Assembly (NCBI GenBank): GCA_031396695.1 | Contig: JANNLG010000171.1 | Coordinates: forward strand, 6,053-70,052 | DNA length: 64,000 bases | Direction: 5' to 3' | Source: Deltaproteobacteria bacterium | GTDB taxonomy: Bacteria; Myxococcota_A; UBA9160; SZUA-336 | Shown: positions 1 to 64,000 of the stretch, piece after piece | Position numbering within the stretch: the stretch's first letter is position 1 | How the letters are laid out: the number at the start of each line of letters is the position of its first letter | The notes under the pieces: model-generated | The model's database searches: none | Told to the model about the DNA's origin: nothing | Seen by the model: only the letters and a program-made list of their open reading frames with translations | Translations under genes and position numbers: made by a program

Positions 1-469
1 ACGCGAACAGGAGCCCGAGCGCCGCGCGAGAGTCGCGGCCGACCAGCACGCTCACGCGCCGCGAGCGCTCGATCCCGCGCAAGCCCTCGAGCTGCAGCAC
101 CGGCATGGTGAACGCGCGCAGCGGCGAGAAGCGCAGCCACGTGAGTGAGTGCAGGAGCCCCGTGCGCACGATCAACCTGGGCAGGCTCGCGAGCGTCTCG
201 ACGAGCGTTGGCGTGCGACCGAAGAGCGCCTCTGCGAGCACCGCGAGCGCGACGCGATCGTAGAGCGGCTTCAGCCACCAGAGGAAGAAGCTCGCCAGCC
301 AGAGCCGCTCGGAGAGTCCGGCGTAGAGCGCGAGCGCAACCGACGCGACCACCAGTGCGTGCGCGGGAAACAGCGGCCAGAACACGGCGCGTGCGAAGCG
401 GAAGCCCAGGTCCACCGCCTCGTAGCCCTCACGGGGCCGGACCTCGACGGCGATTCGCTCAGTCTGCAC
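1..469 (-). CDS. Hypothetical hydrophobic membrane protein. Only the 5' part is in the window. Candidate GTG start at 469 overlaps the upstream gene stop.
   Basis: The minus-strand frame is open from 469 to the window edge. Its translation is hydrophobic (WPLFPAHALVVASVALALYAG...). It is co-oriented with the RDD/DUF95 pair. No ATG start is visible. Confidence 0.3.
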   Translation of the reverse strand, partial: MQTERIAVEVRPREGYEAVDLGFRFARAVFWPLFPAHALVVASVALALYAGLSERLWLASFFLWWLKPLYDRVALAVLAEALFGRTPTLVETLASLPRLIVRTGLLHSLTWLRFSPLRAFTMPVLQLEGLRGIERSRRVSVLVGRDSRAALGLLFA

Positions 470-1418
470 GCGATCGCCCCGCGCTGCCGAGCCAGAGCGC
501 GACCAGGACCCAGAGCGCCGCGCCGACGGCGAACTTCGCCGCAGCGGGCAGCGCGCGCGGCGACCAGAACGCCTCGATGCCCGCCGCGATCACCAGCATG
601 AGCGCCGCGCCCGCGATGATCGGCAGACTCGAGAGCGCCGCCGCGCGCAGCGCCGCGATGCGGCTCCGCGCACCCGGCGCGAGCACCGCCAGCCCGAGCC
701 GCATGCCCGACGCCGCCGCGAGCAGGATCGCGGTCAGCTCGAACGCGCCGTGGCCGATCACGAACGAGAAGAACGGCTCGGCCGAGCCCGCGCGCACCAG
801 GTGACTCGCGACCAGTCCGAAGTTGAGCGCGTTGAAGGTGACGCTCGCGAGTGTACCGACGCCGAACGCGAGTCCGCTCGCGAAGGTGCGGAAGGCGATC
901 GAGACGTTGTTCCAGATGTAGAAGCCGAACATCGTCGCGTCGTCGCCCGAGTCGCGCTCATGACCGGCGCCCGCCCCAGATGGGTCGTACATCTGCTCGA
1001 TCTCGGTCACGTTCGCCTGCGACATGAAGCTGTAGATCAGGTCCGGGTGCGCCCAGGCCAGCAGCGCGAGCGCGAGCGCGAGTCCGTAGAACAGCACGTG
1101 CAGGCTCGCGACCAACGGCAGCTCGCTGCGCACCGCGCGCGGAAAGTCGCGCGCGAGGAACGCGCCGATTCCGCGAATCTCGCCGGTGCGCGCCTGATAG
1201 AGCAGCCTGTGCCCGGCGAGCGCCAGCTCGTTCAGCTCCGCCACCAACGCGCCCGAGAGCTGGCGTTCGCGCGCAAGCGCGAGGTCGTGACAGAGTTGCC
1301 GATAGAGCGGTGGCAGCTCCGCCGCGTCGTCGGTCTCGCCACGCTCGAGCGCGGCCAGCAGGCGCGCGAAGCGGTCCCAGCGGGGTCGACCCTGCGCGTC
1401 GAATGCCTCGAGCTTCAC
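459..1418 (-). CDS. DUF95/SpoIIM-family integral membrane protein
   Basis: C-terminal 320 aa of ORF 459..2141 contains multiple TM segments with a SpoIIM-like motif (FGFYIWNNVSIAFRTFASGLAFGVGT). The GTG start at 1418 overlaps the RDD gene stop as GTGA. The ORF's N-terminal R-rich extension is junk. Confidence 0.65.
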   Translation of the reverse strand: MKLEAFDAQGRPRWDRFARLLAALERGETDDAAELPPLYRQLCHDLALARERQLSGALVAELNELALAGHRLLYQARTGEIRGIGAFLARDFPRAVRSELPLVASLHVLFYGLALALALLAWAHPDLIYSFMSQANVTEIEQMYDPSGAGAGHERDSGDDATMFGFYIWNNVSIAFRTFASGLAFGVGTLASVTFNALNFGLVASHLVRAGSAEPFFSFVIGHGAFELTAILLAAASGMRLGLAVLAPGARSRIAALRAAALSSLPIIAGAALMLVIAAGIEAFWSPRALPAAAKFAVGAALWVLVALWLGSAGRSRAD

Positions 1419-2095
1419 GCAGTCCGTCCCACCAGGTGGGCTGCCTGCGCGATCAGGCTCGCGCGCGGATCGTCCTGCCCCGTGAGCGAGCGCGGAATCG
1501 CCGACAGCTCGGCGGCACGCTCGGGCGAGAGACTCGCGGCGCGCTCGGCGAACGCGATCACCGCCGCTTGCTCGTCGAGCGTGAGTGGAATCGGTGGCGC
1601 GACCGGAGTCACGTCGGGGATTCGAGTCACGGGTGCGCGCGGCGCGTCGGCGTAGACGACCAGCGTGCCGGCCGCCAGATCGCCGAGACGGCGGAAGCTC
1701 GTGTCCGAGATCATCGACACCAGCCCCGCCAGGTACAGGAGCGGCAGGAAGTCCGCGACCAGCAAGAAGTTCCGCAGCACCGAAGCCGACCAGCCGACCG
1801 GCGTGCCGTTCTCCTGCACCACGCGCAGACCCATCAGGCGCTTGCCGGGAGTCTGCCCGTGCGCGCGCACTTCGAACAGCACCGGGTAGAACCAGAGCAG
1901 CGCGAACAAGCCGATCAAGTAGAGCCCGACGCCAAAACCCGCGAACGCGGAGAGCGCGATCTGCAGGCCGAGCGCGATTCCGCCCTGCAGGAGCGTGTCG
2001 ACGCCCCACGCGAGCGCACGCGGAACCGGCCCCGCCACGCGCAGGGCGAGGTCGACGCCCTCCGGCGTCTGGACGGCGTGGATGGTGTCGATCAT
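1415..2095 (-). CDS. RDD family membrane protein
   Basis: RDD-like sequence (GFGVGLYLIGLFALLWFYPVLFEVRAHGQTPGKRLMGLRVV). ATG (MIDTIHAVQ) at 2095. The long upstream extension of ORF 1415..3055 is antisense to ndh. Confidence 0.7.
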   Translation of the reverse strand: MIDTIHAVQTPEGVDLALRVAGPVPRALAWGVDTLLQGGIALGLQIALSAFAGFGVGLYLIGLFALLWFYPVLFEVRAHGQTPGKRLMGLRVVQENGTPVGWSASVLRNFLLVADFLPLLYLAGLVSMISDTSFRRLGDLAAGTLVVYADAPRAPVTRIPDVTPVAPPIPLTLDEQAAVIAFAERAASLSPERAAELSAIPRSLTGQDDPRASLIAQAAHLVGRTA

Positions 2096-2164
2096 GCGCC
2101 CGGGATCGTAGGTGAACGCGCGCACGCCGCCAAAAGCGCACGCGCGCGCTAGCTTGCCGAGGAC

Positions 2165-3442
2165 GTGCGCGAGAGCGAGCAACGGACGCGGCCGCGGATC
2201 GTGATCGTGGGCGCCGGCTTCGGCGGCCTGCGCGCGGCGCGCGCGTTGGCGAAGGCCGACGTCTCGATCACGCTCGTGGACCAGCGCAACTACCATTTGT
2301 TCCAGCCGCTGCTCTATCAGGTGGCGACCTCGATGTTGCCGCCCGAGAGCATCGCCTACCCGGTGCGCGCGATCCTGCGCCGCCAGAAGAACCTCGAGTT
2401 CCGGCTCGCGCGCGTGGAGTCGGTCGACTTCGAAAAGCGCGAGCTCACGACCAGCGCGGGACCGATCGGCTACGACCGGCTCGTACTCGCGGTCGGCGGC
2501 CGCACGAACTTCTTCGGGCTCACGTCGGTGGAGCGCAACGGCTTCGGCTTGAAGGATCTCGACGAGGCCGTGAACGTGCGCAACCAGATCCTGCGCAGCT
2601 TCGAACGCGCGCTGCACGAGCCGAGCCCGGAGCGGCGCCGCGCCCACCAGACCTTCGTGGTGGTCGGCGGCGGACCGACCGGCGTCGAGAGCGCGGGCGC
2701 ACTCTCGGAGCTCGTGCGGCTCGTGCTCGCCAAGGACTTCGCCGCGCTCGAGATCAAGGACGTGCGCGTGATCTTGCTCGAGGCGACGCACGCGCTGCTG
2801 GCTGCGCTGCCCGAGAAGCTGCGCGAGGAGACCGCGCTGCGTCTCTGGCACAAGCACGTCGAGGTGCGCTTCGGCGCGCAAGTGGTCGAGTTCGACGGCG
2901 AGCGGGTGACACTGAAAGGTGGCGAGGTGATTCCCGCGCGCACGCTGATCTGGGCGGCGGGCGCGCGCGCGGCGGGCCTGATCGATCGACTCGGCCTGGC
3001 GCAGGGCGCGCAAGGCCGCGTGCGGATCGACGAGACGCTGCGCGTGCTCGACCACGACGACGTGTTCGCGATCGGCGACGCGGCCTTTCTAGAGCGCGCG
3101 GGTCAGCCGCTGCCGATGATGGCGCCGGTCGCCATGCAACAGGGCGAGCTGGTCGCGCGCAACGTCACGCGATCGCTCGAAGGCGCGCCGCTCGAGCCGT
3201 TCGCGTACCGCAACCCCGGTTCGCTCGCGACGATCGGCCGCAACGCCGCGGTCGCGCACCTGGGCCGCTTCGCGTTCACGGGCTTTCTCGCGTGGCTGCT
3301 CTGGCTGGCCGTCCACGTCGCGCAGCTGATCGGCTTTCGCAACAAGCTGCTCGTGCTGCTCGAGTGGGGCTGGGAGTACTTCACCTACGAACGAGCGGTG
3401 CGCCTGATCACCGCCGATCAGGTGCGCGAGCGCGGCGACTGA
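2165..3442 (+). CDS. ndh: Type II NADH dehydrogenase (NDH-2), FAD-dependent pyridine nucleotide-disulfide oxidoreductase
   Basis: Two Rossmann GxGxxG motifs (IVIVGAGFGGL, FVVVGGGPTGVE). C-terminal amphipathic membrane anchor. Length 425 aa. Confidence 0.85.
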   Translation: MRESEQRTRPRIVIVGAGFGGLRAARALAKADVSITLVDQRNYHLFQPLLYQVATSMLPPESIAYPVRAILRRQKNLEFRLARVESVDFEKRELTTSAGPIGYDRLVLAVGGRTNFFGLTSVERNGFGLKDLDEAVNVRNQILRSFERALHEPSPERRRAHQTFVVVGGGPTGVESAGALSELVRLVLAKDFAALEIKDVRVILLEATHALLAALPEKLREETALRLWHKHVEVRFGAQVVEFDGERVTLKGGEVIPARTLIWAAGARAAGLIDRLGLAQGAQGRVRIDETLRVLDHDDVFAIGDAAFLERAGQPLPMMAPVAMQQGELVARNVTRSLEGAPLEPFAYRNPGSLATIGRNAAVAHLGRFAFTGFLAWLLWLAVHVAQLIGFRNKLLVLLEWGWEYFTYERAVRLITADQVRERGD

Positions 3443-3474
3443 ACCCGCGCGCGCGCGATCGGGTAGCATCGGGC

Positions 3475-4425
3475 ATGGCCAAACCCTTCCGCTTCGCGGT
3501 GCAGGTCTCGACGCTCCCCGCCGACGGCTGGATCGAGCGCGTGCGCTCGTACGAGCGACTCGGCTTCTCCACGGTCTTCTGCCCCGATCACTTCGGGCCG
3601 CAGTGGGATCCGACTGCGCTGCTCGCGGCGGCCGCCGCGGTCACGACACGACTCAATGTCGGGTCGCTGGTGTACGACGTCGACTACCGCCACCCCGTGA
3701 TCCACGCCAAGGGCGCCGCGACGATCCAGCTGCTCTCCGGCGGGCGGCACGAGTTCGGCATCGGCGCGGGTTGGATGCAGACCGACTACGACGAGGCGGG
3801 CATGCCTTACGACCGCCCAGGCCTGCGCATCGAGCGGCTCGACGAGGCGCTGCAGATCATCAAGAGCATGTGGGAGAACGAACGCACCACGTTCTCGGGC
3901 AAGCACTACAAGATCACCAACATCGCGAAGGCCGCCGAGCTGCCGGCCGGCGCGCGGCCCAAGATCCTGATCGGCGGTGGAGGACCGCGCGTGTTGCGGC
4001 TCGCGGGCCGGCACGCCGACATCGTCGGCATCAATCCGAGCCTGCCCGAGGGCAAGATCACGCGAGACAGTGCCGCCGATCTCGCGCCCGAGCGGCTCGA
4101 CGAGAAGCTGCGCCACGTGCGCGCGGGCGCGGAGGCCGCGGGCCGACGTTTCGACGAGATCGAGCTGAACTCGCTGACCTTCGTGGTGGCGATCACGGAT
4201 GATGCCTCGGGCCTGCGCGCGGGCCTGGCCGCGAACAGCGGAATGTCGGTCGAGCAGGTCGCGAACTGCCCGATCTTCCTGACCGGCTCCGCGGCGGAGA
4301 TCCGCGACGGGCTCGAGAAGCGGCGCGAGCGCTACGGGCTCTCGTACATCGTGATCCAGGGCCGCGATCCGGCCATGGTCGAGAAGTTCGCCGAGCTGAT
4401 CGTGGCGCCGCTGTCCGGCAAGTGA
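3475..4425 (+). CDS. LLM-class (luciferase-like) F420-dependent oxidoreductase
   Basis: ATG at 3475 (MAKPFRFAVQV). Conserved luciferase-like monooxygenase (LLM) TIM-barrel signature (GFSTVFCPDHF, EFGIGAGW). The ORF track's N-terminal extension is R-rich junk. Confidence 0.75.
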   Translation: MAKPFRFAVQVSTLPADGWIERVRSYERLGFSTVFCPDHFGPQWDPTALLAAAAAVTTRLNVGSLVYDVDYRHPVIHAKGAATIQLLSGGRHEFGIGAGWMQTDYDEAGMPYDRPGLRIERLDEALQIIKSMWENERTTFSGKHYKITNIAKAAELPAGARPKILIGGGGPRVLRLAGRHADIVGINPSLPEGKITRDSAADLAPERLDEKLRHVRAGAEAAGRRFDEIELNSLTFVVAITDDASGLRAGLAANSGMSVEQVANCPIFLTGSAAEIRDGLEKRRERYGLSYIVIQGRDPAMVEKFAELIVAPLSGK

Positions 4426-4473
4426 CGCGCGCGAACGAGCGAGCGCATGCGCTAGCAACTTTGCCTCAAGCGG

Positions 4474-7400
4474 GTGCGCGACACCTCCGATAACTTCGTG
4501 GACATGAGCGCCACGCTGGGGACGGACCCGCCGCTCTGGGAGCGCTACACCCGAACGCACGGCCGCGTGCACCTGACGGGTCTGCAAGCGCTGCTGCGCA
4601 TGACGCTCGACCAGCTGCGCAGCGACGCGCGCGCAGGGCTGCGCACCGGCGCGTTCTTCTCCGGCTATCCGGGTTCTCCGCTCGCGGGGCTGGACGGAAT
4701 GCTGCGCAGCCTGGCGCCGCTGCTCGCGCGCTCGGACGTGCGGCTCGCGCCGGGTCTGAACGAAGAGCTCGCGGCCAGCGCGGTGGCGGGCACGCAGCTC
4801 GTCGAGACCTTCCCGCACGCCCGCTACAACGGCGTGCTCGGGGTCTGGTTCGGCAAGGCGCCCGGTCTCGATCGCGCGATCGACGCGCTGCGCCACGCCA
4901 ATTTCGTGGGCACCGGACGGCAGGGCGGTGCGCTGGCGGTCGTGGGCGACGATCCGTTCTGCAAGAGCTCGTCGCTGCCGAGCCACAGCGAGCACGCCTT
5001 CGCGCACGCCTACATTCCGTTGTTCGCGCCGGCCGACCCGGGCGACGTGCTGCGCCTCGGACGGCTGGCGTTCGCGCTCTCGCGCTACACCGGATTGTGG
5101 AGCGGACTGCGCATGGTGGCCGACGTGGCCGACTCGGGCCGGATCGTCACGCTCGCCGACGCTGAGCCCGCGCTCGTGCTGCCGGAGTTCGTGAATCCGG
5201 CCGGCCGGCCGGCTCGGCGCATCGACACGAATCTGCTGCCGCCGAACGTGCTGCGCATCGAGCAGGATCTGGTCTTCGGCAGACTCGAAGCCGTGCACCG
5301 CTTCGCGCGCGCGAACGGCTTGAATCCGATCACGTCGAAGCACGCGCGCGATCGCGTGGGCCTCGTCGCTTCGGGCTCGCTCTACCGCGAGCTCGAGAGC
5401 GCGCTCGCGCTGCTCGGCCTCGACGAGCCCGAGCGCGAGCGACTCGGCGTGCGGCTGCTCAAGCTCGACCTGGTCTGGCCGCTCGAGACCGAGCGCATGC
5501 GCGAGTTCGCATCCGGACTCGAGGCGATCGTGGTGGTGGACTCGCGCCGTGCCTGGCTCGAGGAGCAGGTGCGCGCGGCGTTGTACGAGGGCGGGTCGCG
5601 CGCGCGCGTGCTCGGCCAGCACGACGAGCGCGGCGCGGCCTGGCTCGCGCGCCGCCACGAGCTCACCGGCGGTACGCTCGCGCAGGATCTCGCGCCCTGG
5701 CTGGGCGAGAAGCTCGGCGAGCCGAAGCTGGTTTCTCGCCTCGCGCCGCTCGAAGCCGCGCTCGCGCGCGCGTCCCACGCGGCCGAACCGTCGCGCGCGC
5801 CGCACTTCTGCAGCGGCTGTCCGCACTCGTCGTCGACCAAGCTGCCCGAGGGCTCGCTCGCCGGCGGCGGCATCGGCTGTCACACCATGGCGCTGCTCAT
5901 GCCCGAGCGCGCAGTGCGGCTGCTCGGCGCGATGGGTTCGGAGGGTGCGCACTGGATCGGTCTCGCGCCCTACACCGAGACGCGACACCTGTTCCAGAAC
6001 CTGGGCGACGGCACCTACTTCCACTCCGGCCGGCTGGCGGTTCGCGCCTGCGTCGAGGCCGGTGCGACGATCACCTTCAAGCTGCTCTGGAACGGAGTCG
6101 TCGCGATGACCGGCGGCCAGCACGCCGTGGGCGCCAAGCCGCTCGCGGCGCTGGTGCGGGATCTGCTGGCCGACGGGGTGCTCTGCGTGGTGGCGATGAG
6201 CGACGACCGCGAGGTCGCCGCGCTCGAAACCTACGAGCCGCGTCTTCGGGTGGTGGACCGGAACGGCTGGGACGGCGCCATGCGCGAGCTGCGCGAGCAG
6301 AGTGGCGTCAGCGTCATGATCTGGGACGAGCTGTGCGCGAACGAGAAGCAGCGGCTCGAACGCCGCGGCGTGCTCGCTCGGCCGAGCGCGCGCGTGGTGA
6401 TCAACGAAGACGTGTGCGAGGGCTGCGGCGACTGCGGCGTCAAGTCTTCGTGCGTGTCGCTGCGGCCGGTCGAGACCGCGCTCGGCCGCAAGACGCGCGT
6501 GCACGCGGGCTCGTGCAGCGACGATCGCGCCTGCCTCGACGGGGACTGCCCGGCGTTCCTCTCGGTCGAGGGTGCGACGGCCGCAGCGCTGCCCTTCGAG
6601 TCCCTGCTGACGGGGCCGCTGCCCGAGCCGCCCGCGCCGATCTGGGACGGCGATCGCTACGAGCTGCAGCTGGTCGGCATCGGCAGCACGGGCGTGGTCA
6701 CGATCGACGCGCTGCTGGTGCGCGCCGCCGAGCACGACGGCTTGTACGCGATGCACCTCGACCAGACCGGCCTCGCGCAGCGCGGCGGCAAGGTCGTGTC
6801 GCACTGCGTGCTCGCGCGCACCGAACTGACGGGCAGCCCGCGCATCGAGCCGGGCCGCGCGGACGTGCTGCTCGCCTTCGATCCGCTCGGCTCCTCGGAT
6901 CGCGACGCACTGCGCGCGCTCGACCCGGGCCGCACGCGCGCGGTGGTGCACGAGCTGTACGTGCCGACCGGCGCCGACGTGGGCGCGCCCGGCTTCCAGC
7001 CGCCCGACCTCTCCTTGCTGATCGAGCCGCTGCGCGAAGCCACGCGCTCGCTCGAGCGCGTTCCCGCGGAGCTGCTCGCGGAAGTCGCGCTCGGCCAGTC
7101 GCTGTCGGCGAATCTGGTGCTGCTCGGCTTCGCCTGGCAGCGCGGACTCGTGCCGGTCTCGCGACTCGCGCTCGAACGCGCGGTGCGAGAGAACGGTGTC
7201 GCGGTCGAGGCCAACCTGCGCGCGATCGCGCTCGGCCGCGCGGCCGCGGTCGACGCGGAGCTGGTCGCGAAGCTCTTGCACGACGCGACTCCGCCGGCGA
7301 TCGGCGACGAGCCGGCGCTCGATCGCGCCGCGCGCGCGCTCGGTCCGGCCTGGAGCGCGGTGCACGAAGCGCTCGGCCGCTTCCAGCACGCGAAGGACTC

Positions 7401-8031
7401 CGATCGCGTCACTTCGCTGATCGCATCGTTCGCGGCCGATCTGGTCGACTACCAGGGCAAGCGGCTGGCGTCGCGCTACTGCGCGCGCGTCGCGCGCGTG
7501 GCCGAGGCCGCGGCCGCCGTCGATCCGGAATCGCTCGCGCTCACCGAAGCCGCTTCGCGCGAGCTCTACCGCGTGCTCGCGTACAAGGACGAGTACGAGG
7601 TCGCGCGGCTCTTGCTGCGCGGTCCGCACCGGCGCTGGCTGCGGCGCCATTCCGCGCACCAGCCGAGCATCCGCTACCACCTGCACCCGCCGCTGCTGCG
7701 CGCGCTGGGCTTGAAATCGAAGCTCGCGCTCGGAGCGTGGATCGAGCCGGTCTTCGCCGCGCTCGCGGCCGCGCGCCGGTTGCGCGGAACCGCGCTCGAT
7801 CCGTTCGGCTGGACGCGCGCGCGCCGGCTCGAGCGCGAGCTCGCGAGCTGGTACGAGGGCGTGCTCGACGCGGTCGCCGCGCACGTGCGCGCCGAGAATC
7901 GCGCGGAAGCGCTCGAAATCGTGCGGCTGGCCGAGGGCATCCGCGGCTACGAGGGGATCAAGGAAGCGCGCGCCGCCGAGCTGCGGCCGATCATCGAGCG
8001 CAAGCTCGCGGCCCTCGTCGCGCCTCGCTGA
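4474..8031 (+). CDS. Indolepyruvate:ferredoxin oxidoreductase family protein, fused alpha/beta type
   Basis: 1185-aa single ORF with a 4Fe-4S cysteine cluster (CEGCGDCGVKSSC...CLDGDCP) and IOR-like N-terminus (ERYTRTHGRVHLTGLQALLRM). The start may instead be the ATG at 4504. Confidence 0.8.
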   Translation: MRDTSDNFVDMSATLGTDPPLWERYTRTHGRVHLTGLQALLRMTLDQLRSDARAGLRTGAFFSGYPGSPLAGLDGMLRSLAPLLARSDVRLAPGLNEELAASAVAGTQLVETFPHARYNGVLGVWFGKAPGLDRAIDALRHANFVGTGRQGGALAVVGDDPFCKSSSLPSHSEHAFAHAYIPLFAPADPGDVLRLGRLAFALSRYTGLWSGLRMVADVADSGRIVTLADAEPALVLPEFVNPAGRPARRIDTNLLPPNVLRIEQDLVFGRLEAVHRFARANGLNPITSKHARDRVGLVASGSLYRELESALALLGLDEPERERLGVRLLKLDLVWPLETERMREFASGLEAIVVVDSRRAWLEEQVRAALYEGGSRARVLGQHDERGAAWLARRHELTGGTLAQDLAPWLGEKLGEPKLVSRLAPLEAALARASHAAEPSRAPHFCSGCPHSSSTKLPEGSLAGGGIGCHTMALLMPERAVRLLGAMGSEGAHWIGLAPYTETRHLFQNLGDGTYFHSGRLAVRACVEAGATITFKLLWNGVVAMTGGQHAVGAKPLAALVRDLLADGVLCVVAMSDDREVAALETYEPRLRVVDRNGWDGAMRELREQSGVSVMIWDELCANEKQRLERRGVLARPSARVVINEDVCEGCGDCGVKSSCVSLRPVETALGRKTRVHAGSCSDDRACLDGDCPAFLSVEGATAAALPFESLLTGPLPEPPAPIWDGDRYELQLVGIGSTGVVTIDALLVRAAEHDGLYAMHLDQTGLAQRGGKVVSHCVLARTELTGSPRIEPGRADVLLAFDPLGSSDRDALRALDPGRTRAVVHELYVPTGADVGAPGFQPPDLSLLIEPLREATRSLERVPAELLAEVALGQSLSANLVLLGFAWQRGLVPVSRLALERAVRENGVAVEANLRAIALGRAAAVDAELVAKLLHDATPPAIGDEPALDRAARALGPAWSAVHEALGRFQHAKDSDRVTSLIASFAADLVDYQGKRLASRYCARVARVAEAAAAVDPESLALTEAASRELYRVLAYKDEYEVARLLLRGPHRRWLRRHSAHQPSIRYHLHPPLLRALGLKSKLALGAWIEPVFAALAAARRLRGTALDPFGWTRARRLERELASWYEGVLDAVAAHVRAENRAEALEIVRLAEGIRGYEGIKEARAAELRPIIERKLAALVAPR

Positions 8032-8045
8032 GCTATCCTGCCGCC

Positions 8046-8264
8046 GTGTCGGAGTGGCTGCGAATCGCCCGCGAGCCGTCGGTCGTGCGACGTGCGTTTC
8101 GAACCATGCTCGTGGTCGGCGCGATCCTGATCGCCATCAATCACGGCGACGCGTTGCTCTCGGGTCAGCTCGACGCCGACCGCGTGTTCAAGATCTGCCT
8201 GACGTTGCTCGTCCCGTACGGCGTCTCGACCACCTCGAGCGTCGCCGCGCTGCGCTCGAGGTAA
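8046..8264 (+). CDS. Small NrtS-like membrane protein
   Basis: 72-aa ORF directly after the IOR gene. Motif LVVGAILIAINHGDALLSG...LTLLVPYGVSTTSSV resembles the small NrtS family. GTG start at 8046. Confidence 0.45.
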   Translation: MSEWLRIAREPSVVRRAFRTMLVVGAILIAINHGDALLSGQLDADRVFKICLTLLVPYGVSTTSSVAALRSR

Positions 8265-8339
8265 CGGGGCCCGGCGCGCGGACGGCCGCGCGCCACCCGC
8301 ACTTCGCTCAGCTTCGCTTCGCTGCGCGCTTCGCTTGCG

Positions 8340-8933
8340 CTACCCGCCCGCGAGAAGTTCATCGCAGTCGTCGACGCGCAGACTCGTGGCCAGCAGCAGG
8401 CGCGTTGCGTCGGCGCGCATCGCGAACAGCGACGTGGCGTCGGCGCCGCTGACGGTGGACTCGGCGGATTCGACCCCGAGCGCTTGACCCGCGATCGTGA
8501 TGCAGAGCCACTTCTCGCGCGCTTCGAGGCGCCGATCGTAGCGGTCGATCAGCCCGCGCAGCTCGCCGTACACGATGCGATTCGCAGCGATCAGCGCGAA
8601 CGGCGCAGACAGATTCGCGATCTGGAGCTCGGACACGGAGCCGTACACGCTCTGATCGGGGTGCGCGCGCAGGTACTCCCGCGTCGAAGCGAAGCCGACC
8701 GCCGAGAGCGTCGCATTCACCGGCTCGTCGCCGAAGTCCTGGCTCTCGATCTTCGCGACCAGGTACGTGCCCTCGACCGGACCGTCGAGCGAGTAGCGCA
8801 CCACGTGCTCGTTCGTCTCGACCACGAGCTCGCCGCCTTCGAACACCGGGGCGAGTGGATTCGTGCGCAGATATCGCACCGCGAAGTGCCCCGCCACCAT
8901 CAGCGCGACGACCAGCAACGCCGTTTTCCACAT
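8340..8933 (-). CDS. Hypothetical protein with N-terminal signal anchor
   Basis: ATG at 8933 (MWKTALLVVALMVAGHFAV) gives a TM anchor followed by a soluble domain. The longer ORF extension is R-rich junk. Confidence 0.55.
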   Translation of the reverse strand: MWKTALLVVALMVAGHFAVRYLRTNPLAPVFEGGELVVETNEHVVRYSLDGPVEGTYLVAKIESQDFGDEPVNATLSAVGFASTREYLRAHPDQSVYGSVSELQIANLSAPFALIAANRIVYGELRGLIDRYDRRLEAREKWLCITIAGQALGVESAESTVSGADATSLFAMRADATRLLLATSLRVDDCDELLAGG

Positions 8934-9018
8934 TTCTACGTATCGGCGCGCCGGGGCTCGAGCAAGAGGCGAGAAGCCGCAGTTGCACACGCGTGACGGT
9001 CCACTCAATATCGCGCAC

Positions 9019-9786
9019 GTGTTGCTTCTCTCCTGGAACGTGAATGGGCTGCGCGCCGCCGGCCGCGGCGGTTTTCTGGACTGGTTCGCAGGCCAGCGCC
9101 CGTTCGCGGTGTGCGTGCAGGAGATCAAGGCTCGGCCCGAGCAGCTCTCGGACGAGCTGCGCAACCCGCACGGCTACCACGCCTACTACCACTCGGCCGA
9201 GACGCCTGGCTACAGCGGTGTGGCCACCTTCACGCGTGAAGAGCCGCTCGCGGTGGTGCACGGCATCGGCTCGAAAGAGTTCGACCGCGAGGGCCGCGTG
9301 CTGCGCACCGAGTTTCGCGACTTCGTGCTGGTGAACGCGTATTTCCCGAACAGCCAGCGCGACCATGCGCGGCTCGACTACAAGCTGCGCTTCTGCTCGG
9401 CGATGCTGCGGCTGATGAACGGCTATCGGCGCTCCGGCAAGCACGTGCTCTTGTGCGGCGACTACAACATCTCGCACGCCGAGATCGATCTGGCGAACCC
9501 GCGCGAGAACCGCCTGAACGCGGGCTTCCTGCCGGAGGAGCGCGCCTGGATGGATCGCTTCCTGGCACGCCACGGCTGGATCGACACTTTTCGGAGTCGC
9601 TGCCCCGAGCCGGGGCACTACACCTGGTGGAGCAACCGGCCCGGCGTGCGCGAGCGGAACATCGGTTGGCGGCTGGACTACTTCGTCGCGAACCTCGAGC
9701 TGATGGACCGCGTCGCGCGCATCGAGCACCAGACCCAGGTGCGCGGCTCCGACCACTGTCCTGTGGCGCTGAAGGTGCGGGACTAG
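9019..9786 (+). CDS. xthA: Exodeoxyribonuclease III
   Basis: LSWNVNGLRA N-terminal motif and the conserved EEP-family C-terminus (RLDYFVAN...GSDHCPV). GTG start at 9019. Confidence 0.85.
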   Translation: MLLLSWNVNGLRAAGRGGFLDWFAGQRPFAVCVQEIKARPEQLSDELRNPHGYHAYYHSAETPGYSGVATFTREEPLAVVHGIGSKEFDREGRVLRTEFRDFVLVNAYFPNSQRDHARLDYKLRFCSAMLRLMNGYRRSGKHVLLCGDYNISHAEIDLANPRENRLNAGFLPEERAWMDRFLARHGWIDTFRSRCPEPGHYTWWSNRPGVRERNIGWRLDYFVANLELMDRVARIEHQTQVRGSDHCPVALKVRD

Positions 9787-10616
9787 ATGTCGTAGGTCGG
9801 GTCGATCGAGCCCGACTCCGAATCCTTGTGCTTGACCTGGAGCTGCGGCGGCGTGATCTGCACGCGCGAGAAGGCCGGCACCGATTCGTGTAGCCAGACG
9901 TTGCCGCCGATCACCGAGCCCTCGCCGATCACGGTGTCGCCACCGAGGATGGTCGCGTTCGGGTAGATCGTGACGTCGTCCTCGATCGTCGGGTGGCGCT
10001 TCTTGCCGGAATCCAGCCTGCCCTGCTTGTTCGAGAACGCTCCGAGCGTGACGCCGTGGTACATCTTGACGCGGTTGCCGATCACCGCGGTCTCGCCGAT
10101 CACCACGCCCGTGCCGTGATCGATGAAGAAGTGGCAGCCGATCGACGCGCCGGGATGGATGTCCATGCCGGTCTTGCTCTTGGCGTGCTCGCTCATGATG
10201 CGCGCCGCGACCGGCGCGCCGAGTTCGTAGAGTACGTGCGCGATGCGGTAGGTCGAGACGGCGTACGCCGACGGATACGCGGCGATCACCTCCGCGTACG
10301 ACTTCGCCGCGGGATCTCCCTTGAAGGCGGCCTCGACGTCCATGCCCACGCAGTGCCGGATGTCCGGCAGATGCTCCAGGAACTTCGATGCGAGATCGGA
10401 GCCGATCAGCCCCGAGAGCAGGCCGTGCACGACTTCTAGATCGGAGTTGAGCCGCTCGTGCGGGGTCTGCTCCAGCACGATCGCGCGCAGATTCTCGAGC
10501 ACGTCGACCACCCGCCGGGTATCGGGGCAGGCCTGACGACGCGCAACGCTCACGGGATCGTTCTGATCGCGCTTGGCGATCAGATGATTCGCGATGGATT
10601 CGGTCAAGGTGGACAT
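9783..10616 (-). CDS. cysE: Serine O-acetyltransferase
   Basis: Hexapeptide-repeat C-terminus and SAT N-terminal domain. ATG at 10616 (MSTLTESIANHL). The stop shares the palindrome CTAG with the xthA stop. Confidence 0.85.
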   Translation of the reverse strand: MSTLTESIANHLIAKRDQNDPVSVARRQACPDTRRVVDVLENLRAIVLEQTPHERLNSDLEVVHGLLSGLIGSDLASKFLEHLPDIRHCVGMDVEAAFKGDPAAKSYAEVIAAYPSAYAVSTYRIAHVLYELGAPVAARIMSEHAKSKTGMDIHPGASIGCHFFIDHGTGVVIGETAVIGNRVKMYHGVTLGAFSNKQGRLDSGKKRHPTIEDDVTIYPNATILGGDTVIGEGSVIGGNVWLHESVPAFSRVQITPPQLQVKHKDSESGSIDPTYDI

Positions 10617-10728
10617 GTCTCGGACTCCCTTCACCTCTGACCTCCCGCCCCGGCGGAAGGTTACGCGTGGGCCCGGCATTTTCAAAGCGGGCCCGAAGCC
10701 CCATACTGGCCCGGCCTCTGGGGGGAGC

Positions 10729-11592
10729 GTGACCGAGTACAGCCACTCGCGCCTGTCGTCGTTCGAGAACTGCCCCCGCCAGTTCAAGTACCGCTACGTC
10801 GACCAGATCAAAGTCGACACCGAGGGCGTCGAGGCGTTCATGGGCAAGCGTGTCCACGAAATCCTCGAACGCCTCTACCACCACGTGGCGCGCAACGCGA
10901 AGCCGCCCAGCCTGGCGCAGGTGCTGGAGCGCTACAAGCAGGACTGGGAGCGGAGCTGGCACGCCAAGATCCAGATCGTGCGCAAGGAGAACTCGCCCGC
11001 GTATTACTCGGAGCGCGGCGCGCGCTGTCTGGAGAACTACTACCGCGGCCACTACCCGTTCACGAGCGGCGAAACGATCGCGCTCGAAGAGCGGCTGCGA
11101 CTCCGGCTCGACACCGATGGGCGTTACAAGATGCTCGGCATCGTCGACCGCATCGTGCGCACCGGCGACGGCGCGTTCGAGATCCACGACTTCAAGACCA
11201 GCGCGAACCTGCCGCAGCAGCGCAGCATCGACCGCGACCGCCAGCTCGCGCTGTACCAGATCGGGCTCGAGCAGACCTATCCCGACGTGAAGGAGGTCGA
11301 GCTGGTCTGGCACTACTTGATCCACAACAAGACGCTGCGCTCGCGGCGTTCGCCCGAGGCGCTGGTGGAACTGCGCCGGGCGACCATGGCGGTGATCGAC
11401 GCGATCGAGGCGGAGTCCGAGTTCCGCGCGCGGCCGGGGCCGCTGTGCCGCTGGTGCGACTACGCGAGCATCTGTCCCGAGGCGCCCGGGGCGGCGCGTT
11501 CGTCCGCTCCGGATCGGCCGGAGTTCGCCGCGCAGCTCGCGCCCGAGCCCGACGACGACTTCGGCCGCCAGCTCTCGCTGCTCGGGGATTGA
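10729..11592 (+). CDS. PD-(D/E)XK nuclease family protein (RecB/Cas4-like fold with C-terminal Cys cluster)
   Basis: N-terminal YSHSRLSSFENCPRQFKYRYVD motif. DxK core (EIHDFKTS). C-terminal CRWCDYASICP. GTG start at 10729, preceded by a G-rich stretch. Confidence 0.65.
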   Translation: MTEYSHSRLSSFENCPRQFKYRYVDQIKVDTEGVEAFMGKRVHEILERLYHHVARNAKPPSLAQVLERYKQDWERSWHAKIQIVRKENSPAYYSERGARCLENYYRGHYPFTSGETIALEERLRLRLDTDGRYKMLGIVDRIVRTGDGAFEIHDFKTSANLPQQRSIDRDRQLALYQIGLEQTYPDVKEVELVWHYLIHNKTLRSRRSPEALVELRRATMAVIDAIEAESEFRARPGPLCRWCDYASICPEAPGAARSSAPDRPEFAAQLAPEPDDDFGRQLSLLGD

Positions 11593-11605
11593 CGCCCGGC
11601 GGCCG

Positions 11606-12043
11606 ATGAGAACCGCAATGACACGGCTCCTGTGTCGCTGCATGGGGATGTCGAGCCAGTGCGTCGCGGATCGGGTCCGCGAGCGCGGACTCGGCGACGT
11701 GGAGTCGATCGCCGCGAGCCTTGGCGCGGGTGGCTGCTGCGGAAGCTGTCGACCCGACCTCGAGGAGATCCTCGCCGACCTGCGCGGGGAGCCATTGCCC
11801 GAACCCGTGCGCCGCGCCAACCGCCTGCGCGGCGAGGCCGAGGCCTTCCGCCGCGTGGAAGCCGTGCTGTTCGGCAGCATCGTCGCGCGCCTGCCGCCGG
11901 GCACGGAGCTCGAGCTCGTTTCCGTATCCGGTTTGCGCGCGGAGCTGCACGTTGCGCACGGGGACTCACCGGAGCTGCGCACGCTGGTCGCCGAACGCCT
12001 GCAGAAGCTCGTCTGCGTCGAGCTCGAGGTGCAGTTCCGCTGA
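11606..12043 (+). CDS. BFD-like (2Fe-2S)-binding domain protein with NifU-like C-terminal region
   Basis: N-terminal CRCMG...C...CCGSC BFD-like cysteine pattern. The C-terminus resembles the Nfu/NifU C-terminal fold. Confidence 0.6.
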   Translation: MRTAMTRLLCRCMGMSSQCVADRVRERGLGDVESIAASLGAGGCCGSCRPDLEEILADLRGEPLPEPVRRANRLRGEAEAFRRVEAVLFGSIVARLPPGTELELVSVSGLRAELHVAHGDSPELRTLVAERLQKLVCVELEVQFR

Positions 12044-12060
12044 TCGGGTAGACTGGCGCG

Positions 12061-12861
12061 ATGCGAGTCGAACGCATTCCGACGCTGCGCGACAACTACA
12101 CGTACCTGGTGATCGATCCGGCTTCGAACGAGGCGGCGGTGATCGACGCGCCGGAGGCCGCGCCGGTGATCGCGCGCGTCGCGAAGCTCGGGGTGCGCGT
12201 GACGAAGGTGATGTCGACGCACCACCACCTCGATCACAGCGGCGCGAATCCCGAGCTCGCCGCGCACTTCCGCGCGCCCGTGATCGGACACGCCTCCGAC
12301 GCCGCCCGCATTCCGGGCTTCACCACCGGCGTGGAGGAAGGCGAGCGCGTGCGCGTCGGCGCGCTCGAGGCCGACGTGCTGTTCATCCCGGCGCATACGC
12401 GCGGGCACGTCGCCTACGTGTTTCCCGGCGCCGTGTTCTGCGGTGACACGCTCTTCGCCGGCGGCTGCGGGCGGCTCTTCGAGGGCACCCCGCAGATGAT
12501 GCACGAGGCGCTGAACGTGAAGCTCGCGAAGCTCGCCGACGCGACGCTCGTCTACTGCGGGCACGAGTACACGGAGGCCAACCTGCGTTTCGCGCTCACG
12601 CTCGAGCCGGGCAACTCGGCGCTCGCCGCGCGCATCACGACGGTGAAGGCGCGCCGCGCGCACGCCGCGAGCGATTGGCACGACGCGACGGAGGCGGAGA
12701 TGACCGTGCCCTCGACGCTCGCCGACGAGCGCGCGACCAATCCGTTCATGCGTACGTCGGCGGCGGAGCTCGTCGCGAGCGTGCGCGCGCAGCTGCCCGG
12801 TACGTCGTCCGATCCCGTCAGCGTGCTCGGCGCGGTGCGCGCGCTGAAGGACAAGTTCTGA
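12061..12861 (+). CDS. gloB: Hydroxyacylglutathione hydrolase (glyoxalase II)
   Basis: Metallo-beta-lactamase motif THHHLDHSG and glyoxalase II C-terminal domain. 266 aa. Confidence 0.85.
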   Translation: MRVERIPTLRDNYTYLVIDPASNEAAVIDAPEAAPVIARVAKLGVRVTKVMSTHHHLDHSGANPELAAHFRAPVIGHASDAARIPGFTTGVEEGERVRVGALEADVLFIPAHTRGHVAYVFPGAVFCGDTLFAGGCGRLFEGTPQMMHEALNVKLAKLADATLVYCGHEYTEANLRFALTLEPGNSALAARITTVKARRAHAASDWHDATEAEMTVPSTLADERATNPFMRTSAAELVASVRAQLPGTSSDPVSVLGAVRALKDKF

Positions 12862-13508
12862 GCGAGCGCTGCTCATTCCTCGGGCTGTTCGCGTTGCTCT
12901 TGCTCTTGCCGATCGGTGCGTCCGCGGATCTCGGCCATCGACCGGAAGATCGGGTCACGCTCACACACGTCGACAACCAGGTCATCGCCGTCACCGCGTC
13001 GGGCTTCGCGGCGGTGCTCTCGAAGCTCGAGCTCGGCGAGTCGGTGATCGCGCTGCGCAGTCAGGGCAACGTCGGCGTCGCGGTCACGACGCGGCGCCTG
13101 CTCGCGATCCAGACCCGCGCCGCCAATTTCGTCGAGCTGCGCTACCGCGTTTCCGAGTCCGCGCCGAGCGAGCACGACCTGCAGGTGCGCGACGGCCTGA
13201 TCGTCGCCGCGTTCCCGGCGCGGATCCTCGCCTTCTCGCCGCAGATCGCCGCCTGGCAGGAGTTCGGGCTCGGGCCAGGCGAGAAGCCGATCGAAGTGAT
13301 CGCCGAGCAGAACGTCGCGGTGGTCGTCACGCCGCGCCGCGCGGTCGCGTTCTCGCCGCTCTCCGCCGGCTTCGTGCCTTATCCGCTGACGCCCGGCGAG
13401 GATCCGGAACGCAGCACGCTCGGCGACGACTCGATCACGCTGATCCTTCCGCACCGGGTGCTGATCTTCCGCGCGGGCGACTCGGCCTGGTCGAGCGTCA
13501 ATCGCTGA
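12858..13508 (+). CDS. Secreted repeat protein with five ~40-aa repeats. Start uncertain: CTG 12858 or TTG 12894.
   Basis: The sense frame has an N-terminal signal-peptide-like segment (FLGLFALLLLLPIGASA|DLG) and five repeats of the form hhVhhTxxRhhAF. The competing minus-strand ORF 12873..13712 is D/E/R-rich junk. Confidence 0.45.
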   Translation: MSERCSFLGLFALLLLLPIGASADLGHRPEDRVTLTHVDNQVIAVTASGFAAVLSKLELGESVIALRSQGNVGVAVTTRRLLAIQTRAANFVELRYRVSESAPSEHDLQVRDGLIVAAFPARILAFSPQIAAWQEFGLGPGEKPIEVIAEQNVAVVVTPRRAVAFSPLSAGFVPYPLTPGEDPERSTLGDDSITLILPHRVLIFRAGDSAWSSVNR

Positions 13509-13652
13509 GATTTCCGAGCTGTCGAGGCGTTGACGATAACCGTCACCGGACTGACGGATCTGGTCCACATCGGGCCCTGCAGCGAGGCCGCGACAGTGTC
13601 GCCAGGCTCGAATATCCGCGGACTTCGTCGCGTCTGGTGCGTATGGCATACG

Positions 13653-13669
13653 TTGGCACGCCTGATGCA
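13653..13669 (+). promoter_or_regulatory. Sigma-54 (RpoN) -24/-12 promoter
   Basis: TTGGCACG-cctg-ATGCA matches YTGGCACGr-N3-TTGCW. GG and GC are spaced 11 nt apart. The site lies 37 nt upstream of the ATG at 13706. Confidence 0.5.
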
Positions 13670-13705
13670 AATCCTCAGGCTCGAAACAGAGGGGAGCATT
13701 TCGGC

Positions 13706-13930
13706 ATGGCACTGGTCGCGCACACGCTCAGGAATTTCGAGTCCGCGGAGCAGATCGCGGAGCCCGGCCACCCCGAGACGCTCACCCTGCTCGACCTTGT
13801 TTCTGCAATCGCGGACGAGGCCGAGACCGACGAAGAGGTCGTCGCCACGATCCAGCATCTGATCGAGACTGGAAAGGTCACCCTGGTCGGGAACTTCCGC
13901 TCGAACGACGTCGGCCGACGCAAGGACTGA
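13706..13930 (+). CDS. Small acidic hypothetical protein (74 aa)
   Basis: ATG at 13706. Shine-Dalgarno (SD) sequence GAGGGGAG lies 9 nt upstream. The ORF sits in a lower-GC island. Sequence MALVAHTLRNFESAEQIAEPG...ETGKVTLVGNF. Confidence 0.45.
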   Translation: MALVAHTLRNFESAEQIAEPGHPETLTLLDLVSAIADEAETDEEVVATIQHLIETGKVTLVGNFRSNDVGRRKD

Positions 13931-13943
13931 GCGCCGCTCAGAC

Positions 13944-15086
13944 CTACAGAGCCTTCGCCGCCTCTTCGAGCGCGACCACCACGTGATAGACGCTGGTCGC
14001 GTTCTGCGCGTCCGAGATCACGCGCCCGTCGCGCGCGAGCTGCTCGAACCAGCCGTGCGTCTTGGGATCGACGTGACGAGCGAAGCAGTAGCGCAAGCCG
14101 GCTTCCAGCTCGCGCCGCGCGATCGCGTCGCCCGTCGCCCGCGCGCGCGCGGCCAGCGCCTTGACGCGCTCGGTCTGCGGCCACAGTCGCTTGGTCACGG
14201 CGAGCGTCCGGCCCTCGGCGTCGATCTGGTCGAAGACTCCGCCGTCGGTGTCGACGCCCAAGCGGCGGCCGAACTCGAAGAGCCGATCGGACAGCGCGCG
14301 CGCCGCGTCGCTCGGCGCGAGCGACTGCAACCGATCGAGCAGCCAGACCCACTCGAAGTGATGCCCGGGCTCGACGATGCGCCCGGCATCGCCCGCGAGC
14401 GGCCGCCAGTGGGAGTCGAAGTGTTCGCCGAGCGCGCCCGTGCGCGCGTCGAGCCAGCGCGCGCCGAGCAGCTCCACGAGCGAGCGCGCGTCGCGCAGCG
14501 CGCCGCTGTCGGGCGCGACCTCGGCCAGCACCAGTAGCGCCTCGACCAAGTGCATGTGCGGGTTCTGTCGCCGCGGCCCCGCGAGCGGCTGCCAGTCCTC
14601 GCTCGCGGTCTCGAAGAAGCCACCCGAAACGGGATCGCGCAGCCGTTCGCGCAGGAGCTCGAGCGTCGCGCTCGCCAGCCGCAGGGACTCCGGCTCGCCG
14701 CTTGCCCGGTGGTGCTCGGCGAGCGCGAAGATCGCGAACGCATGCCCGTACAGATCCTTGCGTCGGTCGAGCGGCGCGCCCGCCTCGTCGGTGGTGGTGA
14801 ACCAACCGCCGAAGCGCGGGTCCCAGAAACGCGCGTGCAGGAACTCGAGTCCGTGCGCCACCGCGTTTCGCGCCCACGCGCCGGCGCCAAGTTCCGACGC
14901 GCGCGTGAACGCGAAGATCTGGCGCGCGTGGACCAGGAGTCGCTTGTGACCGTCGGGCAGCGGCGCCAGATCGGGTCCGAGCCGGTTCCAGTAGCCGCCG
15001 CGGTTGCGATCGAGACCGTGCCGTTCCCAGAGCGGCAGCAGCTCGTCGACCAGATGCGCGCGCAGCGTCAGGCGCGAGTGCTGCAT
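13944..15086 (-). CDS. N-acylglucosamine 2-epimerase (AGE) superfamily protein
   Basis: ATG at 15086 (MQHSRLTLRAHLVDELLPLWERHG). (alpha/alpha)6-barrel AGE-family conserved motifs. 381 aa. Confidence 0.75.
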   Translation of the reverse strand: MQHSRLTLRAHLVDELLPLWERHGLDRNRGGYWNRLGPDLAPLPDGHKRLLVHARQIFAFTRASELGAGAWARNAVAHGLEFLHARFWDPRFGGWFTTTDEAGAPLDRRKDLYGHAFAIFALAEHHRASGEPESLRLASATLELLRERLRDPVSGGFFETASEDWQPLAGPRRQNPHMHLVEALLVLAEVAPDSGALRDARSLVELLGARWLDARTGALGEHFDSHWRPLAGDAGRIVEPGHHFEWVWLLDRLQSLAPSDAARALSDRLFEFGRRLGVDTDGGVFDQIDAEGRTLAVTKRLWPQTERVKALAARARATGDAIARRELEAGLRYCFARHVDPKTHGWFEQLARDGRVISDAQNATSVYHVVVALEEAAKAL

Positions 15087-15093
15087 CGCTCGC

Positions 15094-15435
15094 TCACGAC
15101 AGCGCGTCGGTGTAGGCCTCCGCGTTCCAACCGACCAGCAGCGTGTCGCCGACCACCAGCGCCGGCGCGCGCAGATTTCCGGTCGGCCCGAGGACGGCCT
15201 CGACGATCTCGTCGGGCGCTTTTCCGCCGGGCGTGAAGCTGCGCAGCGCTTTGCCTTTCGCCACGACAACGCGCCTCGCGGCCTTCACCAGCTTCGCGGC
15301 GTCGGCCTTGCCGAGCTTCTTGCTCGCAGAAACCGTCGCGACCGGCTCGATCTTCCTGGCGTCCAGAAACTTGGACGCTCGTTCGCAACTGGTTCAACCG
15401 TTGCGGTGGTAGTACCAGTCGATGCGCTTGGCCAT
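15094..15435 (-). CDS. Spx/ArsC-family thioredoxin-fold protein with in-frame TGA at codon 14. Candidate selenoprotein with a U-T-S-C redox motif.
   Basis: ATG at 15435 with SD GGAGG 9 nt upstream. In-frame TGA at 15394..15396. Readthrough gives MAKRIDWYYHRNG-U-TSCERASKFLDARKIEP..., which aligns with the Spx N-terminus ...SCTSCRKARAWLEEHDI. The C-terminus (LRAPALVVGDTLLVGWNAEAY) is typical of the ArsC/Spx family. Total length 113 aa. Confidence 0.55.
15359..15378 (-). other. Putative bacterial SECIS hairpin (7-bp stem, 6-nt loop AGUUUC)
   Basis: The mRNA sequence GCGUCCA-AGUUUC-UGGACGC begins 16 nt after the UGA. The loop G is about +24 nt from the UGA. Confidence 0.35.
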
Positions 15436-15475
15436 GCGATCCACCCTCCGATTCGGAGATCGAGCTTAGCAAGCG

Positions 15476-15697
15476 TCAGGCGGGGACGGACTCCCCGCCC
15501 GCGAGACAGACGCTCGGGGCGCGCTGGCGGCGCTCGCCGTGGGTCTCGGCGAGCAGATCGTGCACCGTCTCGCGGCAGCCGCCGCAGCTCGAGCCCGCGC
15601 CGCACATCTCGGCGACCTGACAGGGCGTGCGAGCGCCCGCACGCGCGGCGTGCTGGATTTCGCGGTCGGTCACGGCGTGGCAGCTGCACACGATCAT
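15476..15697 (-). CDS. bfd: Bacterioferritin-associated ferredoxin
   Basis: MIVCSCHAVTDREIQ...CGAGSSCGGC 2Fe-2S motif. 73 aa. ATG at 15697. Confidence 0.8.
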   Translation of the reverse strand: MIVCSCHAVTDREIQHAARAGARTPCQVAEMCGAGSSCGGCRETVHDLLAETHGERRQRAPSVCLAGGESVPA

Positions 15698-15718
15698 GAC
15701 CGACAGCCTACCTCGGAT

Positions 15719-15737
15719 GATAATGACAATCAATTAC
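15719..15737. promoter_or_regulatory. Fur box
   Basis: GATAATGACAATCAATTAC matches the consensus GATAATGATAATCATTATC at 15 of 19 positions. It lies in an AT-rich gap between the divergent bfd and lemA genes. Confidence 0.55.
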
Positions 15738-15776
15738 CAAGTTGCCGGCGGCGCATCTGGCGAATACCCTGGCGGC

Positions 15777-16367
15777 ATGAAAAACCCAAATCGTTCAATG
15801 GCTTGCGTTCTCGCCCTGCTGGCGTTGGCGGTCTCGGGCTGCGGCTACAACTCGATCCAGGGAGCCGACGAGAACGTCAAGGCCGCTTGGGCCGAGGTGG
15901 AGAACCAGTATCAGCGCCGCATGGACCTGATCCCGAATCTGGTCGCCACCGTGAAGGGTGCGGCGAACTTCGAGAAGGAGACGCTCGAAGCCGTGATCCA
16001 GGCGCGCGCCAGCGCGACCCAGGTGAAGATGGACGCGAGCGTGCTCGACGACCCGGAGGCGTTCAAGAAGCTGCAGGAGGCTCAGAGTTCGTTGTCGGGC
16101 GCGCTCTCGCGACTGTTGGTGGTTTCGGAGCGCTACCCGGAGCTGAAGGCGACCGCGGCGTTCAGAGACCTGCAAGCGCAGCTCGAGGGCACGGAGAATC
16201 GCATCACCGTCGCCCGCAAGCGTTACGTCGAGACGGTGGCCGAGTACAACAAGCTGGTGCGTTTCTTCCCGACCAACCTGACCGCGCGCTTCATCCTGGG
16301 CGTGGAGCCGCGGCCGACCTTCGAGGCCACGCCCGGCTCCGAGAAGCCGCCCGAGGTGAAATTCTGA
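15777..16367 (+). CDS. lemA: LemA family lipoprotein
   Basis: Lipobox LAVSGC and a typical LemA body (NVKAAWAEVENQYQRRMDLIPNLV). ATG at 15777. Confidence 0.85.
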   Translation: MKNPNRSMACVLALLALAVSGCGYNSIQGADENVKAAWAEVENQYQRRMDLIPNLVATVKGAANFEKETLEAVIQARASATQVKMDASVLDDPEAFKKLQEAQSSLSGALSRLLVVSERYPELKATAAFRDLQAQLEGTENRITVARKRYVETVAEYNKLVRFFPTNLTARFILGVEPRPTFEATPGSEKPPEVKF

Positions 16368-17125
16368 GCGCGAGCCCCGCGCGCGCCGCGCTGATCGTTC
16401 TCGCGCTCGTCGGTGTCGCGTTCGCTCGCGATGCGCGCGCGCTCGAGATTCCCGAGCTGCGCGCGCACGTGCTCGATCGCGCGGGTCTGTTGCCGACGCA
16501 GTCGGCGCAGTCGCTCGAGCGAACACTCAGCGACTTCGAGCGCTCGACCGGTCACCAGGTGGTGGTGCACGTCACGCCATCGCTCGAGGGGCTCGAGATC
16601 GAGGACTACTCGATCCAGACCGCCGAAGCCTGGAAGGTCGGCCAGCAGAGCCTCGACAACGGCGTGATCCTCACGGTCGCGCCGAACGAGCGACGCGTGC
16701 GGATCGAGGTCGGCTACGGGCTCGAGGGCGTGCTGCCCGACGCGCTCTCCGCGCGCATCGTGCGAGACGTGATCCTGCCCGAGTTCCGCGCGGGCCGGAT
16801 GGATCAGGGCGTGCTCGCGGGCACGCGCGCGATTCTCGGCGTGATCTCCGGCGAGGTCCTGCCGGTCCCCGCGCAAGGCGGTCGACCTGCGCCATCGAAG
16901 TGGATCGTGGGGCTCTGGATCGTGTTCATCGTCGTGATGCTCCTCTCGCGCGGCCTCTTCTTCGCGCCGCCGTTCGGTGGACCCGGCATGCGGCGCGGCC
17001 GGAGCTCGAGTGGAATGCCGCCGTTCGGCGGCGGTTTCGGGCGCGGTGGCGGGGGCTTCGGTGGCGGCGGATTCTCGGGTGGCGGCGGCGGCTTCGGCGG
17101 CGGCGGCGCGTCGGGACGCTGGTGA
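16364..17125 (+). CDS. TPM-domain (TLP18.3/Psb32/MOLO-1, YgcG-like) protein with Gly-rich C-terminal tail. Probable CTG start overlapping the lemA stop.
   Basis: Signal peptide MSASPARAALIVLALVGVAFA. TPM domain (HVLDRAGLL...TGHQVVVHVTPSL). C-terminal TM segment and GGGFGGGG tail. There is no ATG, GTG or TTG in frame upstream of the signal peptide. Confidence 0.7.
   Translation: MSASPARAALIVLALVGVAFARDARALEIPELRAHVLDRAGLLPTQSAQSLERTLSDFERSTGHQVVVHVTPSLEGLEIEDYSIQTAEAWKVGQQSLDNGVILTVAPNERRVRIEVGYGLEGVLPDALSARIVRDVILPEFRAGRMDQGVLAGTRAILGVISGEVLPVPAQGGRPAPSKWIVGLWIVFIVVMLLSRGLFFAPPFGGPGMRRGRSSSGMPPFGGGFGRGGGGFGGGGFSGGGGGFGGGGASGRW
17028..17112 (+). repeat. GGC/GGT-rich low-complexity coding repeat (Gly-rich tail of the TPM protein)
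   Basis: Encodes GGGFGRGGGGFGGGGFSGGGGGFGGGG. Confidence 0.6.
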
Positions 17126-17748
17126 TGCGCGCTTCCGAGCTGCTCGACGAGCGCGGCCGCGCGGCGATCGCCGCGGCGGTGCAGGCGGCGGAACGCGCGA
17201 CCTCGGGTGAGATCGTGCCGGTGATCGTGGAACGCAGCGACGCCTACGCCGAGCCGCGCTTCGGCGCCGCAGCGCTGGTCGCCTTCGCATCGGGCGCGGT
17301 CGCGCTCGCGTTCGCACCGGGGCTCGCGCCCTGGCTCGTGCCGACACAGCTCGGTGTGTTCGCGGCCGGCGCGTGGCTGTTCGGCCGAGCCGCGCTGCTG
17401 CGCCGTCTGGTTCCCGAAGAAGTCGTGAGCCGGCGCGTCGCGCGCGCGGCCGCGCTCACTTTCCACGAAGCCGGGCTGGTCGAGACGCGCGAGCGGACCG
17501 GCATCCTGATCTACGTCTCGCTGCTCGAGCACCGCGTAGTCGTGCTCGCCGATCGCGGCATCCACGCGCGCGTCGAGCCGGGCACCTGGGACGAAGTCGT
17601 CGCGCGCATCGTCACCGGCATCCGCGAGCGCCGCGCCGAAGCCGGCCTCGCCGACGGCATCCGGCTGTGCGGAGAGATCCTGAGCGAGCGGTTCCCGATC
17701 CGCCCCGACGACCGCAACGAGCTACCCGACACACCGCGCGGCGGCTGA
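17125..17748 (+). CDS. TPM-domain protein (second gene of the LemA-TPM-TPM module)
   Basis: MRASELLDERGRAAIAAAVQAAERATSGEIVPVIV...GILIYVSLLEHRVVVLAD. The ATG overlaps the upstream stop as TGATG. Confidence 0.75.
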   Translation: MRASELLDERGRAAIAAAVQAAERATSGEIVPVIVERSDAYAEPRFGAAALVAFASGAVALAFAPGLAPWLVPTQLGVFAAGAWLFGRAALLRRLVPEEVVSRRVARAAALTFHEAGLVETRERTGILIYVSLLEHRVVVLADRGIHARVEPGTWDEVVARIVTGIRERRAEAGLADGIRLCGEILSERFPIRPDDRNELPDTPRGG

Positions 17749-17774
17749 GCGCACCGGGTGCCGCTGAGTCCCGT

Positions 17775-18230
17775 TCAGACCCTTTGCTTTTTCTGGCACC
17801 TCGGGCAGATCCCGTACAGGATGTGCCGGTGCTGGGTGAGCACGTAGCCGTGCTCGGCGGCGACCTTGCGCTGCTCTTCCTCGATCGTCTCGCGCTCGAA
17901 CTCGACGATCGCGCCGCAGACCTGACAGATCAGGTGGTCGTGGTGGTGGCCCTCGCGCTCGTAGAGCGTGACGCCGTCGCGGAAGTGATGCGCGCGAGCG
18001 ACGCCCGCCTCGCAGAACAGCTTCAGCGCGCGGTAGACGGTGGCGGCGCCCACGTCCGGGCTCGAGTGCAGGACGGCCTCGTACAGCTCTTCGCTGGTCA
18101 CGTGACCCTTCGCGTGCAGGAACGCGTCGAGGATCGCGTCGCGCTGCTTCGTCTGCTTCAGACCGTGGCGCGAGAGATGCTCCGACAGCTTCTCATGGGC
18201 GCGCCGGTCGGACTCGACCCCGGATGCCAT
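17775..18230 (-). CDS. fur: Fur family transcriptional regulator
   Basis: 151 aa. HHHDH...CQVCG...CPRC metal-site motifs and a winged-helix N-terminus. Confidence 0.8.
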   Translation of the reverse strand: MASGVESDRRAHEKLSEHLSRHGLKQTKQRDAILDAFLHAKGHVTSEELYEAVLHSSPDVGAATVYRALKLFCEAGVARAHHFRDGVTLYEREGHHHDHLICQVCGAIVEFERETIEEEQRKVAAEHGYVLTQHRHILYGICPRCQKKQRV

Positions 18231-18242
18231 CGTCGGGCCACG

Positions 18243-20585
18243 CTATCGGGGGGCCGAACGCCTGTCAACGCGAATGCCGAGCAAGCGCCGCATCAGCGCG
18301 CCGAGATCGGGGTCGGAGAACATGCCGAGTGTCTCGTAGACTCTCGCGAGGCGATCGCGCACGTCGCTCGAGCGCGGCGCGAGCGCGATCTCGCGCGCGC
18401 AGTCCGTCATCGCCGAGGCGTCGGTCCGGCGCACGACCTGGCGCAGCGCAAGCACCGAGAACGGCGCCATCGAGAGCTCCTCGATTCCCATGCCGATCAA
18501 GAGCGGCGCCACGACCGGATTGCCGCCGAGTTCCCCGCACAGCGAGCACGGGATGCCGGCCGCGCGCGCCGCATCGACGCTGCGCTGGATCTCGGACAGC
18601 ACACCGGGATGGAACGGATCGTAGATCCCGGCCACGCGCTCGTTCTCGCGGTCGGTGGCGAGCGTGTACTGCATCAGATCGTTGGTGCCGATCGAGAAGA
18701 AGTCGGAGCGCGCGGCCAGGTGCTGCGCGATCGCGACCGCGGCGGGCGTCTCGATCATGACACCGAGCGGTGGCATGGCCGCGCCGAGCTCCGCGCAGAC
18801 CGCCAGCAGGTGCTCGCGCGCCGCCTCGAGCTCGTCCACCGACGCGATCATCGGCAGCATGATGCGCAGGTTGCCGGTGCCGTTCGCGCGCACGATCGCG
18901 CGCAGCTGTGCGCGAAACAGCTCGGGCCGGTCGAGCAGGATGCGGATCGCGCGCCAGCCGAGCTGCGGGTTCGCCTCTTCGATCGACTCGCCGGACAGCG
19001 CCTTGTCGCCGCCCAGATCGAAGCAGCGGATCACCACCGGGTCGGGGGCGATCTGCGTCGCCACGCGCAGGTACGCGCGCTGCTGCTCGTCCTCTTCGGG
19101 CACGCCGCGCGAGCCGAGCGCGAACACCTCCGTGCGCAACAAGCCGATGCCTTCCGCGCCGTAGCGCTTCACCAGATCGACGTCGGAGAGTCCGCCGACG
19201 TTGGCCGAGAGGCGGATCTTGCGGCCGTCGCGCGTCTCGCTCGGCAGGCCGCGCAGCTCGTCGAGCCGTCCGCGCGTCTTGCGATAGCGCCCGGAGATCA
19301 CCGTGTACTCGGCTCGCTGTGCGCGCGTGGGCGCCGCGATCACCACACCCTCGAGCCCGTCGACGATCACCTCGTCTTCGGGTCGCAGCCGCGCCGCGAT
19401 GCGCGCCACGCCGGAGACGGCCGGGATCTCGAGCGAGCGCGCGAAGATCGCGGAGTGACTGGTCGGCCCGCCGTGCTCCGTCACCAGCCCCGCGATCTTC
19501 TCGGTTTCGAGCAGCACGAACTCGCTCGGCGCGATCGCCGACGCGACCACGATCACGCCGTTGCGCAGCGGCGGATTGTGCAGTCGCACGCCGAGCAGCT
19601 CGCCGACCGCGCGCTGCAACACGTCCTCGACGTCGGCGGCGCGCTCGCGCACGGTCGCGTCGGGCGTCGCGGCGAAAATCGCCGCGTAGCCCTGCATGGT
19701 CTCCACCAGCGCGCGCGCGCCGTTGCCGTGCAAATCGACGCCGCGGCGCAGCTTGGCGCGAAAGCCCTGGTCTTCGAGGATCATGATGTGGGTGGTGAAG
19801 ACGTCTGCGAGCTCCTCGCCGAAGCGCTCGCCGACGCTCCCGCGCAGGTCGTTCAGCTGGCGCACGGTTTCGCGCAACGCGCGCTGCACGGCGCGGAACT
19901 CCGCCGCAGGCGTGCGCGCCGGCTCGTAGTCGATCGCACCCAGATCGAGCCGCGGCGCGATCAGGTGCACACGTCCGCGCGCGATGCCCGGTGAATTGCC
20001 GTTGCCGCGCAGCACCGTGCCGCGCGCGAGCGGCTCGGGCGCGCTGGCGGCGAAGCGTCTACCCGGAGCGCTCTCGCGCAGCGCGCGATCGAGCAGCCGC
20101 GCGTTGAGCACGATTGAGCCCACCTGCGCCGCGATCATCTCGAGCAGCTCGAGCTGCTCGGGCGGGAACACGCGCACGCGCGCGGTGCGCGCGGTCAGCA
20201 CACCGACCGGCTCGCCGCGCACCAGCAGCGGCACCGCCACCAGCGAGCGGAAGCGCTGCTCGCCCGAGAACGACACGGTCTGCACGCGTGTGTCGAGTCG
20301 AACGTCCGGCACCGCGATCGTCTCGCGCTGCTGCAGCGCGCGGCCCGCGATGCCCTGGCCGAGCCGGATGCGCACGCGCCCGACGGCCTGCGGGTTCAGG
20401 CCGCGCGTCGCGCGCAGCACCAACGTCTCGCCGTCCTCTTCGAGCACGTAGATCGAGCACGCCGAGGCGTGCATCCAGCGCGCGACCAGACGCACGACGT
20501 TTTCGAGCGTCTCCGCGAGGTCGTGACTGCGCGTGAGCAGCCGGCCGACGTCGCGCAGAAAGTTCGCGGATGCGCCTCGAGGCAT
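18243..20585 (-). CDS. ptsP: Phosphoenolpyruvate-protein phosphotransferase PtsP (GAF domain plus Enzyme I, nitrogen PTS)
   Basis: 780 aa. N-terminal GAF domain. EI motifs GGPTSHSAIFARSLEIPAV and the PEP-utilizing C-terminus (IGTNDLMQYTLA). Confidence 0.85.
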   Translation of the reverse strand: MPRGASANFLRDVGRLLTRSHDLAETLENVVRLVARWMHASACSIYVLEEDGETLVLRATRGLNPQAVGRVRIRLGQGIAGRALQQRETIAVPDVRLDTRVQTVSFSGEQRFRSLVAVPLLVRGEPVGVLTARTARVRVFPPEQLELLEMIAAQVGSIVLNARLLDRALRESAPGRRFAASAPEPLARGTVLRGNGNSPGIARGRVHLIAPRLDLGAIDYEPARTPAAEFRAVQRALRETVRQLNDLRGSVGERFGEELADVFTTHIMILEDQGFRAKLRRGVDLHGNGARALVETMQGYAAIFAATPDATVRERAADVEDVLQRAVGELLGVRLHNPPLRNGVIVVASAIAPSEFVLLETEKIAGLVTEHGGPTSHSAIFARSLEIPAVSGVARIAARLRPEDEVIVDGLEGVVIAAPTRAQRAEYTVISGRYRKTRGRLDELRGLPSETRDGRKIRLSANVGGLSDVDLVKRYGAEGIGLLRTEVFALGSRGVPEEDEQQRAYLRVATQIAPDPVVIRCFDLGGDKALSGESIEEANPQLGWRAIRILLDRPELFRAQLRAIVRANGTGNLRIMLPMIASVDELEAAREHLLAVCAELGAAMPPLGVMIETPAAVAIAQHLAARSDFFSIGTNDLMQYTLATDRENERVAGIYDPFHPGVLSEIQRSVDAARAAGIPCSLCGELGGNPVVAPLLIGMGIEELSMAPFSVLALRQVVRRTDASAMTDCAREIALAPRSSDVRDRLARVYETLGMFSDPDLGALMRRLLGIRVDRRSAPR

Positions 20586-20616
20586 GGCTTTCAGTCTAGC
20601 CGCCCCTTCGCTGGCA

Positions 20617-20660
20617 CAAAAAAGAGAGACACGGCCCGTTCGCGGGTGCCGTGTCTCTCT
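20617..20660 (-). terminator. Rho-independent terminator downstream of the XRE gene
   Basis: On the minus strand there is a GC-rich hairpin (GAGAGACACGGC...GCCGTGTCTCTC) followed by UUUUUUGUG. Confidence 0.6.
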
Positions 20661-20681
20661 TCTCGAGCTTGAAGCTCCGGC

Positions 20682-20924
20682 TCAGTCGAGGAAGACCTGG
20701 TCTTTGTCCTCGAAGCGCATGCCGAGCGCGATCAGGATCTTGCGCTTGGTGTCCATGCGGCAGTTCATGCCCTTTTCCACGGAGTGGATCGTGCGGAGGG
20801 CGACCTTGGCCTTCTTGGCCAGCTGCGCCTGGGTCATGAGCTTGTTTTCGCGAAGCTCACGCACCCGGTTCCGCTTCCGCGGCTGCTTGTCGTCCATCGA
20901 TTCTGTGAAGCTCATGTGCTCCAT
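20682..20924 (-). CDS. XRE-family helix-turn-helix transcriptional regulator (80 aa)
   Basis: Cro/C1-type HTH (LMTQAQLAKKAKVALRTIHSVEKG). Lower GC than its surroundings. Confidence 0.7.
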   Translation of the reverse strand: MEHMSFTESMDDKQPRKRNRVRELRENKLMTQAQLAKKAKVALRTIHSVEKGMNCRMDTKRKILIALGMRFEDKDQVFLD

Positions 20925-21129
20925 TCCGCGGAGCTCCTCCCGGTCAAGTAGGGGTGCCCACCCTCATAGGCTCGCCCTTGCGTACTCACCGCATCCGATC
21001 GGGCTCGCGTTTCCGGTTCTTTAGCGGCGGCCAGCGTTTACGCGCTCCGGACTCAAAAGCCGTGCACGTGCGAGAGGCGACCGCGCGGCGGGGATTTGCA
21101 AAGGTCTTGCGCGAGCCTGCGCGCGTCGC

Positions 21130-23826
21130 GTGCCGGCATGTGATACGCAGCTGGACCGCGATTTGGGTGAGAGGGGAGAGGCTCTGGCGCAGCCCGATTC
21201 CAAGCCACGGGCCAGCCGCGCGCGGCGGATCTGGCGGCGGCTCGGCTTGTCCGTGCTGGTGCTCGGCCTCGCGTCGGCGGCCGCACTCACCGCCCTGCTC
21301 TACAGCGCCAACACGGAGTTCGTGGCCGGCGCGCTGTCTCGACTGACGGGAAGGCACGTCGAGATCGGCGCGATCTCGTTCCGGCCCGGGGCGAGCCTCG
21401 AGGTCGAGATCGAGCGGCTGCGCATCGAGGACGATTCGGGCCCCGACGCACCTGCGCTGTTCGAGGTCGAGCACGCGATCGGTCGCCAGGCCTGGCCGCG
21501 TCTGCTGGCGGGGCAGCTCCTGCCGCTCGACTGGGTGCTGGAGCGCCCGGTGCTGCGCCTGCGCGCGCCTGAGGCGGGCTCGACGGACGGCGGATTCGAA
21601 CTGGCCGCGCTGCCGCGATTGGGCTTGTCCGTCAGCGATGGCGAGCTCTCCTACCGAGCCAAGTCAGGGGAGCCGTGGGTGCTGAGCGGTCTGCGGCTCG
21701 AGACCACGCGCGCGGCCTTTGGCAGCCGCGTCGAGGGCGATGCGACCGGTCGCGTCGCGCGCGGCTCGAGCGCGCTGGGTGAGCTGGCCGTGCGCTTCGC
21801 CGCGGATCGCAGCCACGCCGAAGCGCGCGGCAGCGTGGTCGGGCTCGACCTCGCACTGCTGCCGCAGACGGCCGCGAAGGCGCGCGGCAACGCCACGGGA
21901 ACCTTCGACCTCTCGTACGGCTACGGCGCGGGGTCGATCGCGGGCAAGCTCGACCTCGATCTCGCCAAGCTCTCGATCGCCGTGCCGACGCTCGAGCGCC
22001 CGATCGCGCCGGCGCGCGCCAAGCTCGCGCTCGACGTGGATTGGAAAGGAGGCGTGCTCGCGCTGGGCTTGCGTCCGCTCGCGCTCGACGACTTGGTCGC
22101 CACCGGCACGTTCACGCTCGACACCGACAGCCCGGGCCGGCTGGCGCTCGACGTGAAGCTCGCGGACTTCGAGCCCGGCCGGCGCGACCGCCTGAACCCG
22201 CTGACGCTGCTCGGCATGAAGATCGACACCTGGCGGAAGGTGGCCGCGCAGATCGAGGCGGGCACGGTCTCCGACACGCACCTGGTGATCGACGTGCCGC
22301 GCATCACCGCCGGCGCGCGCCTGTCGTTCGACGCGCCGCTCGCGCCCGAGGCGTTCCAGCTCGAGCTCACCGCGCGCGACGGCACCTACCGGCCCGATCC
22401 CGACACGCGGCTCGAGAACATGAACGGGCGGCTCGCGATTCGCGGCAACCTGCTCGAGATCTCCGCGCTGCGCCTGACCGACGAGGGCAGTCCCACGCCC
22501 GAGATCAACGTGCGCATCGACGGCCTCGACCGACTCGTGCGCCTGCCTGACGACGAGGACGAAGTCGTGGGCGGTCCGGGAGCTGAGCTGCTCGGGCTCG
22601 AGGCGGCGATCGACGGGCTGGTCGGCGACGACGGGAGTGGCGGCGCCGAGCCGCCGGCACTCACGTTCAGCGAGCTTGCGCTGCGCTACCCGGCCTTCGT
22701 GCTGCCGCTGCGCGACGCCTCGGGCGTGCTGCGCTTTCCCGCGGGCGGAATTCACACCGAGGGCGCGCGCGGCGTGCTCGGGGGCGCACCAGCGGAGCTC
22801 GACGTGACATGGCAGCCGGCCGCCGACCGCGTCGAAGTCGGGATCCGCTTCCTCGACGAGCTCAGCCGCGGCCAACCGATCACGGGGCCGACCTGGCTCT
22901 CGGGGCGGATCGCGCTCGACTCGCTCGACATCGGCGAGCTGCGGCCCACGAACGTACTGGCGCGCATCGACGCGGAGGGCACCGACGTGCGCTTCACGGA
23001 CGTCTCCGCTGCGATCGCGGGCGGCGCGCTCACCGGCTCGGGCCAGGTGGCGCTCGGCGAGGCCGAGCGCGCGCCGTTCAGCTTCGACCTGGACGTTCGC
23101 GACTTCGACGCCGCGCCGGTCGCGACGGCGTTCGAGCTGCCCGAAGCGAGCGTGGTCGGCCGTGGCAAGGCGGCGGGTCGCGTCGCCGGAACGCTGCGGA
23201 CCGGCGGCCGCTTCGCGACCGAGGGCGAGCTCGACGTGCACGTGGAGCTCGTGAAGGGCAGCGTCGCCAAGCTGCCCGGGCTGGTGGCGCTCGCGCGCCT
23301 GCCGTCGCTCTCCGGTGTCAGCGGTCTGCTCGGCCGGCCGCTGCCGTACGACACGCTCTCGCTCGACTTCAAGCTCGCGAACGGCCAGCTCGGCCTCGCA
23401 GACGCGAAGCTGCTCGGCTCGCAGCTGCGCATGCTGGGCTCGGGCGAGATGAACTTGAACACGCCGACCAAGGAGTCCGACTTCGTGGTCGCGCTCTTGT
23501 TCCTGCAGACGCTCGACTCGGTGATCGGCAGCTTGCCGATCGTGCGCAACGTGATCCTGGGCAAGGACAAGAACCTGCTCGCGCTCTACTTCCACATGTA
23601 CGGACCGCGCGACGACATGTTCGTCACGCCGCTTGCTCCGGAGCGCCTGCGCGACATCGTCGGCTTCGCGTCGAGCGCGGTGATGAAGGGCGTGCGCACG
23701 CTCGGCGGGCTGATCCCCGGCGGCGGCGGCGAAGCGGCTCCGCCGGATGCAACCGGCCCTACGGACGAGAACGAGACGACGGACGAGACGGAGCCGACGC
23801 CGACGCCCAGCCCGTCGCCGCCCTGA
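21130..23826 (+). CDS. AsmA-family (TamB/YhdP-like) outer-membrane biogenesis protein
   Basis: 898 aa. N-terminal TM anchor. Long beta-rich body. AsmA-like C-terminal region (LGSGEMNLNTP...FVVALLF) and a Pro-rich tail. Confidence 0.65.
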   Translation: MPACDTQLDRDLGERGEALAQPDSKPRASRARRIWRRLGLSVLVLGLASAAALTALLYSANTEFVAGALSRLTGRHVEIGAISFRPGASLEVEIERLRIEDDSGPDAPALFEVEHAIGRQAWPRLLAGQLLPLDWVLERPVLRLRAPEAGSTDGGFELAALPRLGLSVSDGELSYRAKSGEPWVLSGLRLETTRAAFGSRVEGDATGRVARGSSALGELAVRFAADRSHAEARGSVVGLDLALLPQTAAKARGNATGTFDLSYGYGAGSIAGKLDLDLAKLSIAVPTLERPIAPARAKLALDVDWKGGVLALGLRPLALDDLVATGTFTLDTDSPGRLALDVKLADFEPGRRDRLNPLTLLGMKIDTWRKVAAQIEAGTVSDTHLVIDVPRITAGARLSFDAPLAPEAFQLELTARDGTYRPDPDTRLENMNGRLAIRGNLLEISALRLTDEGSPTPEINVRIDGLDRLVRLPDDEDEVVGGPGAELLGLEAAIDGLVGDDGSGGAEPPALTFSELALRYPAFVLPLRDASGVLRFPAGGIHTEGARGVLGGAPAELDVTWQPAADRVEVGIRFLDELSRGQPITGPTWLSGRIALDSLDIGELRPTNVLARIDAEGTDVRFTDVSAAIAGGALTGSGQVALGEAERAPFSFDLDVRDFDAAPVATAFELPEASVVGRGKAAGRVAGTLRTGGRFATEGELDVHVELVKGSVAKLPGLVALARLPSLSGVSGLLGRPLPYDTLSLDFKLANGQLGLADAKLLGSQLRMLGSGEMNLNTPTKESDFVVALLFLQTLDSVIGSLPIVRNVILGKDKNLLALYFHMYGPRDDMFVTPLAPERLRDIVGFASSAVMKGVRTLGGLIPGGGGEAAPPDATGPTDENETTDETEPTPTPSPSPP

Positions 23827-23853
23827 GGTAGACTCCGCCCCGCGGGTGACACT

Positions 23854-24773
<920 letters not shown>

Positions 24774-24777
<4 letters not shown>

Positions 24778-25640
24778 ACCGGGAGCTCCTGCGCTCCGAC
24801 GCCGCGCGCGCCGCGCGGGCTCTGCGCGTGCGCGCGCGCCGCGACGTGTCGACGTCGCTGACCGGCGCGTACCGCAGCGCGTTCCGCGGTCAGGGGCTGA
24901 CGTTCGAAGAGCTGCGCGACTACGTGCCCGGCGACGACGTGCGCTGGCTGGAGTGGAACGCGACCGCGCGCATCGGCCGGCCGATCGTGAAGCGCATGCG
25001 CGAGGAGCGCGACGTGGTGCTCGCGCTGCTGGTCGACCTGTCGCCCTCGCTCGACTTCGGCTTCGCGGGCGCGACCAAGCTCGAGGCGGTGCGGCGCGCG
25101 GCCGCGGCGCTGGCGGCGGCCGCGACCGCGGCGCAGGACCGCGTGGCGCTGGCCGTATTCTCGCAGCGACTCACCCGCGTGCTGCCGCCCGCCAGCGGCC
25201 GCTCCGCGCTCGAGCGCGTGTTCCGCGCGCTCGAAGCGCCGAGCGAGGGTGAATTCACCGACGCGTCCGGCGCGCTCGGCTGGGCCGCGGAGAAGCTGCC
25301 GCGCCATTCGGTGGTCGTGCTGGTCTCGGATTTCCTGTTCCCCGATCCGGGGCCGGAGCTGCGCCGCTGCGCGAGCAAGCACGACCTGGTCGCGCTGTGC
25401 GTGCGCGACCCCGCCGATCGGCCCGCGCGCGGGCTCCCGCCGATCCGCGTGCGCGACGCAGAACTGCGTCGCGCACGGTGGTGGAGCAGCAGCGCGGCGG
25501 CCGAGTCCGCGCTCGGAGCGGCGCTGCCCGAACGGAGCTTGCGCGCGATCGGCGCCGACTTCGGCGAGCTGTGGACGGGCACGCGGCTGCTGCCGAGTCT
25601 GTTGCGCTTCTTCGAGGAGCGCGCGCGGAGACGGCATTGA
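24774..25640 (+). CDS. DUF58 domain protein (MoxR partner)
   Basis: ATGA overlap with the moxR stop. DUF58 motif (RDYVPGDDVRWLEWNATAR). Confidence 0.8.
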
Positions 25641-26524
25641 GGCGGCGTGATGCACTTGCGTGCTCGGTGCTGCTGGCGCTGGCGCCGCTCGTCGGCGGGT
25701 GTCGCGAAGCGGTCACGCTCGAGCCGGGGATCGGCGCGCGCGTCACGCTCGACCGCAGCGAGGCGCGCGTCGGAGATCCGATCGGCGTCACGGTCGAGAT
25801 CGAGACGCCGGCCGGCTTCACGCTGCAGACGCCGCCCGCGCCGGGCGACGGTCCGTTCGCGTCGGACTCCCTGCGCCTGATCGCGCCGATCTCGACGCCC
25901 GCGGGTCTGCGCCACCACTTGCTCTGGGTCGTGCGCGCGCGCGAGGTCGGCGACCAGTCCCTGCCGTGGCTCGAGATTCCGCTCGTGCGGCCCGACGGCG
26001 CGATCCAGCCGCTGCGCGTCGGCGGCGTGCCGCTCGCGGTGCGCTCGGTGCGCGCGGATCTGCCCGCGCGCGAGGCGGTGTTCGACATCCGCAGCGCGCC
26101 GCCGATCGAGCCGACACCGCTCTGGGTATGGGCGCTCTGCGCGGCCGGGATCGGCCTCGCGGTGCTGGCCTTCCGCGCGCTGCGCCGGCGCGCGAAATCG
26201 CTGCAGGCCGCGAGCACCAAGATCAGCGACGCCGGCCGCGCGGCGCTCGCGGAGCTCGCCGAAGCGGAGCGCGACGGCGATGCGCGCTCGTTCGCGGAGC
26301 GCGTGCGCGCGGCGCTGCTCTCGTTCGTGGGCCACGTGTGGAGCGTCGACACCGCCAGCGCGACGCCGGCCGAGCTGTCCGGGGCCGTCGATCGCGAGCT
26401 CGTGCGCATCCTGCACACGCTCGAGCGGGCGCGCTTCGCGAAGCGGCCCGCGCTCGCACCGCTCACACCGCTCGCGTCACAGGCGCGAGAGCGGGTCCGC
26501 CATGTGGCCAATCTCCGCGGCTAG
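25637..26524 (+). CDS. Bat-cluster lipoprotein with C-terminal TM (DUF4381-like)
   Basis: TTG start in a TTGA overlap with the DUF58 stop. Lipobox LAPLVGGC. One TM segment (LWVWALCAAGIGLAVLAF). Confidence 0.5.
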   Translation: MRRRDALACSVLLALAPLVGGCREAVTLEPGIGARVTLDRSEARVGDPIGVTVEIETPAGFTLQTPPAPGDGPFASDSLRLIAPISTPAGLRHHLLWVVRAREVGDQSLPWLEIPLVRPDGAIQPLRVGGVPLAVRSVRADLPAREAVFDIRSAPPIEPTPLWVWALCAAGIGLAVLAFRALRRRAKSLQAASTKISDAGRAALAELAEAERDGDARSFAERVRAALLSFVGHVWSVDTASATPAELSGAVDRELVRILHTLERARFAKRPALAPLTPLASQARERVRHVANLRG

Positions 26525-27542
26525 TGCGCTCGAGTTCGCGGCGCTCGGCGTCGAGGCGCCGGGTCTGCTGCTCGCCGGGCTCGTGTTGGTGGCGATCGCG
26601 CTGCTCGTCGCGCTGGCGCGCGGACCGCGACGCTTGCGCGTGCCGAGTGCCGGTCGCGACGCGGCCTCGTCGCGCGCGCGGCCGGATCTCGCGTTCCTCG
26701 TCTCGGTCGCGCTGCGCTGCGCGGCGCTCGGGCTGCTCGTGCTGACCGCCGCGCGTCCGGTCGGGCTCGTGCCGGAGAACCCCGCGGCCGGCTCGGGTGT
26801 GGATCTGGTGATCGCACTCGACGCGTCGGGCAGCATGCTCGCGCTCGACGGCCAGCTCGACGGCCGCCAGGTCACGCGACTCGAGCTCGCCAAGTCGGCG
26901 GTGTCGGACTTCGTGCACGCGCGCAGCGGCGACCGCATCGGACTGGTCGCGTTCGGCGAGCACGCCTTCACGCTTTGTCCGCTGACGGTCGACCATCGCC
27001 TGGTGCAGGAGTCGCTCGCGCGCGTCGAGGCGGGCCTGGTCGGCGACGCAACCGCGGTCGGCGAGGCGATCGGGCTCGGCACGCAGCGGCTCTCGATCTC
27101 GGGCGGACCCGAGGACGGACAGCGCATCCTGGTGCTGGTCACCGACGGTCGCCACAACTCGGGCAAGCTCGCGCCGCAGACCGCGGCCGAGCTCGCGAAG
27201 CGCGCGGGCGTGCGCATCCACGCGGTCGGCGTCGGAACTTCCGGGCTCGTGCCGTTCGCGCAGCCGGGCGCGGGTGCGCCAATGCGCTTCGAGCGCGTGG
27301 ATCTCGACCGGGACACACTTCAGAGTGTCGCCGCGAGCACCGGCGGACATTTCTTCCACGCGCGTCGACCCGAGGATCTGGGCGGAGTGGCCGCGGCGAT
27401 CGACCGGCTCGAGGCGCGTCCGCGCGCGAGCGAGCCGCGCTACCGCCACGCCTCGCTCGCGCCGCTCTCGCTGTCGCTCGCGCTCGGCTTGCTGCTGCTC
27501 GAAGCCGCGCTCGCGCACGGGCTGCTGCGGCGGCTGCCGTGA
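26502..27542 (+). CDS. vWA-domain protein (BatA-like)
   Basis: N-terminal TM segments. vWA MIDAS motif (DLVIALDASGSM). C-terminal TM. Confidence 0.8.
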   Translation: MWPISAASALEFAALGVEAPGLLLAGLVLVAIALLVALARGPRRLRVPSAGRDAASSRARPDLAFLVSVALRCAALGLLVLTAARPVGLVPENPAAGSGVDLVIALDASGSMLALDGQLDGRQVTRLELAKSAVSDFVHARSGDRIGLVAFGEHAFTLCPLTVDHRLVQESLARVEAGLVGDATAVGEAIGLGTQRLSISGGPEDGQRILVLVTDGRHNSGKLAPQTAAELAKRAGVRIHAVGVGTSGLVPFAQPGAGAPMRFERVDLDRDTLQSVAASTGGHFFHARRPEDLGGVAAAIDRLEARPRASEPRYRHASLAPLSLSLALGLLLLEAALAHGLLRRLP

Positions 27543-29164
27543 CCACGCTCGTGTGGCTCGCGGCGTGCGCGATCGCTGCATTCGCGGGGCAGGCCGCGAT
27601 TCGAGGCCGTCGTGAGCTGCGCGCGTGGCTCGGCCGCGACCCGACGCCGGTTGCGCGCGCGACGCGGGCGCTCGCGCTGACGCTCGCGGCGCTGCTCTCC
27701 GCGCACGCGCTCGGACTCGCGCTCGAAACGCCCGATCGTCTCTCCGATGATTTCGCCGACGTGGTGATCGCGGTCGACACCTCCACCAGCATGGACGTGA
27801 CCGACGTCGCGCCGTCCCGCCTGCGCCGCGCGCTCCGTACGGCAGAGCGCGCGGTCCAAGAGGCACAAGGGGTGAGGTTCGCGCTGGTCGTGTTCGCCGG
27901 CGAGGCGTTCATCGCGCTTCCGCTCACCCAGGATCGCGACGCCGTGCTCACCTATCTGCGCGCGCTCGACAGCGAGACGATCTCGGTGAAAGGCAGCGAG
28001 CTCGCGCGCGGGCTCGAGGCCGCCGCTCGCGCGTTCGATCCGCGCTCGAGCCGACCGCGCACGGTGCTGCTGTTGACGGACGGCGAGCACTTCGGCCCCG
28101 CGCCCGACGCGCAGATCGCCGCGCTCGGCCGGCTGGCCGCGCAGGTGGTCGCGATCGGCTACGGCACCGAGGAGGGCGGCGCGGTGCCGGGTCAGCTCGC
28201 GCTCGCCGAAGCGGTACGGCGCGGCGAGGCGACCGTGTCTCGGCGTGGCGACGCAGTTCTGCGTCGGGTCGCGTCCGAAACCGGGGGCGCCTATTTCCGC
28301 GAGATCGAAGAGCGCCCCACGACCGCCGATCTGCTGCCGCCGCCCGTGCCGAGCGCGGAGCCCGAGCCGGAGTCGAAGGCCGATCCGCTGCTGCCCTGGT
28401 TGCTGGCGGCCGCGCTCGCACTGCTCGCGGAGCTCTGGCTGTCGGGCCAGCCGGGCGTTCGCATCTCGCGCCCGCGCGCGCGACGGCGTCAACTCGCCGC
28501 CGCGACACTGGCGGGTGTCGCGCTGGCGGGAACCGCCTTCGGCCCGCTCTCGAGCTGGCTCGAACAGGGCGACCAAGCGCTGGCCGCCGGGCGTCCGGAC
28601 GAGGCGCTCGCGCTCTACCGCGAGGCCGAGCGCGCGCGCGGCCCCGACGCGCGAACGCAGATCCGGATCGGCAACGCGTTGTTCCGGCTCGAGCGCATGG
28701 ATCAGGCCGCCAGCGCCTACCTCGAGGCGCTGCGCGCGCTCGCGCCCGACGATCCCGAGGCGCGCTTCGCGGCGAGCTTCAACCTGGGCAACACGCTGGT
28801 CGCGCAGAAGCACTTCGAGGAAGCGCGCGATGCGTACTGGGCCGCGCTGCTCGCGATGCCCGAGAGCCCCGAAGCCAAGTTCAACTACGAGTGGTCGGTC
28901 GAGCGCATTCTCGAAATCCCGCCGGTGCCCGAGACCGAGCCGAACCGCGACGCGCAGAGTGACTCCGAAGCGCCGCAGCCCTCGCCGTCCGGCGACGCGC
29001 CGGGTCGGGGCGAGCCGCAGCCCGCTCCCGGCGGACTCGACGAGCGCGAGGCGCAGGCCTGGCTCGAGACGCTCGAGGAGCCGGTCGGCGAAGCGCTCGA
29101 GCGCCAGGTGACCAACGAATTCGACGGCCAGCCGCGCGCGCGTCCGGGCAGCAAGACGTGGTGA
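27539..29164 (+). CDS. vWA plus TPR protein (BatB/BatC-like fusion)
   Basis: GTGA overlap with the upstream stop. vWA domain (VVIAVDTSTSMD) followed by TPR repeats. Confidence 0.8.
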   Translation: MTTLVWLAACAIAAFAGQAAIRGRRELRAWLGRDPTPVARATRALALTLAALLSAHALGLALETPDRLSDDFADVVIAVDTSTSMDVTDVAPSRLRRALRTAERAVQEAQGVRFALVVFAGEAFIALPLTQDRDAVLTYLRALDSETISVKGSELARGLEAAARAFDPRSSRPRTVLLLTDGEHFGPAPDAQIAALGRLAAQVVAIGYGTEEGGAVPGQLALAEAVRRGEATVSRRGDAVLRRVASETGGAYFREIEERPTTADLLPPPVPSAEPEPESKADPLLPWLLAAALALLAELWLSGQPGVRISRPRARRRQLAAATLAGVALAGTAFGPLSSWLEQGDQALAAGRPDEALALYREAERARGPDARTQIRIGNALFRLERMDQAASAYLEALRALAPDDPEARFAASFNLGNTLVAQKHFEEARDAYWAALLAMPESPEAKFNYEWSVERILEIPPVPETEPNRDAQSDSEAPQPSPSGDAPGRGEPQPAPGGLDEREAQAWLETLEEPVGEALERQVTNEFDGQPRARPGSKTW

Positions 29165-30396
29165 GGGTTCGAGTCGCCGCGCTGCTCGCGCTGGTTGCGC
29201 CGTTCGCGCCGTTCGCGCTCGGGGCGAGCGCCGCGCGCGCCGAACCCGCGCAAACGCTCGAGGTGCAGGTCGCGCTCGATCGCGAGCAGGTCTTCGTGCA
29301 CGAGCAGGCGGTGCTCTCGGTGATCGTGCGTCACACGCCCGATGCACGCGCGAGCTGGGAGCCGCCGCCCTTCGACGGTTTCTGGGCCGAGCGCATCGGC
29401 ACGCGCGGCCTGCCGCCCGACGCGCAGGGACTGCCGCGCACCGAGTTCCGGCGCGCGCTGTTTCCGACGCGCAGCGGCGAAGTCGCGATCGCGGCTTCCA
29501 AGCTCGTGCTCGTCGGCGAGGGCGGCTCGGAGCTCGAGATCCCCGTACCCGGCAGCGTGCTGCGCGTGCTGCCGCTGCCCGCCGAGGTGCCGGAGGGCGC
29601 GCTGGTCGGTCAGCTCGAGGTGCGCGTCAGCGCGAGCGACGATCGCCTGCGCTTGGGCAAAGCGCTCTCGCTCACGATCGAGCTCGCCGGCGAGGGCAAC
29701 GTGTGGGACGCGAAGGCGCCCGCGCTCGAGGCGCTCGTCGGCCCCGACGTCGAGGTGTTCCCCGAGGCCCCGCTGATCTCGATCGGCGAGAGCGCCGGCC
29801 GCGCCACCACGCGCCGCACCTTCCGCTATGCGCTCGTGCCCTCGCGCACGGGCACGCTGCGCGTCGAGCCGGTGCGCTTTCCGTACTTCGACCCGAGCCG
29901 GCGCGCGCTCGCGAGCGCCGAGAGCGCACCCGTGCTCTTCACCGTGTTCGCGGGCAGCGCAGACGCGGAAGAGCGCGCCCCGTGGGAGAACCGGCCCGCG
30001 CTGCGCGAGGCGACGCGCCTGCCGCTCGCCTGGCTCGCGTTCGCGTTCGCGGCCGCGCTCGCGCTCTCGTACTTCCTGCTGTCGCGTCGACGCCGCGCGC
30101 AGGCGGCGCTCGGTCTGACCGGAAGCCCGCCCTCGCCGCGCAAGGCGTTCGAAGCCGCACTCGCGGCGCGCGACACACGCGAGTGTCTGCCGCTGCTCGC
30201 GAACGCCGTGCGCGCCGCGATCACCGTCCGCCACGGCTTCGACGCGGGGACGCTCACGAGCCCGGAAATCGCCTCGCGCAATCCCGATCCGGAAGCGCTC
30301 GCGCTGCTGCTCGCGCTCGACCGCGCGCGCTTCGCGGGCACCGCCCGCGCCGACGACGCGCTGGTCGCCCGCGTGCGCGCGTACCTGAAAGTCTAG
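29158..30396 (+). CDS. BatD-like secreted/membrane protein
   Basis: Signal peptide. Body similar to BatD. C-terminal TM (LPLAWLAFAFAAALALSYFLL). Its start overlaps the upstream stop. Confidence 0.6.
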   Translation: MVRVRVAALLALVAPFAPFALGASAARAEPAQTLEVQVALDREQVFVHEQAVLSVIVRHTPDARASWEPPPFDGFWAERIGTRGLPPDAQGLPRTEFRRALFPTRSGEVAIAASKLVLVGEGGSELEIPVPGSVLRVLPLPAEVPEGALVGQLEVRVSASDDRLRLGKALSLTIELAGEGNVWDAKAPALEALVGPDVEVFPEAPLISIGESAGRATTRRTFRYALVPSRTGTLRVEPVRFPYFDPSRRALASAESAPVLFTVFAGSADAEERAPWENRPALREATRLPLAWLAFAFAAALALSYFLLSRRRRAQAALGLTGSPPSPRKAFEAALAARDTRECLPLLANAVRAAITVRHGFDAGTLTSPEIASRNPDPEALALLLALDRARFAGTARADDALVARVRAYLKV

Positions 30397-31391
30397 GAAG
30401 CGTGTTGGCGCTTCGCGCGCGCGTACAAGTCGGGCGTGTTGCCGACGTACGACTCGAGCAGCTCGCGATCGCCGATCGCCGCATCGGCTCGCTCACCGAT
30501 GAAGAAGAGGCCGAGTGCGGCGTCGCGCGCAGCCGGCCGCGACGCGAGCAGGAAATCGAAATACTTCACCCAGAACAACGTGACACGGCAGAGCGTCTTC
30601 ACGGCGAAGCGCGAGCGGCGTCCGCTCGCGAAGCCGAGCAACAGAGATTGGATTGCGTAGCCGAGGGCCGCACCCGGACCGGACGAGACACCCGATGAGA
30701 GCTCGCGGAAGCGCGCGAAGAGCCGCCGGTGCGCGAGGCCCGAGAAGCGGTTGAAGTCGTACGCACCGCCGTGCACCGGCAGCATGAACGGCGTGTCGGC
30801 ATAGACGATTCCCTCCGGCCGCAGCACGCGGTGGATCTCGTCGGCGATGGCCTGCGGATCCACGCCGTGCTCGAGCACACCGTCGACGATCACCGCGTCG
30901 AACGAGCCGTCTGCAAAGGGAAGCGAACGCGGGTCCGAGAGGACACCAACACCCGCGCCCGGAACGCAATCGCACTCGATGCAGGAAAGATCGGGATCCT
31001 GGCGCAGTACCGCGTTTGCGGCGCGCGCGTGCTTTCCGCCGATGTTCAGAATCTCCGGCCGTGCGCTGCGCGCGAACAGCAGGGCCTTGAGCTGCGCCGC
31101 ATTCCGCCGTGCGGCGAGATTCAGATCCAGGCTCGGCAGTGCGCGCAGCGCGAACGCGTGCAGGCGTGATTGCGGTGGCTTTCCCAGTAAACGCTCCGTG
31201 TAGTCGGCGATCCGAAGCACACTCTCGCGCTCGTCGATCAGGACCGGCGCTCCGTCGACGATCGGGAATCGGATCGCGCAGGCGCTCTGGAGACACTCGA
31301 GCTCCGGACCTCGCTCCCCCAGCGCGCCCCGACAGCGCGGGCAGCGCAGTCTCGTCACCGCCACGCGCAGAATCGACCTAGATTCCGTCAT
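30393..31391 (-). CDS. Class I SAM-dependent methyltransferase with N-terminal Trm112-like zinc ribbon
   Basis: CPRC...C...C ribbon. SAM-binding motif (ILNIGGKHARAA ... VIVDGVLEH). Confidence 0.7.
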   Translation of the reverse strand: MTESRSILRVAVTRLRCPRCRGALGERGPELECLQSACAIRFPIVDGAPVLIDERESVLRIADYTERLLGKPPQSRLHAFALRALPSLDLNLAARRNAAQLKALLFARSARPEILNIGGKHARAANAVLRQDPDLSCIECDCVPGAGVGVLSDPRSLPFADGSFDAVIVDGVLEHGVDPQAIADEIHRVLRPEGIVYADTPFMLPVHGGAYDFNRFSGLAHRRLFARFRELSSGVSSGPGAALGYAIQSLLLGFASGRRSRFAVKTLCRVTLFWVKYFDFLLASRPAARDAALGLFFIGERADAAIGDRELLESYVGNTPDLYARAKRQHAS

Positions 31392-31455
31392 TCAGTTGTC
31401 ATTCTAGCTCGGCCATGTGGCAGTATGCCCACGCCATGACGACGAATGAGACTCT

Positions 31456-32946
31456 GTGAGCTCGACCGCTGGGCAAGAGCCACACGTCCTGCTCGTCGAT
31501 CTGAACAACTTCGCGCGCTACCCGACCGTCGCAGTGGGGTTGCTCGCGGCGGTCCTGCGCGACGCCGATCTCGAAGTCGAGGTCCTGTCGCCGCTCGCAT
31601 TCGGCGTTCCCGGCGTGCCACGTGAGCCGCGAGCAGCTCCGTGGGGCGCGGTAGAAGCGAAGCTCCGCTATGCGACCGCGATGTCGCGAAACCCGATCGT
31701 GACTCGTGCGCGCGCAGCGCTCGTGGAGCGTCGACATCCGATCAAGAGCCGCGCCATGCGCATGCTGCTCGAGTCGCTCGAGGCGAAGCTCACGCTCGGA
31801 TGCAACGTGGTGCTGATCTCCGCGTACTTGATGTACTTCGAAGCGTGCCGCGAGATCGCGCGAGTCTGCGCGGCCCGCGGAATTCCGGTGCTCATCGGAG
31901 GCAGCTACTTCTTCCAGCCCGAAGTCGCCAGCGAGTGGACCGGCATTCCGGGCGTGAACGCGGTGGTGGGGGGCGAGGTCGAGCCGTATGTCGCCGAGAT
32001 CGTGCGCGCCGCCGTCGGCGGCAAGGAACTCGGCGGATTCCCGGGCGTCTGGGTAGAAGCGACGCAGACGGCGCCGGCGAGACCTCTGCTCGGTCTCGAC
32101 TCGTTGCCCTTTCCCGACTACAGCGATTTCCCGTGGCACCGCTACCCGGAGCGCATCGTGCCGATCGTCACCGGGCGAGGCTGCGGGTGGGGCGTCTGCA
32201 CGTTCTGCTCCGACGTAACGAGCACAGCGGGCCGAACCTTCCGCTCGCGGGACGCCGGCAACGTGCTCGACGAACTCGAGTTCCAAGCGCGGCGACACGC
32301 CACGCACTTGTTCGTCTTCACCGACCTGAAGTTGAATTCGGACGCGGAGGTCTGGAGCGCGCTCATCTCGCGCACGCGTACGCACGTTCCATCCGCGCGT
32401 TGGATCGGCGCGGTGCACGTCAACGGGGATCGGCCCGACGGCGTGTCGCTCGCCGAGCTCCGCGCGGCAAAGACGTCCGGTATGGTGCGGTTGACGACCG
32501 GACTCGAGTCCGGCAGCCAGCGCGTGCTCGACGACATGCGCAAGGGCACCAACCTAGGCACGACTCGCCGCTTCCTGGAAGATGCGGCCGTCGCGGAACT
32601 GAGCGTCCGACTGACGATGATCGTGGGCTATCCCGGCGAGCGAGCGGAAGACGTCGGGGCGAGTGCGACGTTCGTCGAGGAGAATTCGGCTCGGATCGAT
32701 CGCATTCTCCTGAACCGCTTCGCGCTCATGACCGGAACTCGCCTGCACCGGAACACGGAGCGCGATGCCCACGCGGATCTTGCGTCGGTTCGACCGAACC
32801 ACCGTGTCGCGCTACTCGACCACGAGTTCGAACCCGCGCGCGACCCCGCATACCGGCGCCAGGTGAACCGTCTGATCTCGGCCGTTCATCGCGTGAATCG
32901 CCGACCGATTCGCGAAGGCGCGAGCGAGTTCGAAGGCGTCATGTAG
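31456..32946 (+). CDS. B12-binding-domain radical SAM protein
   Basis: N-terminal cobalamin-binding Rossmann region. Radical SAM cluster motif with CX4CX2C spacing (GRGCGWGVCTFC). Confidence 0.75.
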   Translation: MSSTAGQEPHVLLVDLNNFARYPTVAVGLLAAVLRDADLEVEVLSPLAFGVPGVPREPRAAPWGAVEAKLRYATAMSRNPIVTRARAALVERRHPIKSRAMRMLLESLEAKLTLGCNVVLISAYLMYFEACREIARVCAARGIPVLIGGSYFFQPEVASEWTGIPGVNAVVGGEVEPYVAEIVRAAVGGKELGGFPGVWVEATQTAPARPLLGLDSLPFPDYSDFPWHRYPERIVPIVTGRGCGWGVCTFCSDVTSTAGRTFRSRDAGNVLDELEFQARRHATHLFVFTDLKLNSDAEVWSALISRTRTHVPSARWIGAVHVNGDRPDGVSLAELRAAKTSGMVRLTTGLESGSQRVLDDMRKGTNLGTTRRFLEDAAVAELSVRLTMIVGYPGERAEDVGASATFVEENSARIDRILLNRFALMTGTRLHRNTERDAHADLASVRPNHRVALLDHEFEPARDPAYRRQVNRLISAVHRVNRRPIREGASEFEGVM

Positions 32947-34147
32947 CGAGCGCCCTCTGGAAGAGCGCTTCCAGTCGCCCGACCTGCCGCTCGATCGTGT
33001 GCCGCTCGAGCACCAGCGCGCGCCCGCGTGCGGCCATCTCATCGAGGCGTGGGGCGGAAGTCGCGAGCAATTCGCGCAGCGCGTCGGTCAGGTCGTCGAC
33101 GGCGTCCGGCGACACCAGCCAGCCCGTCTCCCCATCGCGCACGAGCTCCGGAATCGCAGCAACGCGACTCGCGATCACCGGGCGGCCGAGCGCCAGCGCC
33201 TCGATGATCACGACCGGCAGGCCCTCCGCTTGGCTCGGTACGACGACGCCACGTGAACCGAGCAGAGCACTGCGAACCCGAGACTCGTCGGCCCAGCCGT
33301 GCACCGAGACACACCCGCGCAGGTCGAGCGCGTCGAGGCGGGCCTCGATCCCACCGCGAAGCTCCCCATCACCGACGAGCACCAGATCGAACGCAACGCC
33401 CTCGCGCGAAAGTCGTGCGGCGGCGTCGAGCAGTCGTAGTTGACCCTTGCGACCGCTCAGACGACCGACGCAGACCAATCGCTGCGACGCGGGATCGATC
33501 GGAGGAGAGCCGGACAGGAAAGCCGCATCGACACCGCACCGCACGACGCTGAGCTTTGAGCGATCCGCTTCGTCGCACAGCGCGGCTACCTGTTCGAAGC
33601 AATAGTCGCTGATCGCGACGGTGAAGACCGCCGCGCGGACCTTCAGCCGCAGGCCGTCGCGAGCCTCCGGCACGAACTCCTCGGGGCCGTGCACCGTCAG
33701 GCTGTACGGAGTCCCGCCGAACACCTGAATCACGTGCGCCACGGCAGCCGGATGCGTGCCGAAGTGCACGTGCAAGTGGGGTAGCCCGCGCAGAGCGAGC
33801 TCTCGCGCGAGAACGACGGCCTCGAACAGGTAGACGAACGCGTGCCGCAGGCGTCTACCGTCGGCGGGCGCTACGGCGTACGCCGCGAGCCAGGCCGCGA
33901 GCATGCGCCGTGGGTGCGTGACGAAGGCATGCAGAATGTCTCTCGCGATGCGCCGCTTCGACTGCTCGAGAACCACGAAGGTGAGCGCGATCTCCGCGCG
34001 GTCGGCTGCGTCGACGACAGCGTCATGTCCCGAGCGCAGCGAGCAGCGGAAGACCTCGTGTCCGCGCTTCTCCAGCTCGCGGATCTCGCGTCGGATGAAC
34101 GTGTGGCTGGGGTACGGATACCGGTGCGTGAGATAGGCGAGCCGCAT
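32939..34147 (-). CDS. Family 4 glycosyltransferase
   Basis: GT-B fold with EX7E-like C-terminal motif (EGLPVVIIEALALGRPVIAS). Confidence 0.85.
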   Translation of the reverse strand: MRLAYLTHRYPYPSHTFIRREIRELEKRGHEVFRCSLRSGHDAVVDAADRAEIALTFVVLEQSKRRIARDILHAFVTHPRRMLAAWLAAYAVAPADGRRLRHAFVYLFEAVVLARELALRGLPHLHVHFGTHPAAVAHVIQVFGGTPYSLTVHGPEEFVPEARDGLRLKVRAAVFTVAISDYCFEQVAALCDEADRSKLSVVRCGVDAAFLSGSPPIDPASQRLVCVGRLSGRKGQLRLLDAAARLSREGVAFDLVLVGDGELRGGIEARLDALDLRGCVSVHGWADESRVRSALLGSRGVVVPSQAEGLPVVIIEALALGRPVIASRVAAIPELVRDGETGWLVSPDAVDDLTDALRELLATSAPRLDEMAARGRALVLERHTIERQVGRLEALFQRALAT

Positions 34148-34187
34148 GGCCGCGGCAGTCTAGGGGGCGGCATTGAATTGCGGGTGT

Positions 34188-34775
34188 CTAGTTTTGAGCC
34201 GGCAGATCCTCCGGCCGATTCAGATTCCGCAAACTCGCGAGCTCGGGATCGAGCGCGCGCAGGTCGGCTTCGGGGACGAAGACCGTGTTCAGGTCGCGCA
34301 GCAGCGCTTGCAGCGCGAGCTCGCCGCGCGCGATGCGGCGCTCGAGCTCGGGCAGGATGCGCGGGCGGTAGACGGCGAGCAGCGGCTCGGGGCCGCGTGG
34401 GCCGAGCGGCGCGACCACGTCGGCGCCGCCCTCCGTGGACACCAGCGCGAGCAGCGCGAGCAGCACGCGCGGGTCGATGTCGGGCAGATCGCATGCGGCT
34501 ACTAGCACGGCGCTCGACTCGCAGGCGGCCAGCGCCGCCGCGATGCCGACCAATGGCGCGCGCTCGGCGTGGCGGTCGACGATGCACTCGAGACCGAGCT
34601 CGGGCAGCTCGTCGGGTCGCGCCACGAAGCGCACGCGCTCCAGACACGCGCCGAGCGCGGCCGCGACGCGCGTGGCGAGCGGCGCGCCCTGATAGTGGAG
34701 CGTCGCCTTGTCGCGACCCATGCGCGTGGAGCTGCCGCCGACCAGCACCGCGCCTTCGACGTGCGAGAGCTTCAA
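34188..34775 (-). CDS. mobA: Molybdenum cofactor guanylyltransferase
   Basis: LVGGSSTRMGRDKA motif. 195 aa. Confidence 0.8.
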   Translation of the reverse strand: MKLSHVEGAVLVGGSSTRMGRDKATLHYQGAPLATRVAAALGACLERVRFVARPDELPELGLECIVDRHAERAPLVGIAAALAACESSAVLVAACDLPDIDPRVLLALLALVSTEGGADVVAPLGPRGPEPLLAVYRPRILPELERRIARGELALQALLRDLNTVFVPEADLRALDPELASLRNLNRPEDLPAQN

Positions 34776-36028
34776 AACCCGGGCTCGGTCTGCAGATCGT
34801 CGGAGTGGAGCAGCTGCACGGGCACTCGCGCGCCGGCTTCGACGCGGGTCGTGTCCTCGGCCACGAAGGCGAGCCCGTCGGCGCGCACCATCGAGAGCAG
34901 GATGTTCGAGCCCTGCGCGCCGGTCTCGCGCGCGTGCAGCTCGCCTGCCCGGCGCTCGAGCGTGACGCGCACGAAGTGCGCGCGGCCCTTGGGCTTGTCG
35001 TAGGCCTCATCGAGCACGGCCGACTCCACCGCACGGTACACACGTGTGTGTCCCATCATGCGCAGCAGACACGGCCGCACGAACTGCTCGAAGGTGACCA
35101 GCGTCGAGACGGGATTCCCGGGCAGGCCGAACACGGGCCGCTCGCCGATCGTCACGAACGCGAGCGGCGCACCCGGCTTCATGCGGATGCGCCAGAGCCG
35201 CAGGTTTCCGCCCAGACCCGCGAGCACCTGCTTGATCCAGTCGCGGTCACCGACCGAGACGCCGCCGGTCGAGATCACCGCGTCGCAGGCGAGCGCCGCG
35301 CGGAACTGGGCTTCGATCGGGTCGGGCTCGTCGGGGGCGATGCCCAGGTACACGGGCTCGGCGCCGATCTCGCGCAGGCCCGCGCACAGCGCGTACGAGT
35401 TCGAGCTGGCGATGCGGCCGTCCGCGCGCAGGCGGTCGGGCTCGACCAGCTCGTCGCCGGTCGCGAGCACCGCCACGCGCGGCCGCGCGCGCACCGAGAC
35501 CTGCGTGCGTCCGAGCGCGGCGAGCATGCCGACCAACGGCGCGCGCAGGATGTCGCCGGGTGATGCGACCAACACCCCGGGGTGTACGTCCGAGCCCGCG
35601 CGACGGATGTGCTGGCCGAGCTTCGGCGCGCTGCGCACGCGCACCTGCTCGCCCTCGACCGCGGTGTCTTCGACCATCACCACCGCGTCGGCGCCGGCGG
35701 GAATCGCGGCGCCGGTCATGATCCGCGCCGCCTCGCCCGCCCCGATCGCGCGCTGGCTGCGCTTGCCCGCGGGCAGGTCGTCGACGACGCGCAGCAGCGA
35801 CGGCGCGCGGACGGCGTCGGCGGCGCGCAGCGCGTAGCCGTCCATCGCGGAGTTGTCCTCGGGCGGGATCAGCACTCCGGCGTGGATCTGCTCGGCCAGC
35901 ACGCGTCCGGTCGCGCGCTCCAGCCCGAGGGTCTCGCGCCCGAGCGCGGGGGCCGAGCCGAGGATCAACTCGCGCGCCTCCGCGACGCTCACCGTCGACC
36001 GCTCCGCCTCGCCCTTGGCCTCGCGCAT
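34772..36028 (-). CDS. moeA: Molybdopterin molybdotransferase
   Basis: MoeA domains (SAMDGYALRA, GGVSVGDRD). ATG at 36028. ATGA overlap with the mobA start. Confidence 0.85.
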   Translation of the reverse strand: MREAKGEAERSTVSVAEARELILGSAPALGRETLGLERATGRVLAEQIHAGVLIPPEDNSAMDGYALRAADAVRAPSLLRVVDDLPAGKRSQRAIGAGEAARIMTGAAIPAGADAVVMVEDTAVEGEQVRVRSAPKLGQHIRRAGSDVHPGVLVASPGDILRAPLVGMLAALGRTQVSVRARPRVAVLATGDELVEPDRLRADGRIASSNSYALCAGLREIGAEPVYLGIAPDEPDPIEAQFRAALACDAVISTGGVSVGDRDWIKQVLAGLGGNLRLWRIRMKPGAPLAFVTIGERPVFGLPGNPVSTLVTFEQFVRPCLLRMMGHTRVYRAVESAVLDEAYDKPKGRAHFVRVTLERRAGELHARETGAQGSNILLSMVRADGLAFVAEDTTRVEAGARVPVQLLHSDDLQTEPGF

Positions 36029-36137
36029 CACCCCTCCGCGGGCTAGTCTGCCCAAAACTTAGGCAGATCGCCCTGCGATCGCCGCGGCGTGAGCATGCAC
36101 CGGTCGGCTCCGCCCTTGCATCTAGCTGGCGGGTCCG

Positions 36138-37219
36138 ATGAAAGAAACCCTCGAGCGCATCGACGACATCCTCGGATCGCTCCGCGTGGGGATCCTCGCG
36201 ATCGATGCGGACGGCCGGGTCGAGCTCGAGAACCCCGAGGCGAGCCGGATCCTGGGCCAGTCGATCGTGGCCGCGGTCGGCCGCCCGCTCCACCAGGTGC
36301 TCGGCCGCCAGCACCCCGCGAGCGCCCTGCTCGAGACCGCGCTGCGCGAAGGCCGGGCGGTTTCGGAGCACGGCTGCCTAGTGCCCGATCGGATGGGTGG
36401 CCGGCCGCTGGTGGTCGATCTGTCCGCGGCCCCGATCGGACGCGGCAGCGAGGTGCACGGCGCCGTGCTCTCGCTCAGCGACCGCACGATCGGCGTCGAG
36501 CTCGAGGACCTGCTCGGCCAGCGCGCGCGCTCCGAGCTGTTCGCGCAGCTCGCGGCCGGCATCGCGCACGAGCTGCGCAACCCGCTGTCCGGCATTCGCG
36601 GCGCGGCCGACCTGCTGCTGGGCAAGCTCCCCGAGTCGAGCCTCGCGCGCTACCCCGAGCTGATCCGCGCGGAAGTCGATCGCATGCGTCGGCTGCTCGA
36701 CGACCTGGCCGAGCTCACACGCGGCGGCGACCTGCGCCCGCGCCGCGCCAACCTGCACCGCGTGATCGACGACGTGGTCGAGCTGCACAGCCACTCCGAG
36801 ACGTGGCAGGGCATCAAGATCGAACGCAGCTACGACCCGAGCATTCCCGAGTTCGAGTTCGACCCCGACCGCACCACGCAAGTGCTGTTGAACCTGATGC
36901 GCAACGCGGTGCAAGCGATGGCGGGCAGCGGCACGCTCACGCTGCGCACGCGCATCGAGTCGGCGTACCACTTCGAACACGTCGGGCCCGAGCGCGCACG
37001 GCTCGTGCGCATCGACATCCAGGACACCGGCCCCGGCATTCCCGACGAGGACCTGCCGCTCCTGTTCACGCCGTTCTTCACGCGCCGCAGCTCCGGCACC
37101 GGGCTCGGTCTGGCCGTCGCTCAAGCCTGGACCGTGAAGCAGGGCGGGCGGATCCTGGTGCGCAGCCGCGCCGGAGAAGGAACACGCATGCGTGTAGAGC
37201 TGCCCCTCCGGAAGCCGAC

Positions 37220-37223
<4 letters not shown>
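36138..37223 (+). CDS. PAS-domain sensor histidine kinase (NtrB-like, cytoplasmic)
   Basis: H-box AHELRNPL. N, G1 and G2 boxes (LLNLMRNAVQA, DTGPGI, GTGLGL). Confidence 0.8.
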
Positions 37224-38685
<1,462 letters not shown>

Positions 38686-38689
<4 letters not shown>

Positions 38690-39342
38690 CGGTTGCCGGG
38701 CTCGAGCGCGTGCAGGGTGTGTACGCGCTCGTGGACGACGACCCGCGCTGGCGCAACCATCCGCGCGCGCAGCTCGCGGGCGCGCTCGCGGGCGGCTCGA
38801 CCGTGATCCAGCTTCGGCTCAAGCACCAAGGCGACGGCGCGACGCTCGCACTCGCGCGCGAGGCGGTCGTCCACACGCGCGCGGCTGGCGCGCTGCTGTT
38901 CGTGAACGACCGTTTCGATCTGGCGCTGCTGGCGGGCGCGGACGGCGTGCACCTGGGGCAGGACGACCTCGCGCCGGAGGGGATCCCGGCCGACGCGCGC
39001 GCGCGGCTCCTGGTCGGGCTCTCGACCCACACGCTCGAGCAGGTGCGCGCGAGCCGCGCCAGGCCTGTCGACTACGTCGCGTTCGGGCCGGTCTACGGCA
39101 CGCGCTCGAAGGCATCGGAGTTCTCGCCGCGCGGGCTCGCGCTTCTGTGCGAGGCCGTCGCGCTGGCCGAGCGGCCGCTGGTCGCGATCGGCGGAATCAC
39201 GGCCGAAAACGCCGCGGACGTCCGCGCTGCGGGCGCCGTCGCGATCGCCGTGATCTCGGCCATCGCCGACGCGAGCGACCCGGCCGAGGCGACGCGTTAC
39301 CTTCGGGCGCGCTTTCTGGCCTCGCCCCCCGGGAGAAACTAG
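38686..39342 (+). CDS. thiE: Thiamine-phosphate synthase
   Basis: TMP-TENI family motifs (GVHLGQDD, VAIGGI). GTGA overlap with the upstream gene. Confidence 0.8.
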
Positions 39343-39346
39343 CTCG

Positions 39347-40591
39347 TTGGAACGCGCGATGGGTCTCGTCGGGGTCGTCTGCCTGCTCGCGATTGCGTTC
39401 GCGCTGTCGACCAATCGCAAAGCGGTGCAGTGGCGGCCGATCGGCGTCGCGCTCCTGATCCAGCTCGCGATCGCGCTGGCGGTGCTGCGCACGCCGTTCG
39501 GAGCGAGCTTCTTCGCGCTGGTCAACGACGGCGCGGCGGCGTTCATCGGCGCGGCCAACGTCGGCATCGATTTCGTGTTCGGCGCCTGGCCCGAGACCGT
39601 GCTCGGCCCCGACGGACAGGCGCTGCGGCTGCCCTACGTGTTCGCGATCCGCGTGCTGCCGATCCTCGTGTTCATGAGCAGCGTGTTCGCGGTGCTGCAG
39701 CACTTCGGAATCTTGCAGCGCGTGGTCGAAGTACTCGCGCGCGGACTGCGCCGCACGCTGCGCACCAGCGGCGCGGAGTCGCTCGCGGCGATCGCGGAGG
39801 TCTTTCTCGGCATGACCGAGGCGCCGCTGATGATCCGGCCCTACGTGGCCGGGCTCACGCGCAGCGAGCTGTTCTGCGTGATGACGGCCGGGCTTGCGAC
39901 CGTCGCGGGCACCGTGCTGGTCGCGTACATGGGCATGATCGGGCCCGAGTACGCGGGCCATCTGGTGGCCGCGAGCTTCATGGCCGCACCGGCCGCGATT
40001 GCGATCGCGAAACTGATGGTGCCCGAGGAAGGGGTGCCGCAGACGCGCGCGCTCGCGCACGTCGCGCTGCCGCGCACCACCGTGAACGCGATCGACGCGG
40101 CGGCGAGCGGCGCCGCCGACGGCGTGCGACTCGCGCTCAACATCGGCGGCATGCTGGTCGCGTTCGTGGCGCTCGTGCACGTGGCCAACGCGCTGCTCGG
40201 CTGGGCGGGCGGGCTGGTCGGCGTTTCGGAGCTCTCGTTCGAGCGCATCCTCGGCACGTTGCTCGCACCGCTCGCCTTCGTGCTGGGCGTGCCCTGGCAT
40301 GACGCCGCCAAGATCGGCGAGCTGTTGGGCGTGAAGACGGTCCTGAACGAATTCATCGCGTACCAGCTGCTGGCCGAGGCGAAGCCCGGGCTCGACCCTC
40401 GCTCGATCGTGAGCGCGAGCTACGCCCTGTGCGGCTTCGCGAACTTGGGCTCGCTCGCGATCCAGATCGGCGGGCTCGGCGGCATCGCGCCCGAGCGCCG
40501 CGGCGACGTGGCGCGCGACGCCATGCGCGCGCTGGTCGCGGGTTCGCTCGCGAGCTTCATGACCGCGGCGATCGCGGGCATGGTCTACTGA
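39347..40591 (+). CDS. NupC/NupG-family concentrative nucleoside transporter
   Basis: 414 aa. Multi-TM protein with CNT-family conserved segments. Confidence 0.8.
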   Translation: MERAMGLVGVVCLLAIAFALSTNRKAVQWRPIGVALLIQLAIALAVLRTPFGASFFALVNDGAAAFIGAANVGIDFVFGAWPETVLGPDGQALRLPYVFAIRVLPILVFMSSVFAVLQHFGILQRVVEVLARGLRRTLRTSGAESLAAIAEVFLGMTEAPLMIRPYVAGLTRSELFCVMTAGLATVAGTVLVAYMGMIGPEYAGHLVAASFMAAPAAIAIAKLMVPEEGVPQTRALAHVALPRTTVNAIDAAASGAADGVRLALNIGGMLVAFVALVHVANALLGWAGGLVGVSELSFERILGTLLAPLAFVLGVPWHDAAKIGELLGVKTVLNEFIAYQLLAEAKPGLDPRSIVSASYALCGFANLGSLAIQIGGLGGIAPERRGDVARDAMRALVAGSLASFMTAAIAGMVY

Positions 40592-41478
40592 GGCGTCGGC
40601 GGCGCGGGCTCGGACGCGACCGGCAGGAAGAGCGACACCCTCGCACCGCCGTCCGGGTTGTTCGCCCGCCGCAGCGATCCGCCGCTCGCGCGCGCGATAC
40701 GCTCCGCGGTGTAGAGGCCGAGGCCGAGCGACCCGCGCTTGCTGCTCTCGAACACCTCGATCGGCTGGCCGAGCTGGGTCTGCGTGAAGCCAGGGCCGTC
40801 GTCGCTGATCTCCACCGCAACGACGTCGACCTCTTCGCTGATGCCGACGCGCACGTCGACCCGCCTCGCGCGTGTCAGACCATCTCCCGCGCAGCCGTTC
40901 TCGAGCACCGCGACGAGCGCGCGATCCAGGCCCGTCCGTCCGGCGGAAACGGCCACGCGCGCCACGACGACGTCGCTCGGGGGCGCGTGCACGACCAACG
41001 TCGTGCGCTTGTGACGCCTGCGGACGTGCGTCGCGCTCGCCTGCAAGACCTCGAGCAGGTCGACCGGCTTGATCAGCGGCGAGCGCGGAGGCGTCGTCGT
41101 CTCCGGGCGCCGGCCGCTGTCGATCACGGCCTTCAGCTGACGGAGCGCGTCGACCATGCCGTTCGCCGCCGCTCCGAGATCCGCGAGCGCCGCCGGCGAC
41201 GCGTCGAGCACGCGGCTCGAGTCGATGAAGAGCTGAGTGGAAAGGAGAGCCGTCGAGAGCACGTTGTTCACGTCGTGCGCGCGCTTGCGCAGATCGCGCA
41301 CCGTGGCCTCGAGGCTCTCGTCGCCGCGGATGCGGTTCTCCCAGACACAGGCTTCGAGCGCCGCGCGCAGCGCTTCCAGCTTCTCGCGCTCGCGCAGCGC
41401 CCGGAAGCGAAGCCAGAGCGCGAGTGCGGCCAGCGCCGCGAGCAACGCGAGTCCGCCGAACAGGGGAAGAACCTGCAA
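40585..41478 (-). CDS. Membrane-anchored sensor histidine kinase
   Basis: N-terminal TM segment. H-box (RKRAHDVNNVLS). HATPase motifs (DDGPGF, GLGL). Confidence 0.7.
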   Translation of the reverse strand: MQVLPLFGGLALLAALAALALWLRFRALREREKLEALRAALEACVWENRIRGDESLEATVRDLRKRAHDVNNVLSTALLSTQLFIDSSRVLDASPAALADLGAAANGMVDALRQLKAVIDSGRRPETTTPPRSPLIKPVDLLEVLQASATHVRRRHKRTTLVVHAPPSDVVVARVAVSAGRTGLDRALVAVLENGCAGDGLTRARRVDVRVGISEEVDVVAVEISDDGPGFTQTQLGQPIEVFESSKRGSLGLGLYTAERIARASGGSLRRANNPDGGARVSLFLPVASEPAPPTPQ

Positions 41479-41482
41479 CGCC

Positions 41483-42073
41483 TCAGTTGCGCCCGCGGCG
41501 CTCTCCCCGGGCTTGCGCGAGCTCGATCAAGCGGACCGCCTGCTGCACCGCCTGCCGGCTCACACCGAGAATCCGCGCCGCGCCGCTGCGGCTGCCGTGT
41601 TTGCGGGCGAGCGCCTCGTCGACCATCACGCCGCGCACCTCGTCGAGCACCTGACGCATCGGTGTGTTGCCGACGTGCGCGGCGACCAACGGCCCGAGAT
41701 CCGGGCGATCGGCCAGCGCCTCGTCGACGGAGCGGGTGAGGTCCTCGAGCGAAATCGGCTTGGGCAGGTAGCGGCGCGCGCCCAGCCGCGCGAGCTCGAA
41801 CGCTTCTTCCGCGGAGGCCTGTCCGCTCATCGCGATCACGGCGGGCGCGGGGCGTTGCTTCACGGCGTGCTCGACGATCGGCCGCGCGGTCCCGTCCGGG
41901 AGCGCCACGTCCACGATTACCAGATCGGGGCTCTGCGCGAGGCACTCGAAGGCCTCGCGGACCGAGCCGGCTTCGAGCACTTCCGCGCCCCAAGCCCGCG
42001 CGGCGCGCGCGAGCGCCTGCCGTAGCGGCTTGTGGTCTTCGACGATCAGAACCCGACTCGGTTGGCTCTCCAT
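41483..42073 (-). CDS. Response regulator with Fis-type HTH
   Basis: ATG at 42073 (MESQPSRVLIVEDHKP). REC domain and C-terminal HTH (AARILGVSRQAVQ). Confidence 0.75.
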   Translation of the reverse strand: MESQPSRVLIVEDHKPLRQALARAARAWGAEVLEAGSVREAFECLAQSPDLVIVDVALPDGTARPIVEHAVKQRPAPAVIAMSGQASAEEAFELARLGARRYLPKPISLEDLTRSVDEALADRPDLGPLVAAHVGNTPMRQVLDEVRGVMVDEALARKHGSRSGAARILGVSRQAVQQAVRLIELAQARGERRGRN

Positions 42074-42307
42074 CGCGCTTCCGCTACTCCCGCGGCCACC
42101 GTACCACGCCTGAAGGATTCCGAGGCCCTGCAAGCACTCTTGCATTACGCGATTCGCGCCGACGCGCCATGATCACGCCAAGCGAGAAAGATCCCTTCCC
42201 TCTCGCAAATGAGCCTATGGCGGGCTAGCCCGCCGCGAGCGGCTCTTCGGGGGCGGCAGTGGCCCGAACGGCGCTACCGCCCCCGAGTCTCGTCCGGGCA
42301 TCGACGC

Positions 42308-44143
42308 TCAGGACATCAGCTCCGCGGTACCCGGCTGAGCCTCCGCGTAGCGGCGGTGCGTTGCGGTGTAGGTCTCGCGCCAGAAGGCGTCGATCTCGGC
42401 CGCGGACGGAAACGCCGCCGAGAAGCCGGGCTGCACCGGATCGAGCGCGAGCTCCGAGGCGCGGATGAAGTGCGCGAGCAGCGTGCGCGGGTCCTCGTCG
42501 CCGACCGCGATCCGGATCGTGGTGGGAGAGATGCCGGCGGCCGCGAGCGCATCCGCGGCGAGCTCCGAGTGGCTGGTGAGCGCCGGGCACAGCACCACCG
42601 TGTTGGTCTGACCCAGGCTCACCTGCAGCCCGAACGCCGGCTCGAGGCAGTCGAAGAAGCGCTTGAACGCCTCGATCCCGATCGGCGCCGCGCCGCCCGC
42701 CTCGCCCTCGAAGTCGATCGTGAACAGCGGCGCGGGCAGCCCCAGGTACAAGAGCCGCTCGCGCAGCGGGCCGTTCTCGTCGCCCGGCACGGCGTTGCAG
42801 CGCACGCGGATGCCCGGGTGGCGCGCGAGCACCTGCGCGAGCACGAGCGTCGCGATGCATTTCTGCAGCATGCGCAGCTCGAGCGTGCGCATGCCGTTGA
42901 TCACTTCGAAGGCCTTGTCCGCGTCTAGGAACGCGCCCTTCACGTAGTAGACGTTCCAGAACAGCGTGTCGCTCCAGTCGAACACGCGCAGCTTGCCGTC
43001 GGGGCCGGGCAACTCGAGCGACGAGCCCTTGGGAATGAACATGCGCTCGTTGCGCGCGATCGCGACGCCCGCCGTGGTGGTGCCAGTGCCCACCAGATCC
43101 TTCGTGTAGGAGTGGATCACGAAGTCGGGCCGTTCGCGTGGATCGTCGCGCCGCAGCACCGGATGCAGAAACGGCGTGCCGACCGTCGCGTCGCAAATCA
43201 CCTCGATGCCCGCGGCGTGCGCGACGCGACTTATGCCCGGCACGTCGAGCACGTAGCCGTGCGGGTTGCAGGGCGACTCCAGGTACACGTAGATGCGTCG
43301 GCCCTGCGCGATGCGGTCGCCGAACTCGTCCTGCACCGCGGCGAGCGCGGCGTCGAAGTCGGCCACGCCGGTGCCGTCGAAGAAGCGCACCGCGATGTCG
43401 AGGTTGCTGCGCTTGCCGTACCAGTCGTGCAGGAGCTGGTGCGCGCCCCCGTAGACGTTGCGGCTGGCCAACACGATGTCGCGGTAGCCGACCAGGTGCG
43501 CGAGCACGGCATCGATCGCGGCCATGCCGGAATTGAAGTTCCAGGCGAAGTACTCACCCGCGAGCGGTCCGCACTCGACGTCGACCACGTGGTTCGCCAG
43601 GCAGGTCGAGGTCGGGTTCATCAGCCGCGAATAGATCTCGTGCAGCAGCTCCTTGCCCTGGAAGGCGTCGTCGATCCACTCGGTGCAGGCGTACAGGTAG
43701 GTCGCGGTGCGCGTGATCACGGGCGTGGAGCTGAAGATCGCCGTCACGTTGTCGAAGATCGGGTAAGGCCCGCGCGCGGGACCGGCCGAGTGCTCGACCG
43801 CCAGCGACTGCCAGGTCTTGCGCATCGGGTTCTGCAGCGTGTCGAGCACCTTGGCGAGCTGGAAACACAGGAAGCGCTTGGCGTTGAAGAAGGCGATGCG
43901 ATCGCGCCGGTCGAGCCGCGCGAGCTGGCGCACCGTCTCTTCCCAGAGCCCGTGCATGGCCTGGTTCGCGCGGTAGACGTGGGTCGCGACTTCCGCGAGC
44001 TCACGCCCGAGCGGGCTCGCGGGGTCGAGCGAGAAGTGGCGCAGCTGCTCGTCGACCAGCGCCTCGACGCTGTTCGCGCGCGTGGTCTTGCGCAGCGGGC
44101 TCAGCTCGCGCGCGTGCTGCCGTTCGGAATCGAATCCGCTCAT
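42308..44143 (-). CDS. Cys/Met-metabolism PLP-dependent enzyme family protein (cystathionine gamma-synthase/lyase-like) with ~170-aa N-terminal extension
   Basis: PLP-lysine motif SYTKDLVGTG. NPT and SGMAA motifs. ATG at 44143 preceded by a G-rich SD. The upstream two thirds of ORF 42308..46276 is antisense junk. Confidence 0.65.
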   Translation of the reverse strand: MSGFDSERQHARELSPLRKTTRANSVEALVDEQLRHFSLDPASPLGRELAEVATHVYRANQAMHGLWEETVRQLARLDRRDRIAFFNAKRFLCFQLAKVLDTLQNPMRKTWQSLAVEHSAGPARGPYPIFDNVTAIFSSTPVITRTATYLYACTEWIDDAFQGKELLHEIYSRLMNPTSTCLANHVVDVECGPLAGEYFAWNFNSGMAAIDAVLAHLVGYRDIVLASRNVYGGAHQLLHDWYGKRSNLDIAVRFFDGTGVADFDAALAAVQDEFGDRIAQGRRIYVYLESPCNPHGYVLDVPGISRVAHAAGIEVICDATVGTPFLHPVLRRDDPRERPDFVIHSYTKDLVGTGTTTAGVAIARNERMFIPKGSSLELPGPDGKLRVFDWSDTLFWNVYYVKGAFLDADKAFEVINGMRTLELRMLQKCIATLVLAQVLARHPGIRVRCNAVPGDENGPLRERLLYLGLPAPLFTIDFEGEAGGAAPIGIEAFKRFFDCLEPAFGLQVSLGQTNTVVLCPALTSHSELAADALAAAGISPTTIRIAVGDEDPRTLLAHFIRASELALDPVQPGFSAAFPSAAEIDAFWRETYTATHRRYAEAQPGTAELMS

Positions 44144-45057
44144 CGCTCCCCCCCGGCGGCCGAGTCTACCGACGCCTCGAGCAGCGCGCACACGGCGGCG
44201 TTGAGCGGTGTCGCAATTCCGTGTCGTGCGCCGATCCGGACGACCGCGCCGTTGCGCGCATCGCCCTCCAGGCGCCGGCCGGCGCGGCGATCGTAGAGCA
44301 TCGACGTGCCCGCCTTGCCCGGCACCGCGAGCAGACGCGCGACCAGCGCGTCGGGAAGCGCGTCGTCGAGCGTCGCGCCCTCCGCGCGGCCCACCGTCAG
44401 GCACTCCGCGATCAGTCCGCGCGCGAGCGCAGCCATCCCCGGCGCGTGCAACACCTCGTGCGGCCGGCCGGTCAGCGCGAGCAGCGGCCCGCTCGCGACG
44501 TTCAGGCACAGCTTGCGCCACGCGGCGCTGTTGAAGTCCGCGGTTACCTCGACCGCCACGCTCGTACCGGCGAACAGCGCGGCGAAGGCCTCGCCGGGTC
44601 GGCCGACCGGCACGCTCAAGCGCGCGGGCCCGCGCTGCGTGACGCGACCCGGCGCGCTGCGCTCCGCCGGACACTCGACCACCACGGGCAGGATCTCCGC
44701 CTCGCCCGCGTACGCCTGCACGCGCTCGCGGTGCTCGACGCCGTTCTGCAGCACCGCGAGCGTCGCGCCGGCGCGGCACAATGCGCGCAGCCAAGGCGCG
44801 GCGCCGGGCACGTCGTAGGCTTTGGTCGCGAGCAGGATCCAGTCCACGGGCGCGAAGCGCGCATTGGTGGCCGCGAAGCGCGTGGGATCGCGCTCGCAGT
44901 GAACGGGCAAGTCGAAGCGGCCGGCCGGGCTCTCGAGCACGAGCGACGCGAACGTCTCGCGCACGCACAGCACCAGCTCGTGCGCGCCGGACGCGGCGAG
45001 CGGCGCCGCCACCGCGCCCCCGATCGCACCGACTCCGATGACCGCGATCCGCGCCAC
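44140..45057 (-). CDS. panE: 2-dehydropantoate 2-reductase
   Basis: N-terminal Rossmann motif (IAVIGVGAIGG) and ApbA/PanE C-terminal domain. ATGA overlap with the downstream gene. Confidence 0.8.
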   Translation of the reverse strand: MARIAVIGVGAIGGAVAAPLAASGAHELVLCVRETFASLVLESPAGRFDLPVHCERDPTRFAATNARFAPVDWILLATKAYDVPGAAPWLRALCRAGATLAVLQNGVEHRERVQAYAGEAEILPVVVECPAERSAPGRVTQRGPARLSVPVGRPGEAFAALFAGTSVAVEVTADFNSAAWRKLCLNVASGPLLALTGRPHEVLHAPGMAALARGLIAECLTVGRAEGATLDDALPDALVARLLAVPGKAGTSMLYDRRAGRRLEGDARNGAVVRIGARHGIATPLNAAVCALLEASVDSAAGGER

Positions 45058-45066
45058 GCGCGCGCC

Positions 45067-45636
45067 TCAGCTTCGCGGCACGAGATCGAGATCCGCCTCG
45101 ATCTCGGCGCGCTTCGCGTCGCGCCAGGCGCGGAACTCGGGCCCGTCCCAGGCGCGCTGGTCGCCGAGCAGGTAGCTGCGCGCGTTGCGCTCGTACAGCC
45201 AGGCGTTCAAGCGGTTCTCGCGCGACGAGTCGCGCTCCGCGATCACCTTGGCGGGAATGCCCACGAGCACCACCCCGGGCGGAAACTCCTTGCCCTCGGG
45301 CACCAGTGCACCGCCGCCCACGATCGAGCCCTTCCCGATCACCGCGCCGTCCATGATCGTCGCACCGATCCCGATCAAGCAGTGGTCGCCGATGGTCGCG
45401 CCGTGGATGGTCGCGCGGTGCGTGATCGAGCAGAACTCGCCGATCCGCGTCGGCGCCTCGTAGCCCACGTGGATCATCGCGAAGTCCTGCAGGTTGGTGT
45501 ACCGGCCGATGCGCACCTCCTGCGCCTCCGCGCGGATCACCGCGTGCGGCCATAGCGATGCGTGCTCGGCGATCGTCACCCGGCCGTAGATCTGCACGCC
45601 CGGGGCGCGGAAGACGCTCTCGTGGATCGACTGCAT
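45067..45636 (-). CDS. Gamma-class carbonic anhydrase family protein (hexapeptide repeat)
   Basis: ATG at 45636 (MQSIHESVF). Left-handed beta-helix repeats and conserved His ligands. Confidence 0.8.
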   Translation of the reverse strand: MQSIHESVFRAPGVQIYGRVTIAEHASLWPHAVIRAEAQEVRIGRYTNLQDFAMIHVGYEAPTRIGEFCSITHRATIHGATIGDHCLIGIGATIMDGAVIGKGSIVGGGALVPEGKEFPPGVVLVGIPAKVIAERDSSRENRLNAWLYERNARSYLLGDQRAWDGPEFRAWRDAKRAEIEADLDLVPRS

Positions 45637-45704
45637 GGTCGCTCTCCCCCCGGGTGGGTCTAGCCTTGGCGAGGACGGCCGGCCAGCGATACGATGCCGG
45701 GCCC

Positions 45705-46733
45705 ATGGCTGGAAACGTCGAGAAGGGTCGGAAGGTCGCGATCGTCGGTGCAACCGGTGCGGTCGGCGAGGTCTTGTTGCGCGTGCTCGAGGCGCGGAAC
45801 TTTCCGGTGGCCGAGCTGCGGCCGCTGGCGAGCGAGCGCTCGATCGGTACGACCATCCGCTTCCGCGGCGAGCAGATCCCGGTCGGGCTCGCGCAGCCCG
45901 ACGCCTTCGACGGGCTCGATTTCGTGTTCTTCGCCGCGACCGGCGCGCTCTCGAAGACGCTCGGCCCCGAAGTGGCGAAGCGCGGCGCGATCGCGATCGA
46001 CAAGTCGAGCACCTGGCGCATGGACCCGGACGTGCCGCTGGTCGTGCCCGAGATCAACGGCGCCGCAGTCGAGCAGCACAAGGGCATCATCGCCTGCCCG
46101 AACTGCACCACCATCCCGTTCGTGATGGCGCTCGAGCCGCTGCGCCGGCTGTCGCCGCTTCGCCGCGCGGTGATCACGACGTTCCAGTCCGTTTCGGGCG
46201 CGGGTCTGCCCGGGATCGAGGAGCTCGAGTCGCAGCTGAACGCGCTGCACGACCACAAGCCCCTGCCTGAGCCCAAGAACTTCGCGCGTCAGATTGCGAA
46301 CAATGTGGTGTCGCTGTGCGGCTCGTTCGGCGACGACGGCTACACGGACGAGGAAGCGAAGCTGCTCCACGAGTCGCGCAAGATCCTGGAAGACAAGAGC
46401 TTCGAGGTCGCGATGACTTGCGTGCGCGTGCCGGTGCCGGTCGGGCACTCGGCTTCGGTGCTGCTCGAGACGGCCTCGCCGATCTCGCCAGACGCCGCGC
46501 GCCGTGCGCTCGAGGCGTTCCCCGGCATCGTCGTGATGGACGATCCCAAGCACAACATCGTTCCGACGCCGGCCGACGCCGCGGGCCGCGACGAGGTCTT
46601 CGTCGGGCGCATCCGCAAGGACCTGACGAGCGATCGACTCTGGCTCTGGACGGTCGGCGACAACCTGCGCAAGGGCGCGGCCACCAACGCGGTGCAGATC
46701 GCCGAAGAGCTGATGCGCCGGGGACTTCGCTGA
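45705..46733 (+). CDS. asd: Aspartate-semialdehyde dehydrogenase
   Basis: ATG at 45705. NAD-binding N-terminus (VAIVGATGAVG). Active-site Cys (IIACPNCTT). Confidence 0.9.
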   Translation: MAGNVEKGRKVAIVGATGAVGEVLLRVLEARNFPVAELRPLASERSIGTTIRFRGEQIPVGLAQPDAFDGLDFVFFAATGALSKTLGPEVAKRGAIAIDKSSTWRMDPDVPLVVPEINGAAVEQHKGIIACPNCTTIPFVMALEPLRRLSPLRRAVITTFQSVSGAGLPGIEELESQLNALHDHKPLPEPKNFARQIANNVVSLCGSFGDDGYTDEEAKLLHESRKILEDKSFEVAMTCVRVPVPVGHSASVLLETASPISPDAARRALEAFPGIVVMDDPKHNIVPTPADAAGRDEVFVGRIRKDLTSDRLWLWTVGDNLRKGAATNAVQIAEELMRRGLR

Positions 46734-46746
46734 GCGAGGCGCGCCC

Positions 46747-48687
<1,941 letters not shown>

Positions 48688-48709
48688 CCACGAGCTGCGA
48701 GTATACGAC

Positions 48710-49813
48710 TCAGGCCGCCGCGGGCGTCTCCGGTAGCGGACCGACGTAGCGCGAGCCGGGCCGGATGATGCGCGAGCTCTGGCGCTGCTCGTCGATGTGC
48801 GCGAGCCAGCCCGCCACGCGCGCGACCGCGAAGGTCGGCGAGAACAGCTCCTGCGGCAGACCGATCGCGTCGAGCAGCACGGCCGTGTAGAACTCGACGT
48901 TCGCGGCCATGCGGCGCTCGGGGCGGCGCTCGCCGAGCGACGCGACGGCGACGCGCTCGACCGCGCGCGCGAGATCGAGCCGATCGCTGCGCAGGCCCGT
49001 CTCGCGCAGGCGCTCGACGGCGCGCTCGAGCACTGCCGCCCGCGGATCGCGCACGCGGTACACGCGGTGGCCCATGCCCATGATGCGCCGGCCCGAAGCC
49101 AGCTCGCCGGTGATCCAGCTCGAGGCGTTCTCGGGCGTGCCGATCGCGTCGAGCATCGCGAGCACCGGCCCGGGCGCGCCGCCGTGGCGCGGCCCCTTCA
49201 GCGCGCCGAGTGCAGCCACCACGGCCGACACCGTGTCGGAGTCGGTCGAAGCGACCACGCGCGCGGTGAACGTGGATGCGTTCATGCCGTGATCGGCGGC
49301 GGTGACCAGGTACGCGTCGAGCGCGCGGCTGCGCGCCGGATCGCTGCCGTGCGCGCTCGCCATGCGCAGGTAGTCGGCGGCGTGACCGAGCGCGGGATCG
49401 GGTGCGATCGGCGCCGAGCCGCGCTGTTTGCGCGCCCACGCCGCCGCGAAGACCGCGACCGAAGCCGTGAGCTCGGCACGCAGCTCGCACTCCGGAATCT
49501 CGCTCGCGCGCAGCTGCGCGAGCGCCCCGCGCACGGCCTCCATGCCGTCGGGCGCATCGAGCGCGCGGCCGAGCGAGCGCAGGCGCGCGAACGCGCGAAC
49601 GCGTGCTCGGCCCAACTCCTCACGCACGTCCTCGTGCGCAATCGGACCGGGCAGCTCGCCGCTCCAGAGCAGCGCGCAGGCCGCCTCGAAATCGGCTCGC
49701 TGCGCGAGCTGCTCCACGTCGTGCCCGCGCACCACCAGGCGGCCGCGCTCGCCGTCGACGTCGGAAAGGCAGGTCTCCGCCACCACCACGCCCTCGAGTC
49801 CATCCATCTGCAT
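48710..49813 (-). CDS. Citrate synthase family protein (archaeal-type small citrate synthase)
   Basis: ATG at 49813 (MQMDGLEG). Catalytic motifs ADHGMNASTFTARVVAST and GMGHRVYRVRDPR. Confidence 0.8.
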   Translation of the reverse strand: MQMDGLEGVVVAETCLSDVDGERGRLVVRGHDVEQLAQRADFEAACALLWSGELPGPIAHEDVREELGRARVRAFARLRSLGRALDAPDGMEAVRGALAQLRASEIPECELRAELTASVAVFAAAWARKQRGSAPIAPDPALGHAADYLRMASAHGSDPARSRALDAYLVTAADHGMNASTFTARVVASTDSDTVSAVVAALGALKGPRHGGAPGPVLAMLDAIGTPENASSWITGELASGRRIMGMGHRVYRVRDPRAAVLERAVERLRETGLRSDRLDLARAVERVAVASLGERRPERRMAANVEFYTAVLLDAIGLPQELFSPTFAVARVAGWLAHIDEQRQSSRIIRPGSRYVGPLPETPAAA

Positions 49814-49855
49814 CGCACTTCTCCTTGGACCTCTACCTTGCCGCTGATCCATTAC

Positions 49856-49881
49856 TTGATCAACGTTGATCGATCGATCAA
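49856..49881. promoter_or_regulatory. Palindromic operator-like element
   Basis: TTGATCAA-CG-TTGATCGATCGATCAA contains an 8-bp palindrome plus a 16-bp perfect palindrome. It lies in an AT-rich island between the two divergent citrate-synthase-family genes. Confidence 0.45.
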
Positions 49882-49891
49882 GATACGAGCC

Positions 49892-51133
49892 GTGAAGACG
49901 CGAACCGACGCAGCGCTCTGCGCGCGCGAGGCGGCCGAATTCCTGGGCGTGAAGCTCGCGACGCTCTACGCCTACGCGAGCCGCGGCCGCTTGAAGAGTG
50001 TGTCCGGGACGCGCGGCCGCGCGCGGCGCTACGCGCGCGCCGATCTCGAGGCACTGCGCGCGCGCAGCGCCGGACCCGCCGCGGGCGCGCTGCGCTTCGG
50101 CGAGCCGGTGCTCGAGACGCGCATCACCGACATGACTCCGCTCGGGCCGGTCTACCGCGACCGGCTCGCGAGCGAGCTCGCGAGCGCACGCGCTCCCTTC
50201 CCGTCGGTCGCGGAGCTGCTTTGGACCGGCGCCCTGCCCGCGCGCGCGCCGAGCTGGCCCGCCGGCGCGACGATCTGGCCGGCGCGCGAGCTCGCGAAGC
50301 TCGTGCCGCGCGGCAGCCCACCGCTCGGCGCGCTCGCGATCGCGCTGCCGGTGCTCGCGGCGAACGATGCCTCGCGCTTCGACGCGCGACCCGAGGCCGT
50401 GCTCGCGCGCGCGCGCGGCTTGCTGCCGCAGCTCGCGGCCTCGTACGCGCTCGCGCTCGATCCACGCCGGCTCGCACCCGCGCTCGAGGCCGGCGACCCG
50501 GCGCGCGCGCTCGCGATCGCGCTCGGCGCGCCGACCACGAAGCCCGCGCTCGAGCTCCTGAACGTCGCACTCGTGCTGCTCGCCGATCACGAGCTGAACT
50601 CGTCCACGTTCGCGGCGCGCGTGGCGGCCTCGACCGGCGCCGACCTGTACGCGTGTCTCGGCGCCGCGGTCGCCGCGCTCAGCGGACCGCTGCACGGCGG
50701 CGCGAGCGAGCAGGTCGAGATCCTCGCTCGCGAAGCTGCGAACGCCGCCGGCGCGGCCAGCGCCGTGCGCGATCGCATGCGCCGCGGCGAGCGCATTCCC
50801 GGATTCGGTCACTCGCTCTATCCGGATGGCGATCCGCGCGTGCCGCCGCTGCTCGAGGCCGCAAGACGGCTTGCCCCACGCGCGCCGCGCGTGAAGACGA
50901 TCGCGGCGATCCTCCACGCGATGGACGAGGCCGGCCGGCCCAAGCCCAACGTCGACGTGGCGCTCGCCTGCGCCTGCGCTGCGCTCGATCTGCCCCAAGG
51001 CCAGGGCCCGGCGATCTTCGCGATCGGCCGCGCGGCGGGCTGGGTTGCCCACATCCTGGAGCAGTACGAGGCCGGCTTCGTGCTGCGACCGCGCGCCCGT
51101 TGGGCGGGCCCCGCTGGTATGCTGCGCGCGTGA
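49892..51133 (+). CDS. Citrate synthase-family protein with N-terminal excisionase/MerR-type helix-turn-helix domain
   Basis: GTG at 49892. HTH segment (LCAREAAEFLGVKLATLYAYASRGRL). CS-like body (LADHELNSSTFAARVAAST, GFGHSLYPDGDPR). Confidence 0.65.
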   Translation: MKTRTDAALCAREAAEFLGVKLATLYAYASRGRLKSVSGTRGRARRYARADLEALRARSAGPAAGALRFGEPVLETRITDMTPLGPVYRDRLASELASARAPFPSVAELLWTGALPARAPSWPAGATIWPARELAKLVPRGSPPLGALAIALPVLAANDASRFDARPEAVLARARGLLPQLAASYALALDPRRLAPALEAGDPARALAIALGAPTTKPALELLNVALVLLADHELNSSTFAARVAASTGADLYACLGAAVAALSGPLHGGASEQVEILAREAANAAGAASAVRDRMRRGERIPGFGHSLYPDGDPRVPPLLEAARRLAPRAPRVKTIAAILHAMDEAGRPKPNVDVALACACAALDLPQGQGPAIFAIGRAAGWVAHILEQYEAGFVLRPRARWAGPAGMLRA

Positions 51134-51245
51134 GCGGCAAGCCCGAGGTCGATGAGCGGATCGGTCCGTCAGTGGTTCGAATGCGGTGCGGCGAGCTCGG
51201 ATCGAAAACCCGCGGCCTTTTGCCGTGACTACCCCGGAGGCGTGA

Positions 51246-52070
51246 ATGTACGAGCAGATCCTCTACTCGGTCGAAGACCCCGTCGCGCTGATCACGCTGA
51301 ATCGGCCGGAGCGACTGAACGCCTGGACCGATCGCATGGGCGACGAGCTGCGCCACGCGATCGCGCGCGCGGAGGCCGACAAGAGCGTGGTCGGCATCGT
51401 GCTCACCGGGGCGGGCCGCGGCTTCTGCGCGGGTGCGGACCTGAAGGGACTGCAGGCGATCACCGTTGGCGAGCGCGAGCGCGGCGGCACCGCTTCGGGA
51501 CTCGCCGCCGACCCCGGCGACACCGAAATGGGTGAGTCGTTCCGCAAGCACTACTCGTACCTGATGTCGGTGCGCAAACCGATCATTGCCGCGATCAACG
51601 GACCGTGCGCCGGCATGGCGATGCCGATCGCGCTGTTCTGCGATCTGCGCTTCGCGGCCGAGAGCGCGACCTTCACGACCGCCTTCGTGCGCCGCGGCCT
51701 GATCGCGGAGTGGGGCCTGGCCTGGACGCTGCCGCGGCTGGTCGGCTCCGCGCACGCGCTCGACCTGTTGCTCTCGGGCCGCAAGATCGATGCGCGCGAA
51801 GCCGAGCGGATCGGGCTCGTGAATCGCGTGCTCTCCGACGAAAAGCTGGTCGCCCACTGCGTCGACTACGTGCGCGAGCTGGCGGCGAACGCCTCGCCGG
51901 CCTCGATGATGGTGATGAAGCGGCAGGTCTACCAGCAGCTCACGAGTGAACTCGGCCCGGCGTGCGACGAGGCCGTGAAGCTGATGGTGGAAAGCTTCTC
52001 GCGACCCGACTTCAAGGAGGGCGTGCAGTCCTTCCTGGAACGGCGACCGCCGAAGTTCCCGCGCGTCTAG
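51246..52070 (+). CDS. Enoyl-CoA hydratase/isomerase family protein
   Basis: Crotonase-fold motifs (FCAGADL, AAINGPCAGMA). SD GGAGG 6 nt upstream of the ATG. Confidence 0.85.
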   Translation: MYEQILYSVEDPVALITLNRPERLNAWTDRMGDELRHAIARAEADKSVVGIVLTGAGRGFCAGADLKGLQAITVGERERGGTASGLAADPGDTEMGESFRKHYSYLMSVRKPIIAAINGPCAGMAMPIALFCDLRFAAESATFTTAFVRRGLIAEWGLAWTLPRLVGSAHALDLLLSGRKIDAREAERIGLVNRVLSDEKLVAHCVDYVRELAANASPASMMVMKRQVYQQLTSELGPACDEAVKLMVESFSRPDFKEGVQSFLERRPPKFPRV

Positions 52071-52080
52071 AGGAGTCCGC

Positions 52081-53535
52081 ATGGTCGGGTGGCTCTGGCT
52101 CGCTCCGTTCATCCTCGCCTTCACACCGACGGCGATCTGGCTGTACCAGCGCGGCACGCAATCGGCGTTCAGCGAGGTGCACACGCTGTTCATGCCGCTC
52201 GTGCTCGCGTACCTGATTCGCGAGCAGCTGAAGCTCGATCCGGACCCGACCCCGCGCTCGTCAGCACTGGGCTTCCTGTTCGTCGTGCCCGCGCTGGCGC
52301 TGGTCGCGCTCGACGCGGCGATGCACACGCAGATGCTGGGCGCGATCGCGCTGGTGATTGCGCTGCCGGGGATCTCGCTGCTCCTGCTCGGCACGCGCCG
52401 CACGCGCGAGCTCGCGTTCCCGCTCGCGCTGGCCGTGTTCATCGTGCCGATTCCCACGGGCATGCTGACGCCGCTCTACAGCGTGCTGCGGCCGATCGCC
52501 GCGATCGGCACGACCTGGCTGGTGCCGCTGTTCGGCATGCCGATCGCGCGCGTCGGCACGGCGCTCTCGGTGCCGGGACTCGCGGTCGAGGTCGCGGACA
52601 ACTGCTCCGGCTGGTCGTCGCTGCAGGCCGCGGTGATCACGGCGCTGGTGCTCGCGCACTTCTCGAGCTCGAAACAGCGGAGGCTCGCGCTACTGCTCTC
52701 CGCCATCCCGGTCGCGATCGTCTGCAACATCCTGCGCGTGACCGCGCTCGTGTTGCTGGCGCAACGCTACGGCGCCGAGCTGCTCGACACCACGCTGCAT
52801 CCCGCGTCGGGCGTGATCCTGTTCGGTGTCGTGATCGCGGTGCTGTTCGCGATCGCGGGACCCGACGCCATGCGCTCGGCCAAGGCTTCGGGCCAGCGCG
52901 TCGTCGTCGCGACGCGCTACGCGCTGGCGCTCGCGGCGCTCTGCGCGCTCGCGCTGATCCCGGTCGGCATGCACTCGACCGCGCGCCTGCGCGGCGACGA
53001 CTGCGCGAACGCCGCCGCGCTCGTGCCCTCGGACGGAAGCGTCGATCCCGCCCGCGCGCTGTTGATGCAGCAGCAGTACAAGGCCTCGCAGTGGCGCGAG
53101 GGTACGCTGCCGGCAACCGCGGACACGCCGGCGCTTCGCTACGCCGTGATTCGCAACTACGAACCGAGGCTGCTCTACTACCGCGGCTCGCGCCGGCTCT
53201 GGCAGGACGTCGAGCCTGGCGCCGACACCATCGAGTGGCTGGAGTCCGACGACGGCCGGCTGCCGATCGTGCGCTCGCAGCTCGCGGGCGATCGGCCGGG
53301 GCAGCCGCGCGCGGTGATCGCGTCGCTGCTCGTCTACGAGGGCGAGCCCGTCGAAACCGGCTGGCGCGCGCAGCTCCGCGCGGCGCCGCGCCAGATGTTC
53401 ACGGGCAGTCGCCCGATGACCTTGTTCACGGTACGGGGTGACGTGCAGGGCGGCGATCACGCGGCGGTGGAAAAGCGCGCGCACGCGTACCTGCTCGATT
53501 CGTGGCGAACCTACCGGGCTCTGTGCCGGCACTGA
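52081..53535 (+). CDS. Exosortase (Xrt) with fused C-terminal EpsI-like periplasmic domain
   Basis: Eight-TM core with conserved Cys (VADNCSGWSSL) and Arg (CNILRV) active-site motifs. Extra C-terminal ~180-aa soluble domain. Confidence 0.7.
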   Translation: MVGWLWLAPFILAFTPTAIWLYQRGTQSAFSEVHTLFMPLVLAYLIREQLKLDPDPTPRSSALGFLFVVPALALVALDAAMHTQMLGAIALVIALPGISLLLLGTRRTRELAFPLALAVFIVPIPTGMLTPLYSVLRPIAAIGTTWLVPLFGMPIARVGTALSVPGLAVEVADNCSGWSSLQAAVITALVLAHFSSSKQRRLALLLSAIPVAIVCNILRVTALVLLAQRYGAELLDTTLHPASGVILFGVVIAVLFAIAGPDAMRSAKASGQRVVVATRYALALAALCALALIPVGMHSTARLRGDDCANAAALVPSDGSVDPARALLMQQQYKASQWREGTLPATADTPALRYAVIRNYEPRLLYYRGSRRLWQDVEPGADTIEWLESDDGRLPIVRSQLAGDRPGQPRAVIASLLVYEGEPVETGWRAQLRAAPRQMFTGSRPMTLFTVRGDVQGGDHAAVEKRAHAYLLDSWRTYRALCRH

Positions 53536-55769
53536 GCACACGCACCGCGTTCCGAACCTGCCCGATCTGCGAGGCGAGCTGTGGACTCGCGCTCTCGCTC
53601 GAGGGCGAGCGCGTGCTGCGTGTGCGCGGAGACGAGCGCGACGTCACCAGCCGCGGCTACCTGTGCCCGAAGGGCGCCGCGCTCGGCGAGCTGCACCACG
53701 ACCCCGACCGGCTGCGCACACCGCTCGTGCGCGGGCCCGAGGGTCTGCGCGCGGCGAGCTGGGACGAGGCGTTCGCGGAGATCGAGCGGCGCCTGCAGCC
53801 GGTGATCGAGCGACACGGCCGCGGATCGGTCGCCGTCTACGTCGGCAATCCCACCGCGCACGACTACTCGCTCTACGCCTATCTGCCCGCGCTGCTGCTG
53901 GCGGCCGGCACGCACCAGCTCTACACGGCGGGCACGGTCGACCAGCAGCCGAAGCAGGTCGCGGTGAACTGCATGTTCGGCACGGCCTGGGGCATTCCCG
54001 TGCCGGACGTCGACCGCACGCAGTATCTGCTCGTGCTGGGCGCGAACCCGGCGGCTTCAAACGGGAGCCTGCTGGTCGCGCCGGATCTACAGGGCCGGCT
54101 CGACGCGATCCGCGCGCGCGGCGGGCGCGTGGTGGTGGTCGATCCGCGCCGCACGAAGACCGCCGAACGCGCCGATGAATGGCTGCCGATCCGACCTGGC
54201 ACCGACGCGCTGTTCCTGTTCGCGCTGGTGAACACGCTGTTCGCGGAGGGGCGCGTCGCACTCGGCGCGCTCGGCGCGCACGTGAACGGAGTCGAGCGGC
54301 TGCGCGAGCTCGCGGCGGAGTTCACGCCGGAATCGGTCGAGGCGCGTTGCCGGATTCCCGCAACCACGATTCGCAGGATCGCGCGCGAGCTGGCGAGCGC
54401 CGAGCGCGCCGCCGTGTACGGCCGCGTCGGCACCTGCACGCAGGAGTTCGGCACGCTCGCGAGTTGGGGGATCGACGCGCTGAACGTGCTCACCGGAAAC
54501 CTCGATCGCGTCGGCGGCGTGATGTGGAGCCGGCCGCTGGCCGGCGGCGACCACACGCGCGGCGCGAAGGGGCGCGGACCGGAGTTCCAGGTCGGCCGCT
54601 TCCGCACGCGCGTGCGCGGGGCGCCCGAGGTTCTGTTCCAGCTGCCCGCCGCCTGCCTCGCCGAAGAGATCGACACCCCCGGCGAGGGACAGATCCGCGC
54701 GCTCGTGGTGATCGCCGGAAATCCCGCACTCTCGGTGCCCGACGGCGAGCGGCTCGACCGCGCGCTGGCGCAGCTCGACTGTCTGGTCTCGCTCGACCTG
54801 TTCGTGAACGAGACCGCGCGCCACGCACACGTCGTGCTGCCGTCGCCCTCGCCGCTGCAACAGCCGCACTACGACGCCCTGCTCTATCAGGTCGCCGTGC
54901 GCAACGCCGCACGCTACTCGAAGCCCGTCCTGCCGCTCGACGTCGACGCGCTGCCGGAGTGGCAGATCATGCTGCGCCTGGCCGCGATCTTCGCCGGCCA
55001 GGGCGCGAAGGCGGACGCGAACGCGCTCGACGACGGCTACTTCGCCGCGCGGCTACACGCACAGGTGTCGGACCCGAGCTCGCCGATCCACGGCCGCGAC
55101 CCGGGCGAGCTGGTCGCGCTCGCCGCCGGACGGCGCGGGCCCGAGCGCATCCTCGACCTCGAACTGCGCACCGGTCCCTACGGAGACGGCTTCGGCGCCG
55201 TGCCGGGCGGGCTCTCGCTCGCGGAGCTCGAGCGCCACCCGCACGGGCTCGATCTCGGTCCGCTCGAGCCTGCGCTGCCGGACGTGCTGCGCACGCCGAG
55301 CGGCAAGATCGAGCTCGCGCATCCATACCTGGCCGCCGACCTGCCGCGGCTGCGCGAGCGCCTGTCGCGTCCTGACGACGACGGGCTGCTGCTGATCGGC
55401 CGGCGCGACCTGCGCTCGAACAACTCGTGGCTGCACAACGCGCCGTCGCTGATGACCGGTCGCGAGCGCTGCACGCTGGTCGTGCACCCCGCCGACGCCG
55501 CCGAGCGCGGCCTCGGCGGCGGCGATCTCGCGCAGATCCGTTCCGCGGCTGCGACGCTGGTGGTCGCGGTAGAGGTCAGCGACGAGGTCGCGCGCGGCGT
55601 CGTGTGCTTGCCGCACGGCTTCGGACACGGCCGGGCGGGCGCGCGTCTCACGGTCGCCGCACGCCGACCCGGCGTGAACTCGAACGCGCTCTCGGATGCC
55701 CGCGCGCTCGACGCGCCGTCGGGAACCGCGGTCGTGAACGGCATCCCGGTCGAGGTCGCACGCGCCTGA
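53523..55769 (+). CDS. Molybdopterin-dependent oxidoreductase (MopB superfamily, formate dehydrogenase/nitrate reductase-like catalytic subunit). Start is GTG 53523 or CTG 53532.
   Basis: N-terminal 4Fe-4S motif (CPICEASCGL...CPKG). Mo-bisPGD domains. No in-frame TGA, so this is the Cys-type enzyme. Confidence 0.75.
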   Translation: MPALSTRTAFRTCPICEASCGLALSLEGERVLRVRGDERDVTSRGYLCPKGAALGELHHDPDRLRTPLVRGPEGLRAASWDEAFAEIERRLQPVIERHGRGSVAVYVGNPTAHDYSLYAYLPALLLAAGTHQLYTAGTVDQQPKQVAVNCMFGTAWGIPVPDVDRTQYLLVLGANPAASNGSLLVAPDLQGRLDAIRARGGRVVVVDPRRTKTAERADEWLPIRPGTDALFLFALVNTLFAEGRVALGALGAHVNGVERLRELAAEFTPESVEARCRIPATTIRRIARELASAERAAVYGRVGTCTQEFGTLASWGIDALNVLTGNLDRVGGVMWSRPLAGGDHTRGAKGRGPEFQVGRFRTRVRGAPEVLFQLPAACLAEEIDTPGEGQIRALVVIAGNPALSVPDGERLDRALAQLDCLVSLDLFVNETARHAHVVLPSPSPLQQPHYDALLYQVAVRNAARYSKPVLPLDVDALPEWQIMLRLAAIFAGQGAKADANALDDGYFAARLHAQVSDPSSPIHGRDPGELVALAAGRRGPERILDLELRTGPYGDGFGAVPGGLSLAELERHPHGLDLGPLEPALPDVLRTPSGKIELAHPYLAADLPRLRERLSRPDDDGLLLIGRRDLRSNNSWLHNAPSLMTGRERCTLVVHPADAAERGLGGGDLAQIRSAAATLVVAVEVSDEVARGVVCLPHGFGHGRAGARLTVAARRPGVNSNALSDARALDAPSGTAVVNGIPVEVARA

Positions 55770-55784
55770 GCGGGCGATCTCGAG

Positions 55785-56654
55785 TCAGGCGTAGCCGGCG
55801 GGCAGCTCGCGGGCCGGTGATTCCTCGAGCAGGTAGCTGCGATTGCAGAACGCTTCGCGGAAGCCGACGCGCTGGTAGACGTGGCGGGCGGCTTCGTTCG
55901 CCTCGTCACAGTAGAGTGTCACGATCTCGTAGCGATCGAAGAGCCGGGCGCAGATGCCGCGAACGCCCTCTGTCGCGTGACCGCAGCCGCGCGCAGCGCG
56001 CGGGACGAACACGCCGCCGAGCTGCACCGTGTTCGCGCTGGCTGCGCCGACGTGCACCTGGAACACGATCCGGCCGCGCGCGCGCGCGATCCACCAGCGG
56101 CCGTCGCGCACGTCGCTCGCGTGGCGCTCGCGGAAGCCCGCGGCGTCGGCGGCCTCGCGGTCGTCGTGCAGGTCTTCGCGGTGCTGCTCCGCGCTGTTCG
56201 CGGTCAGCTCGAGCAGGTCGGACGCGCGCGCCGGCTCGAGCAGCATGCGCTGCGCGGCGGCGCTCGGCCCGCACAGCTCGGCCGCGCGCGCGGCGAACAC
56301 CGGCTCGCGGCGCGTCCAGCGCAGACCCGGGGCGTGGCGCTGGTACTCGCTCCAGAACGGCTCGGTGACGTCCTCGCTGCCCACGATGTGACGCGGCCGG
56401 ATTGCCGTGCGCGCGGCCGCCGCCGCGAGCGGTGCGAACGCGCGCGCGTCGCGCACTTCGAGCGCGGTTCCCCCTTGCGGGCCGATCATCAGCACCGCCT
56501 CGAGCCGCCCGCCGGGCGCGTAGCCGTAGAAGCCCGGCACCCGGCCCAGCACGCCGGCCGCGACCACGTAGTCGAGAAACACGTTGTGGAGCGGCCGCGC
56601 GCGCAGCAGCGCGCGGGCGTCGAAGCCGTCGGCGGCGGTCAGGGGGCGAACCAT
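55785..56654 (-). CDS. GNAT-family N-acetyltransferase (two-domain)
   Basis: C-terminal GNAT core (VFVPRAARGCGHATEGVRGI, YQRVGF). Confidence 0.6.
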   Translation of the reverse strand: MVRPLTAADGFDARALLRARPLHNVFLDYVVAAGVLGRVPGFYGYAPGGRLEAVLMIGPQGGTALEVRDARAFAPLAAAAARTAIRPRHIVGSEDVTEPFWSEYQRHAPGLRWTRREPVFAARAAELCGPSAAAQRMLLEPARASDLLELTANSAEQHREDLHDDREAADAAGFRERHASDVRDGRWWIARARGRIVFQVHVGAASANTVQLGGVFVPRAARGCGHATEGVRGICARLFDRYEIVTLYCDEANEAARHVYQRVGFREAFCNRSYLLEESPARELPAGYA

Positions 56655-56680
56655 CGGCGTCAGGGTACCATCGCGCTCCG

Positions 56681-58645
56681 ATGAGCTCGACCGAACTCAC
56701 CCCGAACGATTCGGGGACGGACCTCGACCTGTGGGGTCAACTGCGCGTGGTGCGGCGCTGCCTGCCGCTCCTGCGCGGCGTGCGCCGACACCTCGTGGTG
56801 TTGCTTCTCTCGATGGCCGCGCTCGCGCTCGTCGGCTTCGCGAGCTTCCTGGTCTACGCGCCCGCGCTCTGGAACGGCGCGTTGCAGGGCCAGCCGATCT
56901 CGGAGCTCGCCGCGCGCGCGGTCGGCATGGCGCCCGAGCGGGTCGCGCACGTGGAGGCGCTTGACGCTCCGCTGCGCCGCGCGCTCGCGGAGCGCCTCAC
57001 CTGGATGCTCGCCGGACTCAGCGTCTCGATCGCCGCGGGGATCATGGCGGTCGGCTACTACGGCATCTGGATCCTGCAGCGCGTGAACCAATCGCTGCGG
57101 CTGCAGCTGGTCGATCGCCTGCAGACGCTCTCGCTGCGCTTCCACGATCAGAGCCGCGTGGGCGACGCGATCTACCGCACCTATCAGGACAGCGCGATGG
57201 TCACGCAGGTCGTCCAGTCGTACATCATCGCGCCGATCGCCGGCGCCACGCAGGCGGTCACGCTGACGCTCGTGCTGGTCGCGTTCTCGCCCGCGCTCGC
57301 GCTGGCGCTCGCCGCGACCTGGCTGCCGCTGCTCGCGCTCGGGCTGTGGTTCTCGAAGCGCCTGCGCGCGCGCTTCCGCGTCGCACGCGAGACCAACAGC
57401 GGGCTGACCTCGCGGATCCAGGAGAGCCTCGCCGGAGTGCGCGTGATCAAGGCGTACGGGCTCGAGGGCTTCGAGCAGGCGCGCTTCGAGAGCGCCTCGC
57501 ACGCCGCGTTCGCGGGGGCGCGCGCGGCCCGCAGCCAGCTCGCGACTTTCGGCGTGCTCGTGTTCTGGGTGATCGGCGCGTCGACGCTCGCGGCCAGCGT
57601 GCTCGCCACGCTCGCGACGCGCGCCGAGTCGCCGCTCTGGATCGCGAGCCTGGTGGCTTCGCGCGGGCCGGAGTTCGCGCAGGCCTGGCTCGCGAGCGCG
57701 GGCATCGGCCTGTGGACGCTCGGCCTGTACAACGCCTGGAAAGGCATGTTCGCGTCGGGCGCAGGCAGCATCGTCGGGATCTTCCGCACCTGGGGCCGCG
57801 CGCAGGACATCGCCGTCGGGCTCGATCGCGTGTTCGAGCTGCTCGATACCGAGCCCGAGGTGCAGGACGCGCCGGATGCGATCGCGCTCGCGCCGCTGCG
57901 CGATCGGATCGCGTTCAAGGACGTGAGCTTCGCGTACCAGACGGAGCGGCCGGCACTGGTCGGTGTCAGCTTCGAAGCCAGAATCAGCGCGATCACCGCG
58001 CTGGTCGGTCCGACCGGCTCCGGCAAGAGCTCGCTGATGGCGCTCCTGCTGCGGCTCTACGATCCCGACTCGGGCAGCATCGAGTTCGACGGCGTCGACC
58101 TGCGCCGGCTGCGCGTTGCCGACCTGCGCGGAGCGATCGCGATCGCGCTGCAGGAGAACGTGCTGTTCGCCGCCAGCGTGCGCGAGAACATCCGCTACGC
58201 GGTGCCCGACGCGGACGATGCCGCAGTGCGCGAGGCCGCGCGTGTCGCCTGCGCCGACGAATTCATCACCGCGCTCCCGCAGGGCTACGACAGCATGCTC
58301 GGCGAGCGTGGCGCGAAGCTCTCGACGGGCCAGCGGCAGCGCATCACGATCGCGCGCGCGATCCTGAAGAACTCGGCCATCCTCGTGCTCGACGAGCCCA
58401 CGGCTTCGCTCGACGCCGAGACCGAGCACCGCCTGGTGCGCAATCTCGCCGCTTGGGGCGCGGGCCGCTGCGTCTTCCTGATCACCCATCGACTTTCGAC
58501 GATTCGCATGGCGGATCAGATCGTCTACCTCGACGCGGGCCGGATCGTCGAGTCCGGGCAGCACGACGCGCTGATGGCGCGAAGCGACGGCGCCTACCGC
58601 GCCTTGGTCGAGACCGAGCGCATCGACTCGCGAGTCGCGCCGTGA
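56681..58645 (+). CDS. ABC exporter, fused permease and ATPase (half-transporter 1)
   Basis: Six-TM N-terminal domain. Walker A GPTGSGKS. Signature LSTGQRQR. Walker B ILVLDEPT. Confidence 0.85.
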   Translation: MSSTELTPNDSGTDLDLWGQLRVVRRCLPLLRGVRRHLVVLLLSMAALALVGFASFLVYAPALWNGALQGQPISELAARAVGMAPERVAHVEALDAPLRRALAERLTWMLAGLSVSIAAGIMAVGYYGIWILQRVNQSLRLQLVDRLQTLSLRFHDQSRVGDAIYRTYQDSAMVTQVVQSYIIAPIAGATQAVTLTLVLVAFSPALALALAATWLPLLALGLWFSKRLRARFRVARETNSGLTSRIQESLAGVRVIKAYGLEGFEQARFESASHAAFAGARAARSQLATFGVLVFWVIGASTLAASVLATLATRAESPLWIASLVASRGPEFAQAWLASAGIGLWTLGLYNAWKGMFASGAGSIVGIFRTWGRAQDIAVGLDRVFELLDTEPEVQDAPDAIALAPLRDRIAFKDVSFAYQTERPALVGVSFEARISAITALVGPTGSGKSSLMALLLRLYDPDSGSIEFDGVDLRRLRVADLRGAIAIALQENVLFAASVRENIRYAVPDADDAAVREAARVACADEFITALPQGYDSMLGERGAKLSTGQRQRITIARAILKNSAILVLDEPTASLDAETEHRLVRNLAAWGAGRCVFLITHRLSTIRMADQIVYLDAGRIVESGQHDALMARSDGAYRALVETERIDSRVAP

Positions 58646-60603
58646 GCGGACCCGTCGAGCCGGTCGCGCGCTCTTCGGTCGAAACGCTGGCGAGCTTCGC
58701 GCGCGCGCTGCGCTACGCCGCGCCGCTGCGCGGACGCTTCGCGGCGAAGATCGGACTCACGGCGCTCTCGCTCGTGCCGATGCTGGTCCTGCCCGTGCCG
58801 ATCAAGCTGTTGATCGATCACGTGATCGGAGATCTCTCGATCGCCGATCGGATCCACTCGTATCCCATGCTCGCCCGGCCGTTCGTGCGCCTGCTCGAGC
58901 ACGCCGACTACACGGAGATCCTCGCCTGGACGATCGGCGCGCAGGCGCTGCTCCTGATCCTGATCGGGCAGATCGGCTCCGACGGCGGCGAGCGCGACCG
59001 CACCGACGCCTGGCTCGCGTCGGGCGTCGACGCCGCGACCGCGACCGAGAACGCGGCGAACGCGGGCTTCAGCTTCGCGGGCGGACTGTTCGGGCTGTTC
59101 GATTTCCGCTGGACGCTGCGGCTCACGCAGGACCTGAACCACCACTACCGAGCGAGGCTCTTCGAGCGCATCCAGAGTCTGCCGCTGCATCTGTTCGACG
59201 ACGCGCGCATCGGCGACGCGGTCTACCGCCTGATGTACGACACGCCGGCCATCACGCAGACTTGCTACCGGATCATCCTGGTGCCGACGCTCGTGCCGTT
59301 CGCGATCGCGGCCTACGCGTTCACGATCTGGGACAGCTTCGGCCAGTCGCGGCTCGCGCTGGCGGCGATCGCGTTCGCGCCGCTCGCGTTCATCGCGACG
59401 TGGCCGTTCGCGCGGCTCGTGCGCCGACAGGGCGGGCGCAGCCGCGCGGCCGGGTCCGTGTCCACGACCTCGCTCGAGGAAGGCGTCGCGAACATCTTGG
59501 CGGTGCAGACGCAGGGCGGCGAGGGCCGCGAACGCGCGCGCTTCGATCGCGACAGCGCGCGCTCGTTCGCGCAACACCGCGGCGTGATGGCGCTCGGGAT
59601 GATCGCGATCCTGGTCGCTTTCGTGCCCGGCATCGCGCTGCTGCGCTGGGTGTTTCTCGAGATCGTGGAATTGGTGATCTCGGGCGCGATCAGCCTGGGC
59701 GACTTCTCTGTGCTCTTCACCTATTTCATCCAGATCGGCGTCTTCGCGGTGATGTTCGGATCGCTCTGGTTCACGCTGCAGACTTCGGCGCCGGGCCTGG
59801 AGCGCGTGTTCTTCCTGATGGATCTCGAGCCCGAGCGCGACCCCCCCGGCGCGCGCGAGCTGCCACGCGCCACGCGCAGCCTGGCGTTCGAGGACGTCGA
59901 CTTCGCCTGGCCCGACGGCACGCCCGCGCTGCGCGGCGTGTCGTTCGAGGCGACACTCGGTCGCGTCACCGCGATCGTCGGCCCGGCGGGCGCGGGCAAG
60001 ACCACGCTGATCTACCACGTGCCGCGTTTCCTGCAGCCGACGCGCGGCCGGGTTCGCGTCGACGGCGTCGATCTCGCCGGCGTCACGCGCGATTCGCTGC
60101 GCGCGCAGATCGCGTTCATCTTCCAGGAGAGCGCGCTCTTCGACGGAACGATCGAGGAGAACCTGCGGCTCGCGAACCCGAACGCCTCCGAGCTCGAGCT
60201 GCGCCGCGCTGTGCAGATCTCCGGCGCGGACGAATTCGTGCGCCGTCTACCCGATGGCCTCGCGACGCGGCTCGGCCGCGCAGGCGCCGGGCTTTCGGTC
60301 GGCCAGAAGCAGCGCCTCGCGATCGCGCGAGGCCTGCTGCGAGACGCGCCCATCCTGATCCTGGACGAGCCGACCTCCGCGCTCGATCCCGACACCGAAC
60401 GGCGTCTGCTCGCGAGCTTGCGCGAAGCCGCGCGCGAGCGCATCGTGCTGGTGGTCGCGCACCGGCTCTCGACCGTGCGCGCAGCCGACCAGATCCTGTT
60501 CCTGCGCGACGGCGCGATCGTCGAGCGCGGCACCCACGACGAGCTGATCGCCATCCCCGGAGGCGCCTACCGCCGCTACGCGGAACTGCAGTCCGCTGGC
60601 TGA
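58642..60603 (+). CDS. ABC exporter, fused permease and ATPase (half-transporter 2)
   Basis: GTGA overlap with the upstream gene. Walker A GPAGAGKT. Signature LSVGQKQR. Walker B ILILDEPT. Confidence 0.85.
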   Translation: MSGPVEPVARSSVETLASFARALRYAAPLRGRFAAKIGLTALSLVPMLVLPVPIKLLIDHVIGDLSIADRIHSYPMLARPFVRLLEHADYTEILAWTIGAQALLLILIGQIGSDGGERDRTDAWLASGVDAATATENAANAGFSFAGGLFGLFDFRWTLRLTQDLNHHYRARLFERIQSLPLHLFDDARIGDAVYRLMYDTPAITQTCYRIILVPTLVPFAIAAYAFTIWDSFGQSRLALAAIAFAPLAFIATWPFARLVRRQGGRSRAAGSVSTTSLEEGVANILAVQTQGGEGRERARFDRDSARSFAQHRGVMALGMIAILVAFVPGIALLRWVFLEIVELVISGAISLGDFSVLFTYFIQIGVFAVMFGSLWFTLQTSAPGLERVFFLMDLEPERDPPGARELPRATRSLAFEDVDFAWPDGTPALRGVSFEATLGRVTAIVGPAGAGKTTLIYHVPRFLQPTRGRVRVDGVDLAGVTRDSLRAQIAFIFQESALFDGTIEENLRLANPNASELELRRAVQISGADEFVRRLPDGLATRLGRAGAGLSVGQKQRLAIARGLLRDAPILILDEPTSALDPDTERRLLASLREAARERIVLVVAHRLSTVRAADQILFLRDGAIVERGTHDELIAIPGGAYRRYAELQSAG

Positions 60604-60656
60604 ATCCGGCGAGACATTGGAACGGGAGGGCCGGACGCGAAGCCGAGCGAAGTCAA

Positions 60657-61715
60657 TCAGGCGTAGCGCGAGCGCCGCTTCACCGCAAGCGCGCGCTCGA
60701 GGTAGAAGATCTCGACGCGCTTCTCGTCGCCGGGGCCGTGCTCGAACTTGTGGCCGCGCAGGATCACGTCGAGACGGCCGAGATCGGGGCGGCCCTGCAG
60801 GTCGCTCTTCGCCGCGATCTCCGTCGACGCGAACACCGTGTCGCCCGAGAAGATCGGCGCGGTGTGGCGGCCGGTCTTGTAGACGATGTCGCCCAGACTG
60901 TTGTCCGAGATGTCGGGGCTCGAGAGTCCCAAGCAGAGCGTGAAGGGAATGCCGCCGAACACGACCAGCTTGCCGCCCAGGTAGCGGCTCGGATCGCGGT
61001 CGATCATGGTCTGGTTGCAGTGCACCTGCGAGGTGTTGTCGAGCATGCCGGTCAAAAAGATGTGCTCGTCGGTCATCACGCGGCCGCGCGAGTGCTCGAT
61101 CGTGTCGCCGGGCTTGAAATCCTCGAAGTAGGTGTCGGCGTTCGAGAGGTGCGCGAGCTCGGCGTAGCCGGCGTTCGAGTCGTAGGCGGGCAGCTCGAGC
61201 GCGACGTCCACCTGCGCAGCGGGCACGTCGCCGAGATCGAGCAAGGCGTTCGCCTCGTGTCGGAACACCTGCACCTTGCGCTGGTAGGCGAGCACGATCT
61301 CGCCGGTCTGCTTGCGCGCGACGCTCTGCACGTGCACGACGCCGAGCTCGGGCCGGCTCGCCGAACTTTTCACGCCCAGCACCGTCGTCTCGGTCTCGAT
61401 CGTGTCGCCGACGAAGACCGGCGCGCCGAAGCGCATGTCGATGTACTCGAGGTTCGCGCGCGCGTTCTCGGAGATGTCCTCGACGGTCTGGCTGAACGCG
61501 ACCGCCATCACCAGGCCGGGCGGAATCGGCAGCGCGGCGTAGCCGTAGGCGCGCGCGTAGCGCAGGTTCTTGTGCAGCGGGTTGGCGGTGAACGAGAAGT
61601 CGGTGAAGTGCGCGGTGAGACCCTCGGTGACCGTGCGCCCGCCCTTGTGGCGGAACAGCTGCCCCAGACGGAAGTCCTCGAGGAAGTTGCCGGTCTTCTT
61701 GCGAATCAGTGCCAA
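60657..61715 (-). CDS. Double MaoC-like (hot-dog) dehydratase (mesaconyl-CoA hydratase-like)
   Basis: Two tandem hot-dog folds. ~350 aa. TTG start at 61715 with a perfect SD AGGAGG 7 nt upstream. Confidence 0.7.
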   Translation of the reverse strand: MALIRKKTGNFLEDFRLGQLFRHKGGRTVTEGLTAHFTDFSFTANPLHKNLRYARAYGYAALPIPPGLVMAVAFSQTVEDISENARANLEYIDMRFGAPVFVGDTIETETTVLGVKSSASRPELGVVHVQSVARKQTGEIVLAYQRKVQVFRHEANALLDLGDVPAAQVDVALELPAYDSNAGYAELAHLSNADTYFEDFKPGDTIEHSRGRVMTDEHIFLTGMLDNTSQVHCNQTMIDRDPSRYLGGKLVVFGGIPFTLCLGLSSPDISDNSLGDIVYKTGRHTAPIFSGDTVFASTEIAAKSDLQGRPDLGRLDVILRGHKFEHGPGDEKRVEIFYLERALAVKRRSRYA

Positions 61716-61745
61716 AGGGGGGTCCTCCTGCCGCGCGGCCGGAGT

Positions 61746-63041
61746 CTAGAACTGCCCTCGTCGAGCGAGCAAGTGCGGGCGCAGAGCGCCGGCGAGGAAG
61801 ATCGAGCCGGCGATCACGATGCCGCCGTCGGAGCCGGAGCGGCGCCGTGCGAGCTCGAGCGCGCGCAGGGGATCACGCTCGACCTCGACGTCGGGAATCC
61901 CGGCCGCCCAGGCGAGCGCGGCCAGCTCGTCGGGATCGAGCGAGCGCTGCGGCTCCACCGCCGTGGCGACACAGAGCCGCGTCACGTCGCTGAGCTCGGC
62001 GACGATGCCCGCGGCGTCCTTGTCGCGCGAGACGGAGAGCAGCAGCGCGAAGCGCCGACCGGGCCAGAGCGTTTCGAGCGTGCGCCGCAGCGCGCGCGCC
62101 GAGTCGGGCGTGTGGGCGCTGTCGAGGATCACGTCGCCGATCCGCTCCAGCCGCGCGGGCAGCTCGAGCGTCTCGAGCGACGCGAGCTCCTTGGCCGTGA
62201 GCGCCCGCTCCAGGAAGCGCTCGGCCGCGTGCACCGCGAGCGCCAGGTTCACGGCCTGGTGCGCACCCAGCACGCGGCTCGAAACGGCGCGGCCGTCCTC
62301 GAGCCGGAAGGCGAGGCCCGACGCCGAGCTGTGTAGATCGGACACCTCGACGCCTTCGAGCGCGGCGCCGACCGCGATGCTCTGGGCTGCGATGGCGCCC
62401 CACGCCTCGGGATCGAGCTCGCCGTGCAGCGCCGGCACGCCGGCCCGCAGGATGCCGGCCTTCTCGCGCGCGATCAGCTCGAGCGTGCCGCCGAGCTTGT
62501 CGGTGTGCTCGAGCTGGATCGTGGTCACGACCGAGACTCGCGACTCGACGACGTTGGTCGAGTCGAGCCGGCCGCCGAGCCCGACTTCGATCGCGGCCAC
62601 GTCGACACCGGCCTTGCGGAACAGCGCGAGCGCGAGCGCGGTCGAGACGTCGAAGAAGCTCGGACACAGATCCGGGTCCAGCCGCAGGCGCTCGATCGGG
62701 GCTTGCATCGCGCGCAGCTCCGCTACCAGAGCGTCCTCGGCGACGAGCTCGCCGTCGATGCGGAAGCGCTCGCGCCAGCTCACCAAGTGCGGCGAGGTGT
62801 AGGTGCCGACGCGCAGACCGGCCGCGCGCAGGAGACACTCGGTCGCGAGCGTGACCGTTCCCTTCCCCTTCGAGCCCGCCACGTGCACGCACGGCAGACC
62901 TCGCTCGGGGCTGCCGATCGCTTCGAGCAGCGCGCGGATCGGCGCGAGCGCGAGTCGCTCGTAGTCGAACTGCGTCTTCTTCTCGCGGTTGATCAGTTGG
63001 TCGAGATAGCGCTCCGCGTCGCGCAGCGTCTGGAGCTCCAT
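61746..63041 (-). CDS. folC: Bifunctional folylpolyglutamate synthase / dihydrofolate synthase
   Basis: Mur-ligase-family P-loop (VAGSKGKGT) and FolC C-terminal domain. 431 aa. Confidence 0.85.
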   Translation of the reverse strand: MELQTLRDAERYLDQLINREKKTQFDYERLALAPIRALLEAIGSPERGLPCVHVAGSKGKGTVTLATECLLRAAGLRVGTYTSPHLVSWRERFRIDGELVAEDALVAELRAMQAPIERLRLDPDLCPSFFDVSTALALALFRKAGVDVAAIEVGLGGRLDSTNVVESRVSVVTTIQLEHTDKLGGTLELIAREKAGILRAGVPALHGELDPEAWGAIAAQSIAVGAALEGVEVSDLHSSASGLAFRLEDGRAVSSRVLGAHQAVNLALAVHAAERFLERALTAKELASLETLELPARLERIGDVILDSAHTPDSARALRRTLETLWPGRRFALLLSVSRDKDAAGIVAELSDVTRLCVATAVEPQRSLDPDELAALAWAAGIPDVEVERDPLRALELARRRSGSDGGIVIAGSIFLAGALRPHLLARRGQF

Positions 63042-63063
63042 CTTTGCTAGCCTGACTCCGTGA

Positions 63064-64000
63064 TGCCGCGCTCCGGAACGAGCGTCCGTTGGTGGGTGTA
63101 CGGTTCACCGACGCCGAAGCTCGACGCCCTCCTCGCGGATCCCGAGGCCGTCCTCGCGGGTCCCGGGATTCTTGCCCGCGAGCTGACCGGCCGCAAACGC
63201 TTCTTCCGCGTCGACGCGGGCCCGGCCGAGCCGGCCCTGTACGTGAAGGTCTTCGCGCTGCCGCCCGGCGCGAAGCGCCTGCGGTACTTTTTGCGCCGCT
63301 CGAAGGCGCGCATGGAGCACGCGATCGCCACGCGCCTCGAGCGGCTCGGCTTCGAAGTCGCCGCGCCGATCGCGGTCGGCGAGCAGCGGAGCAACGGCGT
63401 GCTCGAGAAGAGCTACTCGGTGATTCGCGAAATCGAAGCGCGCGATCTGGTGCGCGTGCTCGGCGACAACACGCTGCCGGGCGCCGAGCGCCGCGCGTTG
63501 CTCGAGCGCTTCGCGGCGCTCGCGCGAAGGCTTCACGACGCGGGCGTCGACCAGGACGACTTCGCGCCGAACAACTTCTTGGCGCGGCCGGACGGCGCGT
63601 TCGTGCTGATCGACTTCGAGCGCTGCCGCGTGCGGCGGCGGCTCGGCCACGCGCGCTGGACGCAGCTTGCGAAGCTGCACCGCCGCGATCTGGGCGTCTC
63701 GCGCAGCGACCGGCTTCGCTTCCTGCGCTCTTACCTCGGCGCGGGCAGCGGCCGCGCCGAGCGGCGCGAAGCGTGGGAGCGGATCTGGCCCGAGTTCCGC
63801 CGCATCCGACGCCACGACGCGCGCCACGCGGAGGCCTCGGCGTTCCGCGAGGGGCGCAACCTCGCGCGCCAGGGCGACACGTGGGTGATGCGCGCGCGCG
63901 CGAGCGCGAAGACGATCGCGCTCGAGCTCGACGTCGAGACTGCACGCCGCTGCTGGCTCCGCGCACAGCAGCTCGAGCGGCTCGGCCTGCCCGCGTTGCG
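63064..64000 (+). CDS. Lipopolysaccharide/Kdo kinase-like (WaaP/InaA) family protein. The 3' end lies outside the window.
   Basis: Open frame to the window edge. Kinase-like motifs (FVLIDFERC, DFAPNNFL). Confidence 0.55.

Follow-up and report, generated by a model that had tools for sequence, protein, structure and literature searches.

Start-stop overlaps of 4 nt between neighbouring genes, in the forms ATGA and GTGA/TTGA, couple translation by termination and reinitiation (Huber et al. 2019, PMC6728339; review PMC12548453), and no mention of CTGA was found in either of these two publications. Conserved CTG start codons have been proven for rpsL (and for Deide_03051) in Deinococcus-Thermus and reported for plasmid RepA (Baudet et al. 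2010, PMC2830850), and CUG initiation in E. coli amounts to 1-2% of that from AUG (10.1101/063800). In E. coli, infC and pcnB both begin at AUU (PMC3592434 and references therein). A literature search on CTGA overlaps and CUG reinitiation returned nothing specific. At the programmed frameshift sites of prfB (+1) and dnaX (-1) an SD-like element lies near the UGA or the shift site, and the ORF continues in another frame.

The window analysed here, a stretch of 64,000 nt, belongs to the high-GC genome of an uncultured group of Myxococcota; the sequences are all metagenome-assembled. For three gene junctions of the window a first-pass annotation had proposed that a CTG which overlaps the TGA upstream serves the downstream gene as start codon. 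The junctions are present as claimed, with ttCTGAgcg at 12856-12864 and 16362-16370 and caCTGAgca at 53530-53538, and at all three of them (CTG at 12858, 16364 and 53532) the neighbours are co-directional, the overlap is 4 nt, and the CTG shares its frame with the downstream ORF, which lies in the -1 frame, in the same geometry as other NTGA overlaps. The N-termini read from the CTG codons, (L/M)SERCSFLGLFALLLLLPIGASA, (L/M)SASPARAALIVLALVGVAFA and (L/M)STRTAFRTCPIC at junctions 1, 2 and 3, were confirmed, as were the canonical overlaps elsewhere in the window (n=10: GTGA 6, ATGA 2, TTGA 2). The 4-nt overlap is the most frequent operon junction type in the window.

The composition of the window makes CTGA the default ending: TGA is used in 38 of the 54 stops, C precedes it in 23 of these 38, so that CTGA is the commonest gene end, and third codon positions are 48% C. 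Further open-frame CTGA junctions occur at 3439, 8028 and 13505, with ordinary starts a few codons further on (a GTG at +6 in the 8028-type junction), and these CTGs are plainly not starts. With CTGA at 23 of the 38 TGA stops and at these three non-starts, CTGA frequency was ruled out as evidence for a start. The 9-mer TTCTGAGCG is indeed identical at junctions 1 and 2, as had been noted, but it is not significant (2 copies versus 0.98 expected, with 27 of 100 shuffles reaching at least 2) and was discarded as a signal; it consists of a Phe codon and stop followed by a Ser codon.

The first junction joins gloB to the gene of a predicted secreted repeat protein and comprises the following features:

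12061..12861, + strand: gloB (hydroxyacylglutathione hydrolase), ending ...ALKDKF-TGA with the stop at 12859-12861; assigned from Pfam Lactamase_B and HAGH_C and the ORF list
12846..12851, + strand: Shine-Dalgarno-like GAAGGA within gloB, 6 nt before the CTG; anti-SD duplex -5.4 kcal/mol
12858..12860, + strand: CTG proposed to initiate the secreted repeat protein, overlapping the gloB stop as CTGA; CTGA in 7/7 lineages
12858..13508, + strand: gene of a secreted repeat protein, uncharacterised, with 216 aa when read from the CTG; predicted signal peptide encoded at 12858-12926 (MSERCSFLGLFALLLLLPIGASA)

The Pfam match of GloB (Lactamase_B plus HAGH_C) reaches its last residue, and a Pfam search with the repeat protein gave no match. 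In all seven lineages in which the junction was compared (the window, L001, L097, L094, L095, L101 and L102), ttcTGA and the downstream frame through the CTG are retained at a repeat-protein identity of 56-90%. The peptide after the CTG always has a basic n-region, a hydrophobic core and an AxA-type end, and its distance to a conserved (R/Q)PE(D/E)(R/Q)V motif is constant despite diverged nucleotides. No in-frame upstream ATG, GTG or TTG exists at this junction in 5 of the 7 lineages. The first downstream canonical codon falls within the conserved mature part in L001 (+52 codons), L094 (+41) and L095 (+62); L094 and L095 also have no canonical start upstream. TTG 12675 (-61 codons) was rejected as a start of the repeat protein, as it is missing in most relatives and would add a long Arg-rich out-of-frame extension.

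The second junction lies between lemA and a gene encoding a TPM-domain protein:

15777..16367, + strand: lemA (lipoprotein-type LemA family), ending ...PPEVKF-TGA with the stop at 16365-16367; Pfam LemA
16353..16359, + strand: Shine-Dalgarno-like GAGGTGA within lemA, 4 nt before the CTG; duplex -7.2 kcal/mol
16364..16366, + strand: CTG proposed to initiate the TPM/YgcG-family protein, overlapping the lemA stop as CTGA; CTGA in 13/13 lineages
16364..17125, + strand: gene of the TPM-domain (YgcG-like) protein, 253 aa from the CTG; predicted signal peptide within 16364-16441; Pfam TPM_phosphatase

Here the Pfam LemA match extends to the last LemA residue, and CTGA followed by a signal peptide was found in all 13 lineages. 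In nine of them no ATG, GTG or TTG occurs before codons +25 to +39, and none within the signal peptide. The first-pass statement that no canonical start would preserve the signal peptide was borne out: the nearest in-frame ATG, GTG or TTG is 159 codons upstream or 35 codons downstream. Across the lineages any upstream candidate sits inside lemA at a distance of no less than 159 codons, and L001 has none. TTG 15887 (-159 codons) is missing in most relatives and would add a long Arg-rich out-of-frame extension, and it was rejected.

Close relatives were collected by a separate look-up for each protein. A metagenome search with the TPM alignment yielded, among the matches listed, mostly relatives of 40-48% identity and was used as an outgroup survey of junction types. 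Among these matches the distant lemA/TPM junctions were ATGA (L043, L088), GTGA (L054), TTGA (L042) and TGATG (L047, L060, L090). Lower-GC relatives have TTGA, ATGA or TGATG where, in the present group, the conserved C-terminal Phe of the upstream protein and a strong GC3 bias would force CTGA. Further CTGA starts were sought in the loci of the relatives and were found at the same junctions only.

At junctions 1 and 2 the stretch after the CTG is coding: its base composition (GC3 0.75-1.0, GC2 about 0.5-0.7; GC3 0.88 in the signal-peptide codons of the repeat protein), the concentration of substitutions in third positions (for example 3/1/8 at junction 2), the lineage-to-lineage length differences, which are all multiples of three, and the onset of coding-type codon usage (+6 codons from the CTG at junction 1, one codon before it at junction 2) all point in this direction. 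At both junctions no ATG, GTG or TTG is able to encode the conserved N-terminal part. The codon found in this place is CTG and not one of the efficiently accepted start codons (ATG, GTG, TTG), and it occurs in 7/7 and 13/13 lineages. Some lineages have codons within the signal peptide from which shorter products may arise (GTG+5 in L094 and L095, GTG+6 in L101, TTG+8 in L003, ATG+13 in L111, and TTG+11/12 in L102, L097 and the window).

Two of these observations are tied to the upstream proteins. The upstream Phe codon and the stop fix the CTG, so its conservation is not independent evidence; the comparison of start codons among orthologues, which the first-pass annotation had recommended, showed canonical NTGA starts in lemA/TPM and MopB relatives. 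GAAGGA and GAGGTGA stand at a spacing from the CTG that would suit initiation. GAAGGA is kept in relatives and GAGGTGA in most of them (weakened in L095), but the same bases code for the conserved LKDKF C-terminus (KD) of GloB and for the conserved Glu-Val (EV) of LemA, and selection on the SD-like elements is therefore inseparable from selection on the upstream proteins. Taken together, the comparison strongly supports CTG as the start codon at gloB/repeat protein and lemA/TPM, which upholds this part of the first-pass proposal.

The third junction separates an exosortase gene from a gene of the MopB family:

52081..53535, + strand: exosortase (EpsH family) gene, ending ...YRALCRH-TGA with the stop at 53533-53535; Pfam Exosortase_EpsH
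53532..53534, + strand: CTG, candidate MopB start, at the ATG position of the ATGA overlap of relatives
53523..53525, + strand: GTG, 3 codons before the CTG, a canonical alternative as MopB start
53532..55769, + strand: MopB-family molybdopterin oxidoreductase gene, 745 aa if read from the CTG; Pfam Molybdop_Fe4S4, Molybdopterin and Molydop_binding

Three MopB relatives (L098, L099, L100) have ATGA exactly at the position of CTGA in the window, and the CTG is confined to the lineage of the window. The codon before the stop, AAA or CGA in relatives, is CAC here, with two positions changed. Probably an ancestral ATGA turned into CTGA in this lineage. A start at the CTG would place 9 residues before the CxxCxxxC motif, the modal spacing among 118 homologues, and would give a length within the range of the closest homologues (743-752 aa). 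The lead would be 12 residues from GTG 53523, as in 23/118 homologues, and 19 residues from GTG 53502, as in 1/118. The duplex at this junction reaches only -2.5 kcal/mol, i.e. there is no SD-like element. The first-pass annotation does not mention the in-frame GTGs at 53523 and 53502. With canonical codons available at this junction, MopB translation may start at CTG 53532 or at the equally usable GTG 9 nt upstream.

The explanation that we consider probable is that CUG, within a 4-nt overlap with the upstream UGA, starts both the gene of the repeat protein (12858) and that of the TPM protein (16364), with either CTG or GTG serving MopB. A ribosome completing gloB or lemA would terminate at the UGA with an SD-like element 4-6 nt upstream, and the same ribosome, or a fresh 30S subunit, would pair fMet-tRNA with CUG, a near-cognate at the first position. 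The product would begin with Met-Ser-..., followed by a cleavable signal peptide. Against this explanation speaks that CUG initiates poorly wherever its efficiency has been determined (1-2% of AUG). The C-terminal residue of the upstream proteins is a conserved Phe, and in this genome, where TTC:TTT usage is 95:5, its codon followed by TGA yields CTGA, which would force CTG over a canonical start.

Alternatively, the public gene calls may be right, with starts at TTG 12894 (repeat protein, 204 aa), GTG 16469 (TPM, 218 aa) and GTG 53502 (MopB, -10 codons, 755 aa) or 53523, no signal peptides, and CTGA as a by-product of composition. This is unlikely. The database entries have exactly these 204, 218 and 755 aa (P0001 is 100% identical to the TPM protein at 218 aa), CTGA as default gene end and the three non-start junctions described above fit this explanation, and at MopB the 12-residue lead from GTG 53523 is common in the family. 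However, the 19-residue lead from the called GTG 53502 is nearly without parallel, and at junctions 1 and 2 composition, substitution pattern and in-frame indels mark the stretch from the CTG to the called start as coding, with a signal-peptide architecture conserved in 7 and 13 lineages. In L001, L094 and L095, where the first canonical codon is 41-62 codons in, conserved mature sequence would be lost. Moreover, homologues with a canonical start far enough upstream do have signal peptides, both for TPM (P0002, P0007, P0080, P0116, P0119) and, with ATG or GTG starts and in full, among distant relatives of the repeat protein (P0155, P0157-P0159). N-termini are called truncated, without a signal peptide, in 18 of 29 aligned TPM homologues, and truncated in essentially all close homologues of the repeat protein.

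Distinctly improbable is a non-canonical start at another position (ATT 16361, ATC at +1 in L002, or CTG/ATC codons within the signal peptide), or Leu instead of fMet as the first residue. AUU and AUC are likewise 1-2% initiators in E. coli (10.1101/063800), an ATC start is proven for Deinococcus dnaA (PMC2830850), and an in-frame ATT is present at 16361 in the window and in L094, L097 and L003; at gloB, L094 and L095 have one too. Against this, the codon before the CTG varies (ATT, GTT, TTT), with GTT or TTT in the majority of lineages, so that ATT 16361, which at junction 2 lies only 1 nt from the SD-like element, is not conserved and was rejected as TPM start. Internal CTGs would remove the basic n-region, and the stop-overlapping CTG is the sole near-cognate codon common to every lineage.

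That the downstream genes have lost their starts and are decaying or silent, or that the CTGs are assembly errors, is very improbable. The metagenomic origin of all sequences and the replacement of ATG by a lineage-confined CTG at junction 3 would fit, but CTGA recurs in 7 and 13 lineages assembled independently in different studies, the ORFs are intact with codon bias kept and signal-peptide indels in frame, and the two-position change from AAA or CGA to CAC is not a single-base error.

A programmed -1 frameshift at ...AAR-TTC-TGA, by which GloB would be joined with the repeat protein and LemA with TPM, with the SD-like element and the stop as stimulators, is hardly credible: the downstream frame is -1, the SD-like element and UGA are both there as at the prfB and dnaX recoding sites, and GCT-TTC in L026 would allow perfect re-pairing of tRNA-Phe, but there is no X-XXY-YYZ slippery heptamer (the bases before TTC vary between AAG, AAA, AGA, CAG, CAA and GCT), folding of the 80 nt downstream is no more stable than that of shuffles (z = +0.67, +1.14 and +0.07), the Pfam domains of the upstream proteins run right up to the stop, the fusion would bury a signal peptide internally and join cytoplasmic GloB to a secreted protein, and lemA/TPM has canonical starts in other lineages (among the matches listed), as MopB has ATGA in three relatives.

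If CUG initiation at the two junctions holds, CTG starts give rise to secreted proteins in two conserved operons of this uncultured group of Myxococcota. The public calls would then cut the signal peptides off these proteins and dozens of relatives because standard gene finders disallow CTG, and localisation and function predictions for the TPM and repeat-protein families would be wrong because the N-termini are called short. The case would show a route to start-codon degradation through a conserved upstream C-terminal Phe and strong GC3 bias, and it offers a defined case in which to ask if near-cognate codons are tolerated better in termination-coupled reinitiation than in de novo initiation. 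The principle is unchanged: CTG starts are already known in bacteria, CTG is a listed initiator, and the present cases would add examples.

A broader reading, which we regard as possible but doubtful, is that start-stop overlaps have in CTGA a fourth functional class, in this Myxococcota group and perhaps in high-GC bacteria at large, either because terminated ribosomes take CUG far better than de novo assays suggest or because discrimination is relaxed via the initiator tRNA anticodon stem with its three G-C pairs (PMC11497404) or IF3 (tRNA-Ala is the only tRNA in the window). Were this so, about a quarter of 4-nt overlaps (3/13 in the window, about 5% of genes) would start at CTG, and many high-GC genomes would carry systematic errors in their annotated N-termini and signal peptides.

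The CUG starts proposed here can be set against the described systems as follows. The sites of prfB and dnaX share with junctions 1 and 2 an SD-like element close to a UGA at an ORF end and a continuing ORF in another frame; here, in contrast, slippery sequence and stimulatory structure are lacking, the upstream domains extend no further than the stop, and a fused product would be topologically senseless. As with the AUU starts of infC and pcnB, a weak near-cognate start appears to be kept by selection directly after the stop of another gene and would be used partly by reinitiation. The AUU of infC, however, serves IF3 autoregulation, whereas here no sign of regulation is seen and the likelier cause is the constraint that the overlapping upstream gene places on the codon. 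With ATGA-type coupling the junctions have in common the same-strand arrangement and a candidate start sharing three bases with the UGA, to which junctions 1 and 2 add an SD-like stretch within the upstream gene whose bases also code for conserved residues; they differ in the first base, C, which makes the start near-cognate and leaves it ignored by the surveys of such overlaps and by standard gene finders, and coupling is here proposed. A parallel to a lineage-conserved CTG that is the sole position preserving a conserved N-terminus, and that automatic annotation misses, is rpsL of Deinococcus-Thermus. The rpsL start has mass-spectrometric support, while the present cases are proposed from sequence comparison, and unlike the rpsL codon the CTG described here overlaps the upstream stop and appears to be forced by the C-terminal Phe codon of the upstream gene.

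A codon-usage gene map placed 56 genes in the window, which has a G+C content of 71% and metagenome-assembled Myxococcota as its closest relatives. Same-strand neighbours are joined by ten canonical 4-nt overlaps (GTGA six times, ATGA and TTGA twice each), and with ten cases in 64 kb the canonical start-stop overlap dominates among this genome's operon junctions; a Shine-Dalgarno (SD)-like element is missing at several of the ten. The first-pass annotation had described three further junctions at which a CTG, proposed as the downstream gene's start codon, shares bases with the upstream TGA. This was borne out in sequence, frame and geometry, with the CTG sharing the downstream ORF's frame and forming an NTGA overlap at all three.

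12858, junction 1, gloB/secreted repeat protein: ...aag ttC TGA gcg...
16364, junction 2, lemA/TPM: ...aaa ttC TGA gcg...
53532, junction 3, exosortase/MopB: ...cgg caC TGA gca...
17122 (TPM1/TPM2), 24774, 25637, 27539, 29161, 34775 (minus strand), 37220, 38686, 44143 (minus strand), 58642: canonical 4-nt overlaps
15094-15435, minus strand: likely selenoprotein gene
4281-4365, minus strand: tRNA-Ala (anticodon CGC) predicted by ARAGORN

Pfam searches identified GloB (Lactamase_B and HAGH_C), LemA, two TPM-domain proteins, an EpsH exosortase and a MopB molybdopterin oxidoreductase, while no Pfam family matched the repeat protein. For GloB and LemA the last residue before the stop is also the end of the Pfam domain alignment. 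The tRNA-Ala prediction falls within the 3′ portion of a coding-scored plus-strand ORF (3472-4425), and one of the two is probably wrong.

Junctions 1 and 2 belong to a conserved gene block (approximately 10.6-20.6 kb), which was also found in L094, L095, L097, L102, L107 and L111 (DNA loci of relatives). Its order is PD-(D/E)XK nuclease, BFD-like ferredoxin, gloB, repeat protein, small ORF, GlcNAc 2-epimerase (opposite strand), ArsC-like selenoprotein, BFD-like ferredoxin, lemA, TPM, TPM, Fur and GAF-PtsP. The selenoprotein candidate starts at ATG 15435 behind a strong SD (GGAGGGTGG), contains an in-frame TGA (15394-15396) after 13 codons in the motif WYYHRNG-U-TSC and runs on to 15094. Substituting C for U gives a 113-aa product that scores 112 bits against NCBIfam NF041106 'ArsC family (seleno)protein' (cut-off 85). 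The in-frame TGA is also present in L094 and L097, and there is a hairpin downstream of the UGA (z = -2.0). Relatives' calls are shortened to 79 aa; in the window, the longest ORF there that begins with ATG, GTG or TTG has 64 aa.

Composition accounts for part of the pattern. TGA ends 38 of the 54 predicted complete genes and is preceded by C in 23 of these 38, CTGA being the commonest gene ending in the window; third codon positions are C 48%, G 43%, T 5% and A 4%, and Phe is encoded by TTC and TTT in a ratio of 650:35. The 9-nt string shared by junctions 1 and 2, TTCTGAGCG, which encodes Phe-stop and then Ser and had been taken as a signal, corresponds to chance expectation, with at least two copies in 27 of 100 shuffles. 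The downstream frame is open across the stop at six CTGA junctions, and at 3439, 8028 and 13505 an ordinary ATG or GTG start follows a few codons downstream. At 8028, CTGA ends a 1189-aa gene (4465-8031, POR/DUF6537-type) and a small conserved ORF follows in the CTG frame; its GTG at codon +6 (counted from CTG) makes a CTG start unnecessary, and at the counterpart in L001 (position 1731) the codon-usage onset falls exactly at CTG. Conservation of CTG in relatives is not independent support, because the upstream Phe codon together with the stop dictates it. Relative to third-position composition, A and T are enriched among the 4-nt overlaps and C is depleted yet present (3/13), which fits a CTG that is disfavoured but tolerated.

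At lemA/TPM, it had been claimed that no in-frame ATG, GTG or TTG would preserve the TPM signal peptide, and this holds for the window: the nearest canonical codons are a TTG at -159, deep in lemA (in the other frame), and a GTG at +35. The public call (P0001, 100% identical, 218 aa) begins at this GTG and has no signal peptide, whereas TPM/YgcG homologues with a canonical start far enough upstream (P0002, P0007, P0080, P0116, P0119) have one. In 18 of 29 aligned close homologues, the called start coincides with the mature motif (V/I)PELRAHVLD or follows it, the gene finders evidently having found no permitted start. DNA of 12 further lineages with 48-88% protein identity (L001, L097, L094, L095/096, L002, L003, L004, L014, L026, L107, L109, L111/112) was compared, and all 12 have ttcTGA with the TPM frame running through CTG; the codons directly after it specify one or two basic residues, then a hydrophobic core and an end rich in Ala. 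This region is coding: GC3 is 0.83-1.0, substitutions favour third positions (5/1/7, 3/1/8 and 8/5/13 by codon position), and signal-peptide lengths vary by whole codons in every case. A codon-usage log-odds scan placed the coding onset one codon before CTG; that codon varies (ATT, GTT, TTT), so that CTG alone among near-cognate codons is shared by every lineage. In 9 of the 13 lineages, window included, no ATG, GTG or TTG occurs before codon +25 to +39. The other four carry a canonical codon within the signal peptide (GTG at +5 in two, TTG at +8, ATG at +13), and a canonical downstream start is the fallback explanation for such lineages. The proposed comparison of orthologous start codons gave CTGA in the 13 lineages and, in distant junctions among the matches listed, ATGA (L043, L088), GTGA (L054), TTGA (L042) or TGATG (L047, L060, L090); ancestrally, the gene pair therefore had its downstream start at the upstream stop.

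For gloB/repeat protein, seven lineages down to 56% identity were compared (window, L001, L097, L094, L095, L101, L102). Each has aag, aga or aaa followed by ttc-TGA and the repeat-protein frame through CTG, with post-CTG peptides such as MSERCSFLGLFALLLLLPIGASA, MSERRPWLGLCACLLLAPLPARA, MSRACSLVGLCAWLWIVPVVAAA, MSERARVLALSVCLGIAPLVAGA and MRPRHAALALALLVAFATSAARA and a conserved (R/Q)PE(D/E)(R/Q)V motif at a fixed distance. A canonical start is absent from the entire upstream open frame in five of the seven, and the first downstream one (L001 +52, L094 +41, L095 +62) lies inside conserved mature sequence. Public calls of about 30 close homologues begin at scattered Leu, Val or Met in or beyond the hydrophobic core and none includes the n-region; the window's own record runs from TTG 12894 (204 aa). 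Signal peptides are complete in distant homologues that possess an ATG or GTG of their own (P0155, P0157-P0159). The protein was found only in this Myxococcota group and a few relatives of 31-39% identity. In one relative (P0154 and P0156, ENA contig of 1.23 Mb), the calls attach GloB's C-terminal part to the repeat protein's N-terminal half, and the latter protein's C-terminal quarter to something else, which suggests frameshift errors in that long-read assembly and not a real fusion. The downstream proteins of junctions 1 and 2 were shown to require initiation at the upstream stop or beside it, for which CTG is the only shared candidate.

At exosortase/MopB, the position of the window's CTGA is occupied precisely by an ATGA overlap in three relatives (L098 with 91% identity, L099, L100), and their MopB N-termini (MKPRTAFRTCP, MKRTAYRTCP, MTSRKAFRTCP) align with the window's (L)STRTAFRTCP. 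This junction shows the CTG in an ancestral start position; as a start in present use it is one of three candidates. The last exosortase codon changed from AAA or CGA to CAC by two substitutions, so the CTG is not a single-base error. Starting at CTG places 9 residues before CxxCxxxC, the modal value in 118 homologues; GTG 53523 gives 12 (23/118) and the publicly called GTG 53502 gives 19 (1/118). No SD-like element was found before any of these three candidates, and a canonical start is the fallback for MopB.

Decay of the downstream genes or assembly error is unlikely, given that independent assemblies agree and coding signatures are maintained. A -1 frameshift fusing upstream and downstream products is likewise unlikely: no slippery heptamer is present, the bases before TTC vary, no stable structure lies downstream (z = +0.1 to +1.1), and fusion would bury the signal peptide internally.

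For initiation at CTG, fMet-tRNA would pair with CUG through a first-position mismatch, as with GUG and UUG. De novo CUG initiation in E. coli reaches 1-2% of AUG (10.1101/063800), and ribosomes terminating at the overlapping UGA may help, by reinitiation or by unfolding local structure. SD-like elements are located 6 nt upstream at junction 1 (GAAGGA, -5.4 kcal/mol) and 4 nt upstream at junction 2 (GAGGTGA, -7.2 kcal/mol). In local folds (12830-12890, 16336-16396) the SD-like element and CTG are partly base-paired, with GAGA...UUCU closing a hairpin over GAGGUGA at junction 2; fold energies are no better than those of shuffles (z = +0.4). Such pairing, as modelled, would suit coupling via unfolding. 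Lys-Phe is the conserved C-terminus of both upstream proteins, and Phe before TGA can only be TTC or TTT, of which the genome uses TTC at 95%; the odd start codon is probably due to this constraint of terminal Phe and TTC preference.

Of the claim that CTG initiates at all three junctions, the part on gloB/repeat protein and lemA/TPM is well supported by comparative evidence, while at exosortase/MopB the CTG stands at the relatives' ATG site and upstream GTGs compete. The consequence for annotation is real, since public starts of these genes differ from CTG. CTGA overlaps may be a class that is systematically overlooked in high-GC genomes, or discrimination against CUG may be weak in this lineage (cf. 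the M1 variant of tRNA-fMet; PMC11497404). The present case offers a testable handle on start-codon tolerance in reinitiation. Initiation at CTG is accepted for bacteria but rare, with proof for rpsL in Deinococcus and a report for RepA (PMC2830850), and the textbook junction for coupling is the 4-nt overlap (PMC6728339, PMC12548453); CTGA overlaps are not treated in the coupling literature examined, including the latter two papers. Compared with the CTG starts of rpsL and RepA and with coupling at 4-nt overlaps, each already known, the present junctions combine both, and this combination is what is added.

Follow-up and report, generated by a model that had tools for sequence, protein, structure and literature searches.

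Comparative evidence for a conserved sigma-54 regulatory module at a small acidic protein gene in uncultured Myxococcota-like bacteria

The combination of a sigma-54 promoter with upstream activator sites is a textbook one, and the type of element that we describe here is not new. Canonical RpoN promoters, such as glnAp2 and the pspA promoter, carry a GG and a GC at canonical spacing within a sequence resembling TGGCACG-N4-TTGCW. NtrC-type systems have two dyad sites 100-150 bp upstream, both on one face of the helix, with an A/T-containing block between them and the promoter and with no sigma-70 promoter. The locus that we analysed, within a 64-kb window (the whole stretch of DNA under study), resembles these systems in each of these respects. 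It is unlike the canonical RpoN promoters in that its -12 element reads ATGCT family-wide, in that no activator gene adjoins it, and in that its target is a single orphan small gene. The ATGC at -12, where the consensus has TTGC, is probably tolerated, because it is found across the family.

The promoter lies in the 197-bp intergenic gap 13509..13705, correctly oriented and 52 nt 5' of the ATG of the small gene, with a Shine-Dalgarno sequence between the two. The features of the gene and its immediate surroundings are as follows.

13653..13669, + strand: sigma-54 promoter TTGGCACG-cctg-ATGCA (TTGGCACGCCTGATGCA), with the GG at 13655-56 (-24) and the GC at 13667-68 (-12)
13680..13681, + strand: predicted transcription start, placed by the canonical spacing from the -12 GC to +1, giving a leader of about 25 nt
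13689..13696, + strand: Shine-Dalgarno sequence GAGGGGAG, of which GAGGGGAGC is kept 5' of the ATG in relatives
13706..13930, + strand: gene for the 74-aa acidic protein, with ATG at 13706 and TGA at 13928-30
13927..13941, no strand: short palindrome CTGAGC-GCC-GCTCAG over the stop codon of the small gene
13944..15269, - strand: N-acylglucosamine (GlcNAc) 2-epimerase-family gene, convergent to the small gene

The initial annotation of this DNA had proposed an RpoN-type motif with canonical GG/GC spacing at 13653..13669 and a 74-aa acidic ORF at 13706..13930. The sequence and coordinates of the motif are as it gave them, and so are the coordinates of the ORF, whose product has a pI of 4.6 with 14 acidic and 6 basic residues. 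The Shine-Dalgarno sequence and the ATG at 13706 that it described are both present, but the position of the former had to be corrected to 13689..13696. Its low-GC island at 13509..13705 is a real dip, to a GC content of 0.59-0.64 across 13500..13750, but a modest one against the 0.70-0.77 of the flanking genes. The ORF had also been called unannotated, which it is not: an identical 74-aa protein (P0001) already stands in NCBI-derived collections.

The same-strand gene upstream ends at 13508 and encodes a conserved hypothetical protein with an N-terminal signal peptide apparent by eye. On the other side the neighbour is convergent and the stop-to-stop gap is only 13 nt, so that the small gene stands alone. 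The palindrome at 13927..13941 lies between these two genes, has no T-run and is not kept in relatives. A terminator scan of 13300..14200 found none and did not call the palindrome as one, and no sigma-70-like promoter was detected in a scan of the same interval. Gene order in the window clade is conserved, running from a hydroxyacylglutathione hydrolase through the upstream hypothetical gene, the small gene and the convergent epimerase-family gene to genes for a BFD-like ferredoxin, LemA and TPM-domain proteins; none of these neighbours suggests a function for the small protein. A longer reading of the gene, as a 97-aa ORF from the GTG at 13637, was rejected because the alignment of homologues begins at the ATG at 13706 and because the promoter would then fall inside the gene. 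Long ORFs on the minus strand across the region were set aside as the usual artefacts of high-GC sequence.

Within the window, the promoter motif by itself carries little weight. The sequence TGGCACGCCTGATGCA at 13654..13669 has one mismatch to TGGCACG-N4-TTGCW (A for the first T of TTGC), at exact spacing, and no other site in the window comes within one mismatch of the consensus. By chance 0.40 such matches are expected, 32 of 100 shuffles give at least one, and near-consensus motifs with two mismatches occur elsewhere in the window at chance frequency. The motif alone is therefore not significant, and because a single motif per window could arise by chance, the case for the promoter rests on its conservation among relatives.

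For this comparison, 45 homologous loci were fetched from genome and metagenome collections, and 3 more were obtained by exact protein look-up. The motif TGGCA[CT]-N5-NTGC, or more fully TTGGCA[CT]G-N4-[AGT]TGC, stands 5' of the gene in all 42 of the distinct homologous loci that have enough upstream sequence; beyond these 42, two more distant loci carry the motif and one has a one-base variant. TGGCAC stands 35-95 nt before the ATG, depending on the locus, so the motif is not riding on conservation of the coding sequence or of the ribosome binding site. In a logo of the 42 distinct loci, the positions that the search pattern left unfixed (T-1, C+5, G+6, A+11, T+15 and T+16) reach 1.2-1.8 bits, and the spacer and both flanks stay at about 0-0.5 bits. 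The motif is also specific to this position. The loci and the window together comprise 841 kb, and 54 of the 61 matches on both strands fall in the 130 nt before the small gene; of the remaining 7, 3 are reverse-strand reads of the same site and 4 lie elsewhere.

The gene behind the promoter has the marks of a coding sequence. In 32 loci, a core of 45 codons has 27 variable columns at first codon positions, 14 at second and 43 at third, a pattern that indicates a translated sequence under purifying selection. A search of Rfam with 13400..14000 returned nothing at gathering score and only a sub-threshold match to a microRNA. These results bear directly on the most sceptical reading of the locus, in which the motif arose by chance or is no promoter, or the transcript works as an RNA and the ORF goes untranslated. 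The expectation of 0.4 matches per 64 kb is what this reading has in its favour. It sits badly with a motif that is invariant in 42 of 42 loci between unconstrained flanks and is found at this position in 54 of 61 matches, and with a distance to the ATG that varies while the distance to the enhancer (see below) stays fixed; the codon pattern, the conserved Shine-Dalgarno sequence and the lack of a match to an Rfam family tell against an untranslated RNA. We consider it extremely unlikely in either form. Phylogenetic footprinting and the codon-position pattern instead bear out the initial proposal of a sigma-54 promoter driving a real small gene, and the comparative evidence strongly backs the view that an evolutionarily conserved -24/-12 promoter would drive expression of the small acidic protein.

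The initial annotation had let its reading stand or fall with conservation of the ORF in related genomes. We found 59 close homologues of 68-76 aa and 58-100% identity, with the core under purifying selection as described above, all of them from metagenomes or MAGs labelled Myxococcota, Deltaproteobacteria or 'bacterium'. The family extends well past these. When 1.84 billion representative proteins were searched with a profile, 921 clusters (50% identity) were found at E values up to 0.001, nearly all of 60-105 aa, and a second, word-indexed search returned 2,544 clusters at 90% identity. Cluster name look-ups gave only 'hypothetical protein' from MAGs. The distant set is homologous to the window clade at 99.6% hhalign probability, and the shared core of the family reads TLL[DE]LV-AV-x6-[DE]-EVVATV-x2-L-x2-SGRV-L-G-F. 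The family comprises at least 2,500 small proteins and is found only in uncultured Myxococcota-like bacteria.

We sampled 10 loci of distant members, with about 35-45% identity to the window protein, and found a neighbourhood quite different from that of the window clade. The small gene lies directly upstream of the gene for topoisomerase VI subunit B in 9 of the 10 (L049-L053 and L055-L058). The subunit A gene, top6A, follows top6B wherever the contig reaches that far, and genes for a glucose-1-phosphate thymidylyltransferase-like protein and a dTDP-sugar isomerase usually come after top6A, while the genes on the upstream side vary from locus to locus. The locus L040 is intermediate: its enhancer and its upstream gene are of the window type, and top6B lies downstream of its small gene; with this locus included, the small gene precedes top6B in 10 of 11 distant and intermediate loci. 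The 64-kb window holds no topoisomerase VI gene, and the adjacency is absent from the window clade (about 35 loci).

The promoter is kept across this change of neighbourhood. In 9 of the 10 distant loci TGGCAC[GA]-N4-NTGCT lies 43-60 nt before the start of the small gene, in L055 by a corrected start, and L056 carries the one-base variant AGGCACG-N4-TTGCT. Over-extended ORF calls among distant members offer a further view of the same element. In 10 of 28 such calls the promoter has been translated in frame, as WHxSC or LARx[ML]L, and in these over-long calls it appears 26-50 residues before the conserved core.

Conservation upstream of the promoter is equally ordered. With the upstream regions aligned on the promoter without gaps, a block GTTGACGA-N4-CGTCAC-N4/5-CTGACGG occupies the same register in practically all window-clade loci, just past the stop codon of the upstream gene. 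We recognise the following elements between that stop codon and the promoter.

13520..13525, + strand: TGTCGA, a possible further half-site about 11 bp upstream of site 1, where most relatives have TGACGR
13531..13546, + strand: putative enhancer (UAS) site 1, dyad TGACG-ATAAC-CGTCA(C)
13552..13568, + strand: putative enhancer (UAS) site 2, TGACGG-ATCTG-GTCCAC, 21 bp downstream of site 1
13540..13557, no strand: inverted repeat CCGTCA-N6-TGACGG, made up of the right arm of site 1 and the left arm of site 2
13591..13601, no strand: near-palindrome CGACAGTGTCG, a sub-clade-specific element
13608..13625, + strand: A/T-containing element TCGAATATCCGCGGACTT, between the enhancer and the promoter

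The window has no perfect TGACG-N5-CGTCA besides site 1, whose GTCAC arm falls at -109..-112 from the T of TGGCAC in window-clade loci. Site 2 is kept too, and its GTCCAC/GGCCAC arm sits at -88..-91. The two dyads lie about 100-125 bp upstream of TGGCAC and are centred about 145 and 124 bp before the predicted start. In the window clade the distance from the enhancer to TGGCAC varies by no more than 3 bp, against the 35-95 nt from the promoter to the ATG, a 60-nt range of leader lengths. Looping-dependent activation by an NtrC-type oligomer needs phased sites at a fixed promoter distance, and the spacing of 21 bp, or two helical turns, together with the fixed distance to the promoter fits these needs.

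The upstream elements suggested by the initial annotation find their place within or beside this arrangement. The inverted repeat at 13540..13557, which it had put forward as a possible enhancer, is real and lies inside the conserved enhancer, but it straddles two dyads and is not itself the unit. The near-palindrome that it offered as a further candidate site is present at 13591..13601, but it is conserved only in the closest sub-clade (L001, L005, L013-L015, L021 and others) and is missing in L003, L006 and L023-type loci. The half-site at 13520..13525 was read by eye and is degenerate in the window, and we give it as a weak call.

Between the enhancer and the promoter, a block resembling GAATWTYCGCG occurs at the same register in window-clade loci, and A/T-rich tracts occupy the equivalent position in the topoisomerase VI clade. 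The corresponding element in the window, TCGAATATCCGCGGACTT, may be a DNA-bending site of the IHF/HU type or an auxiliary site, its match to the IHF consensus being poor. Most loci of the topoisomerase VI clade also have their own repeated site, G[TA]CCGAA-N4-G[TA]CAC, which occurs twice, 21 bp apart and about 100-123 bp upstream, and which shares GAC...GTCAC ends with the sites of the window. Judged by these sequences, sigma-54 control and the same type of putative enhancer appear to hold in both of the clades that we sampled.

We propose that the locus is a self-contained sigma-54 regulatory module for a single small gene, and hold this to be highly probable. Sigma-54 RNA polymerase would sit in a closed complex on TTGGCACG-N4-ATGCA (13653..13669), and a dedicated enhancer-binding ATPase would bind as dimers at 13531..13546 and 13552..13568. 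The activator oligomer would reach the polymerase by looping of the intervening DNA, and the A/T-containing block at 13608..13625 may aid the bend. ATP hydrolysis would then open the promoter for transcription from about 13680, and the short leader, with its strong ribosome binding site, would lead to production of the 74-aa acidic protein.

Such a module calls for an activator, and the window encodes a complete two-component pair of the right kind.

36138..37223, + strand: PAS-HisKA-HATPase sensor kinase gene (Pfam), overlapping the start of the activator gene
37220..38689, + strand: NtrC-type activator gene (Pfam REC, Sigma54_activat, AAA lid and HTH_8), with GAFTGA at residue 219

The NtrC-type sigma-54 activator that had been noted at 37220..38689 is thereby confirmed by its REC, Sigma54_activat and HTH_8 domains and its GAFTGA motif, and its presence shows that the organism uses sigma-54; rpoN itself was not seen among the scanned window ORFs. 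It is tempting to take this pair (36138..38689) as the cognate regulator of the promoter, for it combines REC, AAA+ and HTH_8 domains and GAFTGA with a sensor kinase directly upstream, and the scanned ORFs of the window yielded no other activator. At 23.5 kb from the promoter it is the nearest in the window, but 23.5 kb is a long way off, and there is no enhancer-like site near its own operon. A search for copies of the enhancer across the window, including the neighbourhood of this operon, returned only 1-mismatch matches at chance level, and TGACG-N5-CGTCA is likewise matched elsewhere in the window only at chance level. Myxococcota typically encode dozens of NtrC-type activators, which gives any one of them a low prior. 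Nothing links the activator at 37220..38689 to the promoter at 13653, and we keep it only as a candidate whose role here is quite improbable. Nor do the relatives point to another: no locus examined has an activator gene within about 6 kb of the small gene. The enhancer itself offers a different way in, as the module supplies a binding motif by which to trace the cognate activator together with the other members of its regulon. The TGACG/GTCAC-type half-site is not known to match the binding sites of NtrC, NifA, PspF, NorR or GlrR.

The small protein had been described as lacking a recognisable domain, and scans of curated families together with a PDB profile search gave no confident match. 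Pfam, NCBIfam, PADLOC and PHROGs had no matches for the window protein and none above threshold for 55 diverse members of the family. The best hit in a PDB sequence-profile search (E = 0.07) was to an armadillo repeat and is meaningless. The core motif of the 74-aa protein is PETLTLLDLV-AIADEAETDEEVVATIQHLIETGKVTLVGNF, and in the alignment of homologues a variable N-terminus precedes the invariant core P-ETLTLLDLV ... EVVAT ... G-V-L-GNF. Two AlphaFold models were built from alignments of 40 and 89 sequences, with modest pLDDT values of 69 and 65. In both, the N-terminus has low confidence and helices span residues 28-38 and 42-55; the model from the deeper alignment also has short strands at 24-26 and 58-60. 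The N-terminus is probably disordered as well as variable, and the conserved core of about 45 residues is predicted to fold as strand-helix-helix-strand.

The same scans speak to the earlier suggestion that the protein is a stress or anti-sigma-like factor. A small, acidic protein under an activator-gated promoter could be imagined in that role. The only trace of it in our data, though, is a match to FlgM in 1 of 55 members, at E = 0.09 and well below threshold, with no other anti-sigma family represented, and in no locus is a sigma factor gene a conserved neighbour. The suggestion is unsupported, and we regard it as very unlikely.

The adjacency to topoisomerase VI genes is the only functional lead that the family offers, and its recurrence directly upstream of these genes in other lineages makes it a concrete and testable one. 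Because the gene stands directly upstream of top6B-top6A in those lineages, we suggest, tentatively and as a reading that is still improbable, that the small protein is a protein-binding modulator tied to topoisomerase VI or DNA topology and made upon signalling through the activator. In a more specific form, the family would be a dedicated, signal-gated partner of topoisomerase VI, acting as an inhibitor, an activator or a third subunit and produced from the sigma-54 promoter; this is possible but doubtful. If it is so, an environmental or developmental signal would switch decatenation or relaxation by topoisomerase VI, and the gene of the window clade would have become separated from top6BA with the same control kept, a step that we hold with the same doubt. 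Comparison of the family with Top6B and Top6A by hhalign shows no similarity. To our knowledge, the role and regulation of topoisomerase VI in bacteria are essentially unstudied, and our literature search on the enzyme in bacteria, Myxococcota or Deltaproteobacteria, on its horizontal transfer and on sigma-54/RpoN found no relevant paper. The mention of topoisomerase VI that we met in the literature concerns IHF-type histones in Omnitrophica.

A feedback role comes next among the possible functions, ahead of the anti-sigma role and behind the modulation of topoisomerase VI or topology. Here the small protein would be an anti-activator or co-activator of its own enhancer-binding protein, and the adjacency to topoisomerase VI would be secondary. 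The promoter, the enhancer and the small gene move as a unit through very different neighbourhoods, and the enhancer half-sites are recognisably related between clades, which would fit a tight and ancient partnership of one activator with one small gene. Small acidic proteins are typical protein-binding modulators. The protein has no similarity in sequence or fold, however, to PspA, HrpV or any known anti-activator, no activator gene adjoins the small gene in any locus, and a feedback role leaves the placement before top6B in 10 of 11 distant and intermediate loci unexplained. We consider it rather unlikely, and retain the tentative link to topoisomerase VI or DNA topology as the leading suggestion.

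In summary, this sigma-54 module from an uncultured, Myxococcota-like lineage is unusually clean and is validated by comparison among relatives, and at least two deep clades keep it as one unit. It opens a first way into a very large family, whose small proteins form at least 2,500 clusters at 90% identity and which no database describes.

Two groups of described systems offer analogies for the protein itself. It shows no sequence or structural similarity to PspA or HrpV/HrpG, and PspA is much larger than its 74 aa. Like the small proteins of the PspA-PspF and HrpV/HrpG-HrpS systems, it is predicted to depend strictly on an enhancer-binding protein for its expression, and by that analogy feedback is plausible. 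The accessories of type II topoisomerases, among them the plant topoisomerase VI partners RHL1/BIN4 and the gyrase modulators YacG, GyrI and MfpA/Qnr, have no homology to it, and unlike theirs, its link to a topoisomerase is one of gene neighbourhood alone and is absent in the window clade. It resembles these accessories in that its gene precedes top6B-top6A in other lineages, and, as a small acidic protein, it could bind the enzyme or mimic DNA.

Bacterial topoisomerase VI genes lie behind the small-protein gene in high-GC contigs from metagenome-assembled genomes and metagenomes, and in all nine homologous loci listed here they are preceded by that gene and its sigma-54 promoter.

Topoisomerase VI genes
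L049:6275-9298
L050:6296-9331
L051:6317-9324
L053:6307-9335
L055:1769-4740
L056:6474-9624
L057:6316-8351
L058:5240-7458
L040:790-1161 (intermediate locus)

Where the contigs are long enough to show it, top6B-top6A is usually followed by genes for an NTP_transferase (RfbA-like) and a dTDP-sugar isomerase (RfbC-like). By eye, a TTGCGC/TTGACC ... CATCGT/GATTGT-like pair can be seen in the spacer that separates top6B from the small gene in L050-L053 and L055.

Spacers between small gene and top6B
L050:6217-6295
L051:6220-6316
L052:6205-6281
L053:6217-6306
L055:1603-1768

Judged from its sequence, this pair could be a separate sigma-70-type promoter of top6B, in which case the small gene would be monocistronic in the topoisomerase VI-linked loci too.

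Gene callers often place the start of the small gene too far 5', so that the over-long N-termini are the sigma-54 promoter in translation, read as 'WHxSC' or 'LARxML' (L055:1354-1602; homologous small proteins P0093, P0103, P0113, P0131, P0164, P0212 and P0243). In L055 the annotated ATG falls within the -12 element. Window-clade relatives whose leaders are long (46-69 nt) have a hairpin directly 5' of the Shine-Dalgarno sequence, in the promoter-to-ATG interval (L003:5950-6000; also L007, L023, L025, L031, L039 and L041); it is absent from the window's own 25-nt leader. The stems, CGCTCA/TGAGCG, CGCTCG/CGAGCG, CGCTCC/GGAGCG and CTCTCGC/GCGAGAA, differ by changes that look compensatory.

Several genes surround the small gene in the window.

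Window neighbors
10594..11592 (+), DNA-processing gene
11606..12043 (+), BFD-like [2Fe-2S] ferredoxin-domain gene
12675..13508 (+), conserved protein without a Pfam match
15476..15733 (-), BFD-like [2Fe-2S] ferredoxin-domain gene
18243..20678 (-), PtsP-like enzyme I of the nitrogen phosphotransferase system (GAF and PEP-utilising domains)

The conserved protein gene adjoins the small gene across the window clade and in L040, and its stop is directly followed by the enhancer. Its listed TTG start overlaps the gene before and is probably set too far 5'; its product has, by eye, an apparent N-terminal signal peptide. The ferredoxin genes flank the locus, an arrangement kept in the window-clade loci L001 and L003. 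The PtsP-like gene and the small gene are 4.3 kb apart, and PEP-utiliser fragments are likewise close to the latter in L003; a connection with sigma-54 physiology is speculative. In the window clade, DNA-processing genes turn up repeatedly close to the small gene (also L001:1305-2072 and L003:632-2296). They encode PD-(D/E)XK (Cas4/AddB-like) and Exo_endo_phos nucleases and, in L003, an AlkA/HhH-GPD glycosylase fusion. This proximity may be coincidence.

Elsewhere in the window, the ORF at 48737..51130 (+) carries a citrate synthase domain at residues 455-786, preceded at 397-442 by an HTH_17 domain of the excisionase type. Nothing matches its first ~400 residues, so in DNA of such high GC its start may have been called too far 5'.

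L057 has another good sigma-54 motif, TGGCACGGAAGATGC, at L057:1855-1869. It lies ~100 nt 5' of an ORF, after which come a ribonucleotide-reductase-like gene and RtcB. Sigma-54 dependence is a classic trait of RtcB operons.

Follow-up and report, generated by a model that had tools for sequence, protein, structure and literature searches.

Our analysis of a 64,000-nt stretch of bacterial DNA, hereafter the window, identified on the minus strand, at positions 15435-15094, a gene that most probably encodes a 113-residue selenoprotein of the NCBIfam family NF041106. The UGA at codon 14 would be read as selenocysteine (Sec), a hairpin in the downstream codons would act as the SECIS element, and the resulting UxxC motif would have a redox role; we give this reading as a whole a probability of about 0.9. 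The conservation of the TGA, the coding character of the DNA on both of its sides, the covariation within the hairpin and the family membership are established.

The coding sequence (15094..15435, minus strand; 113 residues including Sec14) begins with the ATG at 15435-15433, which is preceded at a spacing of 9 nt by the Shine-Dalgarno sequence GGAGG (15445..15449, minus strand, read from the sequence). From this start, the minus-strand frame runs through MAKRIDWYYHRNG to the TGA at 15396-15394 and continues with TSCERASKFLDARKIEP, so that the residues spelled by the translation are M-A-K-R-I-D-W-Y-Y-H-R-N-G-TGA-T-S-C-E-R-A-S-K-F-L-D-A, and the next stop is encountered only at the TGA at 15096-15094. 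The in-frame TGA (15394..15396, minus strand) is codon 14, read as Sec14, and opens the U-T-S-C motif, in which the TGC codon at 15385..15387 (minus strand) provides Cys17, the UxxC partner. The start at 15435 in its GGAGG context and the frame left open through the TGA into the C-terminus had both been claimed in the first-pass annotation, and our reading of the minus strand agrees with them. The same annotation had expected the gene to be called wrongly, as it indeed is: the program-made list of open reading frames shows just a 64-aa C-terminal fragment (15094-15288), and most database homologues are fragments as well.

A protein search in which Cys was substituted at the TGA returned 182 matches, most of which span 56-86% of the query and have a length of 64-99 aa, i.e., they are gene calls that restart 3′ of the TGA. 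P0011, the protein annotated by NCBI for the closest MAG, is such a post-TGA restart (79 aa, 'hypothetical protein'). In the full-length homologues, the TGA column holds Cys in the context DWYYHRNG-C-T-x-C, with the motif C-T-[AST]-C. Three database proteins (P0055, P0063 and P0076) have W at this column; the codon of the P0055 'W' is TGA in the DNA (L082:3001-3345), and the residue is a code-4-style mistranslation. Across metagenome protein sets, the family is systematically mis-annotated, with the Sec-TGA given as Trp or the gene shortened to 64-99 aa.

We also scanned genomes, one per species, and obtained at least 600 matching stretches, from which 80 loci were kept. All 80 carry TGA at the Sec column, in the context DWYYHR[NK]G-TGA-TSCxRASKFLDA. 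Their labels include Myxococcota, Acidobacteriota (Marinacidobacterales and Vicinamibacterales), several Gammaproteobacteria, Binatia and Eisenbacteria, together with Spirochaetales, Planctomycetaceae, Actinomycetota, Opitutales and Bdellovibrionales. The nearest of them, with 88% identity, lies in a Myxococcota MAG (JBBDXF010000009.1). The alignment of homologues by which the first-pass annotation had proposed to check its reading thus gives TGA at this column in 80/80 loci and Cys in the full-length Cys forms. At the column of Cys17, Cys is present in 81/81 sequences, encoded by TGC or TGT. Over the nine codons located 5′ of the TGA, the variability at codon positions 1, 2 and 3 is 0.14, 0.03 and 0.27, respectively, and an ATG or GTG is found 13 codons 5′ of the TGA in 74 of the 80 loci. 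This codon-position pattern and the conserved start codon indicate that the N-terminal peptide is translated in-frame with the downstream part.

The SECIS-like hairpin, GCGUCCA-AGUUUC-UGGACGC (15359..15378, minus strand), has a perfect 7-bp stem and a 6-nt loop and folds with -10.9 kcal/mol. Counting the nucleotides past the UGA, the stem starts with number 16 and the loop G is number 24; the gap between the UGA and the loop is 22 nt. In an alignment of 78 distinct sequences, covering the TGA to +45, 95.8% of the cells of the 7-bp helix are paired, compared with 27-37% in controls in which the 3′ arm was slid by 1-3 columns. Compensatory changes occur in four of the seven pairs, a value reached by none of 500 shuffles; among these two-sided changes are U-A for G-C at the base of the stem, and C-G, U-G or A-U for G-C in pair three. 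RNAalifold, with no structure supplied, independently returned the identical helix. Synonymous positions of the stem codons are frozen (UCC for Ser+7 in 74/81 sequences and AAG for Lys+8 in 72/81, with a third-position variability of 0.00-0.01); outside the stem, four codons (AGC, UCU, UCC and AGU) are used for Ser+2, and UUU and UUC interchange freely at Phe+9 in the loop.

The published bSECIS model describes a loop of 3-9 nt with a G in the first two loop positions, a stem of 4-16 bp, a UGA-loop spacing of 16-37 nt and an MFE of no more than -7.5 kcal/mol (PMC13188914). The window hairpin agrees with it on every point: the loop AGUUUC has 6 nt with G at position 2, the stem has 7 bp, and both the 22-nt spacing and the energy of -10.9 kcal/mol are within the limits. 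The earlier proposal of a 7-bp hairpin starting 16 nt past the UGA as the SECIS was therefore borne out as to conservation, covariation and the bSECIS features. At the gathering threshold, Rfam had no match of any kind in the whole window, and thus none to a bacterial SECIS family. The single-sequence MFE structure of the 66 nt at 15335-15400 prefers another pairing, with an unexceptional z of -1.38; we dropped this alternative, whose 3′ arm falls in non-conserved columns, and the comparative data favour the 7-bp hairpin.

As a control, the same codons were read in five Cys-form homologues. The four more distant ones form only 3-5 of the seven pairs and fold weakly. The closest Cys form (L085:154-492, from Logan ERR11443736, encoding protein P0010) has TGT at the Sec column and retains a perfect hairpin, GCGUCCAGAUUCCUGGACGC; the best reading of it is that of a fossil SECIS that outlived a recent Sec-to-Cys replacement.

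Among the other explanations of these data, the one that survives best, although improbable, is that the UGA is decoded as something other than Sec, either because TGA has been reassigned genome-wide (code 4 or 25) or because Cys or Trp is inserted in a relic gene after loss of the Sec machinery. Three observations speak for it: the closest Cys form keeps its hairpin, so Sec/Cys switches do occur in the clade; three database entries give W for the codon; and the Sec machinery was not found within 64 kb. Searches with the E. coli proteins (tblastn) detected no selA, selB or selD in the window, and in the fetched flanks (about 0.8 Mb) nothing beyond one weak SelA-like match (L048); no tRNA-Sec was reported by ARAGORN in the window or the fetched flanks. 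Since the window is 64 kb of a multi-megabase genome, the absence of these genes from it is uninformative either way. A reassigned code is contradicted by the window itself, where TGA is the stop of 21 of the 28 genes, including the selenoprotein gene, bfd and Pfam-verified full-length genes; TGA being an ordinary stop here, the recoding is specific to the site and no variant genetic code is involved. Loss of the machinery is opposed by the fact that neither the TGA nor the hairpin has decayed, and that both are constrained, in the window gene as well as in L001, its relative with 88% identity. The W entry checked at the DNA level, that of P0055, is a TGA. The reading of codon 14 as Sec is the one we retain.

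Two side results of these searches concern other parts of the window. ARAGORN reported an 85-nt 'tRNA-Ala(cgc)' at 4281-4365 (minus strand) with the anticodon at position 39. Rfam gave no tRNA there at the gathering threshold, nor any at E <= 1 over 4150-4500, and the call is probably a false positive in DNA of 71% GC. A scan of the window for further genes with an in-frame TGA yielded four candidates, none of them convincing. At one of these sites (45067-45069, minus strand), a single TGA separates two long in-frame ORFs of about 328 and about 308 codons; since VARIAVIGV..., which follows the stop, resembles the N-terminus of a Rossmann-type protein, the site most likely marks the boundary of two ordinary genes rather than another recoding event.

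It is highly improbable that the TGA at codon 14 is a true stop that closes a 13-aa leader peptide, with the functional protein made from an internal start such as the GTG at 15288. Database calls of this kind, with 64-99 aa, are numerous, and their very spread in length reflects internal starts that are not conserved. No part of the family is more conserved than the stretch between the TGA and these starts, TSCxRASKFLDA..., in which the invariant Cys17 lies, and the Cys forms are full length. In the structure predicted for P0010, moreover, residues 4-26, the counterpart of the window stretch across the TGA, make up strand beta-1 and helix alpha-1 of the thioredoxin-like core. The first-pass annotation had named a sequencing error, together with a frameshift or stop in close relatives, as grounds for refutation. 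Such an error, or a pseudogene inactivated by mutation, for which one could cite that the window is known from one sequence and that gene callers take the TGA as a stop, is effectively excluded by the identical TGA in 80/80 independent genomes and MAGs, the purifying selection on both of its sides and the conserved SECIS-like hairpin.

With Cys in place of Sec, the window protein matches NF041106, 'ArsC family (seleno)protein', with 112.4 bits (cutoff 85; E = 1.5e-32), and the match extends over residues 5-108 against positions 1-107 of the 107-position profile. By this score, the window gene is a regular member of a described and curated selenoprotein family, and the suggestion of a new selenoprotein made in the first-pass annotation does not hold. 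A UxxC family, 'Arsenate reductase 2' (cd03032), was recorded in 2008 in the GOS selenoproteome of Zhang and Gladyshev with 42 sequences and 238 Cys homologs (PMC2398784), and a 2026 review by Zhang et al. lists NF041106 as a UxxC selenoprotein, 'Arsenate reductase-like protein', crediting it to the 2008 GOS study (PMC13188914). ArsC-like selenoproteins had been listed earlier in Desulfotalea and Desulfuromonas (PMC1794560), and a distinct UxxS 'arsenate reductase' selenoprotein was described in the Sargasso Sea survey (PMC1088965). In the selenoprotein literature consulted, we found no report of experimental Se incorporation for any member of the family.

The selenoprotein gene lies between two genes of the same strand. 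Upstream, bfd (15476..15697, minus strand; PF04324, E = 1.8e-14) encodes a BFD-like [2Fe-2S] ferredoxin, with 40 nt between its stop and the ATG of the selenoprotein gene; the search for terminator-like sites on the minus strand of this interval was negative. Downstream, an AGE-family (N-acylglucosamine 2-epimerase-like) gene (13944..15086, minus strand; PF07221, E = 3.9e-71) begins 7 nt past the selenoprotein stop. Divergently from bfd, a string of lemA and two TPM-domain genes occupies 15774-17748 on the plus strand. The 80-bp divergent bfd-lemA region contains a strand-neutral Fur-box-like 7-1-7 palindrome, TGATAATGACAATCA (15718..15732), with 2 mismatches to TGATAATNATTATCA. It is the sole such site in the 64 kb, and 0/100 shuffles yield one. 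The region has a single sigma-70-like promoter match (plus strand, 15696-15724), with which the palindrome overlaps, and a Fur-family gene (17775-18230, minus strand) is found about 2 kb away. The match is to the 15-nt 7-1-7 form only; the 19-nt E. coli Fur-box consensus has no match at <=3 mismatches. Together, the palindrome, the promoter match and the Fur-family gene suggest that bfd, and perhaps the lemA-TPM genes too, are regulated in response to iron.

The order lemA, TPM, bfd, selenoprotein, AGE recurs, whole or in part, only in the four closest loci (L001, L002, L006 and L009). The bfd-selenoprotein-AGE order is repeated in L001, L002 and L009, and the lemA-TPM-TPM string is syntenic in all four. 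Three Azotimanducaceae loci (L047, L050 and L052) have a weaker LemA homologue directly 3′ of their selenoprotein gene. All-vs-all clustering of the ORFs that flank the 80 loci revealed no recurrent neighbour beyond lineage synteny. Thus, the bfd, AGE and Fur-box context pointed out in the first-pass annotation is present at the locus; as a trait of the family it does not stand, the bfd/AGE arrangement being a lineage synteny confined to the closest Myxococcota. The promoter region bearing the Fur-box-like site probably drives bfd, the selenoprotein gene and AGE as one transcript in this Myxococcota lineage. A further suggestion would make the selenoprotein a redox partner that reduces or repairs the [2Fe-2S] cluster of Bfd, or that aids iron mobilisation from bacterioferritin. 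We regard this as unlikely, the basis for such a link to Bfd and iron mobilisation under Fur control being the lineage-specific gene order. If true, it would be the first physiological role for a widespread, uncharacterised selenoprotein family.

A comparison of the family profile with the PDB gave Spx as the best match (1z3e and others, E = 2e-9), followed by the putative ArsC 2m46 (E = 1e-7) and YffB 1rw1 (E = 9e-5), with glutaredoxins weaker; 2kok and 3gkx of the ArsC superfamily were also matched, and the Spx, ArsC and YffB chains together span E = 2e-9 to 1e-4. The profile alignment places the Sec column on Cys10 of Spx and Cys17 on Spx Cys13, in line with the earlier claim that the UGA falls on a Cys of the Spx CTSC motif. 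Pfam gave no significant match for the window protein, PF03960 (ArsC) included, and TIGR01617 scored 17.5 bits against a cutoff of 75; PF03960 is recorded for the homologues P0047, P0112 and P0113. An AlphaFold model was made of P0010, the closest Cys homologue, which is 59% identical to the window protein. The model (pLDDT 90.5, pTM 0.83) has a thioredoxin-like core of the beta-alpha-beta ... beta-beta-alpha type, and a Foldseek search of the PDB with it returned Spx, ArsC-related proteins, YffB and glutaredoxins at the top, with a TM of about 0.55 and an rmsd of 6-7 Å. In its middle (residues 55-68), the model shows a beta-hairpin in place of the helical structure of Spx and ArsC. Profile and model together point to a divergent member of the ArsC/Spx/Grx-like superfamily. 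Because PF03960 is not matched and the TM is only about 0.55, the label 'ArsC/Spx' denotes a distant relationship and says little on function. Neither an arsenate reductase nor an Spx-type regulator role should be assumed from it.

From these elements we infer the following course of events. During translation, the UGA at codon 14 would be decoded as selenocysteine. The hairpin located 16-35 nt past the UGA, within the codons for R-A-S-K-F-L-D-A, would serve as the SECIS that recruits SelB with Sec-tRNA(Sec). The product would have the core of a thioredoxin/glutaredoxin-like protein, akin to those of Spx, ArsC and YffB, with Sec14 and Cys17 at the position of the Cys10-x-x-Cys13 redox switch of Spx. 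It would then most likely cycle between the selenol/thiol and selenenylsulfide forms, as a small oxidoreductase or redox sensor. Both the insertion of Sec and this chemistry are predictions from sequence, the redox cycle being deduced from the UxxC at the N-terminus of helix 1 and from general knowledge of thioredoxin-fold CxxC/UxxC proteins.

For annotation, the consequence is that a 113-residue selenoprotein, with a transl_except for Sec at 15396-15394, takes the place of a 64-99 aa 'hypothetical protein'. The gene also implies a putative Sec-decoding trait in the host organism. A comparative SECIS data set is gained, which documents covariation across 78 sequences and, in a Cys form, one fossil SECIS. 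The analysis reveals no new selenoprotein family, recoding mechanism or function.

Compared with known recoding elements, the window hairpin shares with the E. coli fdhF-type SECIS and the bSECIS consensus its nature as a stem-loop in the coding sequence just 3′ of the UGA, and its apical-loop G-U, spacing and stability are in the consensus range. Unlike the fdhF-type SECIS, it has a family-specific primary sequence (GCGUCCA AGUUyn UGGACGC) and begins 16 nt past the UGA and not immediately after it.

With the glutaredoxin-coupled ArsC of the R773 type (PF03960), the protein shares the superfamily, a nucleophile at the N-terminus of helix 1 and the existence of a Sec-containing form. It differs from ArsC in that its motif is UxxC and not the UxxS of the Sargasso Sea form (PMC1088965), in the lack of a PF03960 match and in its context, which is not an ars operon: no ars gene (such as arsR, arsB or acr3) was found among the window neighbours or across the 80 loci. 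A single Arg is invariant in the family (R89, in GNLRAP), which falls short of what arsenate binding would call for. Lacking a PF03960 match, the UxxS motif and an ars context, the gene does not imply arsenate reduction.

Spx, the Bacillus subtilis global redox-sensing regulator that binds the alpha-CTD of RNA polymerase (1z3e, 3gfk and 6gho), is the best match in both profile and fold. Its C10-T-S-C13 occupies the position of U14-T-S-C17, its LLRRP aligns with NLRAP, and its C-terminal 'VGYNEDE' aligns with 'VGWNAEA'. The two differ in the central region, where the P0010 model has the beta-hairpin (55-68) and Spx an all-helical insert, and the TM is about 0.55. To our knowledge, regulatory Spx homologues are known only from Firmicutes. 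A central region that diverges and hosts outside the Firmicutes speak against presuming an Spx-type regulator function. The closest correspondence is with NF041106/'Arsenate reductase 2' itself, with which the window gene shares the UxxC motif, the Sec/Cys alternation and the length of about 113 aa. Nothing essential differs between them, and what is particular to the window gene among NF041106 members generally is the bfd-x-AGE string, shared with close Myxococcota relatives only.

Follow-up and report, generated by a model that had tools for sequence, protein, structure and literature searches.

A gene that joins an N-terminal helix-turn-helix (HTH) to a complete citrate-synthase (CS) domain probably encodes a dimeric one-component regulator, which senses through its CS fold and controls both itself and neighbouring acyl-CoA-condensing enzymes. 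The gene lies on a 64-kb stretch of DNA from a deltaproteobacterium, here called the window, where it is transcribed divergently from a second citrate-synthase gene, csA. Directly observed are the domain architecture of the fusion, the conservation of its residues, the gene pairing, a cis-element, and an association of gene and element that can be found starting from either of them. The features of the locus are the following.

48710..49813, minus strand: csA, a CitA-type citrate synthase (PRK12350) of 367 aa, identified by Pfam and NCBIfam profile matches
49821..49826, minus strand: Shine-Dalgarno sequence AAGGAG of csA, 7 nt 5' of its ATG (49811-49813), read from the sequence
49814..49891: divergent intergenic control region, 78 bp, AT-rich compared with its surroundings
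49856..49881: predicted operator TTGATCAA-CG-TTGATCGATCGATCAA, three half-sites in overlapping dyads
49892..51133, plus strand: HTH-CS fusion gene, 413 aa, GTG start; predicted one-component regulator
49925..50062, plus strand: winged helix-turn-helix HTH_17 (MerR/excisionase-like), aa 12-57; Pfam score 38.8 bits against a cutoff of 27
50075..50113, plus strand: linker between the HTH and the citrate-synthase body, aa 62-74; AF2 pLDDT below 50 for residues 62-74
50099..51094, plus strand: citrate-synthase domain, aa 70-401; Pfam Citrate_synt E=2.7e-68
50693-95, 50810-12 and 50954-56, plus strand: codons of the catalytic residues H268, H307 and D355 of the fusion

The fusion protein, its family and csA

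The start of the fusion was placed at the GTG at 49892, which is favoured by the N-termini of homologs (MK..D..) over the upstream TTG codons of the gene callers (P0001, P0002). Direct reading of the sequence upstream of this GTG revealed no Shine-Dalgarno sequence comparable to that of csA. An HTH joined to a citrate-synthase body with His/Asp motifs is what the earlier note had described, and the profile searches confirm it; the peptide LCAREAAEFLGVKLATLYAYASRGRL quoted there is part of the HTH. The CS domain scores 231.1 bits against the PF00285 cutoff of 27 and covers positions 4-357 of the 357 in the profile. By motif mapping we take H268, H307 and D355 to be the equivalents of H274, H320 and D375 of the pig enzyme, and R316, R380 and R401 to stand at the positions of its oxaloacetate-binding Arg329, Arg401 and Arg421'. 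The His/His/Asp triad and all of the substrate-binding arginines are intact. A DNA-binding domain and an enzyme/sensor domain are combined in a single polypeptide, which is the architecture of one-component regulators and trigger enzymes.

The AF2 model of the fusion (a monomer with a pLDDT of 83) has a winged HTH that is joined by a disordered linker to a CS body. The N-terminal part contains helices at residues 11-18, 22-30 and 49-58 and a wing at 36-47. The nearly invariant helix 2 (TLYAYASRG; TLYAYxSRG in the family) is presumed to be the recognition helix on account of its position in the winged HTH. The 13 residues of the linker are predicted by the model to be flexible or disordered. 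Small citrate synthases and PrpC are the closest sequences and folds to the CS body, with TM-scores of 0.58-0.80 depending on the normalisation. This body is predicted to serve as the sensor and dimerisation module.

Across the family, no part of the protein varies less than the presumed recognition helix and the arginines that bind oxaloacetate/citrate. HTH residues T24, Y26, Y28, S30, R31, G32 and Y47 are retained in 78-81 of 81 family sequences; R316 and R401 are present in all 81 and R380 in 80. The conservation of the catalytic residues, which the earlier note had proposed to check, is high: H268 is found in 76 of the 81 sequences, H307 in 74, and D355 in 75 with Glu in five more, so that the triad is occasionally lost. 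This pattern suits a sensor whose DNA target is fixed. The near-complete triad is compatible with an active enzyme as much as with a sensor.

The HTH shows weak similarity to the solved sequences of TipAN, SoxR, the phage Xis gp37 and BldC. Membership of the MerR family was rejected because PF00376 scores 20.9 against 28.2 and PF13411 scores 21.5 against 21.6, and the AF2 model has no long coiled-coil helix. A bona fide excisionase was likewise rejected: the 'excise' model TIGR01764 stays below its cutoff (21 bits against 28.8), the protein is 413 aa long, and 80 loci contain no conserved integrase.

Searches returned 5181 homologs of the fusion, and nearly all of the best 120 of these combine PF12728 with PF00285. 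At least 587 species-representative genomes have the fusion architecture; they come from Myxococcota, Burkholderiales, Xanthomonadales, Alphaproteobacteria, Chloroflexota, Acidobacteriota, Actinomycetota, Gemmatimonadota, Melainabacteria, Verrucomicrobiota and other lineages. Among the cultured species with the fusion are Stenotrophomonas acidaminiphila, Nannocystis exedens and Mesorhizobium sediminum. With the HTH and linker as query, 1057 representatives were obtained at 50% identity. Those of full length have ~390-450 aa, so the HTH subtype is essentially confined to the fusion. Judged by this distribution, the fusion architecture is real, ancient and widespread. Literature searches found no publication on the HTH-CS fusion family and none linking the protein to DNA binding.

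The notion that the fusion is an artefact, produced by frameshift or misassembly of an excisionase gene and a citrate synthase gene, or else the remnant of a mobile element, has next to no probability. HTH_17 is typical of excisionases and the weak TIGR01764 match points the same way, but the fusion is a single ORF of ~400-430 aa in hundreds of independent genomes and metagenomes. Furthermore, the linker and junction residues P72, Y88 and R89 are conserved across the family, and nearby integrase or repeat boundaries are not. Misassembly or frameshift, which the earlier note had named as what could overturn its reading, is refuted by the intact fusion in homologs and metagenomes.

The product of csA matches Pfam Citrate_synt with E=1.9e-106 in a profile search and the NCBIfam model NF009005 (PRK12350, 'citrate synthase') with 392.9 bits against a cutoff of 332, which places it in the CitA type. 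It contains His175, His210 and His249, and Glu307 (in NVEFY) at the position usually held by the catalytic Asp. Thus the protein, previously called a canonical small citrate synthase, is indeed a citrate synthase, but it belongs to the CitA subfamily and is not quite canonical. B. subtilis CitA (2C6X), its best solved relative, shares the Glu of NVEFY, which is also present in 52 of 52 csA orthologs that are partners of a fusion gene. These orthologs form a single clade, and the replacement of Asp by Glu seems to be a trait of the subfamily and not a sign of decay. csA is the predicted target of regulation by the HTH-CS fusion.

The intergenic region and its conserved element

The 78 bp between the two genes have a GC content of 50% (41% in the core) compared to 71% for the window, and one of the two 60-mers with the least GC in all 64 kb lies within them; the AT-rich island of about 80 bp in the earlier description is therefore real. 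The three half-sites of the predicted operator form overlapping dyads, namely TTGATCAA (8 bp, 49856-63), GATCAACGTTGATC (14 bp, 49858-71) and TTGATCGATCGATCAA (16 bp, 49866-81). Its conserved core, TCAA-N2-TTGAT-N6-ATCAA, occupies 49860..49881, and it ends 10 nt 5' of the GTG of the fusion. The 16-bp perfect palindrome to which attention had been drawn is present, but such palindromes are common here: a Markov-1 model predicts 9.7 for this GC-rich window, which holds nine perfect palindromes of 16 bp and a further one of 20 bp. By itself the palindrome is therefore not beyond chance. The three-half-site pattern is, with one exact occurrence in the window compared to 0.01 expected. The statistical weight of the operator comes from its conservation across phyla, not from the perfection of its palindrome.

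A tolerant search located TCAA-N2-TTGAT-N6/7-ATCAA just 5' of the fusion start in 64 of 81 loci; the background rate is 0.033 per 490 bp. For the strict form TTGAT-N6-ATCAA, 38 of 80 loci have a copy close to the start of the fusion, and only eight copies lie elsewhere in 914 kb. In the sequence logo each of the three half-sites is 90-100% conserved. The dyad spacer is N6 in 45 sites, that of the window among them, and N7 in 17. The tolerant definition found no recognisable site in 17 of the 81 loci, including those of Myxococcus, Polaromonas and some Melainabacteria. The end of the element is positioned ~0-30 nt before the start codon of the regulator across loci. One locus has five copies of the operator with 21-bp phasing, an arrangement suggestive of cooperative binding along the same face of the helix.

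The element and the fusion gene co-occur in at least 10 phyla, regardless of which gene is the neighbour. The element is found at a prpB locus, at two TctC loci and at a locus with an HMGL-like gene. Where csA is split from the fusion by an extra gene, or lies upstream on the same strand (five loci), the site precedes csA. On this comparative evidence, the element tracks the fusion gene and not any one neighbour.

The association was also approached blindly from the other side, by searching metagenomes with the 18-base pattern alone. At 40 of the 120 exact matches an HTH-CS gene follows in the correct orientation 7-125 bp downstream; on high-GC contigs the fusion gene is downstream of 39 of 47 matches. 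Four more high-GC matches are situated directly 5' of TctC (tricarboxylate-receptor) genes. As the motif also marks TctC genes, the regulon may extend beyond self-control. Gene and motif thus lead to each other in both search directions, as a cognate cis-element does.

It is very unlikely that the element is instead a promoter, or a site for another regulator of the FNR or CRP type, that merely happens to lie upstream of this gene family. The half-sites of the FNR box are TTGAT and ATCAA, identical to those of the element, and a promoter-like reading is available: the 5' part resembles a -35 hexamer (TTGATC or TTGTCA) in 48 of 63 sites, and in 43 of 63 CAAyAT matches a -10 hexamer at A2 and T6, with putative spacers of 16-18 bp. 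However, FNR sites are spaced as TTGAT-N4-ATCAA, whereas the spacer here is N6 or N7, and the element does not qualify as an FNR/CRP site. No consensus sigma-70 promoter was called in the intergenic region, and none of the putative promoters embedded in the motif satisfies the consensus rule of the prediction tool. Promoter hexamers would, moreover, leave the conserved dyad in the spacer unexplained. Sigma factors and global regulators differ among the 10 or more phyla in which the co-occurrence is seen, and the blind motif search retrieves the fusion gene. No DNA-binding domain other than the HTH of the fusion is always present together with the element, and the presumed recognition helix of this HTH varies as little as the half-site does.

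Gene neighbourhood and the role of the citrate-synthase body

At 52 of 80 loci a CitA-type paralog (43-69% identity) is next to the fusion, in most cases divergent from it. No other neighbour than a CS-family gene is conserved across the 80 loci, and neither integrases nor repeat boundaries are. The remaining 28 loci, which lack an adjacent CitA-type paralog, have prpB, a malate synthase gene, an HMGL-like gene, TctC or a methyltransferase gene instead, each of these identities resting on few loci. In Xanthomonadales (Stenotrophomonas and ten other loci) the fusion is divergent from prpB-prpC-acnD; malate synthase A, a homocitrate-synthase-like gene and TctC are the other divergent partners at loci without CitA. 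The earlier alternative of a methylcitrate- or citramalate-type synthase pair under local control is partly borne out in spirit by these neighbours.

The tight and widespread pairing of two paralogs might also be accounted for by a hetero-oligomeric citrate synthase made of csA and the fusion, in which the HTH has a non-transcriptional function such as localisation or protein contact. The active sites of citrate synthases span the dimer interface, and the catalytic position is Glu in csA and Asp in the fusion. This arrangement is nevertheless highly improbable, given the 28 loci at which no CitA-type paralog adjoins the fusion, and given that CitA of B. subtilis, which shares the Glu, could be crystallised alone. 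It also leaves the conserved DNA element unexplained.

Another reading treats the fusion as primarily a trigger enzyme like PutA. It would be a working isozyme of citrate synthase or 2-methylcitrate synthase, its HTH would act only on the promoter of the fusion itself, and csA would be an independent paralog rather than a target. In agreement with this, the window protein has kept the triad and substrate arginines, as have 74-81 of 81 relatives; the Pfam CS model is covered in full, and at most loci the element lies next to the fusion's own start codon. The gene context of a 79%-identical ortholog agrees as well: the fusion there is translationally coupled to carboxyltransferase and enoyl-CoA hydratase genes in what resembles a metabolic operon. 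The CS domain, however, falls far below every NCBIfam cutoff for citrate synthase or PrpC. It stays under the cutoffs of all 21 models for citrate synthase and citryl-CoA lyase, and the best of its matches, TIGR01800, reaches 190.4 bits where 421.3 are required. In 5-7 of the 81 sequences a catalytic His or Asp is gone while the binding arginines are invariant. The site remains 5' of csA where csA and the fusion are separated, and the motif alone also marks TctC transporter genes, indicating a wider regulon. We regard a primarily enzymatic role as unlikely. It overlaps with the regulator reading, for catalysis and regulation are compatible, and the fusion may itself turn over substrate.

Proposed mechanism and relation to known systems

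The regulator reading, which the earlier note had put forward as an autoregulatory or metabolite-sensing protein derived from citrate synthase with the palindrome as its likely operator, is the one best supported by the comparative evidence. The 17 loci with no recognisable site and the promoter searches, which called no consensus sigma-70 promoter, count against it. The protein would carry a complete citrate-synthase fold in place of the usual small effector domain. It would dimerise through the CS body; dimerisation is a property of all citrate synthases. The dimer would offer two N-terminal winged helices to TTGAT-N6-ATCAA, the half-site centres of which are 11 bp, or about one helical turn, apart. 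The third, equally conserved half-site 2 bp upstream (TCAA-N2-TTGAT) may recruit a further dimer or double as a -35 region. Because the element is near the regulator's own start and in the promoter region common to the divergent gene, autoregulation and control of the neighbour are expected, by either repression or activation.

As signal we predict a molecule that binds in the CS active site, either oxaloacetate, citrate or 2-methylcitrate, or acetyl-CoA or propionyl-CoA, or a combination of the two kinds. The substrate-induced rotation of citrate synthase from an open to a closed domain arrangement is well known. Such closure would be transmitted by the short linker, so that the two HTH domains would come to lie at another spacing or in another orientation. 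The targets would vary with lineage, being the CitA-type secondary citrate synthase in the window and prpB-prpC-acnD, malate synthase A, a homocitrate-synthase-like enzyme or TctC elsewhere.

Several known systems share parts of this design. PutA combines a ribbon-helix-helix with flavoenzyme and dehydrogenase domains and is switched by membrane association. Like PutA and other trigger enzymes, HTH-CS has an N-terminal DNA-binding domain on a complete enzyme fold with catalytic residues, and its predicted operator is in a divergent intergenic region, with autoregulation expected; unlike PutA, it has a MerR/Xis-like winged HTH on a citrate-synthase fold. Regulators of the MocR/GabR type, in which a winged HTH precedes an aminotransferase-fold effector domain, reuse a dimerising enzyme fold as a sensor. 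HTH-CS resembles them in concept, as a one-component regulator that reuses a whole dimerising enzyme fold, but both its HTH class (GntR in MocR/GabR) and its enzyme fold are different. GabR has lost normal catalysis, whereas the catalytic triad is mostly retained in the HTH-CS family.

MerR-family proteins (TipA, SoxR, Mta) are the closest solved sequences to the HTH, although the similarity is weak (E=0.085-1.8), and the winged-HTH layout agrees. The operator, too, is alike in form: a dyad within a promoter region, its half-sites spaced by about one helical turn. HTH-CS differs in having a 13-residue linker into the CS body instead of a long coiled-coil dimerisation helix, and in the 16-18 bp of its putative promoter spacers compared to the 19-20 bp typical of MerR promoters. 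The Pfam match above cutoff and the weak similarity to mycobacteriophage Xis gp37 (4J2N) and BldC (6AMA) relate the HTH to the HTH_17 domains of excisionases and BldC. Those proteins, however, are small and stand-alone and act in recombination directionality or on head-to-tail direct repeats, whereas HTH-CS has no mobile-element context.

The citA-citR divergon of B. subtilis is a parallel in gene order. CitA is reportedly controlled by a dedicated, divergently transcribed regulator, as Jin and Sonenshein are said to have found in 1994. Among solved structures csA is most similar to CitA and shares its Glu; CitR, however, is of the LysR type and has no citrate-synthase fold. B. subtilis CitA is a secondary isozyme (PMC4039378). 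At the Xanthomonadales loci named above, HTH-CS takes the position divergent from prpB-prpC-acnD where PrpR would be expected. PrpR of Xanthomonas citri is a repressor of the methylcitrate operon and has the palindrome GTTGCAA-N2-TTGCAAC (PMC12153269), which is absent from all 82 loci searched. Identity with PrpR was rejected, as the fusion contains only the HTH_17/MerR-type HTH and Citrate_synt domains; it lacks the AAA+/sigma-54 activator domain of the sigma-54 type of PrpR in Salmonella. The citrate-responsive regulators CcpC and CcpE may share with HTH-CS the citrate signal and the theme of TCA-cycle control (PMC11315280, PMC13288900), but have LysR folds rather than a CS fold. Caulobacter CitA is a moonlighting citrate synthase that acts as a regulator independently of catalysis (PMC7083601); unlike HTH-CS, it has no DNA-binding domain.

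The recurrence of the element beside the fusion in at least 10 phyla makes the fusion look like a widespread, unstudied family of metabolite-sensing regulators. In its widest form the proposal, for and against which we find the case evenly balanced, is that of a transcription-factor family spanning phyla, with an intact and possibly catalytic CS-fold sensor and a near-universal operator, TCAA-N2-TTGAT-N6/7-ATCAA. Its regulon would consist of enzymes that condense acyl-CoA and oxo-acids (CitA-type, methylcitrate cycle, malate synthase and homocitrate-synthase-like) together with tricarboxylate uptake (TctC). If this is true, central carbon metabolism would have in HTH-CS a direct sensor of oxaloacetate, citrate or acyl-CoA, and HTH-CS would be the missing local regulator of the prp operon in Xanthomonadales.

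The fusion protein and its citrate synthase partner

The region 48710..51133 of the window consists of two divergent genes and a 78-bp spacer. The plus-strand gene encodes a predicted regulator, the fusion or HTH-CS, in which a helix-turn-helix (HTH) domain precedes a citrate synthase (CS) domain. The minus-strand gene, csA, encodes a CitA-type citrate synthase, CsA. The predicted operator, called here the element, lies between them.

Features of the region, with residue conservation counted across 81 fusions

48710..49813, minus strand: csA, 367 aa, ATG preceded by AAGGAG
49856..49881, in the csA/fusion spacer: the element, TTGATCAA-CG-TTGATCGATCGATCAA
49892..51133, plus strand: fusion gene, GTG start, 413 aa, two domains
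aa 12-57 of the fusion, plus strand: HTH_17, 38.8 bits (cutoff 27)
aa 70-401 of the fusion, plus strand: Citrate_synt domain, E=2.7e-68, entire profile covered
T24, Y26, Y28, S30, R31, G32 and Y47: HTH helix 2 (presumed recognition helix) and wing, conserved in 78-81 of 81
R316, R380 and R401: oxaloacetate/citrate-binding arginines, conserved in 80-81 of 81
H268, H307 and D355: catalytic residues, conserved in 76, 74 and 75 of 81 (another 5 have Glu at 355)

The AlphaFold2 model of the fusion (pLDDT 83, pTM 0.78) contains a winged HTH (helices 11-18, 22-30 and 49-58, wing 36-47), followed by a disordered linker at residues 62-74 and then the CS body. The N-terminal domain is weakly similar to TipAN, SoxR, a mycobacteriophage Xis and BldC, and can therefore be assigned to the MerR/excisionase superfamily of HTH domains. 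However, the coiled coil of the MerR family is absent, and membership of that family in the strict sense was ruled out by the domain scores and the AlphaFold2 model. A scan with the NCBIfam excisionase model ruled out an excisionase identity. The CS domain scores well under the cutoff of every curated CS or PrpC model, and a Foldseek search with the full model found only ordinary small citrate synthases and PrpC, with no solved fusion among them. The ligand-binding residues of the fusion are more tightly constrained than the catalytic ones, because the arginines are present in nearly all 81 proteins, whereas the catalytic residues are sometimes lost.

CsA is a full-length citrate synthase (Pfam Citrate_synt, E=1.9e-106) that exceeds the cutoff of NCBIfam PRK12350 (392.9 bits, cutoff 332). 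Its closest solved relative is citrate synthase I, CitA, of B. subtilis (2C6X, E=1e-78). Both proteins read NVEFY, with Glu at the position of the catalytic Asp; NVDFY is the usual reading in citrate synthases. This Glu and every active-site His and Arg are invariant in 52 CsA orthologs that adjoin fusion genes in other genomes and form one clade. Judged by these alignments, the Glu would be a trait of the subfamily rather than a sign of decay. The earlier note's 'canonical small citrate synthase' thus stands as far as a full-length citrate synthase is concerned, but the enzyme is of the CitA type and Glu replaces its catalytic Asp. The same note had proposed comparing the catalytic His/His/Asp in both paralogs: the fusion mostly keeps all three, and CsA keeps its His residues.

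Homolog N-termini support the GTG start at 49892; the window lacks a Shine-Dalgarno sequence ahead of it. Some gene calls begin at upstream TTG codons, so that the operator is translated as L-I-N-x-D-R-S-I-K. Database entries for the fusion that reach 425-431 aa or more probably extend too far upstream. Five homologous database proteins (P0001, P0002, P0078, P0107 and P0108) are called from an upstream TTG, with the operator read as LINIDRSIKI or LINLDS... (window 49838..49891).

Distribution and genomic neighbors of the fusion

Among 5.8 billion proteins searched, 5181 matched the fusion. The best 120 of these, from Myxococcota and Burkholderiales, nearly all combine PF12728 and PF00285 in single proteins of ~400-430 aa. 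When each species was represented by a single genome, at least 587 relatives were found, in Myxococcota (Sorangium, Myxococcus, Nannocystis), Burkholderiales, Xanthomonadales (Stenotrophomonas, Pseudoxanthomonas, Luteimonas, Dyella) and Alphaproteobacteria (Mesorhizobium, Stappia), and also in Chloroflexota, Acidobacteriota, Actinomycetota, Gemmatimonadota, Latescibacterota, Melainabacteria, Verrucomicrobiota and Kapaibacteria. These hundreds of single-ORF homologs rule out a misassembly or frameshift, which the earlier note had named as a finding that would refute it, as well as an excisionase remnant. The proteins are named 'citrate synthase', 'citrate synthase family protein' or 'helix-turn-helix domain-containing protein' in databases.

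A 75-residue query comprising the HTH and the linker found 1057 cluster representatives. The full-length ones are again ~390-450 aa long, so outside the fusion this HTH subtype hardly occurs. Three other matches, P0125 (623 aa), P0132 (417 aa) and P0245 (729 aa), align with the query in 4-7 separate stretches and thus appear to be tandem HTH_17 arrays, unusual but unrelated to the fusion. The CS domains of fusions share a median identity of 39% with one another, compared to 29% with the adjacent CitA-type paralogs, which argues that the fusion is old and was not invented repeatedly.

The loci were compared over ±6 kb of each genome around the fusion. A CitA-type paralog, 43-69% identical to CsA, adjoins the fusion in 52 of 80 loci and is nearly always divergent. 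All-against-all ORF clustering of 81 loci found no other widely conserved neighbor. An obligate heteromer of CsA and HTH-CS is unlikely, because other genes partner the fusion in 28 of the 80 loci.

The survey of genomic context suggested in the earlier note showed these other partners to be varied. In a Stenotrophomonas locus (L063) the fusion is divergent from prpB-prpC-acnD, all three above NCBIfam equivalog cutoffs, and a PrpC-like CS occupies the same relative position in ten other Xanthomonadales loci. The divergent partner is malate synthase A in two Melainabacteria, a homocitrate/isopropylmalate-synthase-like gene in one Chthoniobacterales and one Streptosporangiales locus, and a TctC tricarboxylate receptor in two Burkholderiales, in one of which (L040) a thiamine-diphosphate enzyme follows. 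Three Myxococcus-type genomes (L006, L009 and L017; Myxococcus, Citreicoccus) have a SAM-dependent methyltransferase (Methyltransf_11/25) instead, and here the standard element is missing or degenerate. An acyl-CoA synthetase gene comes after csA in an Ideonella genome. The theme common to the partners is enzymes that condense acyl-CoA with oxo-acids, together with tricarboxylate handling.

In the locus of a 79%-identical ortholog (L081), a gene for a 518-aa carboxyltransferase (9239..10795; Carboxyl_trans, mmdA-like but below cutoff) overlaps the fusion stop codon and precedes an enoyl-CoA hydratase gene. The window has a gap at 51134..51245 in its place. This gap is only 112 bp long, so the carboxyltransferase gene is missing or lost there.

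The element and its association with the fusion

The spacer has a GC content of 50% (core 41%) compared to 71% for the window. The element is built of overlapping perfect dyads of 8, 14 and 16 bp. The earlier note had singled out a perfect palindrome in an AT-rich island as the likely operator. The palindrome is present and its surroundings are low in GC, but its perfection is within chance: the window contains nine perfect 16-bp palindromes, against a Markov-1 expectation of 9.7, and one of 20 bp. Perfection was therefore dropped as a criterion in favor of conservation. The other perfect palindromes of the window are GC-rich, whereas this one is AT-rich. The pattern TCAA-N2-TTGAT-N6-ATCAA occurs exactly once in the 64 kb (0.01 expected), ending 10 nt before the GTG. 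Two more short low-GC islands, with 60-mers of 45-48% GC at ~15684 and ~31367, resemble the spacer in composition.

The same element is found in distant phyla: in an intergenic region of Polyangia (TTGATCAACGTTGATTCGACAATCAAC), in one of Chloroflexota (GTCAATATTGATTTAGAAATCAATATA), and between prpB and the fusion in Stenotrophomonas (TTGATCAATCTTGATTCAACCAATCAA). In 38 of 80 loci a strict TTGAT-N6-ATCAA is found close to where the fusion gene starts; the remaining 914 kb contain only 8 others, several of which precede csA. When one mismatch and a spacer of 5-7 bp are allowed, 64 of 81 loci have the site; the background for an equivalent stretch is 0.033. The sequence logo shows three half-sites (TCAA, 2 bp, TTGAT(T), 6 bp, (A)ATCAA), each 90-100% conserved; Gamma- and Alphaproteobacteria have a 7-bp spacer. 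The distance from the end of the element to the conserved Thr24 codon downstream is 55-113 nt in 49 of 62 loci, which puts the element ~0-30 nt before the start codon. Where a gene intervenes between csA and the fusion (L032, L041, L043 and L078), or where csA lies upstream of the fusion on the same strand (L059), a site is found 60-200 bp upstream of csA. Locus L025 (Polyangia) has an array of TTGAT-N6-ATCAA at 5647..5760, in its csA/fusion spacer: five tandem copies in exact 21-bp phasing, which suggests that several dimers bind cooperatively along the same face of the DNA helix.

Metagenome contigs were also searched with the 18-base DNA pattern alone, TTGATCAANNTTGATNNNNNNATCAA. In 40 of the 120 matches listed an HTH-CS gene starts 7-125 bp downstream on the same strand. 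On contigs with a GC content of at least 0.58 this gene is downstream in 39 of 47 matches, and thus prediction works equally well from motif to fusion gene and from gene to motif. Four of the remaining eight high-GC matches are directly upstream of TctC genes (L136, L173, L187 and L197), one of them with an adjacent HTH-CS gene. The others include a match 153 bp short of a contig end, a GATCAAGC tandem repeat and a site within a pyrG-like coding sequence. The 72 low-GC matches have no citrate synthase nearby, and several of those inspected are apparently within coding sequences, which probably explains some of the matches lacking a CS gene. Examples from the metagenome matches as a whole are L140, where the pattern is inside a stretch encoding LIKLDPYIN, by appearance a CTP synthase, and L191, where it is on the opposite strand of a stretch taken as uvrA.

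The motif points to TctC as a further putative target. In L187 and L197 TctC is followed by the same ~600-aa thiamine-diphosphate enzyme as in L040 (PRK08327-like, below cutoff), and the two genes may constitute a second target operon in Burkholderiales. The element is directly upstream of TctC genes in L040 and L056 as well.

Several known sites and signals were compared with the element. FNR/CRP boxes have a spacing of N4, and the N6/N7 spacing of the element rules out this identity. Scans of 49700-50000 and 48600-51400 for consensus sigma-70 promoters and terminators found none. The motif can be read as an embedded promoter (-35 TTGATC/TTGTCA, 16-18 bp spacer, -10 CAAyAT), but 0 of 63 sites satisfy the rule of the tool and the reading is only weakly suggestive. 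Rfam, tRNA and tandem-repeat scans of the window found nothing relevant to the csA/fusion locus. ARAGORN called an 85-nt tRNA-Ala(CGC) at 4281..4365 (minus strand), a doubtful call; the Rfam tRNA model had no match at gathering score across the window. The PrpR of X. citri is a repressor upstream of prpB that binds the palindrome GTTGCAA-N2-TTGCAAC and was aligned with the sigma-54 PrpR of Salmonella (PMC12153269). The fusion is not this protein, since the palindrome is absent from all loci and PrpR was aligned with the sigma-54 type. No account of an HTH-citrate synthase regulator turned up in full-text literature searches.

Proposed mechanism and significance

The mechanism that we infer as a whole is as follows. 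A CS-type dimer would set two winged helices on TTGAT-N6-ATCAA, whose half-site centers are 11 bp apart. The third half-site might bind a second dimer, which is consistent with the array of 21-bp phased sites, or it might overlap a -35-like TTGATC/TTGTCA hexamer, for which the indication is weak. Because the element abuts the start codon of the regulator in a shared control region, autoregulation and control of the divergent gene are expected. The ligand is expected to bind in the active-site pocket of the CS domain. That citrate synthase closes its domains when it binds oxaloacetate is well established, and this movement could serve as an allosteric switch already in place. Given the variety of partner genes, the predicted signal is an acyl-CoA, a di- or tricarboxylate, or both.

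Conceptually, the fusion stands with PutA, GabR/MocR and BirA, enzyme-derived one-component regulators or trigger enzymes; its fold, predicted operator and inferred regulon are new. The open/closed transition of citrate synthase is among the best-described domain motions in enzymology. If the proposal is true, this catalytic conformational change has been rewired into allosteric control of DNA binding, and the fusion would be a structural test case. With its defined 22-26 bp predicted operator, HTH-CS could also be a biosensor scaffold for TCA-cycle intermediates or acyl-CoAs. Annotation could improve too, because fusions are now named 'citrate synthase' and their ORFs are often called into the operator.

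Few regulators are known to sense citrate or acyl-CoA pools, and these are restricted to particular lineages (LysR-type CcpC, CcpE and CitR, sigma-54 PrpR, and GntR types). The fusion is of interest in being widespread, touching central metabolism and being directly testable in cultured strains. If the proposal holds, Stenotrophomonas and its relatives would have a candidate regulator of the methylcitrate operon, and the enigmatic secondary CitA-type isozyme would acquire a function, that of an overflow enzyme under local regulation. With citrate synthase itself turned into a regulator, the family would show how bacteria can read the acetyl-CoA/oxaloacetate node directly at the entry to the TCA cycle.
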